DNA of 64,000 nt from Malacoraja senta (lineage: Eukaryota). The notes below the pieces were generated by a model. That model was not told where the DNA came from, made no database searches, and saw nothing but the letters and a program-made list of their open reading frames with translations. This document shows positions 1 through 64,000 of this stretch, piece by piece (within the stretch, counting starts at the first letter, position 1; the number at the start of each line of letters is the position of its first letter). The stretch spans positions 8,496,001-8,560,000 of the forward strand of contig CM075991.1 in NCBI GenBank assembly GCA_038087875.1, read 5' to 3'. The translations under genes and the position numbers were made by a program.

Positions 1-96
1 TACAAACTCCATACAGACAGCACCCGTAGTCGGGATCGAACCCAGCTCTCTGGCTCTGTGAGGCAGCAATTCTCCCACTGTGTCACTCTGCTGCCC
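1..96 (-). mobile_element. HE1-like tRNA-derived V-SINE, head fragment
   Basis: Reverse complement has a tRNA-like head with B-box GGTTCGATCCC followed by ACTACGGGTGCTGTCTGTA, as in the full copies. Confidence 0.8.
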
Positions 97-271
97 TAAA
101 TGGTATCATGGAAATGGTAGCACTTGATGTCCCAGTAAGTCGTAAGTTGATTGCATCGTACGTCGAGGAGCATCTGTACTCTGTAATCACCAGAGGGCAC
201 GCTTACAGACGATCCTAGACCTGATACAACAAGGTGTGTGCGTGTTGCGTGTGCTGTTGGCGTGTGTTGTC

Positions 272-395
272 AGACTGGAGAAGGGTTTCGGCCCGAAACG
301 TTGCCTATTTCCTTCGCTCCATAGATGCTGCTGCACCCGCTGAGTTTCTCCAGCACTTTTATGTGCCTTCGATTTTCCAGCATCTGCAGTTCCTT
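272..395 (+). mobile_element. Penelope-like element terminal repeat (pLTR) fragment
   Basis: ctggagaagggtttcggcccgaaacgttg...ccagcatctgcagttccttc; the same unit follows GIY-YIG coding remnants elsewhere in the window. Confidence 0.7.
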
Positions 396-626
396 CGTAA
401 ACAAGCAAAAAAACGACGTGGGTTATGCCCGTCAGCGGTGACTCGACGCAGGCCGCCTGTAATTTATGCCGTCGGGGAATTTGTCCCTTATTTTGACCTT
501 TTGACCCTTATTTGGGAGTGAGAAAGTTGGCGACCCCCCGGTGTAGGTCAGCTGGGTCAGCGACGATGGGTGATCAGGACCTGGCGTGACGTCGGATGTA
601 GGCAGCTGGATCCCACCTGAATGTTT

Positions 627-990
627 GGTCAAGTCAAGTCAAGTCAAGTCAAGTGAGTTTATTGTCATGTGTCCCTGGTAGGACAATGAAATTCTTGCTT
701 TGCTTGAGCACAACAGAACATAGTAGGCATTTACTACAAGGCATTCTATAAATATATACACAATGGTCAATATACTGATAAAGTGCAAATAACAGTATTG
801 GCTAGTAAAGTTCAGTGTTATGTCCGAGCCAGGTTTAATAGCCTGATGGCTGTGGGGAAGTAGCTGTTCCTGAACCTGGTTGTTGCAGTCTTCAGGCTCC
901 TGTACCTTCTACCTGAAGGTAGTAGGGAGATGAGTGTGTGGCCAGGATGGTGTGGGTCCTTGATGATGCTGCCAGCCTTTTTGAGGCAGC
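627..990 (-). mobile_element. Rex1/Babar-like LINE 3' fragment
   Basis: Minus strand encodes IIKDPHHPGHTLISLLPSGRRYRSL-type C-terminus; 3' UTR ends in ATGACAATAAA plus (CTTGA)n; homologous to 11763-12265. Confidence 0.8.
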
Positions 991-1479
991 ATCATCAAGG
1001 ACCCACACCATCCTGGCCACACACTCACTCTCGTCTACTCTCGGAAGGCAGTGCTTTCAAGCAAGTTGTCCGCTCACTGAGTTGCAGAGCAGAGTCATGA
1101 TAATCTTCACAAACTGGGAAGCATCTACAACAACAGATTAATAGCCCCAAGAGGGGTGGGTGAATTAAACACAGGGCTCCAAGTAGACCACAATATTTAT
1201 ATTGCTTTCTGCCCGATAAATATTTGCTCGGAATGAATACTCCACAGAGGAGAAACACAATGGGACGTGTTTCAGCTTAATAGGCTTACAAATGTAGCGC
1301 AATAAATCTTCATAATTCCCTGTAAAGCACTGGGAAGGGAATCCCCAGTGCCTCAGTTGGTTAACGGATCACCCATAATGAGGCAAAGAGGCTTCAAATA
1401 TAAATGGAGCAGAGGGAGAGGGAGTTTTCAGCCCAGCGTTTACAGATGCCTCTGGTCTCTTTGTAACCAATGTTTCTGG

Positions 1480-1632
1480 ATTGACCCGTTGACTTCATCT
1501 ACACCTCACGCTGCCTCGGCAAGGCCAGCAGCATAATCAAAGATGAGTCGCACCCTGGCCACTCCTTCTTCTCCCCTCTCCCATCGAGCGGAAGGTACAG
1601 AAGTGTGAAAACGCTCACCTCCAGATTCAGTG
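1480..1632 (+). mobile_element. Rex1/Babar-like LINE fragment
   Basis: Encodes SIYTSRCLGKASSIIKDESHPGHSFFSPLPSSGRYRSVKTLTSRF; same subfamily as 53895-54077 (-). Confidence 0.75.
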
Positions 1633-1648
1633 TTTCAGAAGGAACTGC

Positions 1649-1788
1649 TGGGGTGGAAGATTGCAACCTTCACGTGGTCCGCCCTGTTTCGACTAATGCA
1701 ATCAACTCGACGTGCACAAACGGAAGATCAAATAGAACAAGTTGTCCAACAACTTTAGGCTGTGCACGCCACACGAAAGAAGAAGAAG
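1649..1788 (+). mobile_element. ~140-nt non-tRNA short retroposon with HDV-like ribozyme head and (GAA)n tail
   Basis: 13-bp TSD CAGAAGGAACTGC (1636-1648, 1789-1801); AAGAAGAAGAAG tail; a second copy with the same 5' boundary at ~62267-62412; inserted in a Penelope terminus. Confidence 0.85.
1650..1703 (+). ncRNA. Minimal HDV-like (CPEB3-type) self-cleaving ribozyme motif
   Basis: P1 GGGGTGG/CCGCCCT (G.U first pair), P2 GATTGCA/TGCAATC, P3 ACC/GGT, L3 TTCACGT, vestigial P4 (T-TTCG-A), J4/2 CTAA with putative catalytic C1693. Confidence 0.8.
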
Positions 1789-1914
1789 CAGAAGGAACTG
1801 CAGATGCTGGAACAATCGAAGGTAGACAAAAAATGCTGGAGAAACTCAGCGGGTGAGGCAGCATTCCGCCTCCAGATTCAGGGACAATTTCTTCCCAACT
1901 GTTCTCAGGCAACT

Positions 1915-2100
1915 TACCAAAGCCAATGAACCTGCAAGCCTGCATTGTCTTTGGAGTGTGGGAGGAAACTGGGGCATCCGTTGAAAACCAACGCGGTCAC
2001 GGTGAGAATGTACAAACTCGGTACAGACAGCACCCAGAGGCAGGATTGAACCCGGGTCTCTGGCGCCGGAAGGCAGCAACTCTACCGCTGCGCCACAGTG
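1915..2100 (-). mobile_element. HE1-like SINE (partial)
   Basis: tRNA head and V-domain-like core on the minus strand. Confidence 0.8.
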
Positions 2101-2804
2101 TTTCCCCTACGAGAGGTGTTGGACATTTATACAGGTACCACGAGGAGGAGGTTCCAGGGACAACCCAGGCAGCATCCATGATTTTACTTTGAGAGCCTCT
2201 CCTCCAAGAGCGAGACGAGGGGAAGACGTTGGAGGATTTTAATGATCAAAATGGGCGACGTGTGACACAGGTTTCGGAGTTCAGGCGAATGAGAGGATTT
2301 GCATTTGAGTAGCGCCTATCACATTCTCGGGACTTCTTCGATCGCGGCATGTCAAGAGGGACATGGATCCTCCTTCAACTGACCCTAACGGCTTGACATT
2401 GTGCAATGTACAAACACAGATTATGCATTGGAACCTCGTCTTAAAAAATAGGACAGAACTGAAGAGGACTTGACAAACATTCATGAAATTGGTTTGCCTT
2501 TAAGTATAATAACAATCAGAATATCTTATGCTTTGCTTTTAAATATTTGATGACTCGGCGATGATTTACACAAGGTAATACATTGAAACTGGAGTCATTT
2601 TAATATTTAAAGACTCTCTCAAAGTTCTGTAAATTAATTTCTGCCTTTTATTACCTCTTGCTCAAATCTACACTAAATAGCATGTCAGTGGTTGCACGGG
2701 ATAGAGTGAGATGCATGGACTTAGGTAAGGGATGATGACTGAATATGAGTTACCAATTTAATTAACCTGCCAATGAAGCTAACGAACGAACTAAACTGCT
2801 GCTA

Positions 2805-4095
2805 ATGCTGGGCGAGGATGCGGATATTGTCCGAGTCGCGTCCTCGCCCCCCCCCCCCTCGCGGCCTACCAACTGGATTGGCATGGCCTTTCCTGCCGGG
2901 ACCGGACCGGACCGGACCTTCAGCAGCTGCAGCGCTGCGCTCGATACATCGCGGAGTGGGCGAGGCCTTACCTGGGATCGCCGCTTGGAGCTCCGGAGTG
3001 TTGGGCCGCTGCCCCGACATCGCGGAGCTGTGGGTGCGGAGCTCCCAACGTGGGTGCGGAGCTCCCAACGCGGGCGGCGCCGACTTTAACATCGCGGAGT
3101 CCTGGGACCCTTTGCCGGGGGTCGCCAGCGCGAATCTCCCCCCCCCCAGAGCGGCCTGTGGACATCGGGAGCCGCGGACTCCGGTGGAAGGTGGGAAGAT
3201 TCAGAGGTCCAGGCCGCTGAGGATGTTCTCCCATTCGACGTCGTGGTTCCGTCGTTCCTGGTGAGAGTGGCGACTATGGGAGGCCCCGACCACGGGTGAA
3301 CATTGGGGAACATCAGTGAGGAGGTTGACTGGCCTTTGGTTCCTTCCCTCACAGTGGGGAACTTTGGTGCCGCTGTGGGGATGTTTGTGTTGTGGACAAC
3401 TGTGTTCTTGTGGGGGTTTATTTTGTTTTTTGTATGACTGTAAAGGCCCTGTCCCACGGGCAGGCGGTTCCAGGCGGTAAGCGCGGCGTAGCAGGAAGTG
3501 GGGACCGCGCGGGGCCCGCGGGGCCAGTCCCACGCAGATCGCCGGAGCCGTATGTAGTTGGTCCCGACACTGCGCGGGGCTCAGAAAAACTGACACTGTC
3601 CAAAAATCCCGTGCAGCAACGGCCTGCCGCCCCGCTGCCGCCTGGACGCCGCGAGCCGTCTCGACAGAGTAGGCTAGCACGTTGCGTTGCGCGCTGACGT
3701 CATCACCCGACGCCGCGCGACGTCCATTCGCAGTCGGCCCGCTTCCGGTAAGTTCGCGATCGCCGCATGCATTCGCATGCTCGTGGGACAGGCCATGCGG
3801 TGATCACCCGGCATCCGCGCGGCAACCGCTTCCGGTAAGGCTGCGCTTACCACATGCATTCGCATGCTCGTGGGACCGGCCGTATGGTGAACACTCGGCC
3901 GCCGCGCGGCATCCGCACGGCCCTCCCGCGGCAGCCGCGCAGCAGCCGCGCGGTCCCCGCTTCCGGGGACGCCGCGCTTACCGCCTGGAACCGCCTGCCC
4001 GTGGGACGGGGCCTTAAGGGAAAGAGAATTTCGTTGTCTCTTAATTGAAGACAATGACAATAAATTAAATCAAATCAAATCAAATCAAATCGAAA
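2805..4095 (+). mobile_element. GC-rich non-autonomous retroposon with Rex1/L2-like tail, interrupted by a MITE
   Basis: GC-rich body, GGCCCCGACCACGGG motif, conserved hairpin 3345-3381, tail AATTTCGTT...AATGACAATAAA plus (ATCAA)n; related to 9965, 24251, 57228, 58415 and 44125 copies. Confidence 0.6.
3444..4014. mobile_element. PIF/Harbinger (Tourist-like) MITE
   Basis: About 70-bp imperfect TIRs starting AGGCCCTGTCCCAC; TAA on both flanks (3441-3443, 4015-4017); internal direct repeat with 87-bp period. Confidence 0.85.
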
Positions 4096-4225
4096 TCTGA
4101 AATGAAAGCGGAAAATGCTGGAAAATCTCACCAGGTCAGGCAGCATCTGTGGAAAAAGAAACAACAATATTACTCTCTGATCTTTCCCTCTTCTCTCCTC
4201 TCCCGTTTGGCAAACGATATAAACA

Positions 4226-4735
4226 TTTGAGGAAGGATATTCTTGCTATTGAGGGAGTGCTGCGTAGGTTCACCAAGTTAATTCCCGGGATGGCAGGACT
4301 GACGTATGATGAAAGAATGGACCGACTGGGCTTGTATTCACTGGAATTTAGGATGAGAGGATATCTTATAGAAACATATAAAATTCTTCAGGGATTGGAC
4401 AGGCTAGATGCAGGAAAAATGTTCCCGATGTTAGGGGAGTCCAGAACCAGGGGTCACAGTTTAAGAAGAAGGAGTGGGCGATTTAGGACTGAGATGAGGA
4501 AAACCTTTTTCATCCAGAGAGTTGTGAATCTGTGGAATTCTCTGCCACAGAAGGCAATGGAGGCCAGTTCAGTGGACGTTTTCAAGAGAGAGTTAGATTT
4601 AGCTCTTAGGGTTAACAGAATCAATGGATATGGGGAGAAAGCAGGAATGGGGTACTGATTTTGGATGATCGGCCATGATCATATTGAATGGCTCGAAGGG
4701 CCAAATGGACTACTCCTGCACCTATTTTCTATGGT
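4226..4735 (+). mobile_element. CR1/HER1-like LINE 3' fragment
   Basis: ORF2 C-terminus LRKDILAIEGV...RTRGHSL...FFIQRVVNLWNSLP plus CR1 3' UTR. Confidence 0.92.
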
Positions 4736-4904
4736 TTTAAAAGCTTGAAAGCATGTAACACTAGATTGAGGAACAGCTTCTTCCCTTTTGTTATCAGAAC
4801 CCTGAACAGTACTCCCAGAGTTAAGGGTGTAGACCAGATCTCCCAACCTACCTTGTTGCAGGCCTTGCACATATTTTAAATCTGCATTTCCACTGTAACG
4901 TGGG

Positions 4905-5490
4905 TGGCACGGAGACCCAGGTTCGGTCCTGTCTTCGGGTGCTGTCTGTACGGAGTTTGTACGTTTTCCCCGTGACCCGTGTGGGTTTTCTCCGAGATCT
5001 TCAGTTTCTTCGCACACTCTTTATAGTCCTGTCCCACGGTACGAGTTCATTCCAAGAGCTCTCCCAAGTTTGCCCTGATTCGAACTCGGAGATTTACGGT
5101 AATGGCCGCTCGTCGGTACTCGGGGCTCTCGTGGACATTTTTCATCATGTTGAAAAATCTTCACGAGTCTTCCCGAGCTTACCTGCCGTTAGCGAGTCTT
5201 CCTGAGTACCTGCCGTTAGCGTTACGAGCCGCTAAGAGACGTCCCCGAGCTCCGACGTACCCGCTACGTTCATTCTCCGTGCTTACCACGAGTTTGATTT
5301 TTTTTAAACTCGGGAGAGCTCTTGGAATGAACTTGTACCGTGGGACAGGGCTATAAGGCGTACAGGTTTGCAGGTTAATTGGCTTGATATAAACGTAAAA
5401 ATTGTCCCTAGTGTTTGTAGGATAGTGTTAATATGCAGGGATAGATAGTCGGTGTGGACTCGGTGGGCCGAAGGGACTGTTTCTCTAAAA
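4905..5490 (+). mobile_element. HE1-like SINE interrupted by a MITE
   Basis: SINE core CACACTC|GGCGTACAGG is split by the 5024-5353 insertion; tail GGGCCGAAGGGACTGTTT. Confidence 0.8.
5024..5353. mobile_element. Harbinger-like MITE
   Basis: TIR TAGTCCTGTCCCACGGTACGAGTTCATTCCAAGAGCTCTCCC and its near reverse complement; flanks TTA/TAA. Confidence 0.85.
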
Positions 5491-5757
5491 TAGACTATAA
5501 TGCTTTAACACTATAACACTCTATTTTTCACACTCTGGTATCTTTCTCTTTGTGCTACCTGTGCATGGCTTGCTTCCACTCATGTACAGTATGACTTGAC
5601 CGGATAGCATGCACACAAAGCTTTTTACTGCATCCCACTGCAAGTGACATTGATACCAATGCCCTTCAAGTACAATAGCAGAGATCGGACCTCTGCTGGC
5701 TCTGGGCATATCAGGGTTCACATCTTCTGGAAGATATACACTAAATGCCAGAGTACC

Positions 5758-5945
5758 ATAATTCAGCGAGACAGGCAGCATCTCTGGACAGAAGGAATGG
5801 GTGACGTTTTGGGTCGAGACCTTTCTTCAGACTGAAGAAGAGTCTCAACCCGAATCTCTCCATAGATGCTGCCTCACCCGCTGAGTTACTCCAGCATTTT
5901 GCGTCGACCTTCGATTTTATCCAGCATTTGCAGTTCTTTCTTACA
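5758..5945. mobile_element. Inverted pair of Penelope terminal repeats
   Basis: ...ctttcttcagactgaagaagagtctc... head-to-head junction. Confidence 0.7.
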
Positions 5946-6707
5946 CCATTCTCCTTAGTAGTAATAGCTTCCAATCAGTGCAGAATAGACACCAAAACTC
6001 AATAAGAATTAGTGTGAAGTGCCTGTCCCACTTGGCGATTTTTTCGGCGACTGCCGGCATCATATCAGTGTCGCCAAAAGATTTGAGAGTGATAAATTCT
6101 GGTGTCTCCACACACTGTGCCCTGGTGGTTGGGGCATTTGGAGAGCTACAGTAGTGTGTCCGGGTTCTTGGAGGGAGCGTAGAGCAACAGGCACCAATAA
6201 CACTATTCCTGCTCTGCTTGTTTCCTTTCCATCAGGACCTCTATACGGTGTGCTCAGCTGCAGCAGTTGATGGTGCAATGAGGTAAAAATGTTGGTGACT
6301 CAAATGATTTATAAAGAAGCTCGGAACTGCACGACGCTGAAATTGGGTCAGCTCCAATGGGGCACATAAGAATCACAAGCTCATTGTCCAAAGAGGATAG
6401 ATGAGCATGGATTCTTGACTCTGAATAGGCACCATGAAAATTGGTTTTGTAATGATGTATGCAGTCTCAAAACTCCAGGCATCATTCACATTACCCACTG
6501 ATAAATGAAGACAACAGCTTCCCTCAATCTTCCGCCATGCTCTCTTGAACACAATCGCAATTCAATTCCACATGTACCTTGCCAAAGAGGCCATTTTGTG
6601 TTGTACTTGCACAGATAGCAACTCCCACCCCCCTCTTTGACCGGGACAAGCCCTCGAACTAAGATCCGCCTTTGGCATTTACTCTTGTATTTAAAAAAAA
6701 AAAAAAA

Positions 6708-7140
6708 TTTAATGTTTATTTTATTATAGAAGCAATTGTACAAGAAGAAAGCAATCGGCATAACAGTTATACAATTTTTGTACAGCTTCAGTTTTAACAT
6801 TTTATAAACTGATAAATGAATCGGGTAAAAAAAAGTAAAAAGAATGAATAAAAAGAAGAGAGATACAAAAAAGAGAGAAGAAAAAACCCCTGAACTGCCA
6901 AAAAAGTGAGAGAAAAAAAAAGAGAAAAGAAAAACGGAGATATGTCCCACTATCCTTCCCTACCCCCGCTCACCCAACCCAAGCATCGGTTTTAAATTTG
7001 TGTTCAACCATTTTATTGTTGAAGAAATTCAATGAAAGGAGACCATGTTTTGGAAAATTGGTCTGATTTATCAACCAAAACCAGCCTTATTTTTTCTAAA
7101 TGTAGTGTCACGGTCATTTCTGTGATCCACACCTTCACAC
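6708..7140 (-). mobile_element. L1-clade LINE 3' fragment
   Basis: Minus strand encodes VKVWITEMTVTLHLEKIRLVLVDKSDQFSKTWSPFIEFLQQ*, a fish-type L1 ORF2 C-terminus, followed by a T-rich 3' UTR. Confidence 0.8.
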
Positions 7141-7240
7141 CTTCACCTTTCGAATCGAAAGGGCAATGCTTTCAGGGGAAAGGAACGAGAGAACAATTTT
7201 GAAGGGAATGTTAGGAAGTTCTTTAAAAGGAGGCGGTGTA

Positions 7241-7763
7241 CTCCTCCTAGCAGGTAAACCAGATCACTTCCACCTGACGTGGTCTGCATTTATAGAATTA
7301 TTACAAACATAGGGTGCAAAATTACTTAAAAAAAAATAAAAAATTGAGGTCAGGTAAGGGGGGATGATAGTTGAAGAGTTGGTATGTCCTATTTACGTAA
7401 TGCTCAAAAAAACATTTTTTTTTTTTTTTTTTTCCTCTCTTTTTTTTCCTAGGGCCTTTTCTTAACTCTTTTTCTTTTGTTTTTAATTTCGCTCTTATAG
7501 GGTCTTCGTCCTTTTTTGTTGTTACATTTTCTACACTTTTCTACACTTTCACTTTTTCCTTCACTTTCTTCTTTCTTTCAATCTTTTCCTTTTCTAGTGT
7601 AAAAAAATAAATAAAGGGAGTACATTAATTGTAAGAAGATATAAATGACAAGTACTAATGTATGTGGTTGTAATGTAATGTACTTCTAATAAATAAAAAT
7701 AAAAAAAAAAAAAAAAAAAAAAAAATAATAATAATAATAATAATAAAATAAAATTAAAAAAAA
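7241..7763 (+). mobile_element. 5'-truncated L1-clade LINE with poly(A) and TSD
   Basis: LLLAGKPDHFHLTWSAFIELLQT* (7241-7312), AATAAA, A-rich tail, 16-bp TSD AAAAGGAGG(C/T)GGTGTA at 7225-7240 and 7764-7779, TT|AAAA site. Confidence 0.85.
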
Positions 7764-8304
7764 AAAAGGAGGTGGTGTAAACACTCGGCATCTGTTGAAA
7801 AGGCAACAGAGTTTAAGTGTGTAGAAACAAACTGCAGATGCTGGTTTATACCGAAGATGGACAGATAGCGCTGGAGTAACTCAGCGGGTCAGGCTGTAAG
7901 AGATGCTCCCACTGAGTTACTCCAGCACTTTGTGTCCATCTAAGTACAGAGTTTAAGCTTTAGGTCTGGAACCTTTTATCAAGACTGAGAAAGAGGGCTA
8001 GTCCAAGTTGCATGAGATGGTTTGATTGATTGATTGTAAGAAACAGGCCCTTCGGCCATCGGGTTCATGCCGACACTGATCACCCCTTTAAGTTATCCCA
8101 TTTTCGCAGAGGCCAATTGACCTACAAACCCAAACCTCTTTGGGACGTGGGAAGAAATGCGGGTCAGATGGTGAAGGTGCAGACTCCACACAGACAGCAC
8201 TTGCAGAGAAGCATCAAACCTGGGACTCTACCGCTGTGAGGCAGCAGCTCTACCCGCTACGCCACTGTACCGCCACTGTGCTGGTGGTGGAGAGATGAAT
8301 TGCC

Positions 8305-8570
8305 TGACAGCGCCAGAGACCGGCTTCGATCCTGAGCACGGGTGCTGTCTGTACGGAGTTTGTACGTCCTCCCCGTGACCTGCGTGGGTTTTTCTCCGAG
8401 ATCTTCGGTTTCCTCCCACACTCCAAAGACGTACAGATTTATAGGTTAATTGGCTTGGTGTATGTGTAAATTGTCCTTAGTGTGTGTAGGGTAGTGTTGA
8501 TGTGCTGAAAGGCCAAATCAGTGGGCCGAAGGGCCTTGTTTCTGCGCTGAACATCTAAAACATACTAAAT
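8305..8570 (+). mobile_element. HE1-like SINE
   Basis: B-box, core and GGGCCGAAGGGCC tail. Confidence 0.85.
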
Positions 8571-8715
8571 AGAACAAGAGAACTATCTCCGATAAGGTGA
8601 GAATGAATTATTAATGATGGCAATCAGTGGAATGTTATGCATCCGTGTCTTAAATGCTGCTATTTCAGCCATAGTTAGTACTGAAATTCATCCATAACTC
8701 CAAGAGCGTCAATGA

Positions 8716-9087
8716 GCAGAACCAGGGGCCACAGTTTAAGAATAAGGAGTAAGCCATTTAGAACGGAGATGAGGAAACACTTTTTCTCACAGAGAGTGGT
8801 GAGTCTGTGGAATTCTCTGCCTCAGAGGGCGGTGGAGGCAGGTTTTCTGGATGCTTTCAAGAGAGAGCTGGATAGGGCTCTTAAGGATAGCGGAGTCGGG
8901 GGATATGGGGAGAAGGCAGGAACGGGGTACTGATTGGGGAAGATCAGCCATGATTACATTGAATGTCGGTGCTGGCTCGAAGGGCCGAATGGCCTACTCC
9001 TGCACCTATTGTCTATTGATTGTCTATTGTCTATTGATTGGCCTACTATAATGGCCTACTCCTGCACCTATTGTCTATTGTCTATTG
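8716..9087 (+). mobile_element. CR1/HER1-like LINE 3' fragment, (CTATTGT)n subfamily with duplicated tail
   Basis: RTRGHSLRIRSKPFRTEMRKHFFSQRVVSLWNSLP; terminal AATGGCCTACTCCTGCACCTATTGT occurs twice. Confidence 0.92.
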
Positions 9088-9964
9088 TCACATTTCAGCT
9101 ATTCCATTTCACACGTCAGCTATTCTATGGCCTTGCTATTGCAGCGTATTTTCGGCCATCATTGAGGGGCAGATGTGTTGGGCCTCGCTGGTAACTTGCC
9201 AAAGGAGAAACACAATCCACCATCATTGAATGCCATGTCCCACTCAATTAAGAAGTTCATGCTGCAAGATACTGGCTCCGCTTGAATCATTGCTCCAAGT
9301 TTCCAGCAGTGAATTATATCTCCAACGTTTGCCATCAGTGCACTAAGCCAAGCTTCAAGTGCATGTGGTGTCTTTCATTCATCATCCCTGTATTCCCTGT
9401 CATCCACCATCGCTCTGAAAAAATCTCACCTCTGCTCTCAAATGGAAATGGAGGAGGTTCGGGATTGGGCATGAAAGCAAACACCTGTTCTTCTGGCTCC
9501 CAATTTCTGCATGCTTTGGCGTGCCAACGTGACACAGTGGAGGTAGCGAAACAAAACATCCCGCACTCTAATAACAATGAGGAAAAGAAAGTATAGAAAG
9601 AAAGAGGTGAACAAAGAGGAATTAGGAGCAGGAACAGGTCACGAGGCCTTCAAGCTCTGCTTTCCCCCCCTATCCTGCCAATATCCTTTCACCAACTTTC
9701 TTTTGAAGAACTTACCAAGGTATACCTTAAAACATTCAAAGACTCTAATTCCACTGCCTTCTGAGAAAGTTCCCAAACTCAAACAAATAATGTTTTGCCT
9801 CATCTCTGTTTTATGCAGGCTGTCCCTTACTTTTAAACAATGATCAAATTCTTCCTTAAAAGGAAATATTCTCTCATCAAGACCACATCCTCTCCGCATC
9901 ATGTGGAATCAAGGGATAGGGGGAGAAAGCAGGAATGGAGTACTGATTTAGGATGATCAGCAAT

Positions 9965-10821
9965 TGGGCGGCGCGACTTTTCGTTGCAGCGGCCTCTGCA
10001 GTCCGTCTGTCTTTTTATTATTTTTGTCTCGTTTTTATGTAGTTTTTATTATTTTTTTTTGTCGGGGTATGTGTGTGGGGGGGGTGGGGGTGGGGGTGGG
10101 GGGGGGGAAACTTTAAAATCTTTCCGCTGCACGGGAGACCCGACCTTTTCTTTGTCGGGTCTCCGTTGTCGTTGGGGCTGGGCAACGTGGAGCGGCCTCC
10201 AGCAGGAACGACCTGGGGCTCCCGTGGAGCTGCGGACTACTCACCGTCGCGGGGCTGGCCGAGTCCGGAGCGGGTGGAGCTGTGGTGGAGACAATCGCTG
10301 CTGCGACCCGACCGCCGGAGATTCGGAGGCTACAACCGCGGGTCTGGCGGACGGCAACACCGGAAGCCCGCGGGTCCCCTGGTGGGAGACTGCTTTTCGG
10401 GGCTTCCGCAGCGGCGACTTCTCCCGCCCGAGTTGCGGGGTTGAGGAGCACCTGGAGCGGGGCTTTATACCCCCGCGCGGCTTGGAATGGCTGCCGGACT
10501 TTGCGGGCGCGCGCCGGGGCTCTAACACCAAGACCCGGTGCGCCACCTTGCATTAACCGGCGTGGCTTTAATGGCTGCGGGACAATCACCATCGCCCGCC
10601 GGGGCTTTGACTTTGACTCTGACATCGGGGGGGGGGAGTGCAGTGGAGAGATACGTTATTTTTGCCTTCCATCACAGCGCTGTGATGGATGTATGTGTAA
10701 ATTGTGTTGTGTCTCGGGTCTTCTTTGTTTTGTAATGTATGGCTGCAGAAACGACATTTCGTTTGGACCTCTAGGGGTCCAAATGACAAATTTGTCCAAA
10801 AGACAAATAAATTGAATTGAA
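9965..10821 (+). mobile_element. GC-rich non-autonomous retroposon nested in a CR1 tail
   Basis: Splits a CR1 3' UTR (9905-9961 and ~10824-10907); palindrome TCCATCACAGCGCTGTGATGGA at 10668-10689; tail ATGACAAA...ATAAA(TTGAA)n. Confidence 0.65.
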
Positions 10822-10996
10822 ATGAATGATCATATTGAATGGCGGTGCTGGCTCAAAGGGCCGAATGGCCTACTCCTGCAACTAATTTTTATGTTTCTAT
10901 GTTTCTAAGACCCCTCAGGATCTGATATGTTTCAATCAAGCCCCCTTTCACCTTTCCAAACTCAGTAGATACAAGGTTAAGAAGTTTAAGGTCGAT

Positions 10997-11170
10997 AAAA
11001 AGCTGGAGAAACTCAGCGGGTGAGGCAGCATCTATGGAGCGAAGGAATAGGTGACGTTTCGGGTCGACCCGAAACGTCACCCATTCCTTCGCTCCATAGA
11101 TGCTGCCTCACCCGCTGAGTTTCTCCAGCTTTTTGTCTACCTTCGATTTTTCCAGCATCTGCAGTTCTTT
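10997..11170. mobile_element. Penelope terminal repeats forming a near-perfect palindrome
   Basis: 69-bp arms (10997-11134), one mismatch, no loop, centred on GGGTC|GACCC. Confidence 0.8.
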
Positions 11171-11344
11171 CTTAAACTAAAAGAAGTCTAATCTTACTTC
11201 ATAAGACAGCTTTGACCATTCCAGGTATCAAAACAAGACACAATTGCTGGAGTAACTCAACGGGTTAGGCAGCATCTCGGGAGAACATGGATATGTGACA
11301 TTTTGGGTCGGGGCTCTTCTTCAGTGCCTTCTGGAGAACATGCA

Positions 11345-11690
11345 CCTGGAATAGATCGGGTAGATGCACAGAGTCTCTTGCCCAGAGTACGGGAATCGAG
11401 AACCAGAGGGCATAGATTTAAGGTGAAGGGGGAAAGATTTTATAGGAATCTGATGGGTAACCTTTTCACACAAAGGGTGGTGTGTGGATGGAACAAGCTG
11501 CCTGAGGAGGTAGTTGAGGCAGGGACTATCGCAACGTATGAGACGCAGTAAGGCAGGTACATGGACAGGACAGGCTTAGAGGGATTTGAGCCAAACGCAG
11601 GTGGGTGTGACTAGTGTAGATGGGGCATGTTGGTTGGCGTGGGCATGTTGGGCCGAAGGGCCTGTTTCCACACAGTATGACTATGACTCT
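11345..11690 (+). mobile_element. CR1 LINE 3' fragment whose tail is shared with the HE1-like SINE
   Basis: SRTRGHRFKVKGERF...FTQRVVCGWNKLPEEVVEA; tail TGGGCCGAAGGGCCTGTTTCC also ends the SINEs. Confidence 0.88.
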
Positions 11691-11762
11691 AAAACAAAAA
11701 GCTTTTCACATGTGATAATCAGAATTATGATAATGTCAAAGAGGACTCTCTCGAACTTCTGG

Positions 11763-12265
11763 CATGCTGACCGGTTGCATCGTGGCTTGGTTCGGCAACT
11801 TGAGCGTCCAGGAGCGGAAAAGATTGCAGAAAGTTTGTGACCACTGCCCAGTCCATCATCGGCTCTGACCTCCCCACCATTGAAGGGATCTATCGCAGTC
11901 GCTGCCTCAAAAAGGCTGCCAACAGCATCAAGGACCCACACCATCCTGGCCACACACTCATCTCCCCGCTACCTTCAGGTAGAAGGTACAGGAGCCTGAA
12001 ATCTGGTACATCCAGGTTCAGGAATAGCTACTTCCCCACAGCCATCAGGCTATTAAACTAGCTATCAAACAAACTCTGAACTATAACAGCCTATTGCATT
12101 TATCTGTTTATTTATGTGTGTGTATATATATATATTTATGGTATATGGACACACTGAACTATTTCTGTATTTATTGCTTACAATATTCTGTGGTGCTGCA
12201 GCAAGCAAGAATTTCATTGTCCTATCTGGGACACATGACAATAACCTCTCTTGACTTGACTTGAA
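11763..12265 (+). mobile_element. Rex1/Babar-like LINE 3' fragment
   Basis: TAQSIIGSDLPTIEGIYRSRCLKKAANSIKDPHHPGHTLISPLPSGRRYRSL...RFRNSYFPTAIRLLN*; (CTTGA)n tail. Confidence 0.9.
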
Positions 12266-13507
12266 TTAAACTAAACTAAATTAATCCAATCCTAACCAAT
12301 CCAAACCAAACTAAACTAAACTAAGTTAAACTAAACTATAGGAGCACATGATACAGCAGAAGGACTACAGCTGTTCTCCGTCTCCTTCTCAAGCACCTCA
12401 AGATATGGGCAATAAATTCTGCTCTTGCCATTGATGCTCTGCTTAAAAAAGCCAAGTATTAAAAAAACATGCAAATTATAACCTCTAATTCAAGGGACAC
12501 CGTTAAAGCAAGATTTAGTATCGTTAAGAGGAGAGGGAGAATTAGAAGTCAAAAGGAAAGTCATTCGCACATGGCTTTGAACCTCATCTCACCCTGCTGC
12601 CAACCAAGTGCAGATATAGTGTTGTTTTCATTGTAATACGTGGACCTGTGTCAATTTACACCCAAATCCAACAAACATCGCTGACTCTTGAGAATGGGCA
12701 AAACATACAGCTTGAATGACAATAAAGAGAGAAAATAAGCTTGGAATTGCCTGCCGTCTGTTAAAATGCACTGGTACATTTCAATTGTCAAGCTTCAAAT
12801 AAGGATGAGGAACCCTAGTCAATTTCACAAGGTTGAACAGGAGAGGAAAACAGACTCAGTTTGATGAATATTTAATGTACATCTGTCTGCGACTGATTGC
12901 AGTCTGGCTCTATGAATAAAATTTGCCTGTCAGGGGTCTTACCAGTCTCCGAGTCACAACATTAGTGTCTAGTTTAGTTTAGTTTGGAGATACAGTAACG
13001 GATAGATCTATCCTACACACTAGGGACAATTTTAATGTTTCATGTTTTATGTGTCATTTCTAACCGTCACTGCATGTCATGTTGTCACTTGCAGTCGGAG
13101 CATCAAGGCAAATTCCTTGTATGTGAATATTTGGCCAATAAACCTATTCATTCATTCATTCATTTAGACTTTAGAGATACAGCGTGAAAACAGGCCCTTC
13201 GGCCCAACGGGTCCGCGCCGACCAGCAATCCCTGCACATTAACACTATCCGACACATACAGGTTGCAAAAAGGAAATTTCGCAAGTTGTCCTCATACACA
13301 GTATACCAACAAGTCCTGCTCCCTTAGAACTGACCCGTGATTCTGACAGGGAACCAAGAAAGGATACAAATTAGACTGTGCTTTTACAGGCCTATGCAAT
13401 CCGTTTTGATGAAGTGTAAAAGGTGAATAAAGAACAGGAATCAAATCAAAACCATAGGTGAACCTACAAACCGCCATTTTGATTTGATTCCTAACTTTTA
13501 TTTATCT

Positions 13508-13728
13508 TACAGCACCAGAGACCCGGGTTCGATCCCGACTACGGGTGCTGTCTGTACGGAGTTTGTACATTCTTCCCATGACCGCGTGGGCTTTCTCCAG
13601 GTGCTCCGGTTTCCTCCCACATTCCAAAGACGTGCAGGTTTTGTAGGTTAATTGGCTTCAGTAAAATTGTCCCTCGTGTGGGCTGAAGGATCTGTTTCCG
13701 CGTTGCATCTCTAAACTAAAACTAAACT
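13508..13728 (+). mobile_element. HE1-like SINE
   Basis: B-box GGTTCGATCCC, core and (TAAAC)n tail. Confidence 0.85.
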
Positions 13729-15676
13729 TTTCTATTCATCAAAATGGACTCCATAGGACAGAAAAGGACACGATCTAATCCTTGTTTCTACGTCTAATTT
13801 GCTAGTGTGATTTTCCTCCTTTGTTCCAAAAACATGTTGGTTTGGAATGTAGGAGGAAACTGGAGCATCTGAATGAATGGCAATGCAGTCATGGGGAGGA
13901 CTTGGAAACTCCACACAGACATAACATACAAACTCCGTACTGACACCAGCAAAGGTCAGGATTGAACCTGGGTCACTATTAGCCGAGCCACTGTGCTGGC
14001 AATCCTGCCCTTGGTCCCTGCAAGCCAATTTTACTCCCATAAACTGAGACAGATTTGTGTTGCTACGGTCCCTGCGTACAATCAATTACTTTGAAATGTG
14101 GCGAAATGTGTTTTATAGGTGAAGGAATTGTTTCCACTTGTACAGCCAGCGTGCCTTCTGGCGGCGAATGAAGAAAAGGTTGCCCAGGACAATAAGCGAT
14201 TTGCTTTCTTCAATGCCCAAAGTAACCACAGAACGATTAATGCTTCAGGCAAAGCCAAGATCCCTTAGGCATACAAAGCTGTACCGTGGTGCCATCGTGA
14301 ACCACGGCCGCAGAATATGTACAGACAATATCGTCAACACACACTGCTGAAAGGTTCTTCAACTTGAAAAACACCGAGCGGAAAAATAATCGCTGCTAAT
14401 GCATTCTCTAAATCCCACGGGTCGTAGAATCATGCAGAATGGAAATAGGCCATTTGGCCCATCGAACCGGCACCGACCATCTATCATCCGCTTACACAAA
14501 ACCTACACTAACCTTGTTTCCTTCTAACCATATTCCCATTAACTCTGCCACAGAGGGCAGTGGAGGCCAATTCACTGGATGTTTTCAAGAGAGAGTTAGA
14601 TATAGCTCTTAGAGCTAACGGAATCAAGGGATTTAGGGAGAAAGCAGGAACGGGGTTCTGATTTTGGATGATCAGCCATGGTCATATTGAATGGTCATGG
14701 CTGGCTCGAGGGGCCGAATGGCCTACTCCTGCACCTATTTTCTATGTTTCTATGATTCTCAGCTGGGTGATGCTCATAATTTATAGGAGGTAGACAAAAA
14801 TGCTGGAGAAACTCAGCGGATGAGGCAGCATCTATGGAGCGAAGGAAATAGGTGACGTTTCGGGTCACATTGAATGGCAGTGCTCTCTCGAAGGGCCTAC
14901 TCCTGCACCTATTGTCTATTGACCTAACTATGCCCCTCATAGAACATAGAACAGTACAGCACAGGAACAGGCCCTTCGGCCCACAAAGTCTCTGCTGACC
15001 ATGATGCCAATTTAAACTGCACATCTGCCTTCACATAGCCTATATCTGTTAATTGGTCTGAAGAAGGGTCTCGACACAAAAGTTCACCTATACCTTTTCT
15101 CAGGAGATGCTGCCTGACCCGCTGAGTTACTCCAGTTCTTTGTGTCAACTATCTACCTCATTGGAGATCGTCGGAGTCGGACTATCTTTGATTGGACTTT
15201 ACTGGCTTTGTCTGTTGCACCAAACGTTATTTCCTTATCTTGCAGTTTGAGGAAGCGTCACTTATCCATGTTCTCCAGGGATGTTGCCTGACCTGCTAAG
15301 TTACTCCACCATTTTGTGTCCTTCCCTTTGCAAGTATTTGCGAAATAAAAGTGAACTGGATGACCATTGATTATTTCAATGACCAAGTGCTGAATGGCCT
15401 CGAACTGTGCTATATCCTCACATGAAGTTGTGGCAGTCCAGGTGATGAACCCGGCTGTGAAACACACACCATTATGTTTTGTGTGCACTGTCTTTTTTAA
15501 GAGATATTCCTACACACACTGGTGGACAATTTACAATTTTAACCAAGCCAATTAACCTACAAACCTTTGGAGTGTGGGAGGAAACCGGAGCACCCGGGGA
15601 AACCCACGCAGGCCACGGGAGAACGTACAAACTCCGTACAGACAGCACCCGCAATCAGGATCGAATTCCCAGGAAT

Positions 15677-16155
15677 CAGACTGATTCCTGGGATGGCAGG
15701 ACTTTCATATGAAGAAAGACTGGATAGACTCGGCTTGTACTCGCTGGAATTTAGAAGATTGAGGGGGGATCTTATAGAAACTTACAAAATTCTTAAGGGG
15801 TTGGACAGGCTAGATGCAAGAAGATTGTTCCCGATGTTGGGGAAGTCCAGAACAAGGGGTCACAGTTTAAGGATAAGGGGGAAATCTTTTAGGACTGAGA
15901 TGAGAAAAACATTTTTCACACAGAGAGTGGTGAATCTGTGGAATTCTCTGCCACAGAAGGTAGTTGAGGCCAGTTCATTGGCTATATTTAAGAGGGAGTT
16001 AGATGTGGCCCTTGTGGCTAAAGGGATCAGGGGGTATGGAGAGAGGGCAGGTACGGGATACTGAGTTGGATGATCAGCCATGATCATATTGAAAGGCGGT
16101 GCAGGCTCGAAGGGCCGAATGGCCTACTCCTGCACCTATTGTCTATGTTTCTATG
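15677..16155 (+). mobile_element. CR1/HER1-like LINE 3' fragment inserted in a minus-strand SINE (15505-16208)
   Basis: RLIPGMAGLSYEERLDRLGLYSLEFRRLRGDLIETYK...GTGY*; SINE halves join across the insertion at GATCGAA|CCGGG. Confidence 0.92.
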
Positions 16156-17044
16156 AACCGGGATGTTTGGCGCTGTGAGGCAGTGACTCTACCGCTGTGC
16201 TGCCGTGCACTGTTGCCAGCACCTACCACTGCTAATTGGCCAACAGAATCTGATAAGCGATCAGTTTGTAATGAATCTCCACAATGTAGATTGCTGGCAC
16301 CCGGGAGAACATAGCCTGACTTGTCGAGAACAATTCCAGAGGCAGCTCCATTACAATTGACTCGCGATGATCAGCGATCCCTCTGTGAAAGCTGACGCCA
16401 ACCTCTCCTACCCTGCACACATAACCAAGGGTACTTAGCAATACTCAGCCGTATTCATTTTCTAATCACTTGCCTTTAGCGGACCGAGAAAAACCATTGA
16501 AAGCGCAATCTTTTAATTTTATCATTTTCGTCTACTGTTGAATTATTAACAAACAATATATAAATTTCATCTCGTGCTTGAATACGTTCAGGATGCAGGA
16601 TTGCTATTAGGCTAAATTACCATTAAATCCATGATGCTTTCAACGCATGAATTTTTTATCGGGAATTCAAAAACTCGAAATAATTTGTCATGGGGGAAGG
16701 CGGTAAGTAAACTTCATAATCTATTGGCCAGAGGGTTATTAATATTTCACGGTGATCTGTATGTGACTGCAACCTCGGGGTACAGCTAACATATAATTCA
16801 CGGCAGCCGTGTTGAAAGCAAATTTGGCTTCAAACAATCTGAATCAATAGAATTGACTTAATAAAAGCAATCACGTCACCTGCTTACATTTAACTGGGCA
16901 GCACGCAGGCACTGCAAATACTTTACTGTGAAACCGGGCCTGCTCTGCACAGTGGCCGGCCGGGTGATCACCTCGTCCAAAGCATTTTTAGTTCCCCCTC
17001 CCCAATCTTTGCGCATCCCCCAAGCCTTTCCACTCGTCACTTTA

Positions 17045-17203
17045 AATTCATGTTTTATCATTAATGTCTTATTATTATTAATGTTTAGTGTTTTCTGAGT
17101 CATTCGTAACTGTCACTGTATGTCATGTTGTTACTTGTGGGCGGAGCACCAAGGCAAATTCCTTGTATGTGACCACTTGGCCAATAAACTTACGTACTTA
17201 CTT
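17045..17203 (+). mobile_element. LINE 3' UTR (Rex1/L2-type tail)
   Basis: Near-identical to the reverse complement of 34790-34960 and similar to 13035-13165; GGCCAATAAA(CTTA)n end. Confidence 0.65.
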
Positions 17204-17821
17204 ATGGTTCATGTAATTTGTGTTTTTAAGACTGTTGGCAGATCAATTTCCCTCCTGGGATAAATAAACCTCTATCGCATTGTATCGTAGTTTAGTTTAG
17301 ATACACAAGGCGGATACATCCGCACCGACCAGCGATCCCCGCACATTAACACTATCCTACACACAGTAGGGACCATTTTATATTTTATACCAAGCCAATT
17401 AACCCACACACCTGTACGTCTTTGGAGTGTGGGAGGGAACGGAAGATCTTGGAGAAATCTGGGCAGCATGGTGGCACAGTGGGTAGAGTCACTGCCTTAT
17501 AGCGTTTGCAGCGCCAGAGACCCGGGTTCGATCCCGACTACAGGTGTTTGTCTGTACAGAGTTTGTACCTTCTCCCCGTGACCGCGCGAGTTTTTGCGCC
17601 GAGGTCTTCGGGCAAGAGTCACTGTACAACTATTTTTGAAATCCTTTAATACAGAGCGGAAAAAAATCCAAATGGTTCCCCTAACCACAAATCTTGTTCA
17701 GAATGGAAGCATTTAGCAGCTGACTGTGGGTGGTTGGATACAGAATAAACTCCGCCAACTCTGCCCAATTTTACACACCCTCTCAAGGGAAGGAAAGCAT
17801 GGATTAGCAGAGGAAAGCAAT

Positions 17822-18128
17822 GGCGGCACGGTGGGGCAGCGGTAGAGTTGCTGCATTACAGCCCCGGAGACCCGGGTTCGATCCTGACTACGGTTGCTGT
17901 CTGGACGGAGTTTGTACGTTCTCCCCGTGACCTGCGTGGGATTTCTCCGGGTGCTCCTGTTTCCTCTCACACTCCAAAGACGTACAGGTTTATAGGTTGA
18001 TGGCTTTGCACAAATGTAAATTGTCCCGATTATGTGCAGGATAGTATTAGTGTGCGGGGATCGCTGGTCGGTGTGGACTCGGTGGGCCGAAGGGCCTGTT
18101 TCCGCGCTGTATCTCTAAACTAAACTAA
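17822..18128 (+). mobile_element. Full-length HE1-like SINE
   Basis: GGCGGCACGGTGGGGCAGCGGTAGA A-box, GGTTCGATCC B-box, core, CR1-like tail and (TAAAC)n. Confidence 0.92.
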
Positions 18129-19330
18129 GATATGAGGTAAAGACCCTCTGCGCTGCCACATCATACACTCCCAAGCTGACAACAGCACTGGTCGAGATAC
18201 AAAGTAAAGCTTTCTCGGGTGGACAGTGTGTAGGAAGGAACTGCAGGCTGGTTTACACTGAAGATAGACACAAAATGCTGGAATAACTCAGCGGGCCAGG
18301 CAGCATCTCTGGAGTGAAGGAATGAGCGATGCTTCGAGTCGAGATCCTTCTTCAGACAGTCAGGGGAGGGTGAGACACGGATATATGGAAGGGTAAGGTG
18401 TGAAAATGAGACATCAAAGAGGACGAAGCACTGGTTAGATGTAGAAAGACGTCTGTGTTATCCCATCAAACACTTTAAGGGCAGGAACAGCATGGATGAC
18501 TTGCAGAGTGAAGGTCCTTTCTAAACCATCTCCAAAACATATTTAATCTTCATTTCTGCAAAGCAGCCTCAGTTAGTGGCATTTCATTTTCTGCAGCTGC
18601 CTAGTGACGCCAATTTTCGTCCGACTCGATAATTAATCATAAAATACATCAAGAGGCTTGGAGGCTCAGTTCTAATGAGATCAATTATTGGAAGCTGAGA
18701 ATATTAAAACATATAGATTCATCATTCCTCGATTTCAGAACAGTCTGATCCAAGTCTGTTATCTTTTCAGGGCAGCTTGTTATACCAGACAATCATCTTT
18801 CTCGTATCCAAGCCGTATATAAATAATACATTTAAAATCAAAAAAATTAATTAAGAAGAAGTCCACGAGTCAGACATTTCATTAAGCCATGTTCCCACAT
18901 GCTGTTCTACGCTGATGTTATCAAGGGAAACACAGCTGGGTTCACACAATAGGAACAAACAATCTGCGTGCTTTGAACAAGCAAGTTTAGCATCAGCAAA
19001 TCACTGCGCCCTCATTTATCTCTCTCCACTTGGTTGCCTCATTGAATCTGAGTGGTGCTCTACCCTAATACTAATGTTGGCTCTGCCAGCCATATCCTGC
19101 CAATTTTTCCTGGCGACATACGCCATATCGACATGAGCCTTAGGGCTAAAGGAATCAAGGGACATGGGGAAAGAAGCAGGAACGGGGTACTGATTTTGGA
19201 TGATCAGCCATGATCATGTTGAATGGCGGTGCTGGGTCGAAGGGCCGAATGGCCTACTCCTGCACCTATTTTCTATGTTTCTATGATTGTATGCTGTGCG
19301 AAAGAAAGAGAATAGCTAAGGAATTACTAA

Positions 19331-19617
19331 AGCCCCTGTCCCACTTTCCCGAGTTACCACGGATTCTCCCATATTTTCCCCTTGATTCAAACTCGGAGAT
19401 GCCAGCCGTAGGTACTCGGGACTATTTTTTTTTACTCGTGGACATTTTTCAACATGCTGAAAAAACGTCCCGACTTACCTGATGCCCCGAGTACCTACGG
19501 CTGGCATTACGAGCCGCTACGAAATATCTACGGACTCCTACGGACATTCTCTGAGTTTGAATCAAGGGGAAAACTCGGGAGAATTCGTGAGTAACTCGGG
19601 AAAGTGGGACAGGGGCT
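19331..19617. mobile_element. Harbinger-like MITE
   Basis: TIR AGCCCCTGTCCCACTTTCCCGAGTTAC with a perfect reverse complement; flanks TAA/TTA. Confidence 0.85.
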
Positions 19618-20092
19618 TTACTTACGAAACACTGATGATGGCTATGATTTCAGGTTCCACTTCCTTTGTTACCCACTCACTCACTGATACAATTTGAGTT
19701 GGGTACAAGAGTTCTGGCCATCCACCCCAGCCATCGATGATAATGGTGTTCGTCCATTCTCATGTTGCTGCCATTCAGGCTGGTGGTGCTGGTGTTAACA
19801 TGAAAGGGTATCTTTTGTTTAAATAAATGGAATGGTTAAAGATGAGGCAGCCTGATGCTAGTGAACAGGCTGTGTAGGAAGGAACTGCAGATGCTGGTTT
19901 ACATCGAAGGTAGACACAAAATGCTGGGGTAACTCAGCGGGTCAGGCAGCAAGGGATAAATGACATTTCAGGTCAAGACCTTTCATCAAACCAGTGAACA
20001 GGCTGCTTATACCTGTGGAATCTCCTTGCTCAAACCCTTAATGAAATGTGGGTCCTTGCGTGCATGATTCCCCAATCTTTGCATGGCGTTCA

Positions 20093-20164
20093 GTGAGTGC
20101 GTGTGTGTGTGTGTGTGTGGATGTGTGGGTGTGAGCGTGTGTGTGAGTGAGTCTGTGTGTGTGG

Positions 20165-20199
<35 letters not shown>

Positions 20200-20272
20200 G
20201 TGTGTGTGGGTGTGTGTGGGTGGGTGTGTGTGGGTGTGAGCGTGTGTGTGAGTGTGTGTGTGTGTGTGTGGG

Positions 20273-20341
<69 letters not shown>

Positions 20342-20379
20342 GGTGTGTGTGGGTGTGAGCGTGTGTGTGTGTGTGTGTG

Positions 20380-20443
<64 letters not shown>

Positions 20444-20457
20444 GGCATGTGTGTGTG

Positions 20458-20504
<47 letters not shown>

Positions 20505-20645
20505 TGTGTGTGTGTGTGTGTGTGTGTGCATGTGTGTGTGTGTGTGTGTGTGTGTGGGCATGTGTGTGTGTGTGTGTGGGCATGTGTGTGTGTGTGTGTG
20601 TGTGTGTGTGGTTGTGTCTATGTGCATATGTGTGTTTGTATGTAT
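20093..20645. repeat. Imperfect (GT)n microsatellite
   Basis: Direct reading. Confidence 0.97.
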
Positions 20646-20914
20646 TGGGTCAGGTCGGGGACAGTTCCCCCCCCCCCCCCCGCCACGGGTACCGTGTAAT
20701 CCCGTGCTACCTGCTCCATGGTCGGATAGTCGGCGACTAAACCGTCTCCCCCACCTGGTTTGCCAGGTGAGGAGGGGGCTGTGGACCCCCAGCAGGACCA
20801 AAAACAAGACCCGTCAAAGGGCGGATGAGCTTCTAGTGAGCCAACGGCCATCCACACTTCAGTAGAAGTTGCGATCACTGTCGTACATAGCATGGTAAGG
20901 AATGATGATTCCAC

Positions 20915-21245
20915 CATTCCACCATTCAATCATGGCTGATCTATCTCTCCATCCTAACCCCATTCCCCTGCCTTCTCCCCATAACCTCTGGCACCCGTAC
21001 TAATCAAGAATCGATCTATCTCTGCCTTAAAATTATCCACTGACTTGGCCTCACTAGCCTTCTGTGGCAATGAATTCCACAGATTCACCACCCTCTGACT
21101 TAAGACATTTCTCCTCATCTCCTTCCTAAAAGAACATCCTTTAATTCTGAAGCTGTGTTCTCTAGTCCTAGACTCTCCCACTAGTGGAAACATCCTCTCC
21201 ACATCCACTCTATCCAGGCCTTTCGCTATTCTGTACGTTTCAATG
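20915..21245 (-). mobile_element. CR1 LINE 3' fragment
   Basis: IETYRIAKGLDRVDVERMFPLVGESRTREHSF...QRVVNLWNSLP. Confidence 0.9.
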
Positions 21246-22619
21246 TGGACGTATGCAATGAGCTGTACGGAACGAGCTGCCAGAGAGGAGGCAGCTGAGG
21301 CTGGTATTATAACACCATTTAAAAAGCATGTGGACAGGTACATGGATAGGAAAGGTTTGGAGGGATATGGGCCAAATGCAGGCAGGTGAAATCTTCCATT
21401 TGAAAAGGAGGGTAACATGTCGATTCGGAGAAACAAATGATCGGCGGACTTTAACATCAGTCCCCGCTCAAAGATGCCTTTTACTGAGAAAACACAGTTA
21501 TTAAAATGCCACAAGCATTTTTTATATCAGCATGGGAATGAACTGGTGATTCATATGAAGCATTTTCTTGGAGATCAAGATTAACTCTTCATGGTTGTCC
21601 AATGCCAGATCTTTTTCATCGTGGAGAAGAATTTAACGATGTTCTCATCTCCTAAGCTATTGGACTTTATCTTGCACTAAACGCTATTCCCTTATCATGT
21701 ATCTGTACACTGCGAATGGCTCGATTGTAATCATGTATTGTCATTACCCTGGCTGGTTAGCACGCAACAAAACCTCGGTACACGTGACAATAAACTAAAC
21801 TGAACTAAACTTATATCTGCAGGGAATTAACAATGCCATATCATACACTAGATTCTGGAAGGCAGAGTTCGCATCAATGATCAGAACTAGATCCACCTTT
21901 GCTTATAAAGGGCGAGTGGATAGGTTGTTTACATTGAACAAGCGAAAAGCTATTTGCATTTAATAGCAGCAAAGAAAAGTGCTGTTTTTGGTCATAAATT
22001 AAATTCAACAAAAAGCAAGTCTTCTCGGAAGCAATCAAAATCTTCATCACGTTGTCTTGCTGCATCTATGTACAGTAAATAATATCCAAGTGAAGCATTG
22101 TGAAGTTAATAAGGAGATCTGCGTATTTGCACATGTGTGTGTGTGTGTCACAGAAGCACGCTGAAGACTTCACCTCCTGGTGGATCAATTCTTGGCACAA
22201 GAGATATTACTGGTTAAAAATGAAAGGAAACATTAAGATTCAAACAAAAATAAAATGCTGCATATGGTACAAAAAGTTAGAAGATTAGAAGTTTTTCTTC
22301 AGAAAGTGCCGTCCTTTGAGGAGCTCCTATTGCACGAACCTTTCCCTCATTTTACCCAGTTCAGTTTCAGTTTCAGTTCAGTTTATCGTCCCGTGTACCG
22401 AGGTGCGGTGAAAAGCCTTTGTTGCGTGCTATCCTGTCAGCGGAAAGACAATACATGATTACAACCGAGCCGTTCGCAGTGTACAGATACATGATATGGG
22501 GATAACCTCCCACATTTACATCTTGAGATCATAAGATATAGGAGCAGAAATCGGCCATTCAGCCCATGGCTGTTCTATATTTCACTCTCAACTCCATCCT
22601 CCCACCTTCTCCCCATATT

Positions 22620-23130
22620 CATTTCATATTCCACCTGGATAGCTTACATCTTAGTGGCAGAAAGATTGAATTCTCCAATTTTCGCTAACCAATCTACAAA
22701 TAGACTGCTCCCCTCTCCTCCCATTTACCCCCCCCCCTCTTCCCCAAGCCTTACCTGGATTATCACCCATTTCGCCCCTTTCCTCTCTACCCTGAATCCT
22801 TCCACTGATATCCTTTCCTCTGCCTTCACAATTTGCACCTCTTGTATCCTTATCTCTCACTCTTGTCCTTTCGTCTTTAGCCTTCGTCCAACCGCCCACC
22901 TATGAAACTGCTCTCACCTGTATCCACCTATCACTCCAGGCTTAGTCTGGCCCCCACCGTTCTCTCCCTCACTACAACCCTCACCACAATCAGCCTGAAG
23001 GGTCCCAACCCCAAAAAATATCACCTATCCATGTTCCCTAGAGATGCTGCCTGACCTGCTGAGTTACTCCAGCACTTTGGTTGTTTTTTGTTGTTGTGGT
23101 TGCGTTAACCAGCATCTGCAGTTCCTTGTG
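22620..23130 (+). mobile_element. Penelope-like element 3' fragment
   Basis: HFIFHLDSLHLSGRKIEFSNFR* (degenerate GIY-YIG C-terminus), CT-rich UTR, terminal repeat. Confidence 0.75.
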
Positions 23131-23574
23131 CCTTGATTGGAAAAGAGGGGGTGGAAATATCTCCCAGCATCAGTCAAAATTCAGGACAGAGATCGATTGG
23201 GATTTGTAATGGCCTTCACAGACATCGGATGACAACCAGCCGCTGGAGAATTATGTGAGAGATGAAATGAGTCCCCCTGAGCTAGTTCTGCATCAGGAAT
23301 GTAAGACGTACCTGCCAAATTTAGTCTGGCACTATCAGCGCACAAACTGACTGGGTTCTGCAGCATCGCTGTATCTCCGATTCCCCTAAAGACGTTCTAA
23401 AAACCTTAATGCCTTCCCACGCTTGCCACAGTTGTCATGGCACTGAATGCTGTGATTATTAGATAGAGGATTACACCATATTCCATCGGGATGCGTGAGA
23501 CTTGTGTAAAGAACACTGCTTAGCTGGAAAGCCGAACATTAAGAAACACTTCCCACTTCTTCTATCCCAAGTTC

Positions 23575-23633
<59 letters not shown>

Positions 23634-23766
23634 CCGTCCGAAGGGGGGGTGCATTGGGTGCCCTTTTTTTCCCCAGAGTAAAAAAAAAATCCCGAGGGAA
23701 AACAAAATTTGGAGCGCAATCAGCGTTTCCACTTTGACGGAAATTACCTGAAATTCTGGATCCGGC

Positions 23767-24050
23767 ACCTCCTCCAACCTCATCCATTGCATCTGCTGCT
23801 CTAGATGTCAGCTGCTCTACATCGGTGAGACCAAGCGCAGGCTTGACGATTACTTCGCCGAACACCTCCACACCTCGCAATAACCAACCTGATCTCCCGA
23901 GGTCGATGGCTGTTGGGTAGGAGCTGAAGAAGGGTCTTGACCCGAAACGTCACCCATTCCTTCTCTCCAGAGGTGCTGCCTGTCCTGCTGAATTACTCCA
24001 GCATTTTATGTCTACCTTTGAGTTTAAAAACCCCCCAGCATCTTCAGTTC
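23767..24050 (+). mobile_element. Penelope-like element fragment with GIY-YIG endonuclease remnant
   Basis: 23767-23880 encodes TSSNLIHCICCSRCQLLYIGETKRRLDDYFAEHL, followed by the terminal repeat. Confidence 0.88.
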
Positions 24051-24250
24051 NNNNNNNNNNNNNNNNNNNNNNNNNNNNNNNNNNNNNNNNNNNNNNNNNN
24101 NNNNNNNNNNNNNNNNNNNNNNNNNNNNNNNNNNNNNNNNNNNNNNNNNNNNNNNNNNNNNNNNNNNNNNNNNNNNNNNNNNNNNNNNNNNNNNNNNNNN
24201 NNNNNNNNNNNNNNNNNNNNNNNNNNNNNNNNNNNNNNNNNNNNNNNNNN
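24051..24250. other. Assembly gap (200 N)
   Basis: Run of N. Confidence 1.
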
Positions 24251-24838
24251 TGGGGAGGGGGGGGGGAATATGGGGAGACTTTTTTTTCAGTCACTTACCT
24301 CGACGGAGATGCGATTTTCTCCTTGTCGCATCTCCGCCCCCTTTGCGGCCTAACAACGTGGAGTGGTGCGGCCTTTCCTGGAGACCGGCCCGGAGCTCCG
24401 AGCCGCGGGCGTGGCTCGCACTTACCATCGCGGAGCCGGGAACCCTTTGCCAAGGATCAGAAGAAGAGCTCCGACCGTGAAGCACGCGGTCTCCGGTAAG
24501 AAGTGGCCGACCCAGGAGCTCCATGCAGAGTGTTCCAATCCATCCCGATGCCGGAGTTTCGATCATCCCGACGAGAGAGCTTGGACATCGGACCGTCGGC
24601 AATGGCCCCGTTCAAAGGCCCCGACCACGGGTGAACAAAGGAGGAAGATGACTGAACTTTATTGCCTTCCATCGCAGTGAGGATTGTTGATTCCACTGTG
24701 GTGGATGTTTATGTTACATTTAGTTTATGTGTATTGTGTTCTTTTCACTTAGTATGGCCGTATGGTAACTCAAATTTCACTGTACCTTAGTTGGTTAAGT
24801 GACAATAAACGCAAACTTCAACTTGAACTTGAACTTGC
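24251..24838 (+). mobile_element. GC-rich non-autonomous retroposon (5' end lost in the gap)
   Basis: GGCCCCGACCACGGGTGAACA, hairpin 24668-24705, tail GTGACAATAAA...(ACTTGA)n. Confidence 0.65.
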
Positions 24839-25023
24839 AGCTGCAGTTCCTTCCGACACATAAGGGGCTTTTAGATCAGCACATGGATATGCAGGGAATG
24901 GAGGAATATGGATTTTGTGCAGATGGATAAGTGATGGCTTGGCACTATTGCTCAGTCCTGGGATGTTGCTATGAGCAGTGACCCAGTACTGACTGATGAT
25001 GGGAAGGCTTGCATCAACAGCAA

Positions 25024-25222
25024 AGGGCCTGTCCCACTTTCACAACCTAAATCACGACCTCTGCCGAGTTTGCCCTGGACTCATACTCGCAGCATGGTCA
25101 TCACGAGGTCGTAGGAGGTCATAGGTAGGTCGTAGCGGGCCGTGATGCGCCGTGATGCGAGTCGTAGGTACTCGTGGCATCAAGAGGGTCGGGCGTTTTT
25201 TCTAGCCTGTGGGACTGGCCCT
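25024..25222. mobile_element. Harbinger-like MITE (internally deleted)
   Basis: AGGGCCTGTCCCAC...GTGGGACTGGCCCT; flanks CAA/TAA; body matches 53369-53532. Confidence 0.8.
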
Positions 25223-25586
25223 TAAACCTCCTTTGAACCGGAACGCTCACAATTTTGTTGGTGCAGGCTATCCGATTTTCCGTACTGCTGGATGTGATAA
25301 CTCCTCCAGCACACTTTTATTTTACACTATTTTAGCTATTAAGAGAATAAACAGTTTGAAAGTTTGAAGGTAGCAGAGGAACCAAGGATACTGCACGTTT
25401 TAAGGGAGTGCAGAGACCAGGGTCCAGGTGAGAAAAAGGGGAGGGCAGGTACAGGTGTGCAGAATGCGGAAAGGAGTGCAGGTAATGGGAGCTCAGTGTG
25501 TGAAAGAGAACGTGGTGAGTGAAAGGAAGCATGAATCAATTCTCCTTGACAGGCAATGGGCCGAGAAGAGCAAAGAGATGAACAGG

Positions 25587-26030
25587 GTCCCTTGCCCAGA
25601 GTAGGGGAATCGAGAACCAGAGGACATAGGTTTAAGGTGATGGGGGGGGGGGGATTTAATAGGAATCTGAGGGGTAACTTTTTCACACAAAGGGTGGTGG
25701 GTGTATGGAACGAGCTGCCGGAGGAGGTACTTGAGGTAACGTTTCAGAAACAATTAGACAGGAACATGGATAATATATAGGAAGGAACTGCAGATGCTGG
25801 TTTACACCGAAGATAAGACACAAAACGCTGGAGTAACTCAGCGGGAGAGGCAGCATCTCTGGAGGGAAGGAATGGTTGACGTTTCGGGTCGAGACCCTTC
25901 TTCAGACATGGATAGGACAGGTTCAGAGGGATACGGGCCAAATGCAGGCAGGTGGGACTAGTGGAGATGGGTTATGTTGGTCGGTGTGGGCAAGTTGGGC
26001 TGAAGGGCCTGTTTTCACACTGTATGACTC
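25587..26030 (+). mobile_element. CR1 3' fragment interrupted by a minus-strand Penelope terminus (~25780-25907)
   Basis: LPRVGESRTRGHRFKV...FFTQRVVGVWNELPEEV; ACATGGATA appears on both sides of the insert. Confidence 0.8.
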
Positions 26031-27231
26031 TGATATTATCACTAAAAGAAAGTGTAAATGGAAATTTACTTTGGTTGAAATTACTGAGCTCAATGGCAGG
26101 TGCCCAGCGTGTTCGTGAAGCTGTAATGAGCTCTGTGTAAACCCTGTGAAACTCTCATTTGTATTCCAGCTTGCAATTCACACACAGGCCTCACCAATGT
26201 CAAAGCGAAATGTTGGAAGTGTGAAATTATACCAGAGAATGCTGTATATACCAGCCAGCAGCGATAGAAAAGTCAACCTTTATTGCAGACCCCTCCTCAC
26301 TTACTCATAGAGTCTCGGGGTAAAAGTGTGCATTTACCCGATCTATTCCTCTCATGATTTTGTACACCTTTAGGAGATCACCTCTCATCCTCCTCCACGC
26401 CAAGTAATAGACTCCCAACCTGCTCAACCTCACCTTACATCTCAGGCCATAGAGATACAGGATGGCCCACAGAGTCCACACCAACCTTTGACCATATGTT
26501 CACACCAACTCACTAACTAATGTTATCCCACTTTCTCAACCACTCCCTTTCGGGACAATTTACAGAGGGCAATTAACCTGCACGTCTTTGAGATGTGGGA
26601 GGAAACCAGAGCACCCAAAGGAAACCCACATGGTCACAGGGAGAAGGTGCAAACTCCACACAGAGAGCAGCCGAGGTTGGGATTGAACCTGGATCTCTGG
26701 CGCTGTGCGGCAGCAGCACTACCAGCTACACCACTGCACCACCCTAACGTACATCATGAAGTTGTGAACGGTGCTTTGGAAACGAGACTGTTTGCCTCAT
26801 TTCCTGGCACGGCGACCTGCAGAAATACATATGTAAACTGACATATGTTTGCACTTCTGCTGTGTGGCATATTCTCTGGAAGTTATGACAGTAATCTTTT
26901 TAAAGGGAAAAAAAAAAGATATTTATTGCCTGTGTGGATGTTGAGTTTGAGCTATTGGTGTCCTTTCCTGGAGTGAAAGTGCCATAACTCAGCACAATGA
27001 CTTATGACAGCCTTTGGACTTAATGCAGGGAGTCTAGTATAACTCACTGTCACAGGCGAGACGTCCTGTTCATTCTATGCGTGTGCGTGTTCCTTGGAAT
27101 TTCAACTCGGCAATCCAATAAATCCCAGGAATGACAATGCTTTGTGGATACTATCCTTGATCAGACTCAGACACAAAATGATGGAGTAATTCAGCGGGAC
27201 AGGCAGCATCTCTGGAGAGAAGGAATGGGAG

Positions 27232-28240
<1,009 letters not shown>

Positions 28241-28669
28241 GGAGAGGTTGCACTCCTTGCCACTGGACTTAGTCCTCACTATCGCCCATGTTGTAATTGG
28301 TATGCAAGTCATTCAGCTTACACAGAATTAATGCACCAGCATCTTCCACTCTTCACTTTAATGGAAATAGATCAGCCTCAATCCAGAGGGACTGTCTAAG
28401 AGGAAGAAATGTATGTGGCCTTTAGGCTAGATAGTTGCTTAACTCTGGAGCATTCTTCCTTCACAAGTAAAGGCAAGTCAAATCCAAAGCTTTGTAAATA
28501 GCATTAATAGACTTTCCTGGCGATCACAGTGAGGTGAAGCAGTGCGATTGGAGGGAACCTCCCTGGGAATGGGGAGCACTAGCCAAGGATGATCACATTG
28601 AATGGCGGTGCTAGCTCGAAGGGCTGAATGGCCTGCTCCTGCACCTATTGTCTATTGTCTATTGTCTAT

Positions 28670-28995
28670 TGAGACCATCCATTTGCGCACTCTTAACATT
28701 GAACAGCGTTACCATCACTGAGTCTCCATCAATGTCTTTGGGACCACTGTTGACCAGAAACCTGACCAGCCACGTAAAGAGTGAGGATGCAAAGAAGGTC
28801 CAAGGTTGGACAAGCTGAGGTGAGTGGCTCACCTCCTATATCCCAAAGCCTTTCCACAAGCTACAATGCACATGGAGAGGGTGATGAAACGCTCTCGACT
28901 TGCCTGAATGTGTGCAATTGCAACAACTCTCAAGATGCTCGATACCATCCAGGGCAAAGCCGTCATGTAATCAACGCCACATCCACCATCATTAA
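28670..28995 (+). mobile_element. Old degenerate non-LTR retrotransposon RT C-terminal fragment
   Basis: Frameshifted peptides LTLNSVTITES, INVFGTTVDQK, AHLLYPKAF/QSLSTSYNAH and TTLKMLDTIQGKA resemble a LINE ORF2 thumb region. Confidence 0.55.
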
Positions 28996-29775
28996 ACAAT
29001 CTTCAATCGGACTTTACTGGACTGATTGCAGAGCAGCCTCTCAAACACACACACACGCACACACACACACACACACAAGACACAAGAACACACACACATG
29101 CACACAAACAGACACACACAACACTGACACACACAAAACAAAGACACACACACACACACACACAACACTGACACACACAAAACAAAGAAACACACACACA
29201 CACACCCACAAGGCACAAAGACACAAACATACATTCGGACTTTGTTTAGTTTAGTTTAGTTTAGAGATACAGCACCGAAACAGGCCCTTCGGCCCACCGG
29301 GTCTGTGCCGACCAGCACATTAACACTAATTTTTACATTTGCCAAGACAATTAACCTGTACCTCTTTGGAATGTGGGAGGAAAGCGAAGATCTCGGAGGA
29401 AACCCAAGCAGGTCACGGGAGAACGGACAAACTCCGTACAGACAGCACCGAGTCTCCGACACTGCATTCGCTGTAAGGCAACAACTCTACCGCTGTGCCA
29501 CCGTGACTGCCCCTTGTCTTGCACTAAATATTATTCCCTTCATCCAGTTATCTGTGGACAGCTTGATTGTAATCATGTAGTTCTATGTTCCTACCCGTTA
29601 CCCAAAAGCCAATTAACCTACAAACCTTCATGTCTTTGGAATGCGGGAGGAAACTCGAGCACCCGGACGAAAACCCACGCCGTCACAGGAGAACGTGCAA
29701 ACTCCACACAGTCAGCACCCACAGTCAGGATCGAACCCGGGTCTCTGGTGCTGTAAGGAAGCAACTCTGCCGCTT

Positions 29776-30060
29776 GTAGACAAAAGTGCTGGAGAAACTC
29801 AGCGGGTGCGGCAGCATCTATGGAGCGAAGGAAATAGGCAACGTTTCGGGCCGAAACCCTTCTTCAGACTGATGGAGGGTGGGGGGGGGGGGGGGGGGTG
29901 GTGAAAAGAAAGGAAAAAGGAAGAGGAGGAGCCCGAGGGCTGAGGGAGAGCTGAGAAGGGGAGGAGACAGCAAGGGCTACCGGAAATTGGAGAATTCACT
30001 GTTTATGCCGCTAGGGTGCAGACTGCCCAGCAGAATATGAGGTGCTGCTCCTCCAACCGC
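29776..30060 (-). mobile_element. Penelope-like element 3' end
   Basis: Minus strand RLEEQHLIF / LGSLHPSGINSEFSNFR* (one frameshift), UTR, terminal repeat. Confidence 0.85.
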
Positions 30061-30473
30061 TTTGTCTTTATCATCAACCTGTCTGGCTGAATACTTCATG
30101 GAGACACACAGCTTGACAATAAACCCTTCAGCCCACCTAATTTGCGCTATCAAACACCCACTTTATATTATCCCCATTGTATTGTTCCCGCATTCCCATC
30201 AGCTCATCCCAAATTCCACGACTTGCCTACACACTCGAGGCAATTTACAGCAACCAATTAACCCACCAGCCTGTAAGTCTTTGGATGGCGGGAGGAAACC
30301 GCAGCGCGCAGATGAGGCCCACAGGGTGACAAGGAGAAGGTGCAAAGCTCCACACAGATGCTGCAGCAACCCAAGGTCAGGATGGAACCTGGGTCTCTGG
30401 CGCTGTCAGGCAGCGGCTCTACTGCGCTGCATCAGTTTCACTGCAGCTTCTGAGACACCGTCTCTCTCAGCTA

Positions 30474-30690
30474 GGGCGGTCACGGTGGCTCAGCGGTAGA
30501 GAGTTGCAGCGCCGGAGACCCCGGTTCGATCCCGACTACGGGTGCTGTCTGTACGGAGTTTGTACGTTCTCCCCGTGACCTGCGCGGGTTTTCTCCAAGA
30601 TCTTCGGTTTCCTCCCACATTCCAAAGGCGTACAGGCTTGTAGGTTAATTGGCTTTGGTAAATGTGAGAATTGTCCAGTATAAAATTGTC
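30474..30690 (+). mobile_element. HE1-like SINE (3'-truncated)
   Basis: A-box, B-box and core present. Confidence 0.88.
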
Positions 30691-31320
30691 CAACTTCCAG
30701 ACTCTTCGTAAGTGATGGCCACCGGGCGAGGCACAAGGCAACTCTGTTGAGTCACAAATGACCTGCACCAATCCCGCGTTGTATGTTGACCAAACGCATG
30801 GCCAGATTGTGTCTAGTAATTGCCTTGAGCTGCGCTCCTGTTCGGAGGTAATTATGTGCTGTTCACTGCCCCATTATTTATTCATGTGAATTATTGCTTC
30901 GCATTATTAATGCTAATTATTTTGACTTGTTGAACATCGCTGCAAGGAACTGAGAACATGTGTATGTGTGGCATCCTATCAGGCTGGTTGGTGGCTGGTC
31001 ACCCACTTCCTTGCATTACATTTTCTTTCGTAACTGATGGCGGGCGCGACGTGACATCTCCGGACCCTGCGGCCGATCCCTGGAGGTCCAACGTTGAGTT
31101 TGTCCCACCAACCCTCCCATCCTCATCGCCTCCAGCCTCCTAGATATCTGTGATAGACACAATGTGCTGGAGTAACTCAGCAGGTCAGGCAGCATCTCTG
31201 GAGAAAATGGGTGGGCGATGGGGTTGGAACCCTTCTTAGTTTTGGTGAGTTTTGAGATACAGCACGGAAACAGGCTCACCGGGTCTGCACCGACCAGCGA
31301 TCCACGCACATCAACACTAG

Positions 31321-31985
31321 CCCTCTCCCTCCCCTCTCCTCTCTCTCCTCCCCTCTCTCTTCTCTCCTCCTCTCTCTCTAACACCTCCCTCTCTCTCCCC
31401 TCTCCCTCTTTTCCCCTCTCTCCCCCCTCTCTACGCCCTCTCTCCCCCTCTCTTTCTCTCCTCCTCACACTCTATCCCCATCCCTTCTCTCTCAACCCTC
31501 TCTCCCACCTCTCTCCTTCCTCTCTCCCCCCCTCTCTCACTTTCTTTCTGTCCTCTCTCTCTATCCCCCTCCCTCTCTCTCTATTCCCCTCACCTCTCTC
31601 CTTCCTCTCTCCCCTCTCTCTCTCTCTCTCTCTCTCTCTCACTTTCTTTCTCTCCTCTCTCTCTATCCCCTCCCTCTCTATCAGCCCTCTCTCTCACCTC
31701 TCTCCTTCCTCTCCCCCCTCTCTCTCTCCCCCTCACTTTCTCTCCTCCTCGCACTCTATCCCCATCCCTTCTCTCTCAACCCTCTCTCCCACCTCTCTCC
31801 TTCCTCTCTCCCCCTCTCTCACTTTCTTTCTGTCCTCTCTCTCTATCCCCCTCCCTCTCTATCAGCCATTTCTCTCACCTCTCTCCTTCCTCTCTCCCCC
31901 CCTGTCTCTCTCTCTCTATCACTTTCTTTCTCTCCTCTCTCTCTATTCCCCTCACCTCTCTCCTTCCTCTCTCTCACATCCCCCT
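31321..31985. repeat. CT-rich low-complexity expansion inside a minus-strand SINE tail
   Basis: SINE sequence CAACACTA...CCCTACACACACTAGGGA is split by the tract. Confidence 0.9.
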
Positions 31986-32649
31986 ACACACACTAGGGAA
32001 GTGGAGGTGTTGAAATAAGGCAAAACTTTCAGCCACTTGGCAGAGGAAATGGGACCATCTCAGCGTCTGTATTTTCCCCGCAGCAAGGTCGATACCTGCT
32101 CAATCAACAGAAAGAGAAACTAAAATACTTCCAAGCCGTCAATAAAATATCTTGTAACCAGTAGCAGGATGACACAGTTGAGTAGATTTGTAGATAATCT
32201 CCTGCATCGCTGACGAGTTATCAATACGTTATTGCAGAGCACATGCACGGTAGCCAGAGGTTAGACGGTAAGAGAGTCGGGCACTCTCTGGACACTTCAT
32301 CTGCAAGTTTAGTTGTTTAGTTTAGTTTAGTTTAGACATACTGGTCAAATGTGGGCGGATGGGATTAGCATAGACAGGGCATGTTGGTCGGCATGGGCAA
32401 GTTGGGCCGAAGGGCCTGTTTCCTTGTTGTACGACTCCTTGACTAGCACATGGTGACCGTGCAAACTCCACACTGACAACATCCAAAGTCAGGATTGAAC
32501 CTGCGCCTCTGGCACTGTGAGATATCAGCACTACCAGCTGCACCATTGTGTTGCCCGGGATAAGGATGGAGAAGGGAGGGATGTTGATCGCGTGCAGTCA
32601 GAGGAAGCTGAATGGCTTGTTCCTACGCTGTGCAGCAACATGTTCTATG

Positions 32650-32958
32650 TTTGTTTAGAGATACAGCGTGGAAACAGGCCCTTCGGCCCACCGGGTCCGT
32701 GCCGACCAGCGATCCCCACACATTAACACTATCCTACACCCACTAGGTACAGTTTTTACATTTACCAAGCCAATTAACCGACAAACCTGTACGTCTTTGG
32801 AATGTGGGAGGAAACCGAAGATCTCGTAGACAAGCCACGCAGGTTATGGGGAGAACGTGCAAACTCCGCACAGACAGCACCCGTAATCGGGATCGTACCC
32901 AGGTTTCCGGCGCTGCATTCGCTGTGAGGCAGCAACTCTACCGCTGTGCCACCGTGCC
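32650..32958 (-). mobile_element. Full-length HE1-like SINE
   Basis: Head, core and tail all present. Confidence 0.92.
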
Positions 32959-33636
32959 ACGGTTTGCAAAGCTTTATATGCATGGGCAGGCCAGTTTTAT
33001 GATGGGAAATCTATGGGAGATCTGGTTGTGAACAGACATGTTCCTCCTTGTCCACTGCCGAGGAAGGGAGAGCAGGAGCCCTTTCATAGACTCATTGCTG
33101 ATCTCCTACAGCACTCTGAGAAATGGACGGTACAGTGGCTGCCTCGCAGCTCCAGTGACCAGGTTAAATCCTGTAACCCGGTGCTGTTGGTGTGGAGTTT
33201 GCAAGTTCTCCCAATGACCATGGGTTTCATCCAGGTGCTCCAATTTCCTCCCACGTTGCAAAGGTGTGAAGAGTCAAGAGAGTCAAGAGTGTTTTATTGT
33301 CAAATGTTCCAGATAGAACAATGAAATTCTTACTTGCAGCAGCACAACAGAACATGTAAACAGGGGATGGTGGGCTAATTGGCTGCTGTAAACTGATTTT
33401 AGTTTAGTTTAGTTTAGTTTGGAGATACAGCGCGGAAACAGGTCCTTCGGCCCACCGAGTCTGCGCCAACCAACGATCCCCGCACATTAACACTATCCTA
33501 TACCCACTAGGGACATTTTTTTAAACATTTACACCAAGCCAATTAAACCTACAAACCTGTACGTCTTTGGAGTGTGGGATGAAACCGTAGCTAGGATCGA
33601 ACCCGGGTCTCTGGCACTGTAAGGCTGTGGCTCTAA

Positions 33637-33833
33637 AGGGCCCGTCCCACTTGGGCGTCATTTGCGCGTCATGCAGACGGCGCACAAAGATTTTGGACAT
33701 CCCAAAATCCTGGGGCGCCGCGCGTCACTGCCTACTTCACCACGCGCGCATCACGTAGCGTTGCAACACGAGCGTCGTGTGTCATGACGCGTAAATGATG
33801 TCGCGCAAATGACGGCCAAGTTGGACAGGCCCT
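33637..33833. mobile_element. Harbinger-like MITE
   Basis: AGGGCCCGTCCCACTTGGGCGTCATTTGCGCG TIR; TAA/TAA flanks. Confidence 0.85.
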
Positions 33834-34600
33834 TAAGGCTTCATCCGTGTCGACCCTGGTGTGTCAGTGAGTGTTAGAAGTGGGAGTGGGAAGGGGGATG
33901 GTGGAAGATTTGGGGAATGTGGGTGCATAAAATGGATTTGTGTAGGATTGGTGTAAATGGGTGGTTGATGATTGGCACAGTTTGATGGGACAAAGGGCCT
34001 GCTTCCGTGCAGAATTTCTCCTTGGCTGTCTCCACGGATGCTGCATGAACTGCTGTGTGTTTCCAACCTTTACTGTTTTAATTGCATGAACTGTGATATT
34101 CATCGGTGTGGGGGGGGGGGGGGGGTGAATAATCCCAGTGATCAATACACAGTTTGCAAATGCATCATAATAATAAGCAACTTAGACATGGCCAGGCGGA
34201 ATCCTATTATTGTATTTCAGCGAATTGCACCTAACAATGCATACGCTGGGCTCCGAGAAATACATCATTCCATTAAACATGATATAGACTGAACATCTAA
34301 TCATGACACAGATAAGATTATTCAATGTTGTAATACTATCGGAGATAGACACATCGCTGGCATGCATGCGCAAGCAATTCATCTTTCCATCAACAATCAC
34401 TGCTATCTTTGGCTGTTTATATGAAAAGGGAAATAGGAATGAGGTGAACTCTGACTCTGATGCTGCAAACAATCTGATGATTTTTTTTAGCATTTTCAAA
34501 ATTGCTCATTTACGGAGCAAATCCTTTACGTTTCAGGGGTTTTGACTCTTTAACCTATTTTTGGTTGAAAGGTGAATAGGTTTTTTTGGTTAGACTGTCT

Positions 34601-34633
34601 GTCTGAAGAAGGGTCTCGACCCGAAACGTCACC
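34601..34633 (+). ncRNA. Minimal hammerhead-like motif in a Penelope terminus (representative copy)
   Basis: GT-CTGAAGA-A-GGGT(CTCG)ACCC-GAAA-CG-TC-AC. Confidence 0.55.
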
Positions 34634-35256
34634 TATTCCTTCTCTCCAGAGACGCTGCCCGTCCCGCTGAGTTACTCCAGCATTTTGTGTCGATCTTCGG
34701 TTTAAACCAGCATCTGCAGTTCCTTCCGACATAGGATTTTTTGGTTAACAGGTACTTGTAACAGTGCGGACTGCATTACCTTTTAGGAGTGAGTAAGTAA
34801 GTAAGTAAATAAGTTTATTGGCCAATTATTCACATACAAGGAATTTGCCTTGGTGCTCCGCCCACAAGTAACAACATGACATACAGTGACAGTTACGAAT
34901 GACTCAGAAAACACTAAACATTAATAATAATAAGACATTAATGATAAAACACCATTGATCAAGCATGTGAACCAACAAAATACCAGATCAAACCTTTTAG
35001 GAGTCGACCCACTTTGTCGCTGCTGCATCTTATCAGAGTGAGTGGGGATTGAAACGTGAGATCCTGAGTGGTCTTGAAAGGGTGAATGTGGAGAGGGTGC
35101 TTTTTCTTGGAGCAGGATCTAGAATTGGATACACAGTTTAAAAGTAAAGGATGAGCACATTATTTCTCTTTAGTCTAGTTTCATTTAGAGGAACAGCACT
35201 GAAACAGGCCATTCGGCCCACCAAGTCCGCGCTGACCTGCGATCCACGCACACTAA

Positions 35257-35474
35257 TGGGCCTGTCCCACTTAGGCGATTTTTTGGGCAACTACAGGCGA
35301 CTGCTGCAAAATTCTCAACATGTTGAACATTTTTCGGCGACAATTTTTGCCGTCATAGTTTGTCATAGGTCGTCTTAGATGCTGTCGTAGGTTGTCTCCA
35401 GGTGTCGTAGGTGAATTCCATTAAAACTAGTCCCTGGCAGTCGCCTAAAGAGTCGCCTAAGTGGGACAGGCCCT
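35257..35474. mobile_element. Harbinger-like MITE nested in a minus-strand SINE (35160-35628)
   Basis: GGGCCTGTCCCACTTAGGCGA TIR; SINE CACACTAA|CGCTATCCTACAC is split. Confidence 0.85.
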
Positions 35475-37554
35475 TACCGCTATCCTACACACACACCAGG
35501 GACAATTTACAATTATACCAAGCCAATTAGCCTCACACCTGTGCACCTTTGGAGTGTGGAAGGGAACTGGAGGTCCCGGAGAAAAGCCACGCGGTCACGG
35601 GGAAAATGTACAAACTCCGCACAGACAGTATAAACAGCTCGTTCTAAGCTTCCCCCCAGTCAATAAAATACTGAATCAAGCACTTGAGCAACTAAACTTT
35701 ATTTTGGATAACACAACAACAATTCCCCTCTACAATACCTAACCACCGCGGGTTCGATCCTTGTATCTGCTTGGCCAAGCCCTTCTAGCCTTGTGCAAGC
35801 AGAGACACTCCAAAAGGGCAAGCAGTCCAAGCGCTCTTCCAGAAGATCGACATCGGACCACGTGGGGGCTGCCTTTTACAGGTCCCCGTACCTTGAGGGG
35901 CCAAACTATATGGAGGTGGTCTCTGTACAGTCCAATAACATATATCGATTACGACAGTACATGATTGACAGTTCCATAACCCGATAACATAGTAACTAAT
36001 ACATTGTATTCGAAAGGAGCTTCTAGAAGGAAGCCAACATAGATGAATAATGCAACATGTGCCCTGGGATTCAGACAACCCAGCCAAAGTTTAACATTTC
36101 AACCAATCAACAACTAACGAAGTAAGGGTTTGCAACATTCTTTACACTATGTATATCTGGTTTGCATTGACCCAATTAGCTTCATTCATTTTACACCTCA
36201 TTGTAAGACTTCTGCAGATGTCCCATTTTTTCTCTGCAGCTCTTATCTGGGCCACAGGCATACTGGCACCATTCACCAGCTTGTCTCAGCTCTGCAAAGG
36301 CACATTTAAATTGACCCAAATGGCCTAGCAGTACACAAGCCCTTTCTCAATTCTAATACCATGGCTGCTCCAATTTAGCCAGGATTAACAACAGCACCGA
36401 ACCCGGGTCTCTGGCGCTGCAAGTCAGCAACTCTACCGCTGCGCCACCGTGCCACCCACATTTTATCTCAGAGGGTCGTTAGACTTTGAAGATCTCTTCT
36501 TCAAAGTGCGGTGGAAGCAGAGGTGGAAGCAGACATCTCTAATCAGAGGCAGATAGATGATAAGCCTAGAGGTGAAAGTTTACCAGGGTTAGGACAGAAT
36601 GTAAAGTTGAGGTTGTGATCAGATAGAATATTGTGTTCAGTTTTGGTCATAATTGTTTTATAAGAAACATGTTGGTAAGCTGGAAAGGGTGCAGAGAAAC
36701 CTTAATAGGAACCTGAGGGGCACCTTTTTTACACAAAGGGTGGTGGATGTATGGAACGAGATGCCAGAGGATGTATTTGAGGCAAGTACTATTGCAACGT
36801 TTAAAAAACATTTGGACAGGTGCATGGATAGGAAATGATTAGATGGACATTTGGGCCAAGAGAGAGCTAGATAGGGCTCTTAAAAATAGCGGAGTCAGGG
36901 GATATGGGGAGAAGGCAGGAACGGGGTACAGATTGGGGATGATCAGCCATGATCACATTGAATGGCGGTGCTGGCTCGAAGGGCCGAATGGCCTACTCCT
37001 GCACCTATTGTCTATTGTCAAACGGGGGCAGGTAGGACTAGCATTGGTCGGAATGGGCAAGATGGGCCGAAGGGCCTGTTTCCATGCTGTATGACTCAAT
37101 GAATCTATGACTCTAAGTGGGTGCATTTCCCATGTTTACAATGACACTCGGATTGATACATGGATAGTAAAGATTTAGAGGGATATGGGCTAAGCTCAGA
37201 CAAATGGGACCAGCTCAGGTAAGCAACTTGGTCAGTGTGGACGAATTGGGCCAATGCACCTGTTTCCATGCTGTGGCTCTCCCGGAAAGGACAAGAGAGG
37301 AACACAATTCCCACACGTAACCAGAACGATCTGACACAATAGCTGATAATGGGCACCTTCTCAAGGCATATTATTTAGTAAATCACACTACCTGAAGCTT
37401 GCTGGAGTAGAAACTACTGTCAAAGAGACATGAAAATGGATTGTAACTGCTTGCTAAATGGATAAGAGTGAACACAAATGTAAAAAAAGATAACACTCCC
37501 TCTTTCATCACTGTTTCTGGCAGTGTCTTACAAATAAAAGAACATGTCTTTACA

Positions 37555-37942
37555 AAGGTAGACAAAATTGCTGGAGAAACTCAGCGGGTGCGGCAGCATC
37601 TATGGAGCGAAGGAAATCGGCAACGTTTCGGGCCGAAACCCTTCTTCAGACTGGAGGAAATAGGCAACGTTTCGGGCCGAAACCCTTCCGGGTTTCGGGC
37701 CGAAACGTTGCCTATTTCCTTCGCTCCATAGATGCTGCAGCACCCGCTGAGTTTCTCCGGCAATTTTGTCTACCTTCGATTTTCCAGCATCTGCAGTTCC
37801 TTCTTGAACATGTCTTAACAAAGCATCTTCTTATGTATTATCAGTCTGAAGAAGGGTCTCGACTAGAAACGTCACCTATTCCTTCGCTCCATAGATGCTG
37901 CCTCACCCGCTTGAGTTTCTCCGGCATTTTTATCCACCTTCT
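37555..37942. mobile_element. Cluster of inverted and tandem Penelope terminal repeats
   Basis: Two minus units (one partial) and two plus units around CGGGCCGAAAC junctions. Confidence 0.78.
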
Positions 37943-39792
37943 TATATTTCTCAACACTTTCTGAAATGGTTTTTCTCCAATAATGAACCCTAAAGAGCAG
38001 TCACTAAGTTTGTAAGTGAATAAAAAACCCTGCAGGTACTGGAGATTTCAGTTTAGTTTGTTTCATTGTCACGTGTAACGAGGTACAGTGAAAAGCTTTT
38101 TGTTGCGTGCTAACCAGTCAGCAGAAAGACAATGCATGATTGTAACCAATCCATTTGCAGTGTATAGACACATGATAAGGGAATAACGTTTAGTGCAAGG
38201 TGAAGCCAGCAAAGTCCAGTCAAGGATGGTCCAAGAGGTACTGTAGATCGTAGTAGATGATTTGAGTTAAAAGCAGAGAATGCTGGAGAAACTCAGCAGA
38301 TCAGGCAGCATGTGTGGAGAGAGAATTGGTTAACGTTTCAGATCGTTGACCTTCGGAACTATCCAACACACACTTGACAATATGCATTTATATCGTGCCA
38401 ATTAACCTACAAACATGTACGTCTTTGGAGTGTGGGAGGAAAACAGAAATCTTGGCGAAAACCCACGCAGGTCACGGGGAGAAGGTACAAACTCTGTATA
38501 GTCACCACCCGTAGTCAGGATCAAACCCGGGTCTCTGGCACTGTAAGGCAGTAACTCTACCGCTGTTACCGCCTATCGCTACTCTGCTGAAATTGCGCCA
38601 CCGTGCCGCCCTTCTTTGTAACTCTTTAATCCTTTTCATTTCCTTCCAAGTGCTGTTTTACTAGCTCAGAGTTTATCGTACATATAACAACATAGAAGGA
38701 GGCTATTCAGCCCATCTAATCCATGCCAGCTCCCAGCAGAGCAATTCCAACAGCCCCATTCCCTCTCTCCTTCTCCTGTTTCCCCGCAACTTATTCTCTC
38801 TCACACATGCCCGCCAACTCCCTTTTGATTTTTTCTTTACGATTAAATCATACCGAGGACTAACTTGTAGAAGTCGGGTAACTTGCCAGCACATCTTTGA
38901 GATGCTGGAGACAATTGGAACACCTGATGGGAACCCCCCCCCCCCCCCCCCCTCCACAGTCACAGGGAGAACATGCAAACTCCACGCAGACAGCACCCGA
39001 GGGCAGGATTGAACCGAGGACTCAGGCAGCAGCTCGAACATCTGCTTTACTGCACTATCCCTTATTCGTGCATGCGCCTTTAAATAATTTTAGCATGCCT
39101 ATGAAAATGATGCACGATAATCATTGACAATGTTCAAATCAATGATAAATATTATGCAAAATGATAGTCAAGATTCTACGAGCTATGACATTTAAATAAC
39201 GTACATTTGATAATCTTTTCGTCTCAAATGTGCATCAGTTAAAGAATAATACTGTGAAGTGATATTGAGGACTTGACGTACATTCAACATTTCATCTTGA
39301 ATGGTTATGTGATGAACAAACTTCAAAGTTAAATTATTTTTCTTTAACTCGCCTGAGTCGGTATTTTCTGCCGTTCCTTGCATTAACACGAGAACATTTC
39401 TGCCTTTTATTTGTGACCAGAAGAGGAGAAATTCTTCTGAAGAAATTACGAATGATAGCGTGTGTTAACATCAAGCATTCGTGTGGTAGATTAGGTAGAG
39501 GGTAGTTTTTACTTGTGTATATTCTCAGGGCATGGACATTCGACGTACAGATTAAAGCATTTCCGTTCTGCCATAATTAAAATGCAGAATTATCTGCATG
39601 CTGTCCAATCGCAGTTCCGACCATTCCATGAACCAAAAAGATAAGACATTCTTCTCTAAATGGAACCGCACTCTCCTTGGCCACATCTCATTCCGTGTTC
39701 AGGTGAAGATTGCACATACCTCCTGAAGATTGCACATACCTCCTGAAGTACTGCAAAGCAAGAGGGAACACAGTTTTAAAACTATCGCGTGT

Positions 39793-40020
39793 TGGAAGGA
39801 ACTGCAGATGCTGGTTTACACCGAAGATTGACACAAAATGCTGGAGGAACTCAGCGGGTCAGGCAGCATCTATGGAGAAAAGGAACAGGTGACTTTTCGG
39901 GTCGAGACCCTACATTGGATTGTCCGATGAAAGGTCCTGACCCGAAACATCACCTATTCTTTTTCTCCAGAGATGCTGCCTGACCCGCTGAGTTACTCCA
40001 ACATTTTGGGTCTATCTTCG
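39793..40020. mobile_element. Inverted pair of Penelope terminal repeats
   Basis: Imperfect palindrome with arms of about 100 bp. Confidence 0.72.
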
Positions 40021-40216
40021 AAACTATCACCCTTGTTTTCAATTTTTTTCACATGCACATACCCTCGTGCGACTGCAATTTCATCTGTTTCCTTACCTCC
40101 CTGAGGTATCTGCCCTCTTCAGACTTGAAGCCCACATACATTCCTGAATTTAATCGTTCCGTCATTGGAGGTCATTTCTTAAACTGCCAACAAAAGCTCA
40201 GGATGTTTTTCTCTAA

Positions 40217-40646
40217 AGGGCCTGTCCCACTTATGTGATTTTTAGGCGACTGCCGGTGACTAGGCTGTCGCCACATGGTCGCCAGGGTGTCGCCTGTATG
40301 GTCGTGAGTCGTCTCCTCAGTCGCCCAAAGAGTCGTAGCATTTTTCTGGTATCCGCTGGATTTTGAAATGTTCAAAACTTTTCGTCAACAGTCGGCGACG
40401 GCTGGCTTGTCATAGCTTGTCTTCTGCTGACGTAGGTGTTGTCGTAGGTTGTTGTAGGTTGTCGCCAGGATGGCGTATGTTGCCGCCAGGATGGCGTATG
40501 TTGCTGCCAGGATGGCGTATGTTGCCGCCAGGATGACGTATGTTGCCGCCAGGTGACGTAGGTTGTCGCCGGTGCTGACTTTGGTGAATTCCATTGTCGT
40601 ATTCACCGGCAGTCGCCTAAAAAATCGCCTACATGGGACAGGCCAA
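40217..40646. mobile_element. Harbinger-like MITE with internal 21-bp tandem repeat
   Basis: AGGGCCTGTCCCAC TIR; about five copies of GTTGCCGCCAGGATGGCGTAT at ~40458-40570; flanks TAA/TTA. Confidence 0.82.
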
Positions 40647-40719
40647 TTAGTCCAGTCGCCGTTTTTTCAGCGAACTGCTACGACTATGACAGTCGCCGGC
40701 AGTCGCCTAAACAGTTTCC

Positions 40720-41640
40720 TATTGTATTGTATTGTATTGTATATCTTTATTGTCATTTCCTGAGTATTCGCATACCCAGAGGAAACAAAAAAATGTTCCT
40801 CAACCAGTGTCCATTTCAATGTGCAGTAAAAAATAAATAGAAGTAAAAATACATATATCATGAACAAATTAATTAAAACTCTACTCTCTACTAAACATCA
40901 ACAGGCGTTCCGATCGGCAGCGGCACGACAGTGGCTCTGCTGCAGTGTGTCCAGGTTGGTGGTTGGTGCACGATACTTTGGCAGGGGGGCAAAGTCCGTT
41001 TATCAGTCTTATAACCTGCGGGAAGAAGCTGAGGAGCATCCTGCTGGTTTTGCACCTAATGCTCCGGTACCTCTTCCCAGATGGCAGGATGGAGAATATG
41101 TGATGGGATGGGTGGTAGGGGTCTTTGATGATGGAGATGGCTCTGCTGATACATCTCTTCCTGTATATGTCCAGCAGGAAAGGGAGTGGAGCACCAATAA
41201 TCCTGCTGGCGGTCTTCACAATCCTGTCTAGTTGGTGCCGTTCGTACGCCTTGCAGCTCCCGAACCAGGAAGTGATGCCGTAGGTTAATGTGCTCTCGAT
41301 TGTCCCCCTATAAAAAGTTCGTAGGTGTGTAGTGGGGAGACCTGCTTTACGTAGTCTTCGGAGAGGGTGTAGTCGCTGCTGGGCTCTCTTGACCAGTGCT
41401 GTGGTGTTGGTCGTGGACGTCAGGTCATCTGACAGGTGGAGTCCTAGGAACTTCACGCTGTTGACCCTTTCCACATCAGCTCCATCGATGTGCAGAGGTG
41501 TATGGTGTTGTTTTCCCGCCCTCCTGAAGTCAACCACCATCTCCTTCGTTTTTCCCACGTTGAGAATGAGGTTGTGGGATTTGCACCATCCTGTGAGCAG
41601 CTCCACCTCCATCCTGTACGCCGACTCATCATTGTCACTG
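40720..41640 (-). mobile_element. Rex1/Babar-like LINE, 5'-truncated, uninterrupted RT C-terminal ORF
   Basis: DESAYRMEVELLTGWC...LNVGKTKEMVVDFRR...KFLG...QQRLHPLRRLRK...FYRGTIESTLTY...LPSGKRYRS; (CAATA)n tail. Confidence 0.93.
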
Positions 41641-42658
41641 AAGGTTTTCCCTTCAACAAAGCTTTTGATCATTTGCTGCAATATGTGGATCAACAAAATG
41701 TAATTGAATTTAGTTTAGTTTAGTTTATTGTCAAGTGTAGCGAGGTACAGTGAAAAGCTATTGTTGCAGTCAGCGGAAAGACAATACATGATTCCAATCG
41801 AGCCGTCCACAGTGTACATCCACATCCATGATGTTTTTGTATAATGTTTAGTGCAAGGTAAAGCATGTAGAAGATTACCGTTGGCATTTAAGAATCATTT
41901 TCCATGAACAAAGATGAAGAGGACCCAATGTACAGAAGATGAGATATATATCGAGGTCCAAAGTTCAAAGTAAATAGAATCAATGAACTTGGAATAGATC
42001 AGAAACCTCTTTTAGTTTCTCTTTTTAAAATACTTTTCCTGTGTATTTCCATTCATACAGGGGGCAGCAGAGATCAGCTCATGAAACTGAGGATGAGATA
42101 TTCACTCGCAGCGATATATTTAAAAAAATGAAAGAAATCCATTTTGATGGCAGGCATGCCACAATCTATCAAAGGTCATATTCATCTCCAGATACTGAAT
42201 ACAAGATTCCATTCTTCAAGTGGAACAAATTCCACCTCTTTGTCCTCACTGCAATCTAATTTCTGGTCAGTACAATCCCTGAGAAACTGCGTTGAAATGG
42301 TCAGAACCTGTATTGAAGGAAATAACCCAAATTGAAAGAGAAAGGCGAGCGGGTAAAGTAGGTCAGGAAGCAGGGTCTTCTCTGCAGATATCTGGGAGCA
42401 AATGGATTCATTCAGGGGTGGGATAGCGCACCTGTGAATATCCCTGTCACCCACATCTCTCGTCATCCACCACCTTCCCACCAACTCCTCTGTCCCACTC
42501 ACCTCTGATAGAACATCTGATTCCCTCAGAGGAATTCAGACAATGTACTTGTCCATAATCTGCAAGGTGCAAAAGTCAAACAAGGGCTGTACTCTGGTCA
42601 ACACCATGGAACATACATTATGGGCCGAAGGACCATTTCCTGTGTAGCCTTGTTCTAT

Positions 42659-42995
42659 ATGTTCCCGATGTTGGGGGAGTCCAGAACCAGGGGCACAGTT
42701 TAAGAATAAGGAGTAAGCCATTTAGAACGGAGACGAGGAAACACTTTTTCTCACAGAGAGTGGTGAGTCTGTGGAATTCTCTGCCTCAGAGGGCGGTGGA
42801 GGCAGGTTCTCTGGATGCTTTCAAGAGAGAGCTAGATAGGGCTCTTAAAAATAGCGGAGTCAGGGGATATGGGGAGAAGGCAGGAACGGGGTACTGATTG
42901 GGGATGATCAGCCATGATCACATTGAATGGCGGTGCTGGCTTGAAGGGCCAAATGGCCTACTCCTGCACCTATTGTCTATTATCTATTGTCTATA
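42659..42995 (+). mobile_element. CR1/HER1-like LINE 3' fragment
   Basis: Near-identical to 8716-9030 and 54735-55032. Confidence 0.92.
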
Positions 42996-43654
42996 AGATA
43001 GACAGAAGATGCTGGAATAACTCAGCAGGTCAGGCAGCATCTCTGGAGAAAAAGAATAGGTGATGTTTCGGCTCGAGACCCTTCTTCAGACTGAAATGTT
43101 ACCTATTCCTTTTCTCCAGAGATGCTGCCCGACCTGCTCAGTTAGGCCAGGATTTTCTGCCTATCTTTGGTGTAAACAGATGTAAATGCATTGTGTGTTG
43201 ATGTGGGAGGGCAGGTTGAAAAAGTGATTAAAAAGTATGAATGACCTTGGCTTAAAAAGTAGGGACGAGAACAAGAAAGTTATTAAATGTAATGAACCTT
43301 TGTGAACAAAACACAAAGTGCTGGAGGAACTGAGTGGGTGAGACAGTATCTGTGGAGCGAATGGACGTGATGTTTCGGGTCAGGACCCTACTTCGGACTG
43401 AAAAAATCTAAAGAAGGGGCTAAGGATCACGGGTTTGATGCTGACCACGGGTGCTGTCTGTATGGAGTTTGTACTTTCTCCCCGTGACCCAAGTGGGTTT
43501 ACTCTGGGATCTCCGGGATTGAGAGGGAAAGATAGATCAGCCCTGATTGATTAGCGGAGTAGACTTGGTGGGCTGAATGGCCTGATTCTGTTACTAGAAC
43601 CTACAAACCTATGAACTTATGAGGGCAATATAATATATAGTTAGGGTGAATGGT

Positions 43655-44126
<472 letters not shown>

Positions 44127-44519
44127 CCTTTATTGTCATTCAGACCGAAGTCTGAACGAAATTGCAACAGTCATACATAAAACAACAATAAACACATATT
44201 AACATCCACCACAGTGAGTCCACCCAACATCTCCTCACTGTGATGGAGGCAAAAGTCTTAGGTCTGCAGTCTCTTCCCTCCTCTTCTCCCTCTAGGGTCT
44301 GAAACGAATGGTCAGGGAAGTAGTGGAGGCAGATTCACTCAAAGAGTACATGGAGAGGCTGGGTCAGTGTCTGAAAGGAAGGAATTTGCATGTGTGGAAA
44401 AAGGGACGGGGCATGAAGATAGGTGGATTGCTCCGACATTTAGATAGTACGGACATAATGGGCGAATGGCCTCTTTCTGTGATTCCAGCTTTCCGAATCA
44501 GATTTATTCCGTTACTTCA

Positions 44520-44835
44520 GGGCAGCACGGTGGAGCAGCGGTAGAGTTGCTGCCTCACAGCGGCAGGGACCCGGGTTCGATCCTGACCTCGGGTGCTGTC
44601 TGTACGGAGTTTGTACCTTCTCCCCGCAGCCTGCGTGGGTTATTCTCAGGGATCTCCAGTCTCCTCCCACACTCCAAAGACGTACAGGTTTGCAGGTTAA
44701 TTGGCGTTGGAAACAGTGTAAATTATCCCGAGTGTGTGTAGAATAGCGTTAGTGTGTGGGGATCGCTGGTCGGCGTGGATTCGGTGGGCCGAAGGGCCTG
44801 TTTCCGCACTGTATCTCTAAACTAAAAAACTAAAC
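44520..44835 (+). mobile_element. Full-length HE1-like SINE
   Basis: A-box, B-box, core and tail. Confidence 0.92.
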
Positions 44836-45070
44836 TTCTCAAATAACAACCACTAAGTTAGATGCGGTGATCCAGCTACGGCTCTGAGCTGTTGACCTAT
44901 TCCTCAAAGTGGCGCCAATTGGTTAATGATGTCTGGTGAACTGTGAACATTGTAGTCGACGGCAACTCACACAGCACTCCAAAATGTAATCGGGCCAGAG
45001 CAGGTCATGATACTTCCAATTTTCTTCCTGCATCTCCAAAAAGGGTTAACTAATGTGGAGCTGTGGTTTT

Positions 45071-45480
45071 CACCTTGTCGTGGTGGAGAAGCTTGTGTGG
45101 TCCTGAGATCCTGAGAGCGATGCCGTCTGGAGCTATGCTCCTGGTAGGGCCACCCATGGCGGTAAGGTCGAGGGGGAGGTCGCCGACAAAGAGCAATCCA
45201 ACCAAGACCTCAACGTTGGAACAGGCGGAGGACAATGGCTGATCTTAGTGGAGCGTCACAACGGCTGGGAAGGCGGATGAAGGCTGCAGCAGAAAAGGGT
45301 CCCCGGTCGTCTTGGACTCCATGCCACTGGATCCTGACCCAGATCTGTCAAGGACCGTGTGGTGGCTGTCTGTGCACCAGTCTCCCCACGTTAAACAAAG
45401 TCACCCACAGGCGTCCTCCATATAGGGAATAGCACCCTGGAGACACCCATGGTCAGCCATGACCGAAGGGGGCGTAAGAA
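45071..45480 (+). mobile_element. Non-autonomous RTE-derived element
   Basis: Starts CACCTTGTCGTGGTGGAGAAGCTTG...GGTAGGGCCACCCATGGC, resembling RTE-clade (Rex3/BovB-type) 5' ends; ends TAAGAA; direct repeat GGTTTTCA at 45065-45072 and 45481-45488. Confidence 0.6.
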
Positions 45481-45532
45481 GGTTTTCAGCGCATTGGTTG
45501 GCCATTAGGACATTCCTGAAGAGTCGAAGTGG

Positions 45533-47305
45533 GAAACATAGAAACATAGAAAATAGGTGCAGGAGTAGGCCATTCGGCCCTTCGAACCTGCACTGCCATT
45601 CAATATGATCATTGCTGATCATCCAACTCAGTATCCTGTACCTGCCTTCTCTCCATACCCCCTGATCCCTTTAGCCACAAGGGCCACATTTAACTCCCTC
45701 TTAAATATAGCCAATGAACTGGCCTCAACTACCTTCTGTGGCAGAGAGTTCCACAGATTCACCACTCTCTGTGTGAAAAATGTTTTTCTCATCTCGGTCC
45801 TAAAGGATTTCCCCTTAATCCTTAAACTGTGACCCCTTGTCCTGGACTTCCCCAACATTGGGAACAATCTTCCTGCATCTAGCCTGTCCAACCCCTTAAG
45901 AATTTTGTAAGTTTCTATAAGATCCCCCCTCAATCTTCTAAATTCTAGCGAGTACAAGCCGAGTCTATCCAGTCTTTCTTCATATGAAAGTCCTGACATC
46001 CCAGGAATCAATCTGGTGAACCTTCTCTGTACTCTATGGCAAGAATGTCTTTCCTCAGATTTGGAGACCAAAACTGTACGCAATACTCCAGGTGTGGTCT
46101 CACCAAGACCCTGTACAACTGCAGTAGAACCTCCCTGCTCCTATACTCAAATCCTTTTGCTATGAATGCTAACATACCATTCGCTTTCTTCACTGCCTGC
46201 TGCACCTGCATGCCTACTTTTAATGACTGGTGTACCATGACACCCAGGTCTCGTTGCATCTCCCCTTTCCCTAATCGGCCACCATTTAGATAATAGTCTA
46301 CTTTCCTGTTTTTGCCACCAAAGTGGATAACCTCATATTTATCCACATTATACTGCATCTGCCATGCATTTGCCCACTCACCCAGCCTATCCAAGTCACC
46401 TTGCAGCCTCCTAGCATCCTCCTCACAGCTAACACTGCCCCCCAGCTTCGTGTCATCCGCAAACTTGGAGATGTTGCATTCAATTCCCTCGTCCAAATCA
46501 TTAATATATATTGTAAATAGCTGGGGTACCAGCACTGAGCCTTGTGGTACCCCACTAGTCACTGCCTGCCATTCTGAAAAGGACCCGTTTACTCCTACTC
46601 TTTGCTTCCTGTTTGCCAGCCAGTTCTCTATCCACATCAATACTGAACCCCCAATACCGTGTGCTTTAAGTTTGTATACTAATCTCTTATGTGGGACCTT
46701 GTCGAAAGCCTTCTGAAAGTCCAGATATAACACATCCACTGGTTCTCCCTTATCCACTCTACTAGTTACATCCTTGAAAAATTCTATAAGATTCGTCAGA
46801 CATGATTTACCTTTCGTAAATCCATGCTGACTTTGTCCAATTATTTCACCACTTTCCAAATGTGCTGCTATCCCATCTTAATAACTGACTAGCAGTTTCC
46901 CCACTACCGATGTTAGACTAACTGGTCTGTAATTCCCCGTTTTCTCTCTCCCTCCCTTTTTAAAAAGGGGGGTCACATTAGCTACCCTCCAATCCTCAGG
47001 AACTACTCCAGAATCTAAGGAGTTTTGAAAAATTATCACTAATGCATCCACTATTTCTGGGGCTACTTCCTTAAGTACTCTGGGATGCAGCCTATCTGGC
47101 CCTGGGGATTTATCGGCCTTTAATCCATTCAATTTACCTAACACCACTTCCCGGCTAACCTGAATTTCACTCAGTTCTTCTATCTCATTTGACCGGCGGT
47201 CCCCTGCTATTTCCGGCAGATTATTTATGTCTTCCTTAGTGAAGACAGAACCAAAGTAGTTATTCAATTGGTCTGCCATGTCCTTGTTCCCCATCATCAA
47301 TTCAC
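45533..47305 (-). mobile_element. CR1/HER1-like LINE, 1.8 kb, 5'-truncated, disrupted RT
   Basis: KSPGPD, NYRPVSLTS, QHGF, YLDFQKAFD, GVPQGSVL and FADD motifs; frameshifts near 46870 and 46035; (TTCTATGT)n tail. Confidence 0.96.
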
Positions 47306-47975
47306 CGGAGTAAAGGAAACGGAACACGAATACCCTGCCAGAATGTTCAAGTTCCATCACTCTGCTTATCAGCTACTGATTCTAATTCAGGAGCAGACTG
47401 TAGGCATGTTGTAATATAGTCAAGTTCATGCACTGGTCCATGCACAGAATCTTCATGCCACCCTTTCAATCCCATTATCCTGAATTACTGATCCAGACAC
47501 ATCACTTCACTCTTTCATCTAAGCATGAAATTGCCCTGAATGGTTAATGCTTACAGCATGCACATATTGAATCCTGTTGGGCTCAGGGATCGTGATGGCT
47601 AATTTCAATTACAGACCCTGGCATGGGTCACACTGTTCATATTTCAATAATTCCTGCTGCAGATGAGATCGGGTTTTTTTTAAAACAAAGATTACCTTTC
47701 CATTATTTTCATGCGGGTGTTTTCTTTGTTAAGTTGGTAATTTTTCCGTATGATTGGTAATGAAAATCCTGCAGTGATGTTGGCATAAGTCACGTCTCAG
47801 TAATCCCCGCAATGATGGGGGGATAATTGCAGTCATTTTACGCTCAGATATATATCTGTGTATATATATATATATATATATATGTACTAGACTAAGTGGG
47901 ACCCGTTGGGTCCCAGCTTCACATGGGAGGGCTGGTCCCCCAATGCAATATTACACGTCTCCACCAATTCCAATA

Positions 47976-49720
<1,745 letters not shown>

Positions 49721-49904
49721 ATATATATGACAGTAAACTTTCTTTAATCTATTTACACGGCTGAGCGCGGCCACTCCACTGTGGGGCTTCCGCAGTCAGC
49801 AGCACTTCCGCACTCAGCGCAATCTCTGCACTCACCGGAAATTACGCAACCACCGCGACCTGTTCACTAAGTGGAAGTCACAAAATGAGCGGGAGTTTTG
49901 GACT

Positions 49905-50079
49905 AAACACAGTCGGACCTAATAAAGCATTTATTCCTTCCAAACACAGTCGGACCTAATAAAGCATTTATTCCTTCCAAACACAGTCGGACCTAATAAA
50001 GCATTTATTCCTTCCAAACACAGTCGGACCTAATAAAGCATTTATTCCTTCCAAACATAGTTGGACCTAATAAAGCATT
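49905..50079. repeat. 37-bp tandem repeat, 4.7 copies
   Basis: AAACACAGTCGGACCTAATAAAGCATTTATTCCTTCC starts at 49905, 49942, 49979, 50016 and 50053. Confidence 0.97.
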
Positions 50080-52122
50080 GCAGTTTCAAGCACAGGCAGG
50101 GCAGCAGGCCAAACAACTCATGGCATTGTCATTTCATTTCATTTCATTTCCAATTAAGCATTGCACTTTCAAGCACAGGCAGGGCAGCAGGCCAAACAAC
50201 TCATGGCATTGCCATTAAGGGCTATTTATTGCAAGTACATTGCAGACTCACAGTTCAGTTGATTCACAGCTTAGAATGACAGTCGTGGCCTCTCCCTCGC
50301 GATCTTGCAGAGTGACTGACTCACGTCCAGGCATCCGGGGTTTTATAGTCCTGCCCCCCCCACCCCCCCCCCCGGAAGTGGCATTACCTTCATCGTGGTG
50401 ATTGACAGGCGAGAGGACCAATCAGCTGATCTAAAGGTTTTTTAAACACTCATAACTTTTTTATTTTTCATCGATGGGAAAAATCCTCGGGACTGGCGCA
50501 GCGGAGGAGGACTGTGAGTGAGATGGCCATAAATCACAGCGATACAGGGTAGTGTTTTTTTTATAAAATCAATATACAGCGCAGACAGGAAGTGGTCAAG
50601 ATGAGACTTTTAATTATATAGATATATATATAGGTAGACACAAAAATGCTGGAGTAACTCAGCGGGACAGGCAGCATCTCTGGAGAGAAGGAATTGGTGA
50701 CATTTCGGGTCGAGACCCTTCTTCAGACTTATACATATATGAAGGAACTGCAGATGCTGGTTTAAACCGAACATAGACATCTCTGAAGTGAAGGAATGGG
50801 TGACTGAAGAAGGTTCTTGACCCGAAATGTCACCCATTCCTTCTCTCCAGAGATGCTGCCTGTCCCGCTGAGTTACTCCAGCTTTTTGTGTCTATCTTCG
50901 CCAAATTACAGGCGCTCTCTGGATGGGACAATGGGATGCCAGCCCTGGCAGCATCTCCCTACGCTACAACCTCCAGCACCCAGAAGGACAAGGTCCTTTG
51001 GTCTCAGAGACGAGAGCAGTGCAGCATTACAATCAGCAGCATCACAATAAGTTAGTGCTTGCAGCTTGCGTTTACGTGATACTACGGGCTTGCTTTTATT
51101 ACTCGGGTTTGTCCTATTAATCCCCACTATTTAGAAGCATGTTTCTGATGAATTATCATCAGTATTCACCGGTTGAGGCCGTTTCTGTAGAGATGATGCG
51201 GAGATTGATAGATATGCATCTCTGTTTGCGGAATGGAATCACAAGGCATTTTAGATAAAGGTTCCTTATAAGTGGCTCTACAAAGCACCGCTTGTAACAC
51301 AGCCATCTCAGAAGAAAAGATTCTGGTTAAAGAACACGGGCTCTCAGCACCTTCCAAACACATATTTCCTGATGATTATTAGGAAGATATTTGGCCCACC
51401 ATGCCCCTGCCAACTGAAGGAGGAAGAATGTGTAGGACATGGTCACTGGACTTAGAGAACAAACAAGCACTGACCTCAGCACCAGCAATCTACCAGAGGG
51501 GTCCATAACGGAATGGAATCGTGGAAAGGAGTTGGGAAAAGATTCCCGATCAGGCAGCAAGTTTGCTTTTGTAAAGTAATATGATGCAAATCTCTTTAGC
51601 CCATTCGCTCACAGCAAAACTGAAACATTTCTGTTTAGTTACTTGTTTAATGAGGCATTTGTCAAAAATAAAATGTGTATGGGCAAAACAGTGTGAAGCA
51701 TCAGAGAAAGGAAAATAGCTTCACTAGCTTCACACAATGGTGGCTGCCTGCAAAAGCCAGCAATGATTTTTAATTAGATCTGCAGAATGGTTTTGCGTAA
51801 CCATTAGAGAACTAATTACATATACAAAGAAAACTTGTGCAGGCCAACAAAGAACCAAGAATTTAGGCAAATTTAGCAATCATTCTGTTTTTATAAGCAC
51901 TCGCTTATTTATTTTCAATGTGCAGAAAAGTGAAGAATGCAGTTGCTGGTTGAATTATGTTGAAAATAACCTAGTGTTGCAATATCGTAGATAGACATAA
52001 AAAGCTGGAGTAACTCAGCGGGACAGGCGGCATCTCTGGAGAGAAGGAATGGGTGACATTTCGGGTCGAGACCCTTCTTCAGACTGGTTAGGGACAAGGG
52101 AAACGAGAGACATACACGCTGA

Positions 52123-52292
52123 TGTAGTGGCAAGGGTGGGGGACAGATTGGTGAAATTTGAGCAATGTGTGTAGACGGTATTGAACAATTTGTACAGCCT
52201 CCGAAAATGTCGGATGAATTTTTCGCATGGTTCATGTATTGTATATATTTATTACCCGAATAAAGCCTATTTTGAAAAAAAATAAAATAAAA
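52123..52292 (+). mobile_element. Short poly(A) retro-insertion (Tx1/L1-like 3' UTR) inside an inverted Penelope pair (51990-52450)
   Basis: 11-bp TSD ATACACGCTGA (52112-52122, 52293-52303), AATAAA and an A-rich tail. Confidence 0.75.
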
Positions 52293-52512
52293 ATACACGC
52301 TGAGAGATAAAGAACAATGAATGAAAGATAAAGTAATGATGATAAAAGAAACAGGCCATTGTTAGCTCGACCCGAAACGTCACCCATTCCTTCTCTCCAG
52401 AGATGCTGCCTGTCCCGCTGAGTTACTCCAGCATTTTGTGTCTATCTTCCCTCTACATTGGCTTCCCAGCATTGAGATGTTCGGTATACCTGAGGTTAAA
52501 CACAGAGCATAG

Positions 52513-52811
52513 AGGGCGGCATGGAGGTGCAGCGGTAAAGTTGCTGCCGTGCAGCGCCAGAGACCCGGGTTCCATCCTGACTACGGGGTGCTGCCTGTAC
52601 AGAGTTTGTACGCTGTCCCCGTGACCTGCGGGGGTTTTCAACCGGGAGCTCCGGTTTCCTCCCACACTCCATAGACGTACAGGTTTGCAGGTTAATTGGC
52701 TTCGGCAACATTGTAAATTGTCCCTGGTGTGCGGGCGCGGGGATGGCTGGTTGGCGCGGACTCGGGGGGCTTGTTTCCGTGCTGTATCTCTAAACTAAAC
52801 TAAACTAAACT
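52513..52811 (+). mobile_element. Full-length HE1-like SINE
   Basis: Head, core and (TAAAC)n tail. Confidence 0.9.
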
Positions 52812-55107
52812 GATCTCGTGTGGTTTCTGCTGCACAGTTCCCTGCCAAGGTAGGCAGAGCAGATGTTACAGGATAAAGTATCCTGTACACAGTCCGTCAA
52901 ACTAGCGAAGGCAAAACTCCTTCTGCACGGCCCCATCATTGTGGCCCTGTCTTTAACTCTTCAAACTGATGTACAGTGTTTTCCGCTTCATATCCTTGTC
53001 CTCGCTGAGTGATTTTGGCTTCTTGATGCTGAGTTGTGACATTTTTAAGCTGAGTGTGTACAACCTCGCTATAAGCCAGCTGGGACTGGACACATTTCTT
53101 CCACGTTGGAATGTTAGTTTAGTTCACTTTAATTGAGTTTATTGTCACGCGTACTGTGGCACAGTGAAAAGCTTTTGTTGAGCGCTATCCGGTCAGTGGA
53201 AAGACCATACACGATTACAATCGAGCCGTCCACAGTGTACAGATACATGATACAGGGAATAACAGTTAGTGCAAGTTAATGGTGTCAGGGGTTATGGGGA
53301 GAAGGCAGGAGAATGGGGTTGAGAGGGAGAGATAGATCAGCCACGATTGAATGACAGAATAGACTTGATGGGCCTGTCCCACTTTCACGACCTAATTCAC
53401 GACCTCTGCCGAGTTTGCCCTTGACTCATACTCGCAGCATGGTCGTCACGAGATCATAGGAGGTCGTAGGGAGGTCCGTAGCAGGCCGTGATGCTAGTCG
53501 TAGGTACTCGTGGCATCAAGTAGGTCGGGGCGAAGGGAATAACGTTTAGTGCAAGATAAAGTCCAGAAAAGTCCGATTAGAGATTGTCTAAGGGTCTGTG
53601 GAATTCTCTGCCTCAGAGGGCGGTGGAGGCGGGTTCTCTAGATGCTTTCAAGAGAGAGCTAGACAGGGCTCTTAAAAATAGCGGAGTCTGGGGATATGGG
53701 GACAAGGGGTACTGATTGGGGATGGTCAGCCATGATCACATTGAATGGCGGTGCTGGCTCGAAGGGCCGAATGGCCTACTCCTGCACCTATTGTCTATTG
53801 TCTATTGTCACCAAAGAGGTAGATAGTAGTTCAGCACTGCTCTCTGGTTGTGGTAGGATGATTCAATTGCCTGGGAAGAAACTGTCCCTGAATCTGTAGA
53901 TTTGTGTGTTTTCACACTACCTATACCTTTTGCCTGATGGGAGAGGGGAGAAGAGGGAGTGGCCAGGGTGCGACTCGTCCTTGATTATGCTGCTGGCCTT
54001 GCCACGGCAGCGTGAGGTATAAATGGAGTCAATGGAAGGGAGGTTGGTTTGTGCGATGGTCCGGGCTGGGTCCACGATTGTAGCGAGGAGGTATACCGAC
54101 CTTCGACCAAACCCAAGTTCCAGAAGGACCAAAGTGGGCCGGGCGAGGAGAGGGATGGCGATTCGCGGGACGACCGGATTGGAGGCGATGGCACTGTACA
54201 GTGGCACCTACATCACACCTCTTGCATACGGACTCAGTGGGCTCCTCTGTACATTCTGTACTAACTAACCAGGGGATTGTGTTTATGTACGAGGATAGTC
54301 TTGCTGAGCTGAATGCAAAAAAATGTATTTCACTGAGGCTGGTACATGTGGCAATAAGGAACCTATTGAACCGTTGAACCATTGATTGAACGATGTTTAA
54401 CCCGTTGTAACTACTGACAGATCACCAGGAGAGCAACTGGTCATGTAGGACCCACTGAACCCCACGACAGAAAGCGACACTTAGCTGAGCCAGACACCTT
54501 GTGTCACATTTATTCCTGAAGCCCCTCTCACCAATCATAACCCGTGGTAGACAAAAGTGCTGTAGAAACTCAGCGGGTGCAGCAGCATCTATGGAGCGAA
54601 GGAAATAGGCAACGTTTCGGGCCGAAACCCTTCTTCAGACATCATAACCCGTGTGCAGGTCAGGCCAATGAGTGCATCTGACCTTGGAGTTGTTATTGAG
54701 CTTGTGACTGGACCTTCCCGTGAGTCTGCTGGTGAGTCACAGTTTAAGGATAAGGAGTAAGCAATTTAGAACGGAGACGAGGAAACACTTTTTCTCACAG
54801 AGAGTGGTGAGTCTGTGGAATTCTCTGCCTCAGAGGGCGGTGGAGGCAGGTTCTCTGGATGCTTTCAAGAGAGGGCTAGATAGGGCTCTTAAAAATAGCG
54901 GAGTCAGGGGATATGGGAGAAGGCAGGAACGGGGTACTGATTGTGGATGATCAGCCATGATCACATTGGATGGCGGTGCTGGCTCGAAGGGCCAAATGGC
55001 CTACTCCTGCACCTATTGTCCATTGTCTATTGAGTCGCCAGCGGTGACAGGCTGTATGTAAAACCAACGTGGGCGTGAAGGCGCCCCAGTCAAGGATTTG
55101 GACAATA

Positions 55108-55417
55108 TTTTAGAGATACAGCGCGGAAACAGGCCCTTCGGCTCACTGAGTCCGCACCGACCAGCGATCCCTGCAACATTTACACTACCCTACACACACT
55201 AGGGACATTTTGATACTTATACCAAGCCATTTAACCCACAAACCTGTACGTCTTTGGAGTGTGGGAGGAAACCGAAGATCTCGGAGAAAACCCACGCGGT
55301 CACGGGGAGAACGTACAAACTCCGTACAGACAGCACCCGTGGTCGGGATCGAACCCGGGTCCCTGGCGCTGCAAGCGCTGTAAGGCAGCAACTCTAGCGC
55401 TGCGCCACCGGGCCGCC
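55108..55417 (-). mobile_element. Full-length HE1-like SINE
   Basis: Head, core and tail. Confidence 0.92.
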
Positions 55418-55954
55418 TCATGCTTTTCTCTACACTTTGTAGAGCTGAGGGAGTTTTAATTTCTAAGATGACTTGGGGGGGGGGGGGAAATGAGTTTTAA
55501 TGTCACCAGGGTAAATAATAGAAGGTCCTTGATTGAAAAATAGTGAAGTCATATAAAATATTACAATCCTTTAGGTATAGGTTTATTAATGTCATGTGTA
55601 CTGAGGTACAGTGCAAAGCTTTGGATGCTAACCAATCAACTCAGATAATAATAGAAACAATTGTAATCAAAATAAATCAGGTATAATAGGTAAAGCATTT
55701 GGAAAAGATACGGAGTGCAGAATATAGTTCTCAGCATTTTAGCTCAATAATTCCACAAGAATATTAAAGAGAATATTATTAGAACAGCGAGAAGTGTGCT
55801 AGATTTACAGGGTGAAAAGTGGTTTAAAAGAGTAAAGCTATTGTATTTGTTGATAGTAGATCCTCCTCTTGGATCAGCACACAAAGAGATGCCACTCTCC
55901 ACAACTCTTGACCCATTGTCAGTCTATCGTCAATATTTGTCACACAATAAACAC

Positions 55955-56650
<696 letters not shown>

Positions 56651-56713
56651 TCACTGCCTCTGTCAGCTTGTGTCCAACTGAATATTGTTGTTCGACAGTT
56701 CTCTCGGTCTGTG

Positions 56714-57000
56714 AAAGAAAGAAGACTCCCATTCTGATAGCATGGTCTCAGGACACCTCAAAGCACTTCACGGATAATTAACTACTCTTGAAATATAGTC
56801 AGTGTAGTGATATAGGAAGAAATCTGAGAACCATCGGAACACATTGGACAGGAATATGAAACATTTAGAGTCTTATCGCATCTCATCACATCTTCAAGAT
56901 TTCGCAGAACACCTCGCTAAGTTAATGTATTTTGAACTGCCACGACTATTAGGCAAGGAAACTTAATGGGCATTCTATGCCCACGGACAGCAATGAGGTG
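56714..57000 (-). mobile_element. Two highly decayed L2/Deu-SINE-type 3' tails
   Basis: CTCAGGACACCTCAAAGCACTTCAC...TACTCTTGAAATATAGTCA and a second, more divergent copy resemble ancient L2-type tails. Confidence 0.45.
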
Positions 57001-58009
57001 CAGGGGAAGGGCTATCAACCTTCTGGGATTAATCTGGAATCCAGGATACCGCTGTGAGAAAACCTTGCAATAAATTTATGCAGGCATATTAACAAAAATG
57101 CACTTTTATTCTTTGAACATTTCTGTATCTCAATAAAAAAACAAAACCCGGAAGTAGAAATATTTGCCTGACAGTCAAGAATCTTTCAATTGGTTAATTA
57201 TGAGACTAACGACTTTCTTAGATCTTTGACCGCCGGCCTGCGGTCCACATCATCCTGAAGCCGTGGTCTCCGGTAGGGAAGCACCGATTCTGGACTTACC
57301 TTCCAGACAAGAGGGCCTGTACATCTGGCCGCCCGCAGCGGCGACTGCAGAGGTTTGTGGTCCCGACCACGGGGAAAAACGGAGGAGGACTGACAGTGAT
57401 GAATGCTGTGGTGGATGTTTATTGTGAATTGTGTGTTCTTTATTATTGTACCGCTGCTGGCAAATTCACTTCACTGTGAGGAATAAATCTGACTATAGAC
57501 TATTGACTATTCTAAGGCCAGTGAAGTATGGAGGGGGAGTGAGCAACCAGAGAACAGTGCTGAACTACCATCCTACATCTTGGGTGACCCTCGGACTATC
57601 CTTGGTCAGATTTTGCTGGCTTTACTTGCACTAAATGTTATTCCCTGTCAGTTCTTTGATGTCTTTGATTCCTTGATTAGTACAGTTATCAGAGGTTATG
57701 AAGGCAGGGGAATGGGATTCGGAGGGAGAGATAGATCAGTCATGATTGAATGGCGGAGTAGATGGGCCGAATGGCCAAATTCTGCTCCTACCACATGATC
57801 AAATGATCTTATGTATCTATACACTGTAAATGGAACAATAGTATCATGTATTGTCTTTCTGCTGACTGGTTAGCGGACAGCAACATCTTTTCACTTTACC
57901 TCGGTACACGTGACAATAAACAACAAAATTGAACTGAGTGTGAAGGCAGTGGTTGGGGACCTCCAGGGAGGTATCCATAGGAGATATCACACTTATACGT
58001 TTTTTTAAT

Positions 58010-58410
58010 AAACATAGAAACATAGAAAACATAGAAAATAGGTGCAGGAGTAGGCCATTCGGCCCTTCGAGCCTGCACTGCCATTCAATATGATCATGGC
58101 TGATCATCCCCATCAGTACCCCGTTCCTGCCTTCTCTCCATACCGCCTGATCCCTTTAGCCACAAGGGCCACATCTAACTCCCTCTTAAATATAGCCAAT
58201 GAACTGGCCTCAACTACCTTCTGTGGCAGAGAGTTCCAGAGATTCACCACTCTCTGTGTGAAAAAAGTTTTTCTCATCTCAGTCCTAAAGGATTTCCCCT
58301 CTATCCTTAAGGTGTGACCCCTTGTCCTGGACTTCCCCAACATCGGGAACAATCTTCCTGCATCCTAACCTGTCCAACCCCTTAAGAATCTTGTAAGTTT
58401 CTATAAGATC
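58010..58410 (-). mobile_element. CR1/HER1-like LINE 3' fragment
   Basis: FPMLGKSRTRGHTLRIEGKSFRTEMRKTFFTQRVVNLWNSLP. Confidence 0.92.
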
Positions 58411-58902
58411 CTTTGGGTTGGGTTGCCTCCATCACAGTGAGGGTGTGCTTGGTCAACTCACTGTGGTGGATGTTTAATTTGTGTTTATTGTATGTTTTGT
58501 TATTATTGGTTCTGTGTATGACTGCAGGCAACATAATTTCGTTCAGACCGGATGGTCTGAATGACAATAAAGGAATCTATCTATCTATTCTATCTAATAA
58601 GTGCAGTAAATTGCCCCTAATATGTAGATCAGCGATAGAGTCAGGAGGAGATTGAAAAGGATGCCAAGCAAATGAAAAAATTGGACTAGTGCAAAGTGCT
58701 TTATAATCAGTGTAGATTTAGTCGATGAAGCACCTTCCAAGGTATATCACAATGGCAGACACAAAAAGCTGGAGTAACTCAGCGGGGTCAGACAGCATCT
58801 CTGGAGAAAAGTAATAGATGATGTTTTGGGTCAAGACCCTTCGTCAGACCTGAAGAAGGGTCTCGACCCCCTAAACCACCACCTATTCCTTTTCTCCAGA
58901 GA

Positions 58903-59419
58903 TAGAAACATAGAAACATAGAAATAGGTGCAGGAGTAGGCCATTCGGCCCTTCGAGCCTGCACCGCCATTCAATATGATCATGGCTGATCATCCAACTC
59001 AGTATCCTGTACCTGCCTTCTCTCCATACCCCCTGATCCCTTTAGCCACAAGGGCCACATCTAACTCCTCTTAAATATAGCCAATGAACTGGCCTCAACT
59101 ACCTTATTTTGGTAGAATTCCAGAGATTCACCACTCTCTGTGTGAAAAATGTTTTCCTCATCTCGGTCCTAAAAGATTCCCCCTTATCCTTAAACTGTGA
59201 CCCCTTGTTCTGGACTTCCCCAACATCGGGAACAATCTTCCTGCATCTAGCCTGTCCAACCCCCTTAAGAATTTTGTACGTTTCTATAAGATCCCCCCTC
59301 AATCTTCTAAATTCTAGCGAGTACAAGCCGAGTCTATCCAGTCTTCATATGAAAGTCCTGAAATCCAGGAATCAGTCTGGTGAACCTTCTCTGTACTCCC
59401 TCTATGGCAAGAATGTCTT
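58903..59419 (-). mobile_element. CR1/HER1-like LINE running into the gap
   Basis: Same subfamily as 45533-46050, with several small indels. Confidence 0.92.
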
Positions 59420-59619
59420 NNNNNNNNNNNNNNNNNNNNNNNNNNNNNNNNNNNNNNNNNNNNNNNNNNNNNNNNNNNNNNNNNNNNNNNNNNNNNNNNN
59501 NNNNNNNNNNNNNNNNNNNNNNNNNNNNNNNNNNNNNNNNNNNNNNNNNNNNNNNNNNNNNNNNNNNNNNNNNNNNNNNNNNNNNNNNNNNNNNNNNNNN
59601 NNNNNNNNNNNNNNNNNNN
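59420..59619. other. Assembly gap (200 N)
   Basis: Run of N. Confidence 1.
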
Positions 59620-60566
59620 ACCAAAACCAAGTAACCTACAAACGTACGTTTTTGGAGCGTGGGAGGAAACCGGAGTACCCGGAGAAAACACATGCGGCCG
59701 CAGGGAGAACGGACAAACTCCGTTCCTCATGGAAAGACCATGGGTTGGGAAAGACCTGTTAAACACAGAAGGCGGTGTACAGCCACTTTCATTAATCACT
59801 GCCTTTTGTGCAGGTGTTTCAAAAGAACTGTTCCATAAGACATGGGGACAGAATTAGGCCATTCGGCCCATCTTCTCCGCCATTCAATCATGGCTGATCT
59901 ATCTTTCCCTCTTAATCCCATTCTCCTGCCTTCTCCCCATAACCATTGACACCAATACTAATCAAGAATCTATCAATCTCTGCCTTAAAAATATCCATTG
60001 ACGGCCTCCGCAGCCTTCTGTGGCAATGAATCCCATGTACTGTGGGGTGCTCTGGCATGGTTAAAGGCTTCACAGCAAGGTGGACCTGATTAATGTTCCA
60101 TCTGACCTTGAGCTGGTTCTCGAAAGCTTGAACATACTCAAGTGGTAAGAGGATGTGTTGCTCCTAGGGCTTATATTGAAGCAATGTAGGAGGCTGAAGA
60201 GAGAGAGGTCAGAGGGGGGTGAGGTACAAATGAATGAAGTGATAGGAAGGAGATTTAAACTTCAGGGTCATCGTGCAATGTTCAAATGGGGGAAAATCCA
60301 CAGCACACATTCCAATTCTGAAGAAGGGCTTCGACCTGAAATGACACTCATCCTCTTCCTCCAGAGATGCTGCCTGGTCCTCTGTTACTCCAGCATTTTA
60401 GATGATTAAGGTTGGGAGGAAGCTCGAGCAGCGGTATTGGTCCCTCACAGCGCCAGAGGCCCAGGTTCGATCCTGACTCCAGGCGCTGTCTGCATGGAGT
60501 TTGTACGTTCTCCCCCGTGACCGCGCGGGTTTTCTCCAGGCGCTCCGGTTTCCTCCCACACTCCAA

Positions 60567-61037
60567 AGACAATAGACAATAGACAATAGGTGCAGGAGTA
60601 GGCCATTCGGCCCTTCGAGCCAGCACCGCCATTCAATGTGATCATGGCTGATCATCCCCAATCAGTACCCCTTCTCCCCATATCCCCTGACTCCACTGTT
60701 TTTAAGAGCCCTATCTAGCTCTCTCTTGAAAGCATCCAGAGCACCTGCCTCCACCGCCCTCTGAGGCAGAGAATTCCACAGACTCATCACTCTCTGTGAG
60801 AAAAAGTGTTTCCTCATCTCTGTTCTAAATGGCTTACTCCTTATTCTTAAACTGGCCCCTGGTTCTGGACTCCCCCAACATCGGAACATGTTTCCTGCCT
60901 CTAGCATGTCCAAGCCCTTATCAATCTTATATGTTTCAATGAGATTCCCTCTCATCCTTCTAAACTCCAGAGTGTACAAGCCCAGCTGCTCCATTCTCTC
61001 AGCATATGACAGTCCCGCCATCCCGGGAATTAACCTT
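60567..61037 (-). mobile_element. CR1 3' fragment nested in a plus-strand SINE (60440-61190)
   Basis: MAGLSYAERMEQLGLYTLEFRRMRGNLIETYK...; SINE CTCCAAAGAC|GTGCAGGTTTG is split. Confidence 0.9.
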
Positions 61038-61842
61038 GTAAACGTGCAGGTTTGTCGATTAGTTGGCTTGTGTAAAGCGTAAACTGTCTCTCGTGCGTAG
61101 GATAGTGCTGGTGAATGAGGTGGTCGCTGGTCGGTGCGGACTGGGCGGGCCGAAGGGGCCTGTTTCCTGCGCTGTATCTCTGCAGTCTAAAGTGCTGGTG
61201 GCCCTGAATTTGCAGCGTGGTAGCGGAGGGTGCATTCATCTCTCTGGATGGACAATCACCGACGCAAAACAAAGGAAGAATCTTTCATTCAAGTCGCGGG
61301 AACGAGGAGAGCTGGGAGAGGGAAGCTGGGCGGAGACTTTACAGAGAAAACTGCGGCTGAGGATGGATTTGTGAGGTTGTGGAGGGGGGGAGGGGGGTGG
61401 GGGGGGGAGTGGAGGATGAAACTCAAAATCAATGTGCGGAGCTTAAACAGTGGTGAGGAGTGATGGGAATTGAAGTGAAAAAGCTGGAATCAATTAATAG
61501 GAATTAGCAATTCATCTGAAAATGTGAGCACAGCAGCTCTATTCCCAGTTACACAAATCAAACCGACCAAATGCCAGCTCTCCGGAGATTTGTGTCTGGA
61601 ATAAAGAGAGAGAGAGAGAGAAAAAAAAAATTCAGACTGCTAGCAGTTTGGGAGTGAGTGTGTGCAGAATCTCGGCGATCTCATTAAGAAAAGGTGGCTC
61701 GATCAACACTTGCTCAACGATTCCTCGCTCCGTCTGCTCAGAACACGCTCATCTTTTTGCTTCCTCTCTCACCGCCCCAATTGGGTTGGGGGGGGGGGGG
61801 ATATCGGACACAGCCTGTCACCCAGGGGGCCCATTGTCCCCA

Positions 61843-62235
61843 GAATTAGAGTTTAGAAGGGGGGGGGGTCCTCATTGATACTTAGCCAATAGTGAAAGCC
61901 CTGGATAGAGTGGATGCAGAGAGGACATTTCCACCAGTGGGAGAGTCTAGGATTAGAGGTTACAGCCCCAGAATCAAAGGACGTACCTTTAGAAAGGAGA
62001 TGAGGAGGAATTTCTTTAGTCAGAGGGTGGTGAATCTGTGGAATTCATTGCCACTGGCGGCTGTGGAGGCCAAGTCTATATATACTTTTAAGGCGGAGAT
62101 TGACTCTTGATTAATAAGGGCATCAGGGGTTACGGGGAGAAGGCAGGAGAATGGGGTTGGGAGGGGAAGATGTGTCAGCCATGATTGAATGGCGGAGTAG
62201 ACTTGATGGGCTAATTCTGCTCCTAGAACTTATGA
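61843..62235 (+). mobile_element. CR1 LINE 3' fragment
   Basis: KALDRVDAERTFPPVGESRIRG...FFSQRVVNLWNSLP. Confidence 0.88.
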
Positions 62236-62266
62236 ATTATTGTGACGGAGTTACAATCGAGGGTCT

Positions 62267-62412
62267 CCTTCTTCCTCCTCTTGCGTATGGCGTGCACAGC
62301 CTAAAGTTGTAGGACAACCTGTTCTATTTGATCTTATTTGATTGTGCACGCCGGGTTGATTGCATTCGTCGAAACAGGGCGGACCACGTGAAGGTTGCAA
62401 TCTCCCACCCCA
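62267..62412 (-). mobile_element. Second copy of the HDV-ribozyme-headed short retroposon
   Basis: Reverse complement aligns end to end with 1649-1788; tail AAGAGGAGGAAGAAGG. Confidence 0.85.
62358..62411 (-). ncRNA. Minimal HDV-like ribozyme motif with canonical CGAA J4/2
   Basis: GGGGTGG-GA-GATTGCA-ACC-TTCACGT-GGT-CCGCCCT-GTTTCGA-CGAA-TGCAATC. Confidence 0.82.
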
Positions 62413-63416
62413 ACGGGGTCTGAGGAAGGGTCTCGACCCGGAACGTCACCTATTGCTTCTCCCCAGAGATGCCGCCAGACCCGCTGAGTTACTCCAGCTT
62501 TTTGTGTCTGTCTTCAGCCTGAGTGCGACGGTCTGGGCTGACATCCCTCCGTGGAGCCGAGGACAATAGACAATAGACAATAGGTGCAGGAGTAGGCCAT
62601 TCGGCCCTTCAATGTGATCATGGCTGATCATCCCCAATCAGTACCCCGTTCCTGCCTTCTCCCCATACCCCCTGACTCCGCTATTTTTAAGAGCCCTATC
62701 TAGCTCTCTCTTGAAAGCATCCAGAGAACCGGCCTCCACCGCCCTCTGAGGCAGAGAATTCCACAGACAGAAGGAGTAGTTTCATGATCAGCGGCACCAC
62801 GTTTCGAGGGGGGGGGGGCGTTAATCCTAGCCCTTCATCTCTTGGAAAGGTTCCCATGCAACACTCCGAAGAAGGCGATTGGAATGACCCCTGGCAGCCT
62901 GGCTGATGAATCAGTTGGCTTTGCTCAGATGAATCACCCGGTCATTAACGGACTGCTGACTGGGAGACTGCTGTGGTCAGATAGCCTGACATATTCCCTC
63001 ATTGAACAGAGCTCCTTCATTTCTAACTACTTCATTGGTTGCCAAGTGCATTACGATGCCCCCAGGTCACAAGGGGCACTGGTGGGGAAATTAAACTGTT
63101 CATTAAAATAAAGTAGAATAAAAAGACGTATTACCAATGGCGACCTTAAGCCCACCTGGCTTCACAAAGGTCTTTCAGGTACAAAATCATGAGAGGAATA
63201 TATTGGGTAGGTACATAGAGTTTCCTGCCCAGAGTAGGGGAATTGAGAAGCAGAACACATTGGTTTAAGGTGAGGGGGGGGAAAGATTTAATAGGAACCT
63301 GAGGCGTAACGTTTTCAAACTATGGGTGGTCGGTGTATGGAACGAGCTACCGGAGGAGGTAGTTGAGGCAGGTAATATCGCAACGTTTAAGAAATATTTA
63401 GACAGGTACTTTTGTA

Positions 63417-63655
63417 CCCGATCCTGACTATCTGTCTGTACCGAGTTTGTACGTTCTCCTGCGTGGGTTTTCTCCGAGATCTTCGGTTTCCTTCCACACT
63501 CCAAAGACGTACAGGTTTGTGGGTTAATTGGCTTGGTATAAGCGTCAAACTGTCCCTGGTGTGTGCGTTGGATGGTGTTAATGTGTGGAGATCTCTGGTC
63601 GGTATGGACACGGTGGGGCCGAAGGGCATGTTTCCGTGCTGTATCTCTAAACTAA

Positions 63656-63686
<31 letters not shown>

Positions 63687-63690
63687 CTAA
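63417..63690 (+). mobile_element. HE1-like SINE nested in a CR1 3' fragment (63180-63810)
   Basis: Core, tail and (TAAAC)n; CR1 resumes at GACAGGTTTAGAG. Confidence 0.85.
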
Positions 63691-64000
63691 GACAGGTTTA
63701 GAGTGATAAGGGCCAAATGCAGGCAGGTGGGTCTGGTATAGATGGGACTTGTTTGCCGATATGAACAAATTTGGGATGAAGGATCTGTTTCCAATCTGTA
63801 AGACTCTATGACACCATGAAAGGACGTCAGTTGTCCTTACCTGGCATTGAGGATATGTGACCCAGACCACTAAAATGGGGGAGACTTTTTGAAATGACTT
63901 AGCAAGATACTCACTTGTAACTACTGCAGGACATCAGCGGCTCAAGAAGATGGAAGGTGATCCCAGGAATGAGTAAGTTAACCAATGTTGAGGGTGTGTC

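What the first reader, a model, noticed from the sequence alone, without database searches (positions are those of the whole stretch)
1649..1788. A 140-nt retroposon whose head is a minimal HDV/CPEB3-like ribozyme
Seen: nt 1650-1703 parse fully as the HDV nested double pseudoknot: P1 GGGGTGG(1650-56)/CCGCCCT(1679-85) with a G.U first pair, P2 GATTGCA/TGCAATC, P3 ACC/GGT, L3 TTCACGT, G1686 for a one-pair P1.1, almost no P4, and J4/2 C1693-TAA. The predicted scissile bond (5' of G1650) lies one base inside the left copy of a 13-bp TSD. There are no pol III A/B boxes and no ORF. Known: UUCACGU is the L3 of the mammalian CPEB3 ribozyme, and HDV-like ribozymes form the 5' ends of R2 and some RTE retrotransposon RNAs. 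Inference: a promoterless SINE-like element that cuts itself out of read-through transcripts and borrows a LINE RT, possibly RTE given the (GAA)n tail. I do not know of such a family described in cartilaginous fish, but cannot check.
Basis: partly seen in the sequence, partly recalled or inferred. Interest (0 to 1): 0.92.

Follow-up and report, generated by a model that had tools for sequence, protein, structure and literature searches.

The report
Short retroposon headed by HDV-like ribozyme
A 140-base mobile element present in thousands of copies starts exactly at the predicted cut site of a very small self-cutting RNA of the hepatitis-delta type, a known trick of jumping genes seen here in an unusually small form and not yet tested at the bench.

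Summary
Window 1650-1788 is one copy of a young, abundant non-coding retroposon. Its 5' 23-mer occurs 5,463 times in the 1.94-Gb genome, and 32 of the 40 scored hits are 100% identical to the window copy. Copies have 7-15 bp target-site duplications, an (AAG)n tail and a TY|A target preference.

Of 4,227 Rfam families, only the two HDV models align to it, end to end but far below their cut-offs. A generic HDV descriptor matches both window copies, 0 of 43,891 shuffles at nt 1, and 0 of 30 shuffled windows at P2 >= 7. The duplications abut G1, the predicted cleavage product end. Three subfamilies keep the head, changing only three fold-neutral positions, while the body diverges.

Not shown:
- self-cleavage;
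- covariation, because the copies are too alike;
- expression;
- read-through transcription;
- the LINE partner. None shares the head or tail, and the RTE guess has no support.

Ribozyme-headed non-autonomous retroposons are already known (NARTc, R2 SIDEs, bipartite RTE derivatives). This is a new member or variant. It stands out for a P4-less ribozyme and a CPEB3-type core.

The parts
1636..1648 (+). left copy of the 13-bp target-site duplication (cagaaggaactgc)
   Evidence: Identical to 1789-1801. Among 63 distinct full-length copies, 49 have a duplication of 7-15 bp, median 12.
1649..1649 (+). one extra T between the duplication and G1. It is not part of the element.
   Evidence: The downstream duplicate is followed by A, not T. 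T stands at -1 in 2,970 of 5,463 genomic copies, 54%, against 26.7% T in the window. It is an untemplated single T in 6 of 49 copies and part of the duplication in 30 of the 36 copies whose duplication abuts G1.
1650..1703 (+). 54-nt minimal HDV-like ribozyme candidate. P1 1650-56/1679-85; J1/2 1657-58; P2 1659-65/1697-1703; P3 1666-68/1676-78; L3 1669-75; P1.1 C1671-G1686 (plus U1670.U1687); linker 1687-92 in place of P4; catalytic C1693; J4/2 1693-96. The predicted cleavage is 5' of G1650.
   Evidence: Descriptor and shuffles. In-register end-to-end alignments to RF02682 and RF00094. Across three subfamily consensuses only positions 8, 32 and 45 change. Activity was not tested.
1704..1776 (+). 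non-coding body: linker AACTCGACGTGCAC, a long-range stem CGTGCACA 1711-1718 / TGTGCACG 1761-1768, and a 3' hairpin AAGTTGT 1739-45 / ACAACTT 1749-55
   Evidence: The stems appear in the ViennaRNA centroid. The GTGCAC...GTGCACGCC module is kept in subfamilies Y, O and S, while the middle, including the hairpin, is replaced in S. Any role in RT recognition is inferred.
1777..1788 (+). (AAG)4 microsatellite tail
   Evidence: The repeat number varies between copies.
1789..1801 (+). right copy of the target-site duplication
62271..62411 (-). second, older copy (subfamily O), 89% identical to the first. Its head differs only at A8G and U45G.

Best explanation
Window 1650-1788 is a copy of a very young, abundant, ORF-less non-LTR retroposon of about 125-140 nt. 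Its RNA is copied into new sites by the endonuclease and reverse transcriptase of some LINE, through target-primed reverse transcription that starts on the (AAG)n tail.

Its first 54 nt fold into a P4-less (minimal) HDV-like double-pseudoknot ribozyme. The ribozyme cuts the transcript immediately 5' of G1, so any longer transcript that contains a copy yields an RNA starting at the element's first base. Full-length cDNA then gives insertions whose target-site duplication abuts G1.

Shown here:
- the family and its copy number;
- its youth;
- the duplications and the TY|A target preference;
- the uniform 5' end;
- the fit of the fold;
- conservation of the head across subfamilies.

Inferred:
- catalysis;
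- that the source transcripts are read-through or host co-transcripts rather than products of an internal promoter;
- the RT source;
- that the GTGCAC stem plus tail is the RT recognition module.
For: Family and mobility.
- 1,412 first-look candidates; of the 40 scored, 32 are 100% and 8 are 99% identical.
- The 5' 23-mer occurs 5,463 times and a 3'-side 19-mer 5,722 times, with 0 in the reversed controls. Nearly all copies are therefore full length.
- 49 of 63 distinct copies have a 7-15 bp duplication. It abuts G1 in 36 and is separated by 1-3 extra nt in 13.
- Target consensus: T at -2 in 32 of 49, Y at -1 in 45 of 49, A at +1 in 38 of 49.
- Some 5'-truncated copies exist: L046, L049, L051.

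Fold.
- All helices and junctions are present.
- The descriptor hits only the two copies in 64 kb, apart from one microsatellite artefact.
- Shuffled windows: 0 of 30 at P2 >= 7, and 3 sites in all at P2 >= 5.
- 0 of 43,891 element shuffles match at nt 1.
- Of 4,227 Rfam models, only two HDV models align, from first to last model position, with cleavage between 1649 and 1650.

Conservation.
- The Y and O consensuses differ at 2 of 54 head positions and 12 of 76 body positions, Fisher p = 0.042.
- Subfamily S (21 loci) keeps the head with G8, A32 and U45 but has a different middle.
- The three variable head positions are J1/2, a U.G to U-A change inside P1, and the N of J4/2.
- In contigs of four runs from four coded organisms, the only head variants at >= 10% are 1681 G>A and 1694 T>G/A.

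Other points.
- P4-less HDV-like ribozymes are active in vitro (passages of PMC10879173).
- No pol III-type head was found.
Against: - No cleavage data exist.
- Rfam scores are far below gathering (16.0 against 44; 14.1 against 50), and nothing in the window reaches any gathering score.
- There is no covariation. On 56 heads (48 distinct), 95.0% of cells pair, the same as shuffled partners (95.0 +/- 0.1; 257 of 500 shuffles reach it). There is one double change, reached by 204 of 500 shuffles.
- Nested-structure free energy is no better than shuffles: head z = -0.04, with 93 of 200 shuffles folding as well; whole element z = 0.17. ViennaRNA cannot score the pseudoknots.
- Within subfamily O, non-CpG divergence is 2.5% in the head and 3.2% in the body, p = 0.12. 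Copies decay neutrally and do not inform on constraint.
- The Y/O contrast rests on two consensuses and p = 0.04.
- The descriptor was written post hoc.
- The excess of T at -1 (54%) leaves room for some RNAs that start one base upstream.
- The variant table from contigs misses the known A/G difference at 1657, so it is incomplete near the 5' end.
- P1.1 has a single G-C pair, and P4 is reduced to a 6-nt linker.
Confidence: 0.7

Rival explanations
1. An ordinary SINE with an internal promoter (pol III or other). The uniform 5' end would be a transcription start, and the HDV-like fold would be coincidental or non-catalytic.
For: - A uniform 5' end is also what a fixed start site gives.
- There is no TTTT inside the element.
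- There is no covariation.
- MFE is no better than shuffles.
- Weak box-like strings with 3 mismatches each lie at +5 and +37.
- Earlier notes of this scan on other genomes found similar 'ribozyme head' claims to be chance.
Against: - With proper spacing, the A/B boxes show 8 mismatches, no better than 77% of 2,000 random 140-mers from the window.
- ARAGORN finds no tRNA.
- No tRNA, 5S, 7SL or snRNA family appears even at E <= 10.
- A full HDV descriptor starting exactly at nt 1 was seen in 0 of 43,891 shuffles.
Confidence: 0.12
2. A bipartite (internally deleted) non-autonomous derivative of a ribozyme-headed LINE, such as RTE. Head and tail would both be borrowed from a partner that is rare, extinct, unassembled or diverged in this genome.
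For: - Bipartite ORF-less non-autonomous LINEs are reported for RTE, Ingi, Vingi and R2 and usually keep the LINE's 5' end. A ribozyme is proposed as the reason (section 23 of PMC5786205).
- The head/body/tail layout fits that description.
Against: - There is no abundant second context for the 27-nt tail block: 35 hits, and the 10 loci inspected were SINE variants.
- For the 16-nt tail block, 75 hits gave only subfamily S and deletion variants.
- The terminal 21-mer gave 5 hits.
- Head patterns gave 32 and 125 hits. Those inspected were SINE copies with small indels, or duplicated loci.
- Nothing LINE-like turned up in 275 kb by blastn-short.
- These were exact-pattern scans, so a partner diverged by a few percent would be missed.
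Confidence: 0.3
3. A dual-function head like Pr77 of L1Tc/NARTc: the same 54 nt would act both as an internal promoter at the DNA level and as a ribozyme at the RNA level.
For: - The precedent is in print (abstract of PMC3383444).
- It would explain how thousands of copies, many identical, arose without depending on neighbouring promoters.
Against: No promoter motif was tested or found here, and the trypanosomatid precedent is phylogenetically remote.
Confidence: 0.1

Closest known systems
NARTc / L1Tc (Trypanosoma cruzi) and R2 SIDEs (Drosophila): non-autonomous non-LTR retroposons with an HDV-like ribozyme at the 5' end
   Same: Short, ORF-less elements whose first nucleotides form an HDV-like ribozyme. 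The ribozyme releases the element RNA from a co-transcript, and a LINE mobilises the element (abstracts of PMC3383444, PMC3185411, PMC3414825; passages of PMC6765202).
   Different: Those elements share head and tail with an identified autonomous partner, and none was found here. R2 SIDEs are specific for an rDNA site, whereas this family is dispersed with variable duplications. Their ribozymes, as I recall, have a P4, whereas this one has a 6-nt linker. The host here is a vertebrate-type genome.
Bipartite ORF-absent non-autonomous LINEs of the RTE clade (e.g. WALLSI3, RTESINE2)
   Same: Head plus tail without an ORF, probably transcribed by pol II or as a co-transcript. The 5' end is retained, possibly because of a ribozyme (section 23 of PMC5786205).
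   Different: Membership needs a matching RTE, and none was found. The (AAG)n tail is not diagnostic of RTE. A review gives the Rex3 tail as (GAA)2 plus GATG/GATC repeats.
Mammalian CPEB3 ribozyme (RF00622)
   Same: L3 UUCACGU lies at nt 20-26 from the cleavage site in both. The mouse primer that starts 18 nt from the site reads G-TTCACGT-CGC. P1.1 is one G-C pair plus a U-U pair, and J4/2 is a 4-nt linker starting with the catalytic C followed by G, A, A (C57, G58, A59, A60; passages of PMC4836649). Subfamily O has CGAA here.
   Different: CPEB3 is a single-copy intronic ribozyme of mammals with a P4 hairpin. Here there are thousands of dispersed copies and no P4. The Rfam CPEB3 model gives no match at E <= 10. 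Four free loop positions agreeing could be convergence.
Minimal (P4-less) HDV-like ribozymes: drz-Mtgn and theta ribozymes
   Same: A double pseudoknot without the P4 domain. Such ribozymes are shown active in vitro (passages of PMC10879173).
   Different: Nearly 99% of those lie in Caudoviricetes phages, often just 3' of tRNA genes. That paper's eukaryotic search covered human, mouse and protists only. Here the ribozyme heads a eukaryotic retroposon.
Classical SINEs (tRNA-, 7SL- or 5S-derived head, LINE-derived tail)
   Same: The size, copy number, duplications, microsatellite tail and dependence on a LINE.
   Different: No small-RNA-derived head and no A/B boxes were found.

Membership tests
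HDV-like (delta-like) self-cleaving ribozymes | Nested double pseudoknot: P1 (7 bp), P2, P3 (3 bp), L3, P1.1, with P1' directly after P3' | tested here: met
   Direct reading. The descriptor is matched only by the two copies in the window, apart from one microsatellite artefact. It is rare in shuffles.
HDV-like (delta-like) self-cleaving ribozymes | Catalytic cytosine at the start of J4/2 and a G.U wobble closing P1 at the cleavage site | tested here: met
   C1693-UAA aligns with the models' GCuAA. G1650.U1685 is the first P1 pair.
HDV-like (delta-like) self-cleaving ribozymes | Score at or above the gathering threshold of an Rfam HDV-type model | tested here: not met
   RF02682 scores 16.0 against 44 and RF00094 scores 14.1 against 50. 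The window has no gathering-level match. The models do not score P2 or P1.1, and they penalise the missing P4.
HDV-like (delta-like) self-cleaving ribozymes | Helices supported by covariation | tested here: inconclusive
   48 distinct heads are 96% alike. Paired cells are 95.0%, equal to shuffles, with one double change. Between subfamilies there is only the U.G to U-A change at pair 5-32.
HDV-like (delta-like) self-cleaving ribozymes | Site-specific self-scission that gives a 5'-OH product and is abolished by mutating the catalytic C | not testable with these tools
   Needs a bench assay.
CPEB3 ribozyme family (RF00622) | Match to the family model, and a location in the CPEB3 intron of mammals | tested here: not met
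   No RF00622 match at E <= 10. The element is dispersed in 5,463 or more copies. Only L3, P1.1 and J4/2 agree.
Minimal / theta HDV-like ribozymes | P4 domain absent | tested here: met
   Six nt (1687-1692) lie between G1686 and C1693. The models' P4 is replaced by 5 nt in both alignments.
Minimal / theta HDV-like ribozymes | Phage context, cleavage at a tRNA 3' end | tested here: not met
   No tRNA lies nearby. The context is a eukaryotic repeat.
LINE-mobilised non-autonomous retroposons (SINE in the broad sense) | Dispersed copies with variable target-site duplications, a 3' repeat tail, no ORF, and a target-site preference | tested here: met
Bipartite non-autonomous LINE / SIDE | 5' and 3' ends shared with an autonomous LINE of the same genome | tested here: not met
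   Exact-pattern scans for the head or tail in a non-SINE context found only SINE variants or duplicated loci. Nothing turned up in 275 kb by blastn-short. Diverged partners would escape these scans.
Classical pol III SINE | Head derived from tRNA, 7SL or 5S, with A and B boxes | tested here: not met

The most novel reading that the evidence does not exclude
This would be a free-standing 'ribozyme SINE'. A P4-less, 54-nt HDV-like ribozyme with a CPEB3-type core would be the only head this currently active vertebrate retroposon needs. It would not be inherited from any LINE in the genome. It would let a promoterless 140-nt RNA carve itself out of any host transcript and hitch-hike on an unrelated LINE through its (AAG)n tail. 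Such elements would be the kind of source from which single-copy genomic ribozymes such as mammalian CPEB3 were exapted.
Probability: 0.2. Interest if true: 0.75.

Novelty: new variant of a known kind. Interest (0 to 1): 0.5.

Why it matters
If the head cleaves, this would be among the smallest natural HDV-like ribozymes. It would also be a eukaryotic home for the P4-less 'minimal' form, which a 2024 paper found almost only in gut phages after searching, among eukaryotes, only human, mouse and protists (passages).

It would add a vertebrate family that looks recently active to the short list of ribozyme-headed non-autonomous retroposons. Many copies are identical, which gives a clean system for asking how a promoterless RNA becomes a retrotransposition template.

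The CPEB3-type loop, P1.1 and J4/2 bear on where single-copy genomic HDV-like ribozymes come from, but this is a lead and not evidence of descent.

If the head does not cleave, this is an ordinary abundant SINE.

Tried and rejected
- RNA evidence: no RNA holder listed. All four runs that I laid are contigs of uncertain kind, so starts, strands and levels cannot be read. The low-cover bin 1635-1643 is not used as evidence.
- Partner LINE: six pattern scans of the genome, four small fetches and two local BLAST or repeat scans found none.
- A scan for other (GAA/AAG)n-tailed repeats in 275 kb gave 15 arrays, none resembling the tail.
- RTE link through Rex3: I recalled the Rex3 tail as (GAA)n. 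The review gives (GAA)2 plus GATG/GATC repeats.
- Covariation among genomic copies: uninformative.
- Nested MFE z-scores: uninformative.
- Rfam RF00094 over the genome, looking for ribozyme-headed LINEs, gave only one unrelated single-copy candidate. Only 84 of 38,783 candidates were scored.
- L055 and L067 first looked 5'-truncated but are copies interrupted by another repeat.
- The four C1242 hits and the pair L075/L076 are duplicated loci, not a new element.
- Literature:
  - The element's 22-mer occurs in 0 papers.
  - 12 papers hold 'HDV-like ribozyme', SINE and retrotransposon. By title and abstract start, none describes a vertebrate SINE-like element with such a head.
  - 17 papers hold five related terms.
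  - A loose search that added shark and skate terms listed 20 of 1,938 papers, none with any ribozyme term, so it says little.
  - Ruminski et al. 2011 (PMC3308841) is not held.
  - Repbase and Dfam cannot be searched here, so prior description of this family as a repeat cannot be excluded.
- Earlier notes of this scan: none on this sequence.

Full report
WHAT IS THERE

From G1650 the helices and junctions are:
- P1: GGGGTGG 1650-56 pairs with CCGCCCT 1679-85, and the first pair is a G.U.
- J1/2: AA.
- P2: GATTGCA 1659-65 pairs with TGCAATC 1697-1703.
- P3: ACC 1666-68 pairs with GGT 1676-78.
- L3: TTCACGT 1669-75.
- G1686 can pair with C1671. U1687 lies opposite U1670.
- Six nucleotides stand in place of P4.
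- J4/2: C1693-TAA.

The 13-bp duplication cagaaggaactgc flanks the element at 1636-48 and 1789-1801, with one extra T at 1649. The element ends in (AAG)4. It sits nested inside other repeats.

IS IT MORE THAN CHANCE?

- A generic HDV-like descriptor that I wrote requires a 7-bp P1, a P2 of at least 5 bp, a 3-bp P3, a 7-8 nt L3 with C at its third place, G after P1', and C-N-R-A before P2'. In the 64-kb window it finds the element at 1650, a second copy at 62411 (minus strand), and one (GT)n artefact with a 5-bp P2.
- Thirty dinucleotide shuffles of the window gave 3 start sites in all, and none with P2 >= 7.
- Of 43,891 shuffles of the element itself, 2 matched anywhere and none matched at nt 1.
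- The descriptor was written after I had seen the sequence. The independent check is Rfam. On 1646-1708, only two of 4,227 models give E <= 10: RF02682 (16.0 bits) and RF00094 (14.1 bits). Both are HDV ribozyme models. Both align from first to last model position in the same register, with the models' P4 replaced by 5 nt.
- Both scores are far below gathering (44 and 50), and nothing in the window reaches any gathering score.
- Free energy of nested structures does not stand out: head z = -0.04, whole element z = 0.17. The program cannot score pseudoknots.

THE FAMILY

- The window's own genome is 1.94 Gb. It gave 1,412 first-look candidates. Of the 40 scored, 32 are 100% and 8 are 99% identical to the window copy.
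- The 5' 23-mer GGGGTGGNAGATTGCAACCTTCA occurs 5,463 times. A 3'-side 19-mer occurs 5,722 times. The reversed controls gave none. Almost all copies therefore reach the 5' end.
- There are three subfamilies:
  - Y (the window copy);
  - O (the second window copy; 180 candidates, 40 scored at 94-100%);
  - S (about 124 nt; consensus from 21 loci).
- Among 63 distinct full-length copies, 49 have a duplication of 7-15 bp (median 12). It abuts G1 in 36 and is separated by 1-3 extra nucleotides in 13, six of these being a single T.
- The base before G1 is T in 2,970 of 5,463 copies (54%), against 26.7% T in the window. It is not fixed, so the element starts at G1.
- The T excess may reflect the target, or an untemplated A on the cDNA. 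That is my inference.
- Targets show T at -2 (32 of 49), a pyrimidine at -1 (45 of 49) and A at +1 (38 of 49). This is the signature of an endonuclease nick followed by priming on the (AAG)n tail.
- A few copies are 5'-truncated: L046, L049, L051.
- Contigs of four public runs from four coded organisms cover the element. They have loose ends of low agreement before 1649 and behind 1788.

CONSTRAINT ON THE HEAD

- Genomic copies decay neutrally. Within O, non-CpG divergence is 2.5% in the head and 3.2% in the body (p = 0.12).
- The pair counts on 56 heads (48 distinct) equal the shuffled control: 95.0% paired, with one double change. Covariation is therefore not shown.
- The informative comparison is between the source lineages. 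The Y and O consensuses differ at 2 of 54 head positions and 12 of 76 body positions (Fisher p = 0.042).
- S keeps the head but replaces the middle of the body, including the 3' hairpin.
- The only head positions that differ among the three consensuses are:
  - position 8, in J1/2;
  - position 32, where U5.G32 becomes U5-A32;
  - position 45, the variable base of J4/2.
  None of these harms the fold.
- In the four runs, the only head variants at >= 10% are these same positions 32 and 45. That table misses position 8, so it is incomplete near the 5' end.

WHAT IT IS NOT

- ARAGORN finds no tRNA.
- No small-RNA family appears even at E <= 10.
- A and B boxes with proper spacing are no better than in 77% of random 140-mers.
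- There is no meaningful ORF.

THE PARTNER

- Exact-pattern scans asked for the head or the tail in any non-SINE context. They returned only SINE copies with small indels, subfamily S, or duplicated loci. BLAST of the body against the 275 kb held found nothing else.
- The RTE suggestion therefore has no support. A review gives the Rex3 tail as (GAA)2 followed by GATG/GATC repeats (passages of PMC6274825).
- A diverged, rare or unassembled partner would have escaped these scans.

HOW IT MOST LIKELY WORKS

A transcript that runs through a copy folds its first 54 nt into the double pseudoknot and cuts 5' of G1. The released RNA is recognised through its 3' module. That module is a GTGCAC...GTGCACGCC stem kept in all three subfamilies, followed by (AAG)n. 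The RNA is then reverse-transcribed at a TY|A nick, and full-length cDNA gives a duplication that abuts G1.

- Shown: the genomic signatures.
- Inferred: the cleavage, the source of transcription and the RT.
- I put 0.7 on a working ribozyme that defines the 5' end.

COMPARISON WITH WHAT IS KNOWN

- HDV-like ribozymes head R2, RTE, L1Tc and other LINEs. They also head non-autonomous derivatives: NARTc, R2 SIDEs and bipartite RTE-derived elements (abstracts; section 23 of PMC5786205; passages of PMC6765202). The kind is known.
- What differs here:
  - P4 is absent. That form is shown active in vitro, but a 2024 study found it almost only in phages (passages of PMC10879173).
  - The whole element is very small.
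  - No partner shares head or tail.
  - The core is like the CPEB3 ribozyme. L3 is identical and lies at the same distance from the cleavage site (primer in PMC10919898). P1.1 is one G-C pair plus a U-U pair, and J4/2 begins C-G-A-A (PMC4836649; subfamily O has CGAA).
- The Rfam CPEB3 model does not match, so the element is not a member of that family.
- No paper holds the element's 22-mer.
- Repbase and Dfam could not be checked.

VERDICT

- It is a new variant (at least a new member) of a known kind.
- Interest is 0.5, pending a cleavage assay.

Noticed in passing
L077 3153..3071 (-) = G000:C1:320228970-320229052: A second, unrelated HDV-like ribozyme candidate with a full P4. RF00094 scores 43.8 bits (gathering 50; E 1.1e-05 locally), from model position 1 to 89. 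RF02682 scores 21.8 bits. It is single copy in the genome, and no long ORF follows it on that strand. Only 84 of 38,783 first-look candidates were scored, so there may be others.
   Followed up: partly
L071-L074, L078-L094: Subfamily S of the retroposon, about 124 nt. It has the same head, linker and tail, but the middle is replaced (AAATAGATGTAGTGTTTTGT) and the 3' hairpin is absent. That hairpin is therefore not required for mobility.
   Followed up: partly
L055 1480-1873 and L067 1252-1556: Two copies at different loci are interrupted at the same position (about nt 90) by the same repeat of about 250 nt. This is either a composite that was itself copied or an insertion hot spot.
   Followed up: no
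window 1500-1630 and 1870-1990; window 1631-1648 and 1789-1870: The element lies inside another short repeat (gaaggaactgcagatgctgg...). That repeat is itself inserted, with a duplicated cctccagattcag, into the 3' part of an abundant LINE-like repeat. These are nested insertions three deep.
   Followed up: no
window 1649 and genome-wide: T precedes G1 in 54% of 5,463 copies, sometimes as an untemplated extra base. This suggests addition of a non-templated A to the cDNA end, or a preference at the second-strand joint.
   Followed up: partly
window 20596-20745: A (GT)n microsatellite passes a loose HDV descriptor through G.U pairs. This is a reminder that such descriptors need a P2 of at least 7 bp or a limit on wobble pairs.
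   Followed up: yes
L075 and L076 (G000:C9:24867850-24868850; C2167:30680-31720): A 973-nt stretch is 100% identical on two contigs, probably an assembly duplicate. It carries a copy whose head is followed directly by unrelated AT-rich sequence.
   Followed up: partly
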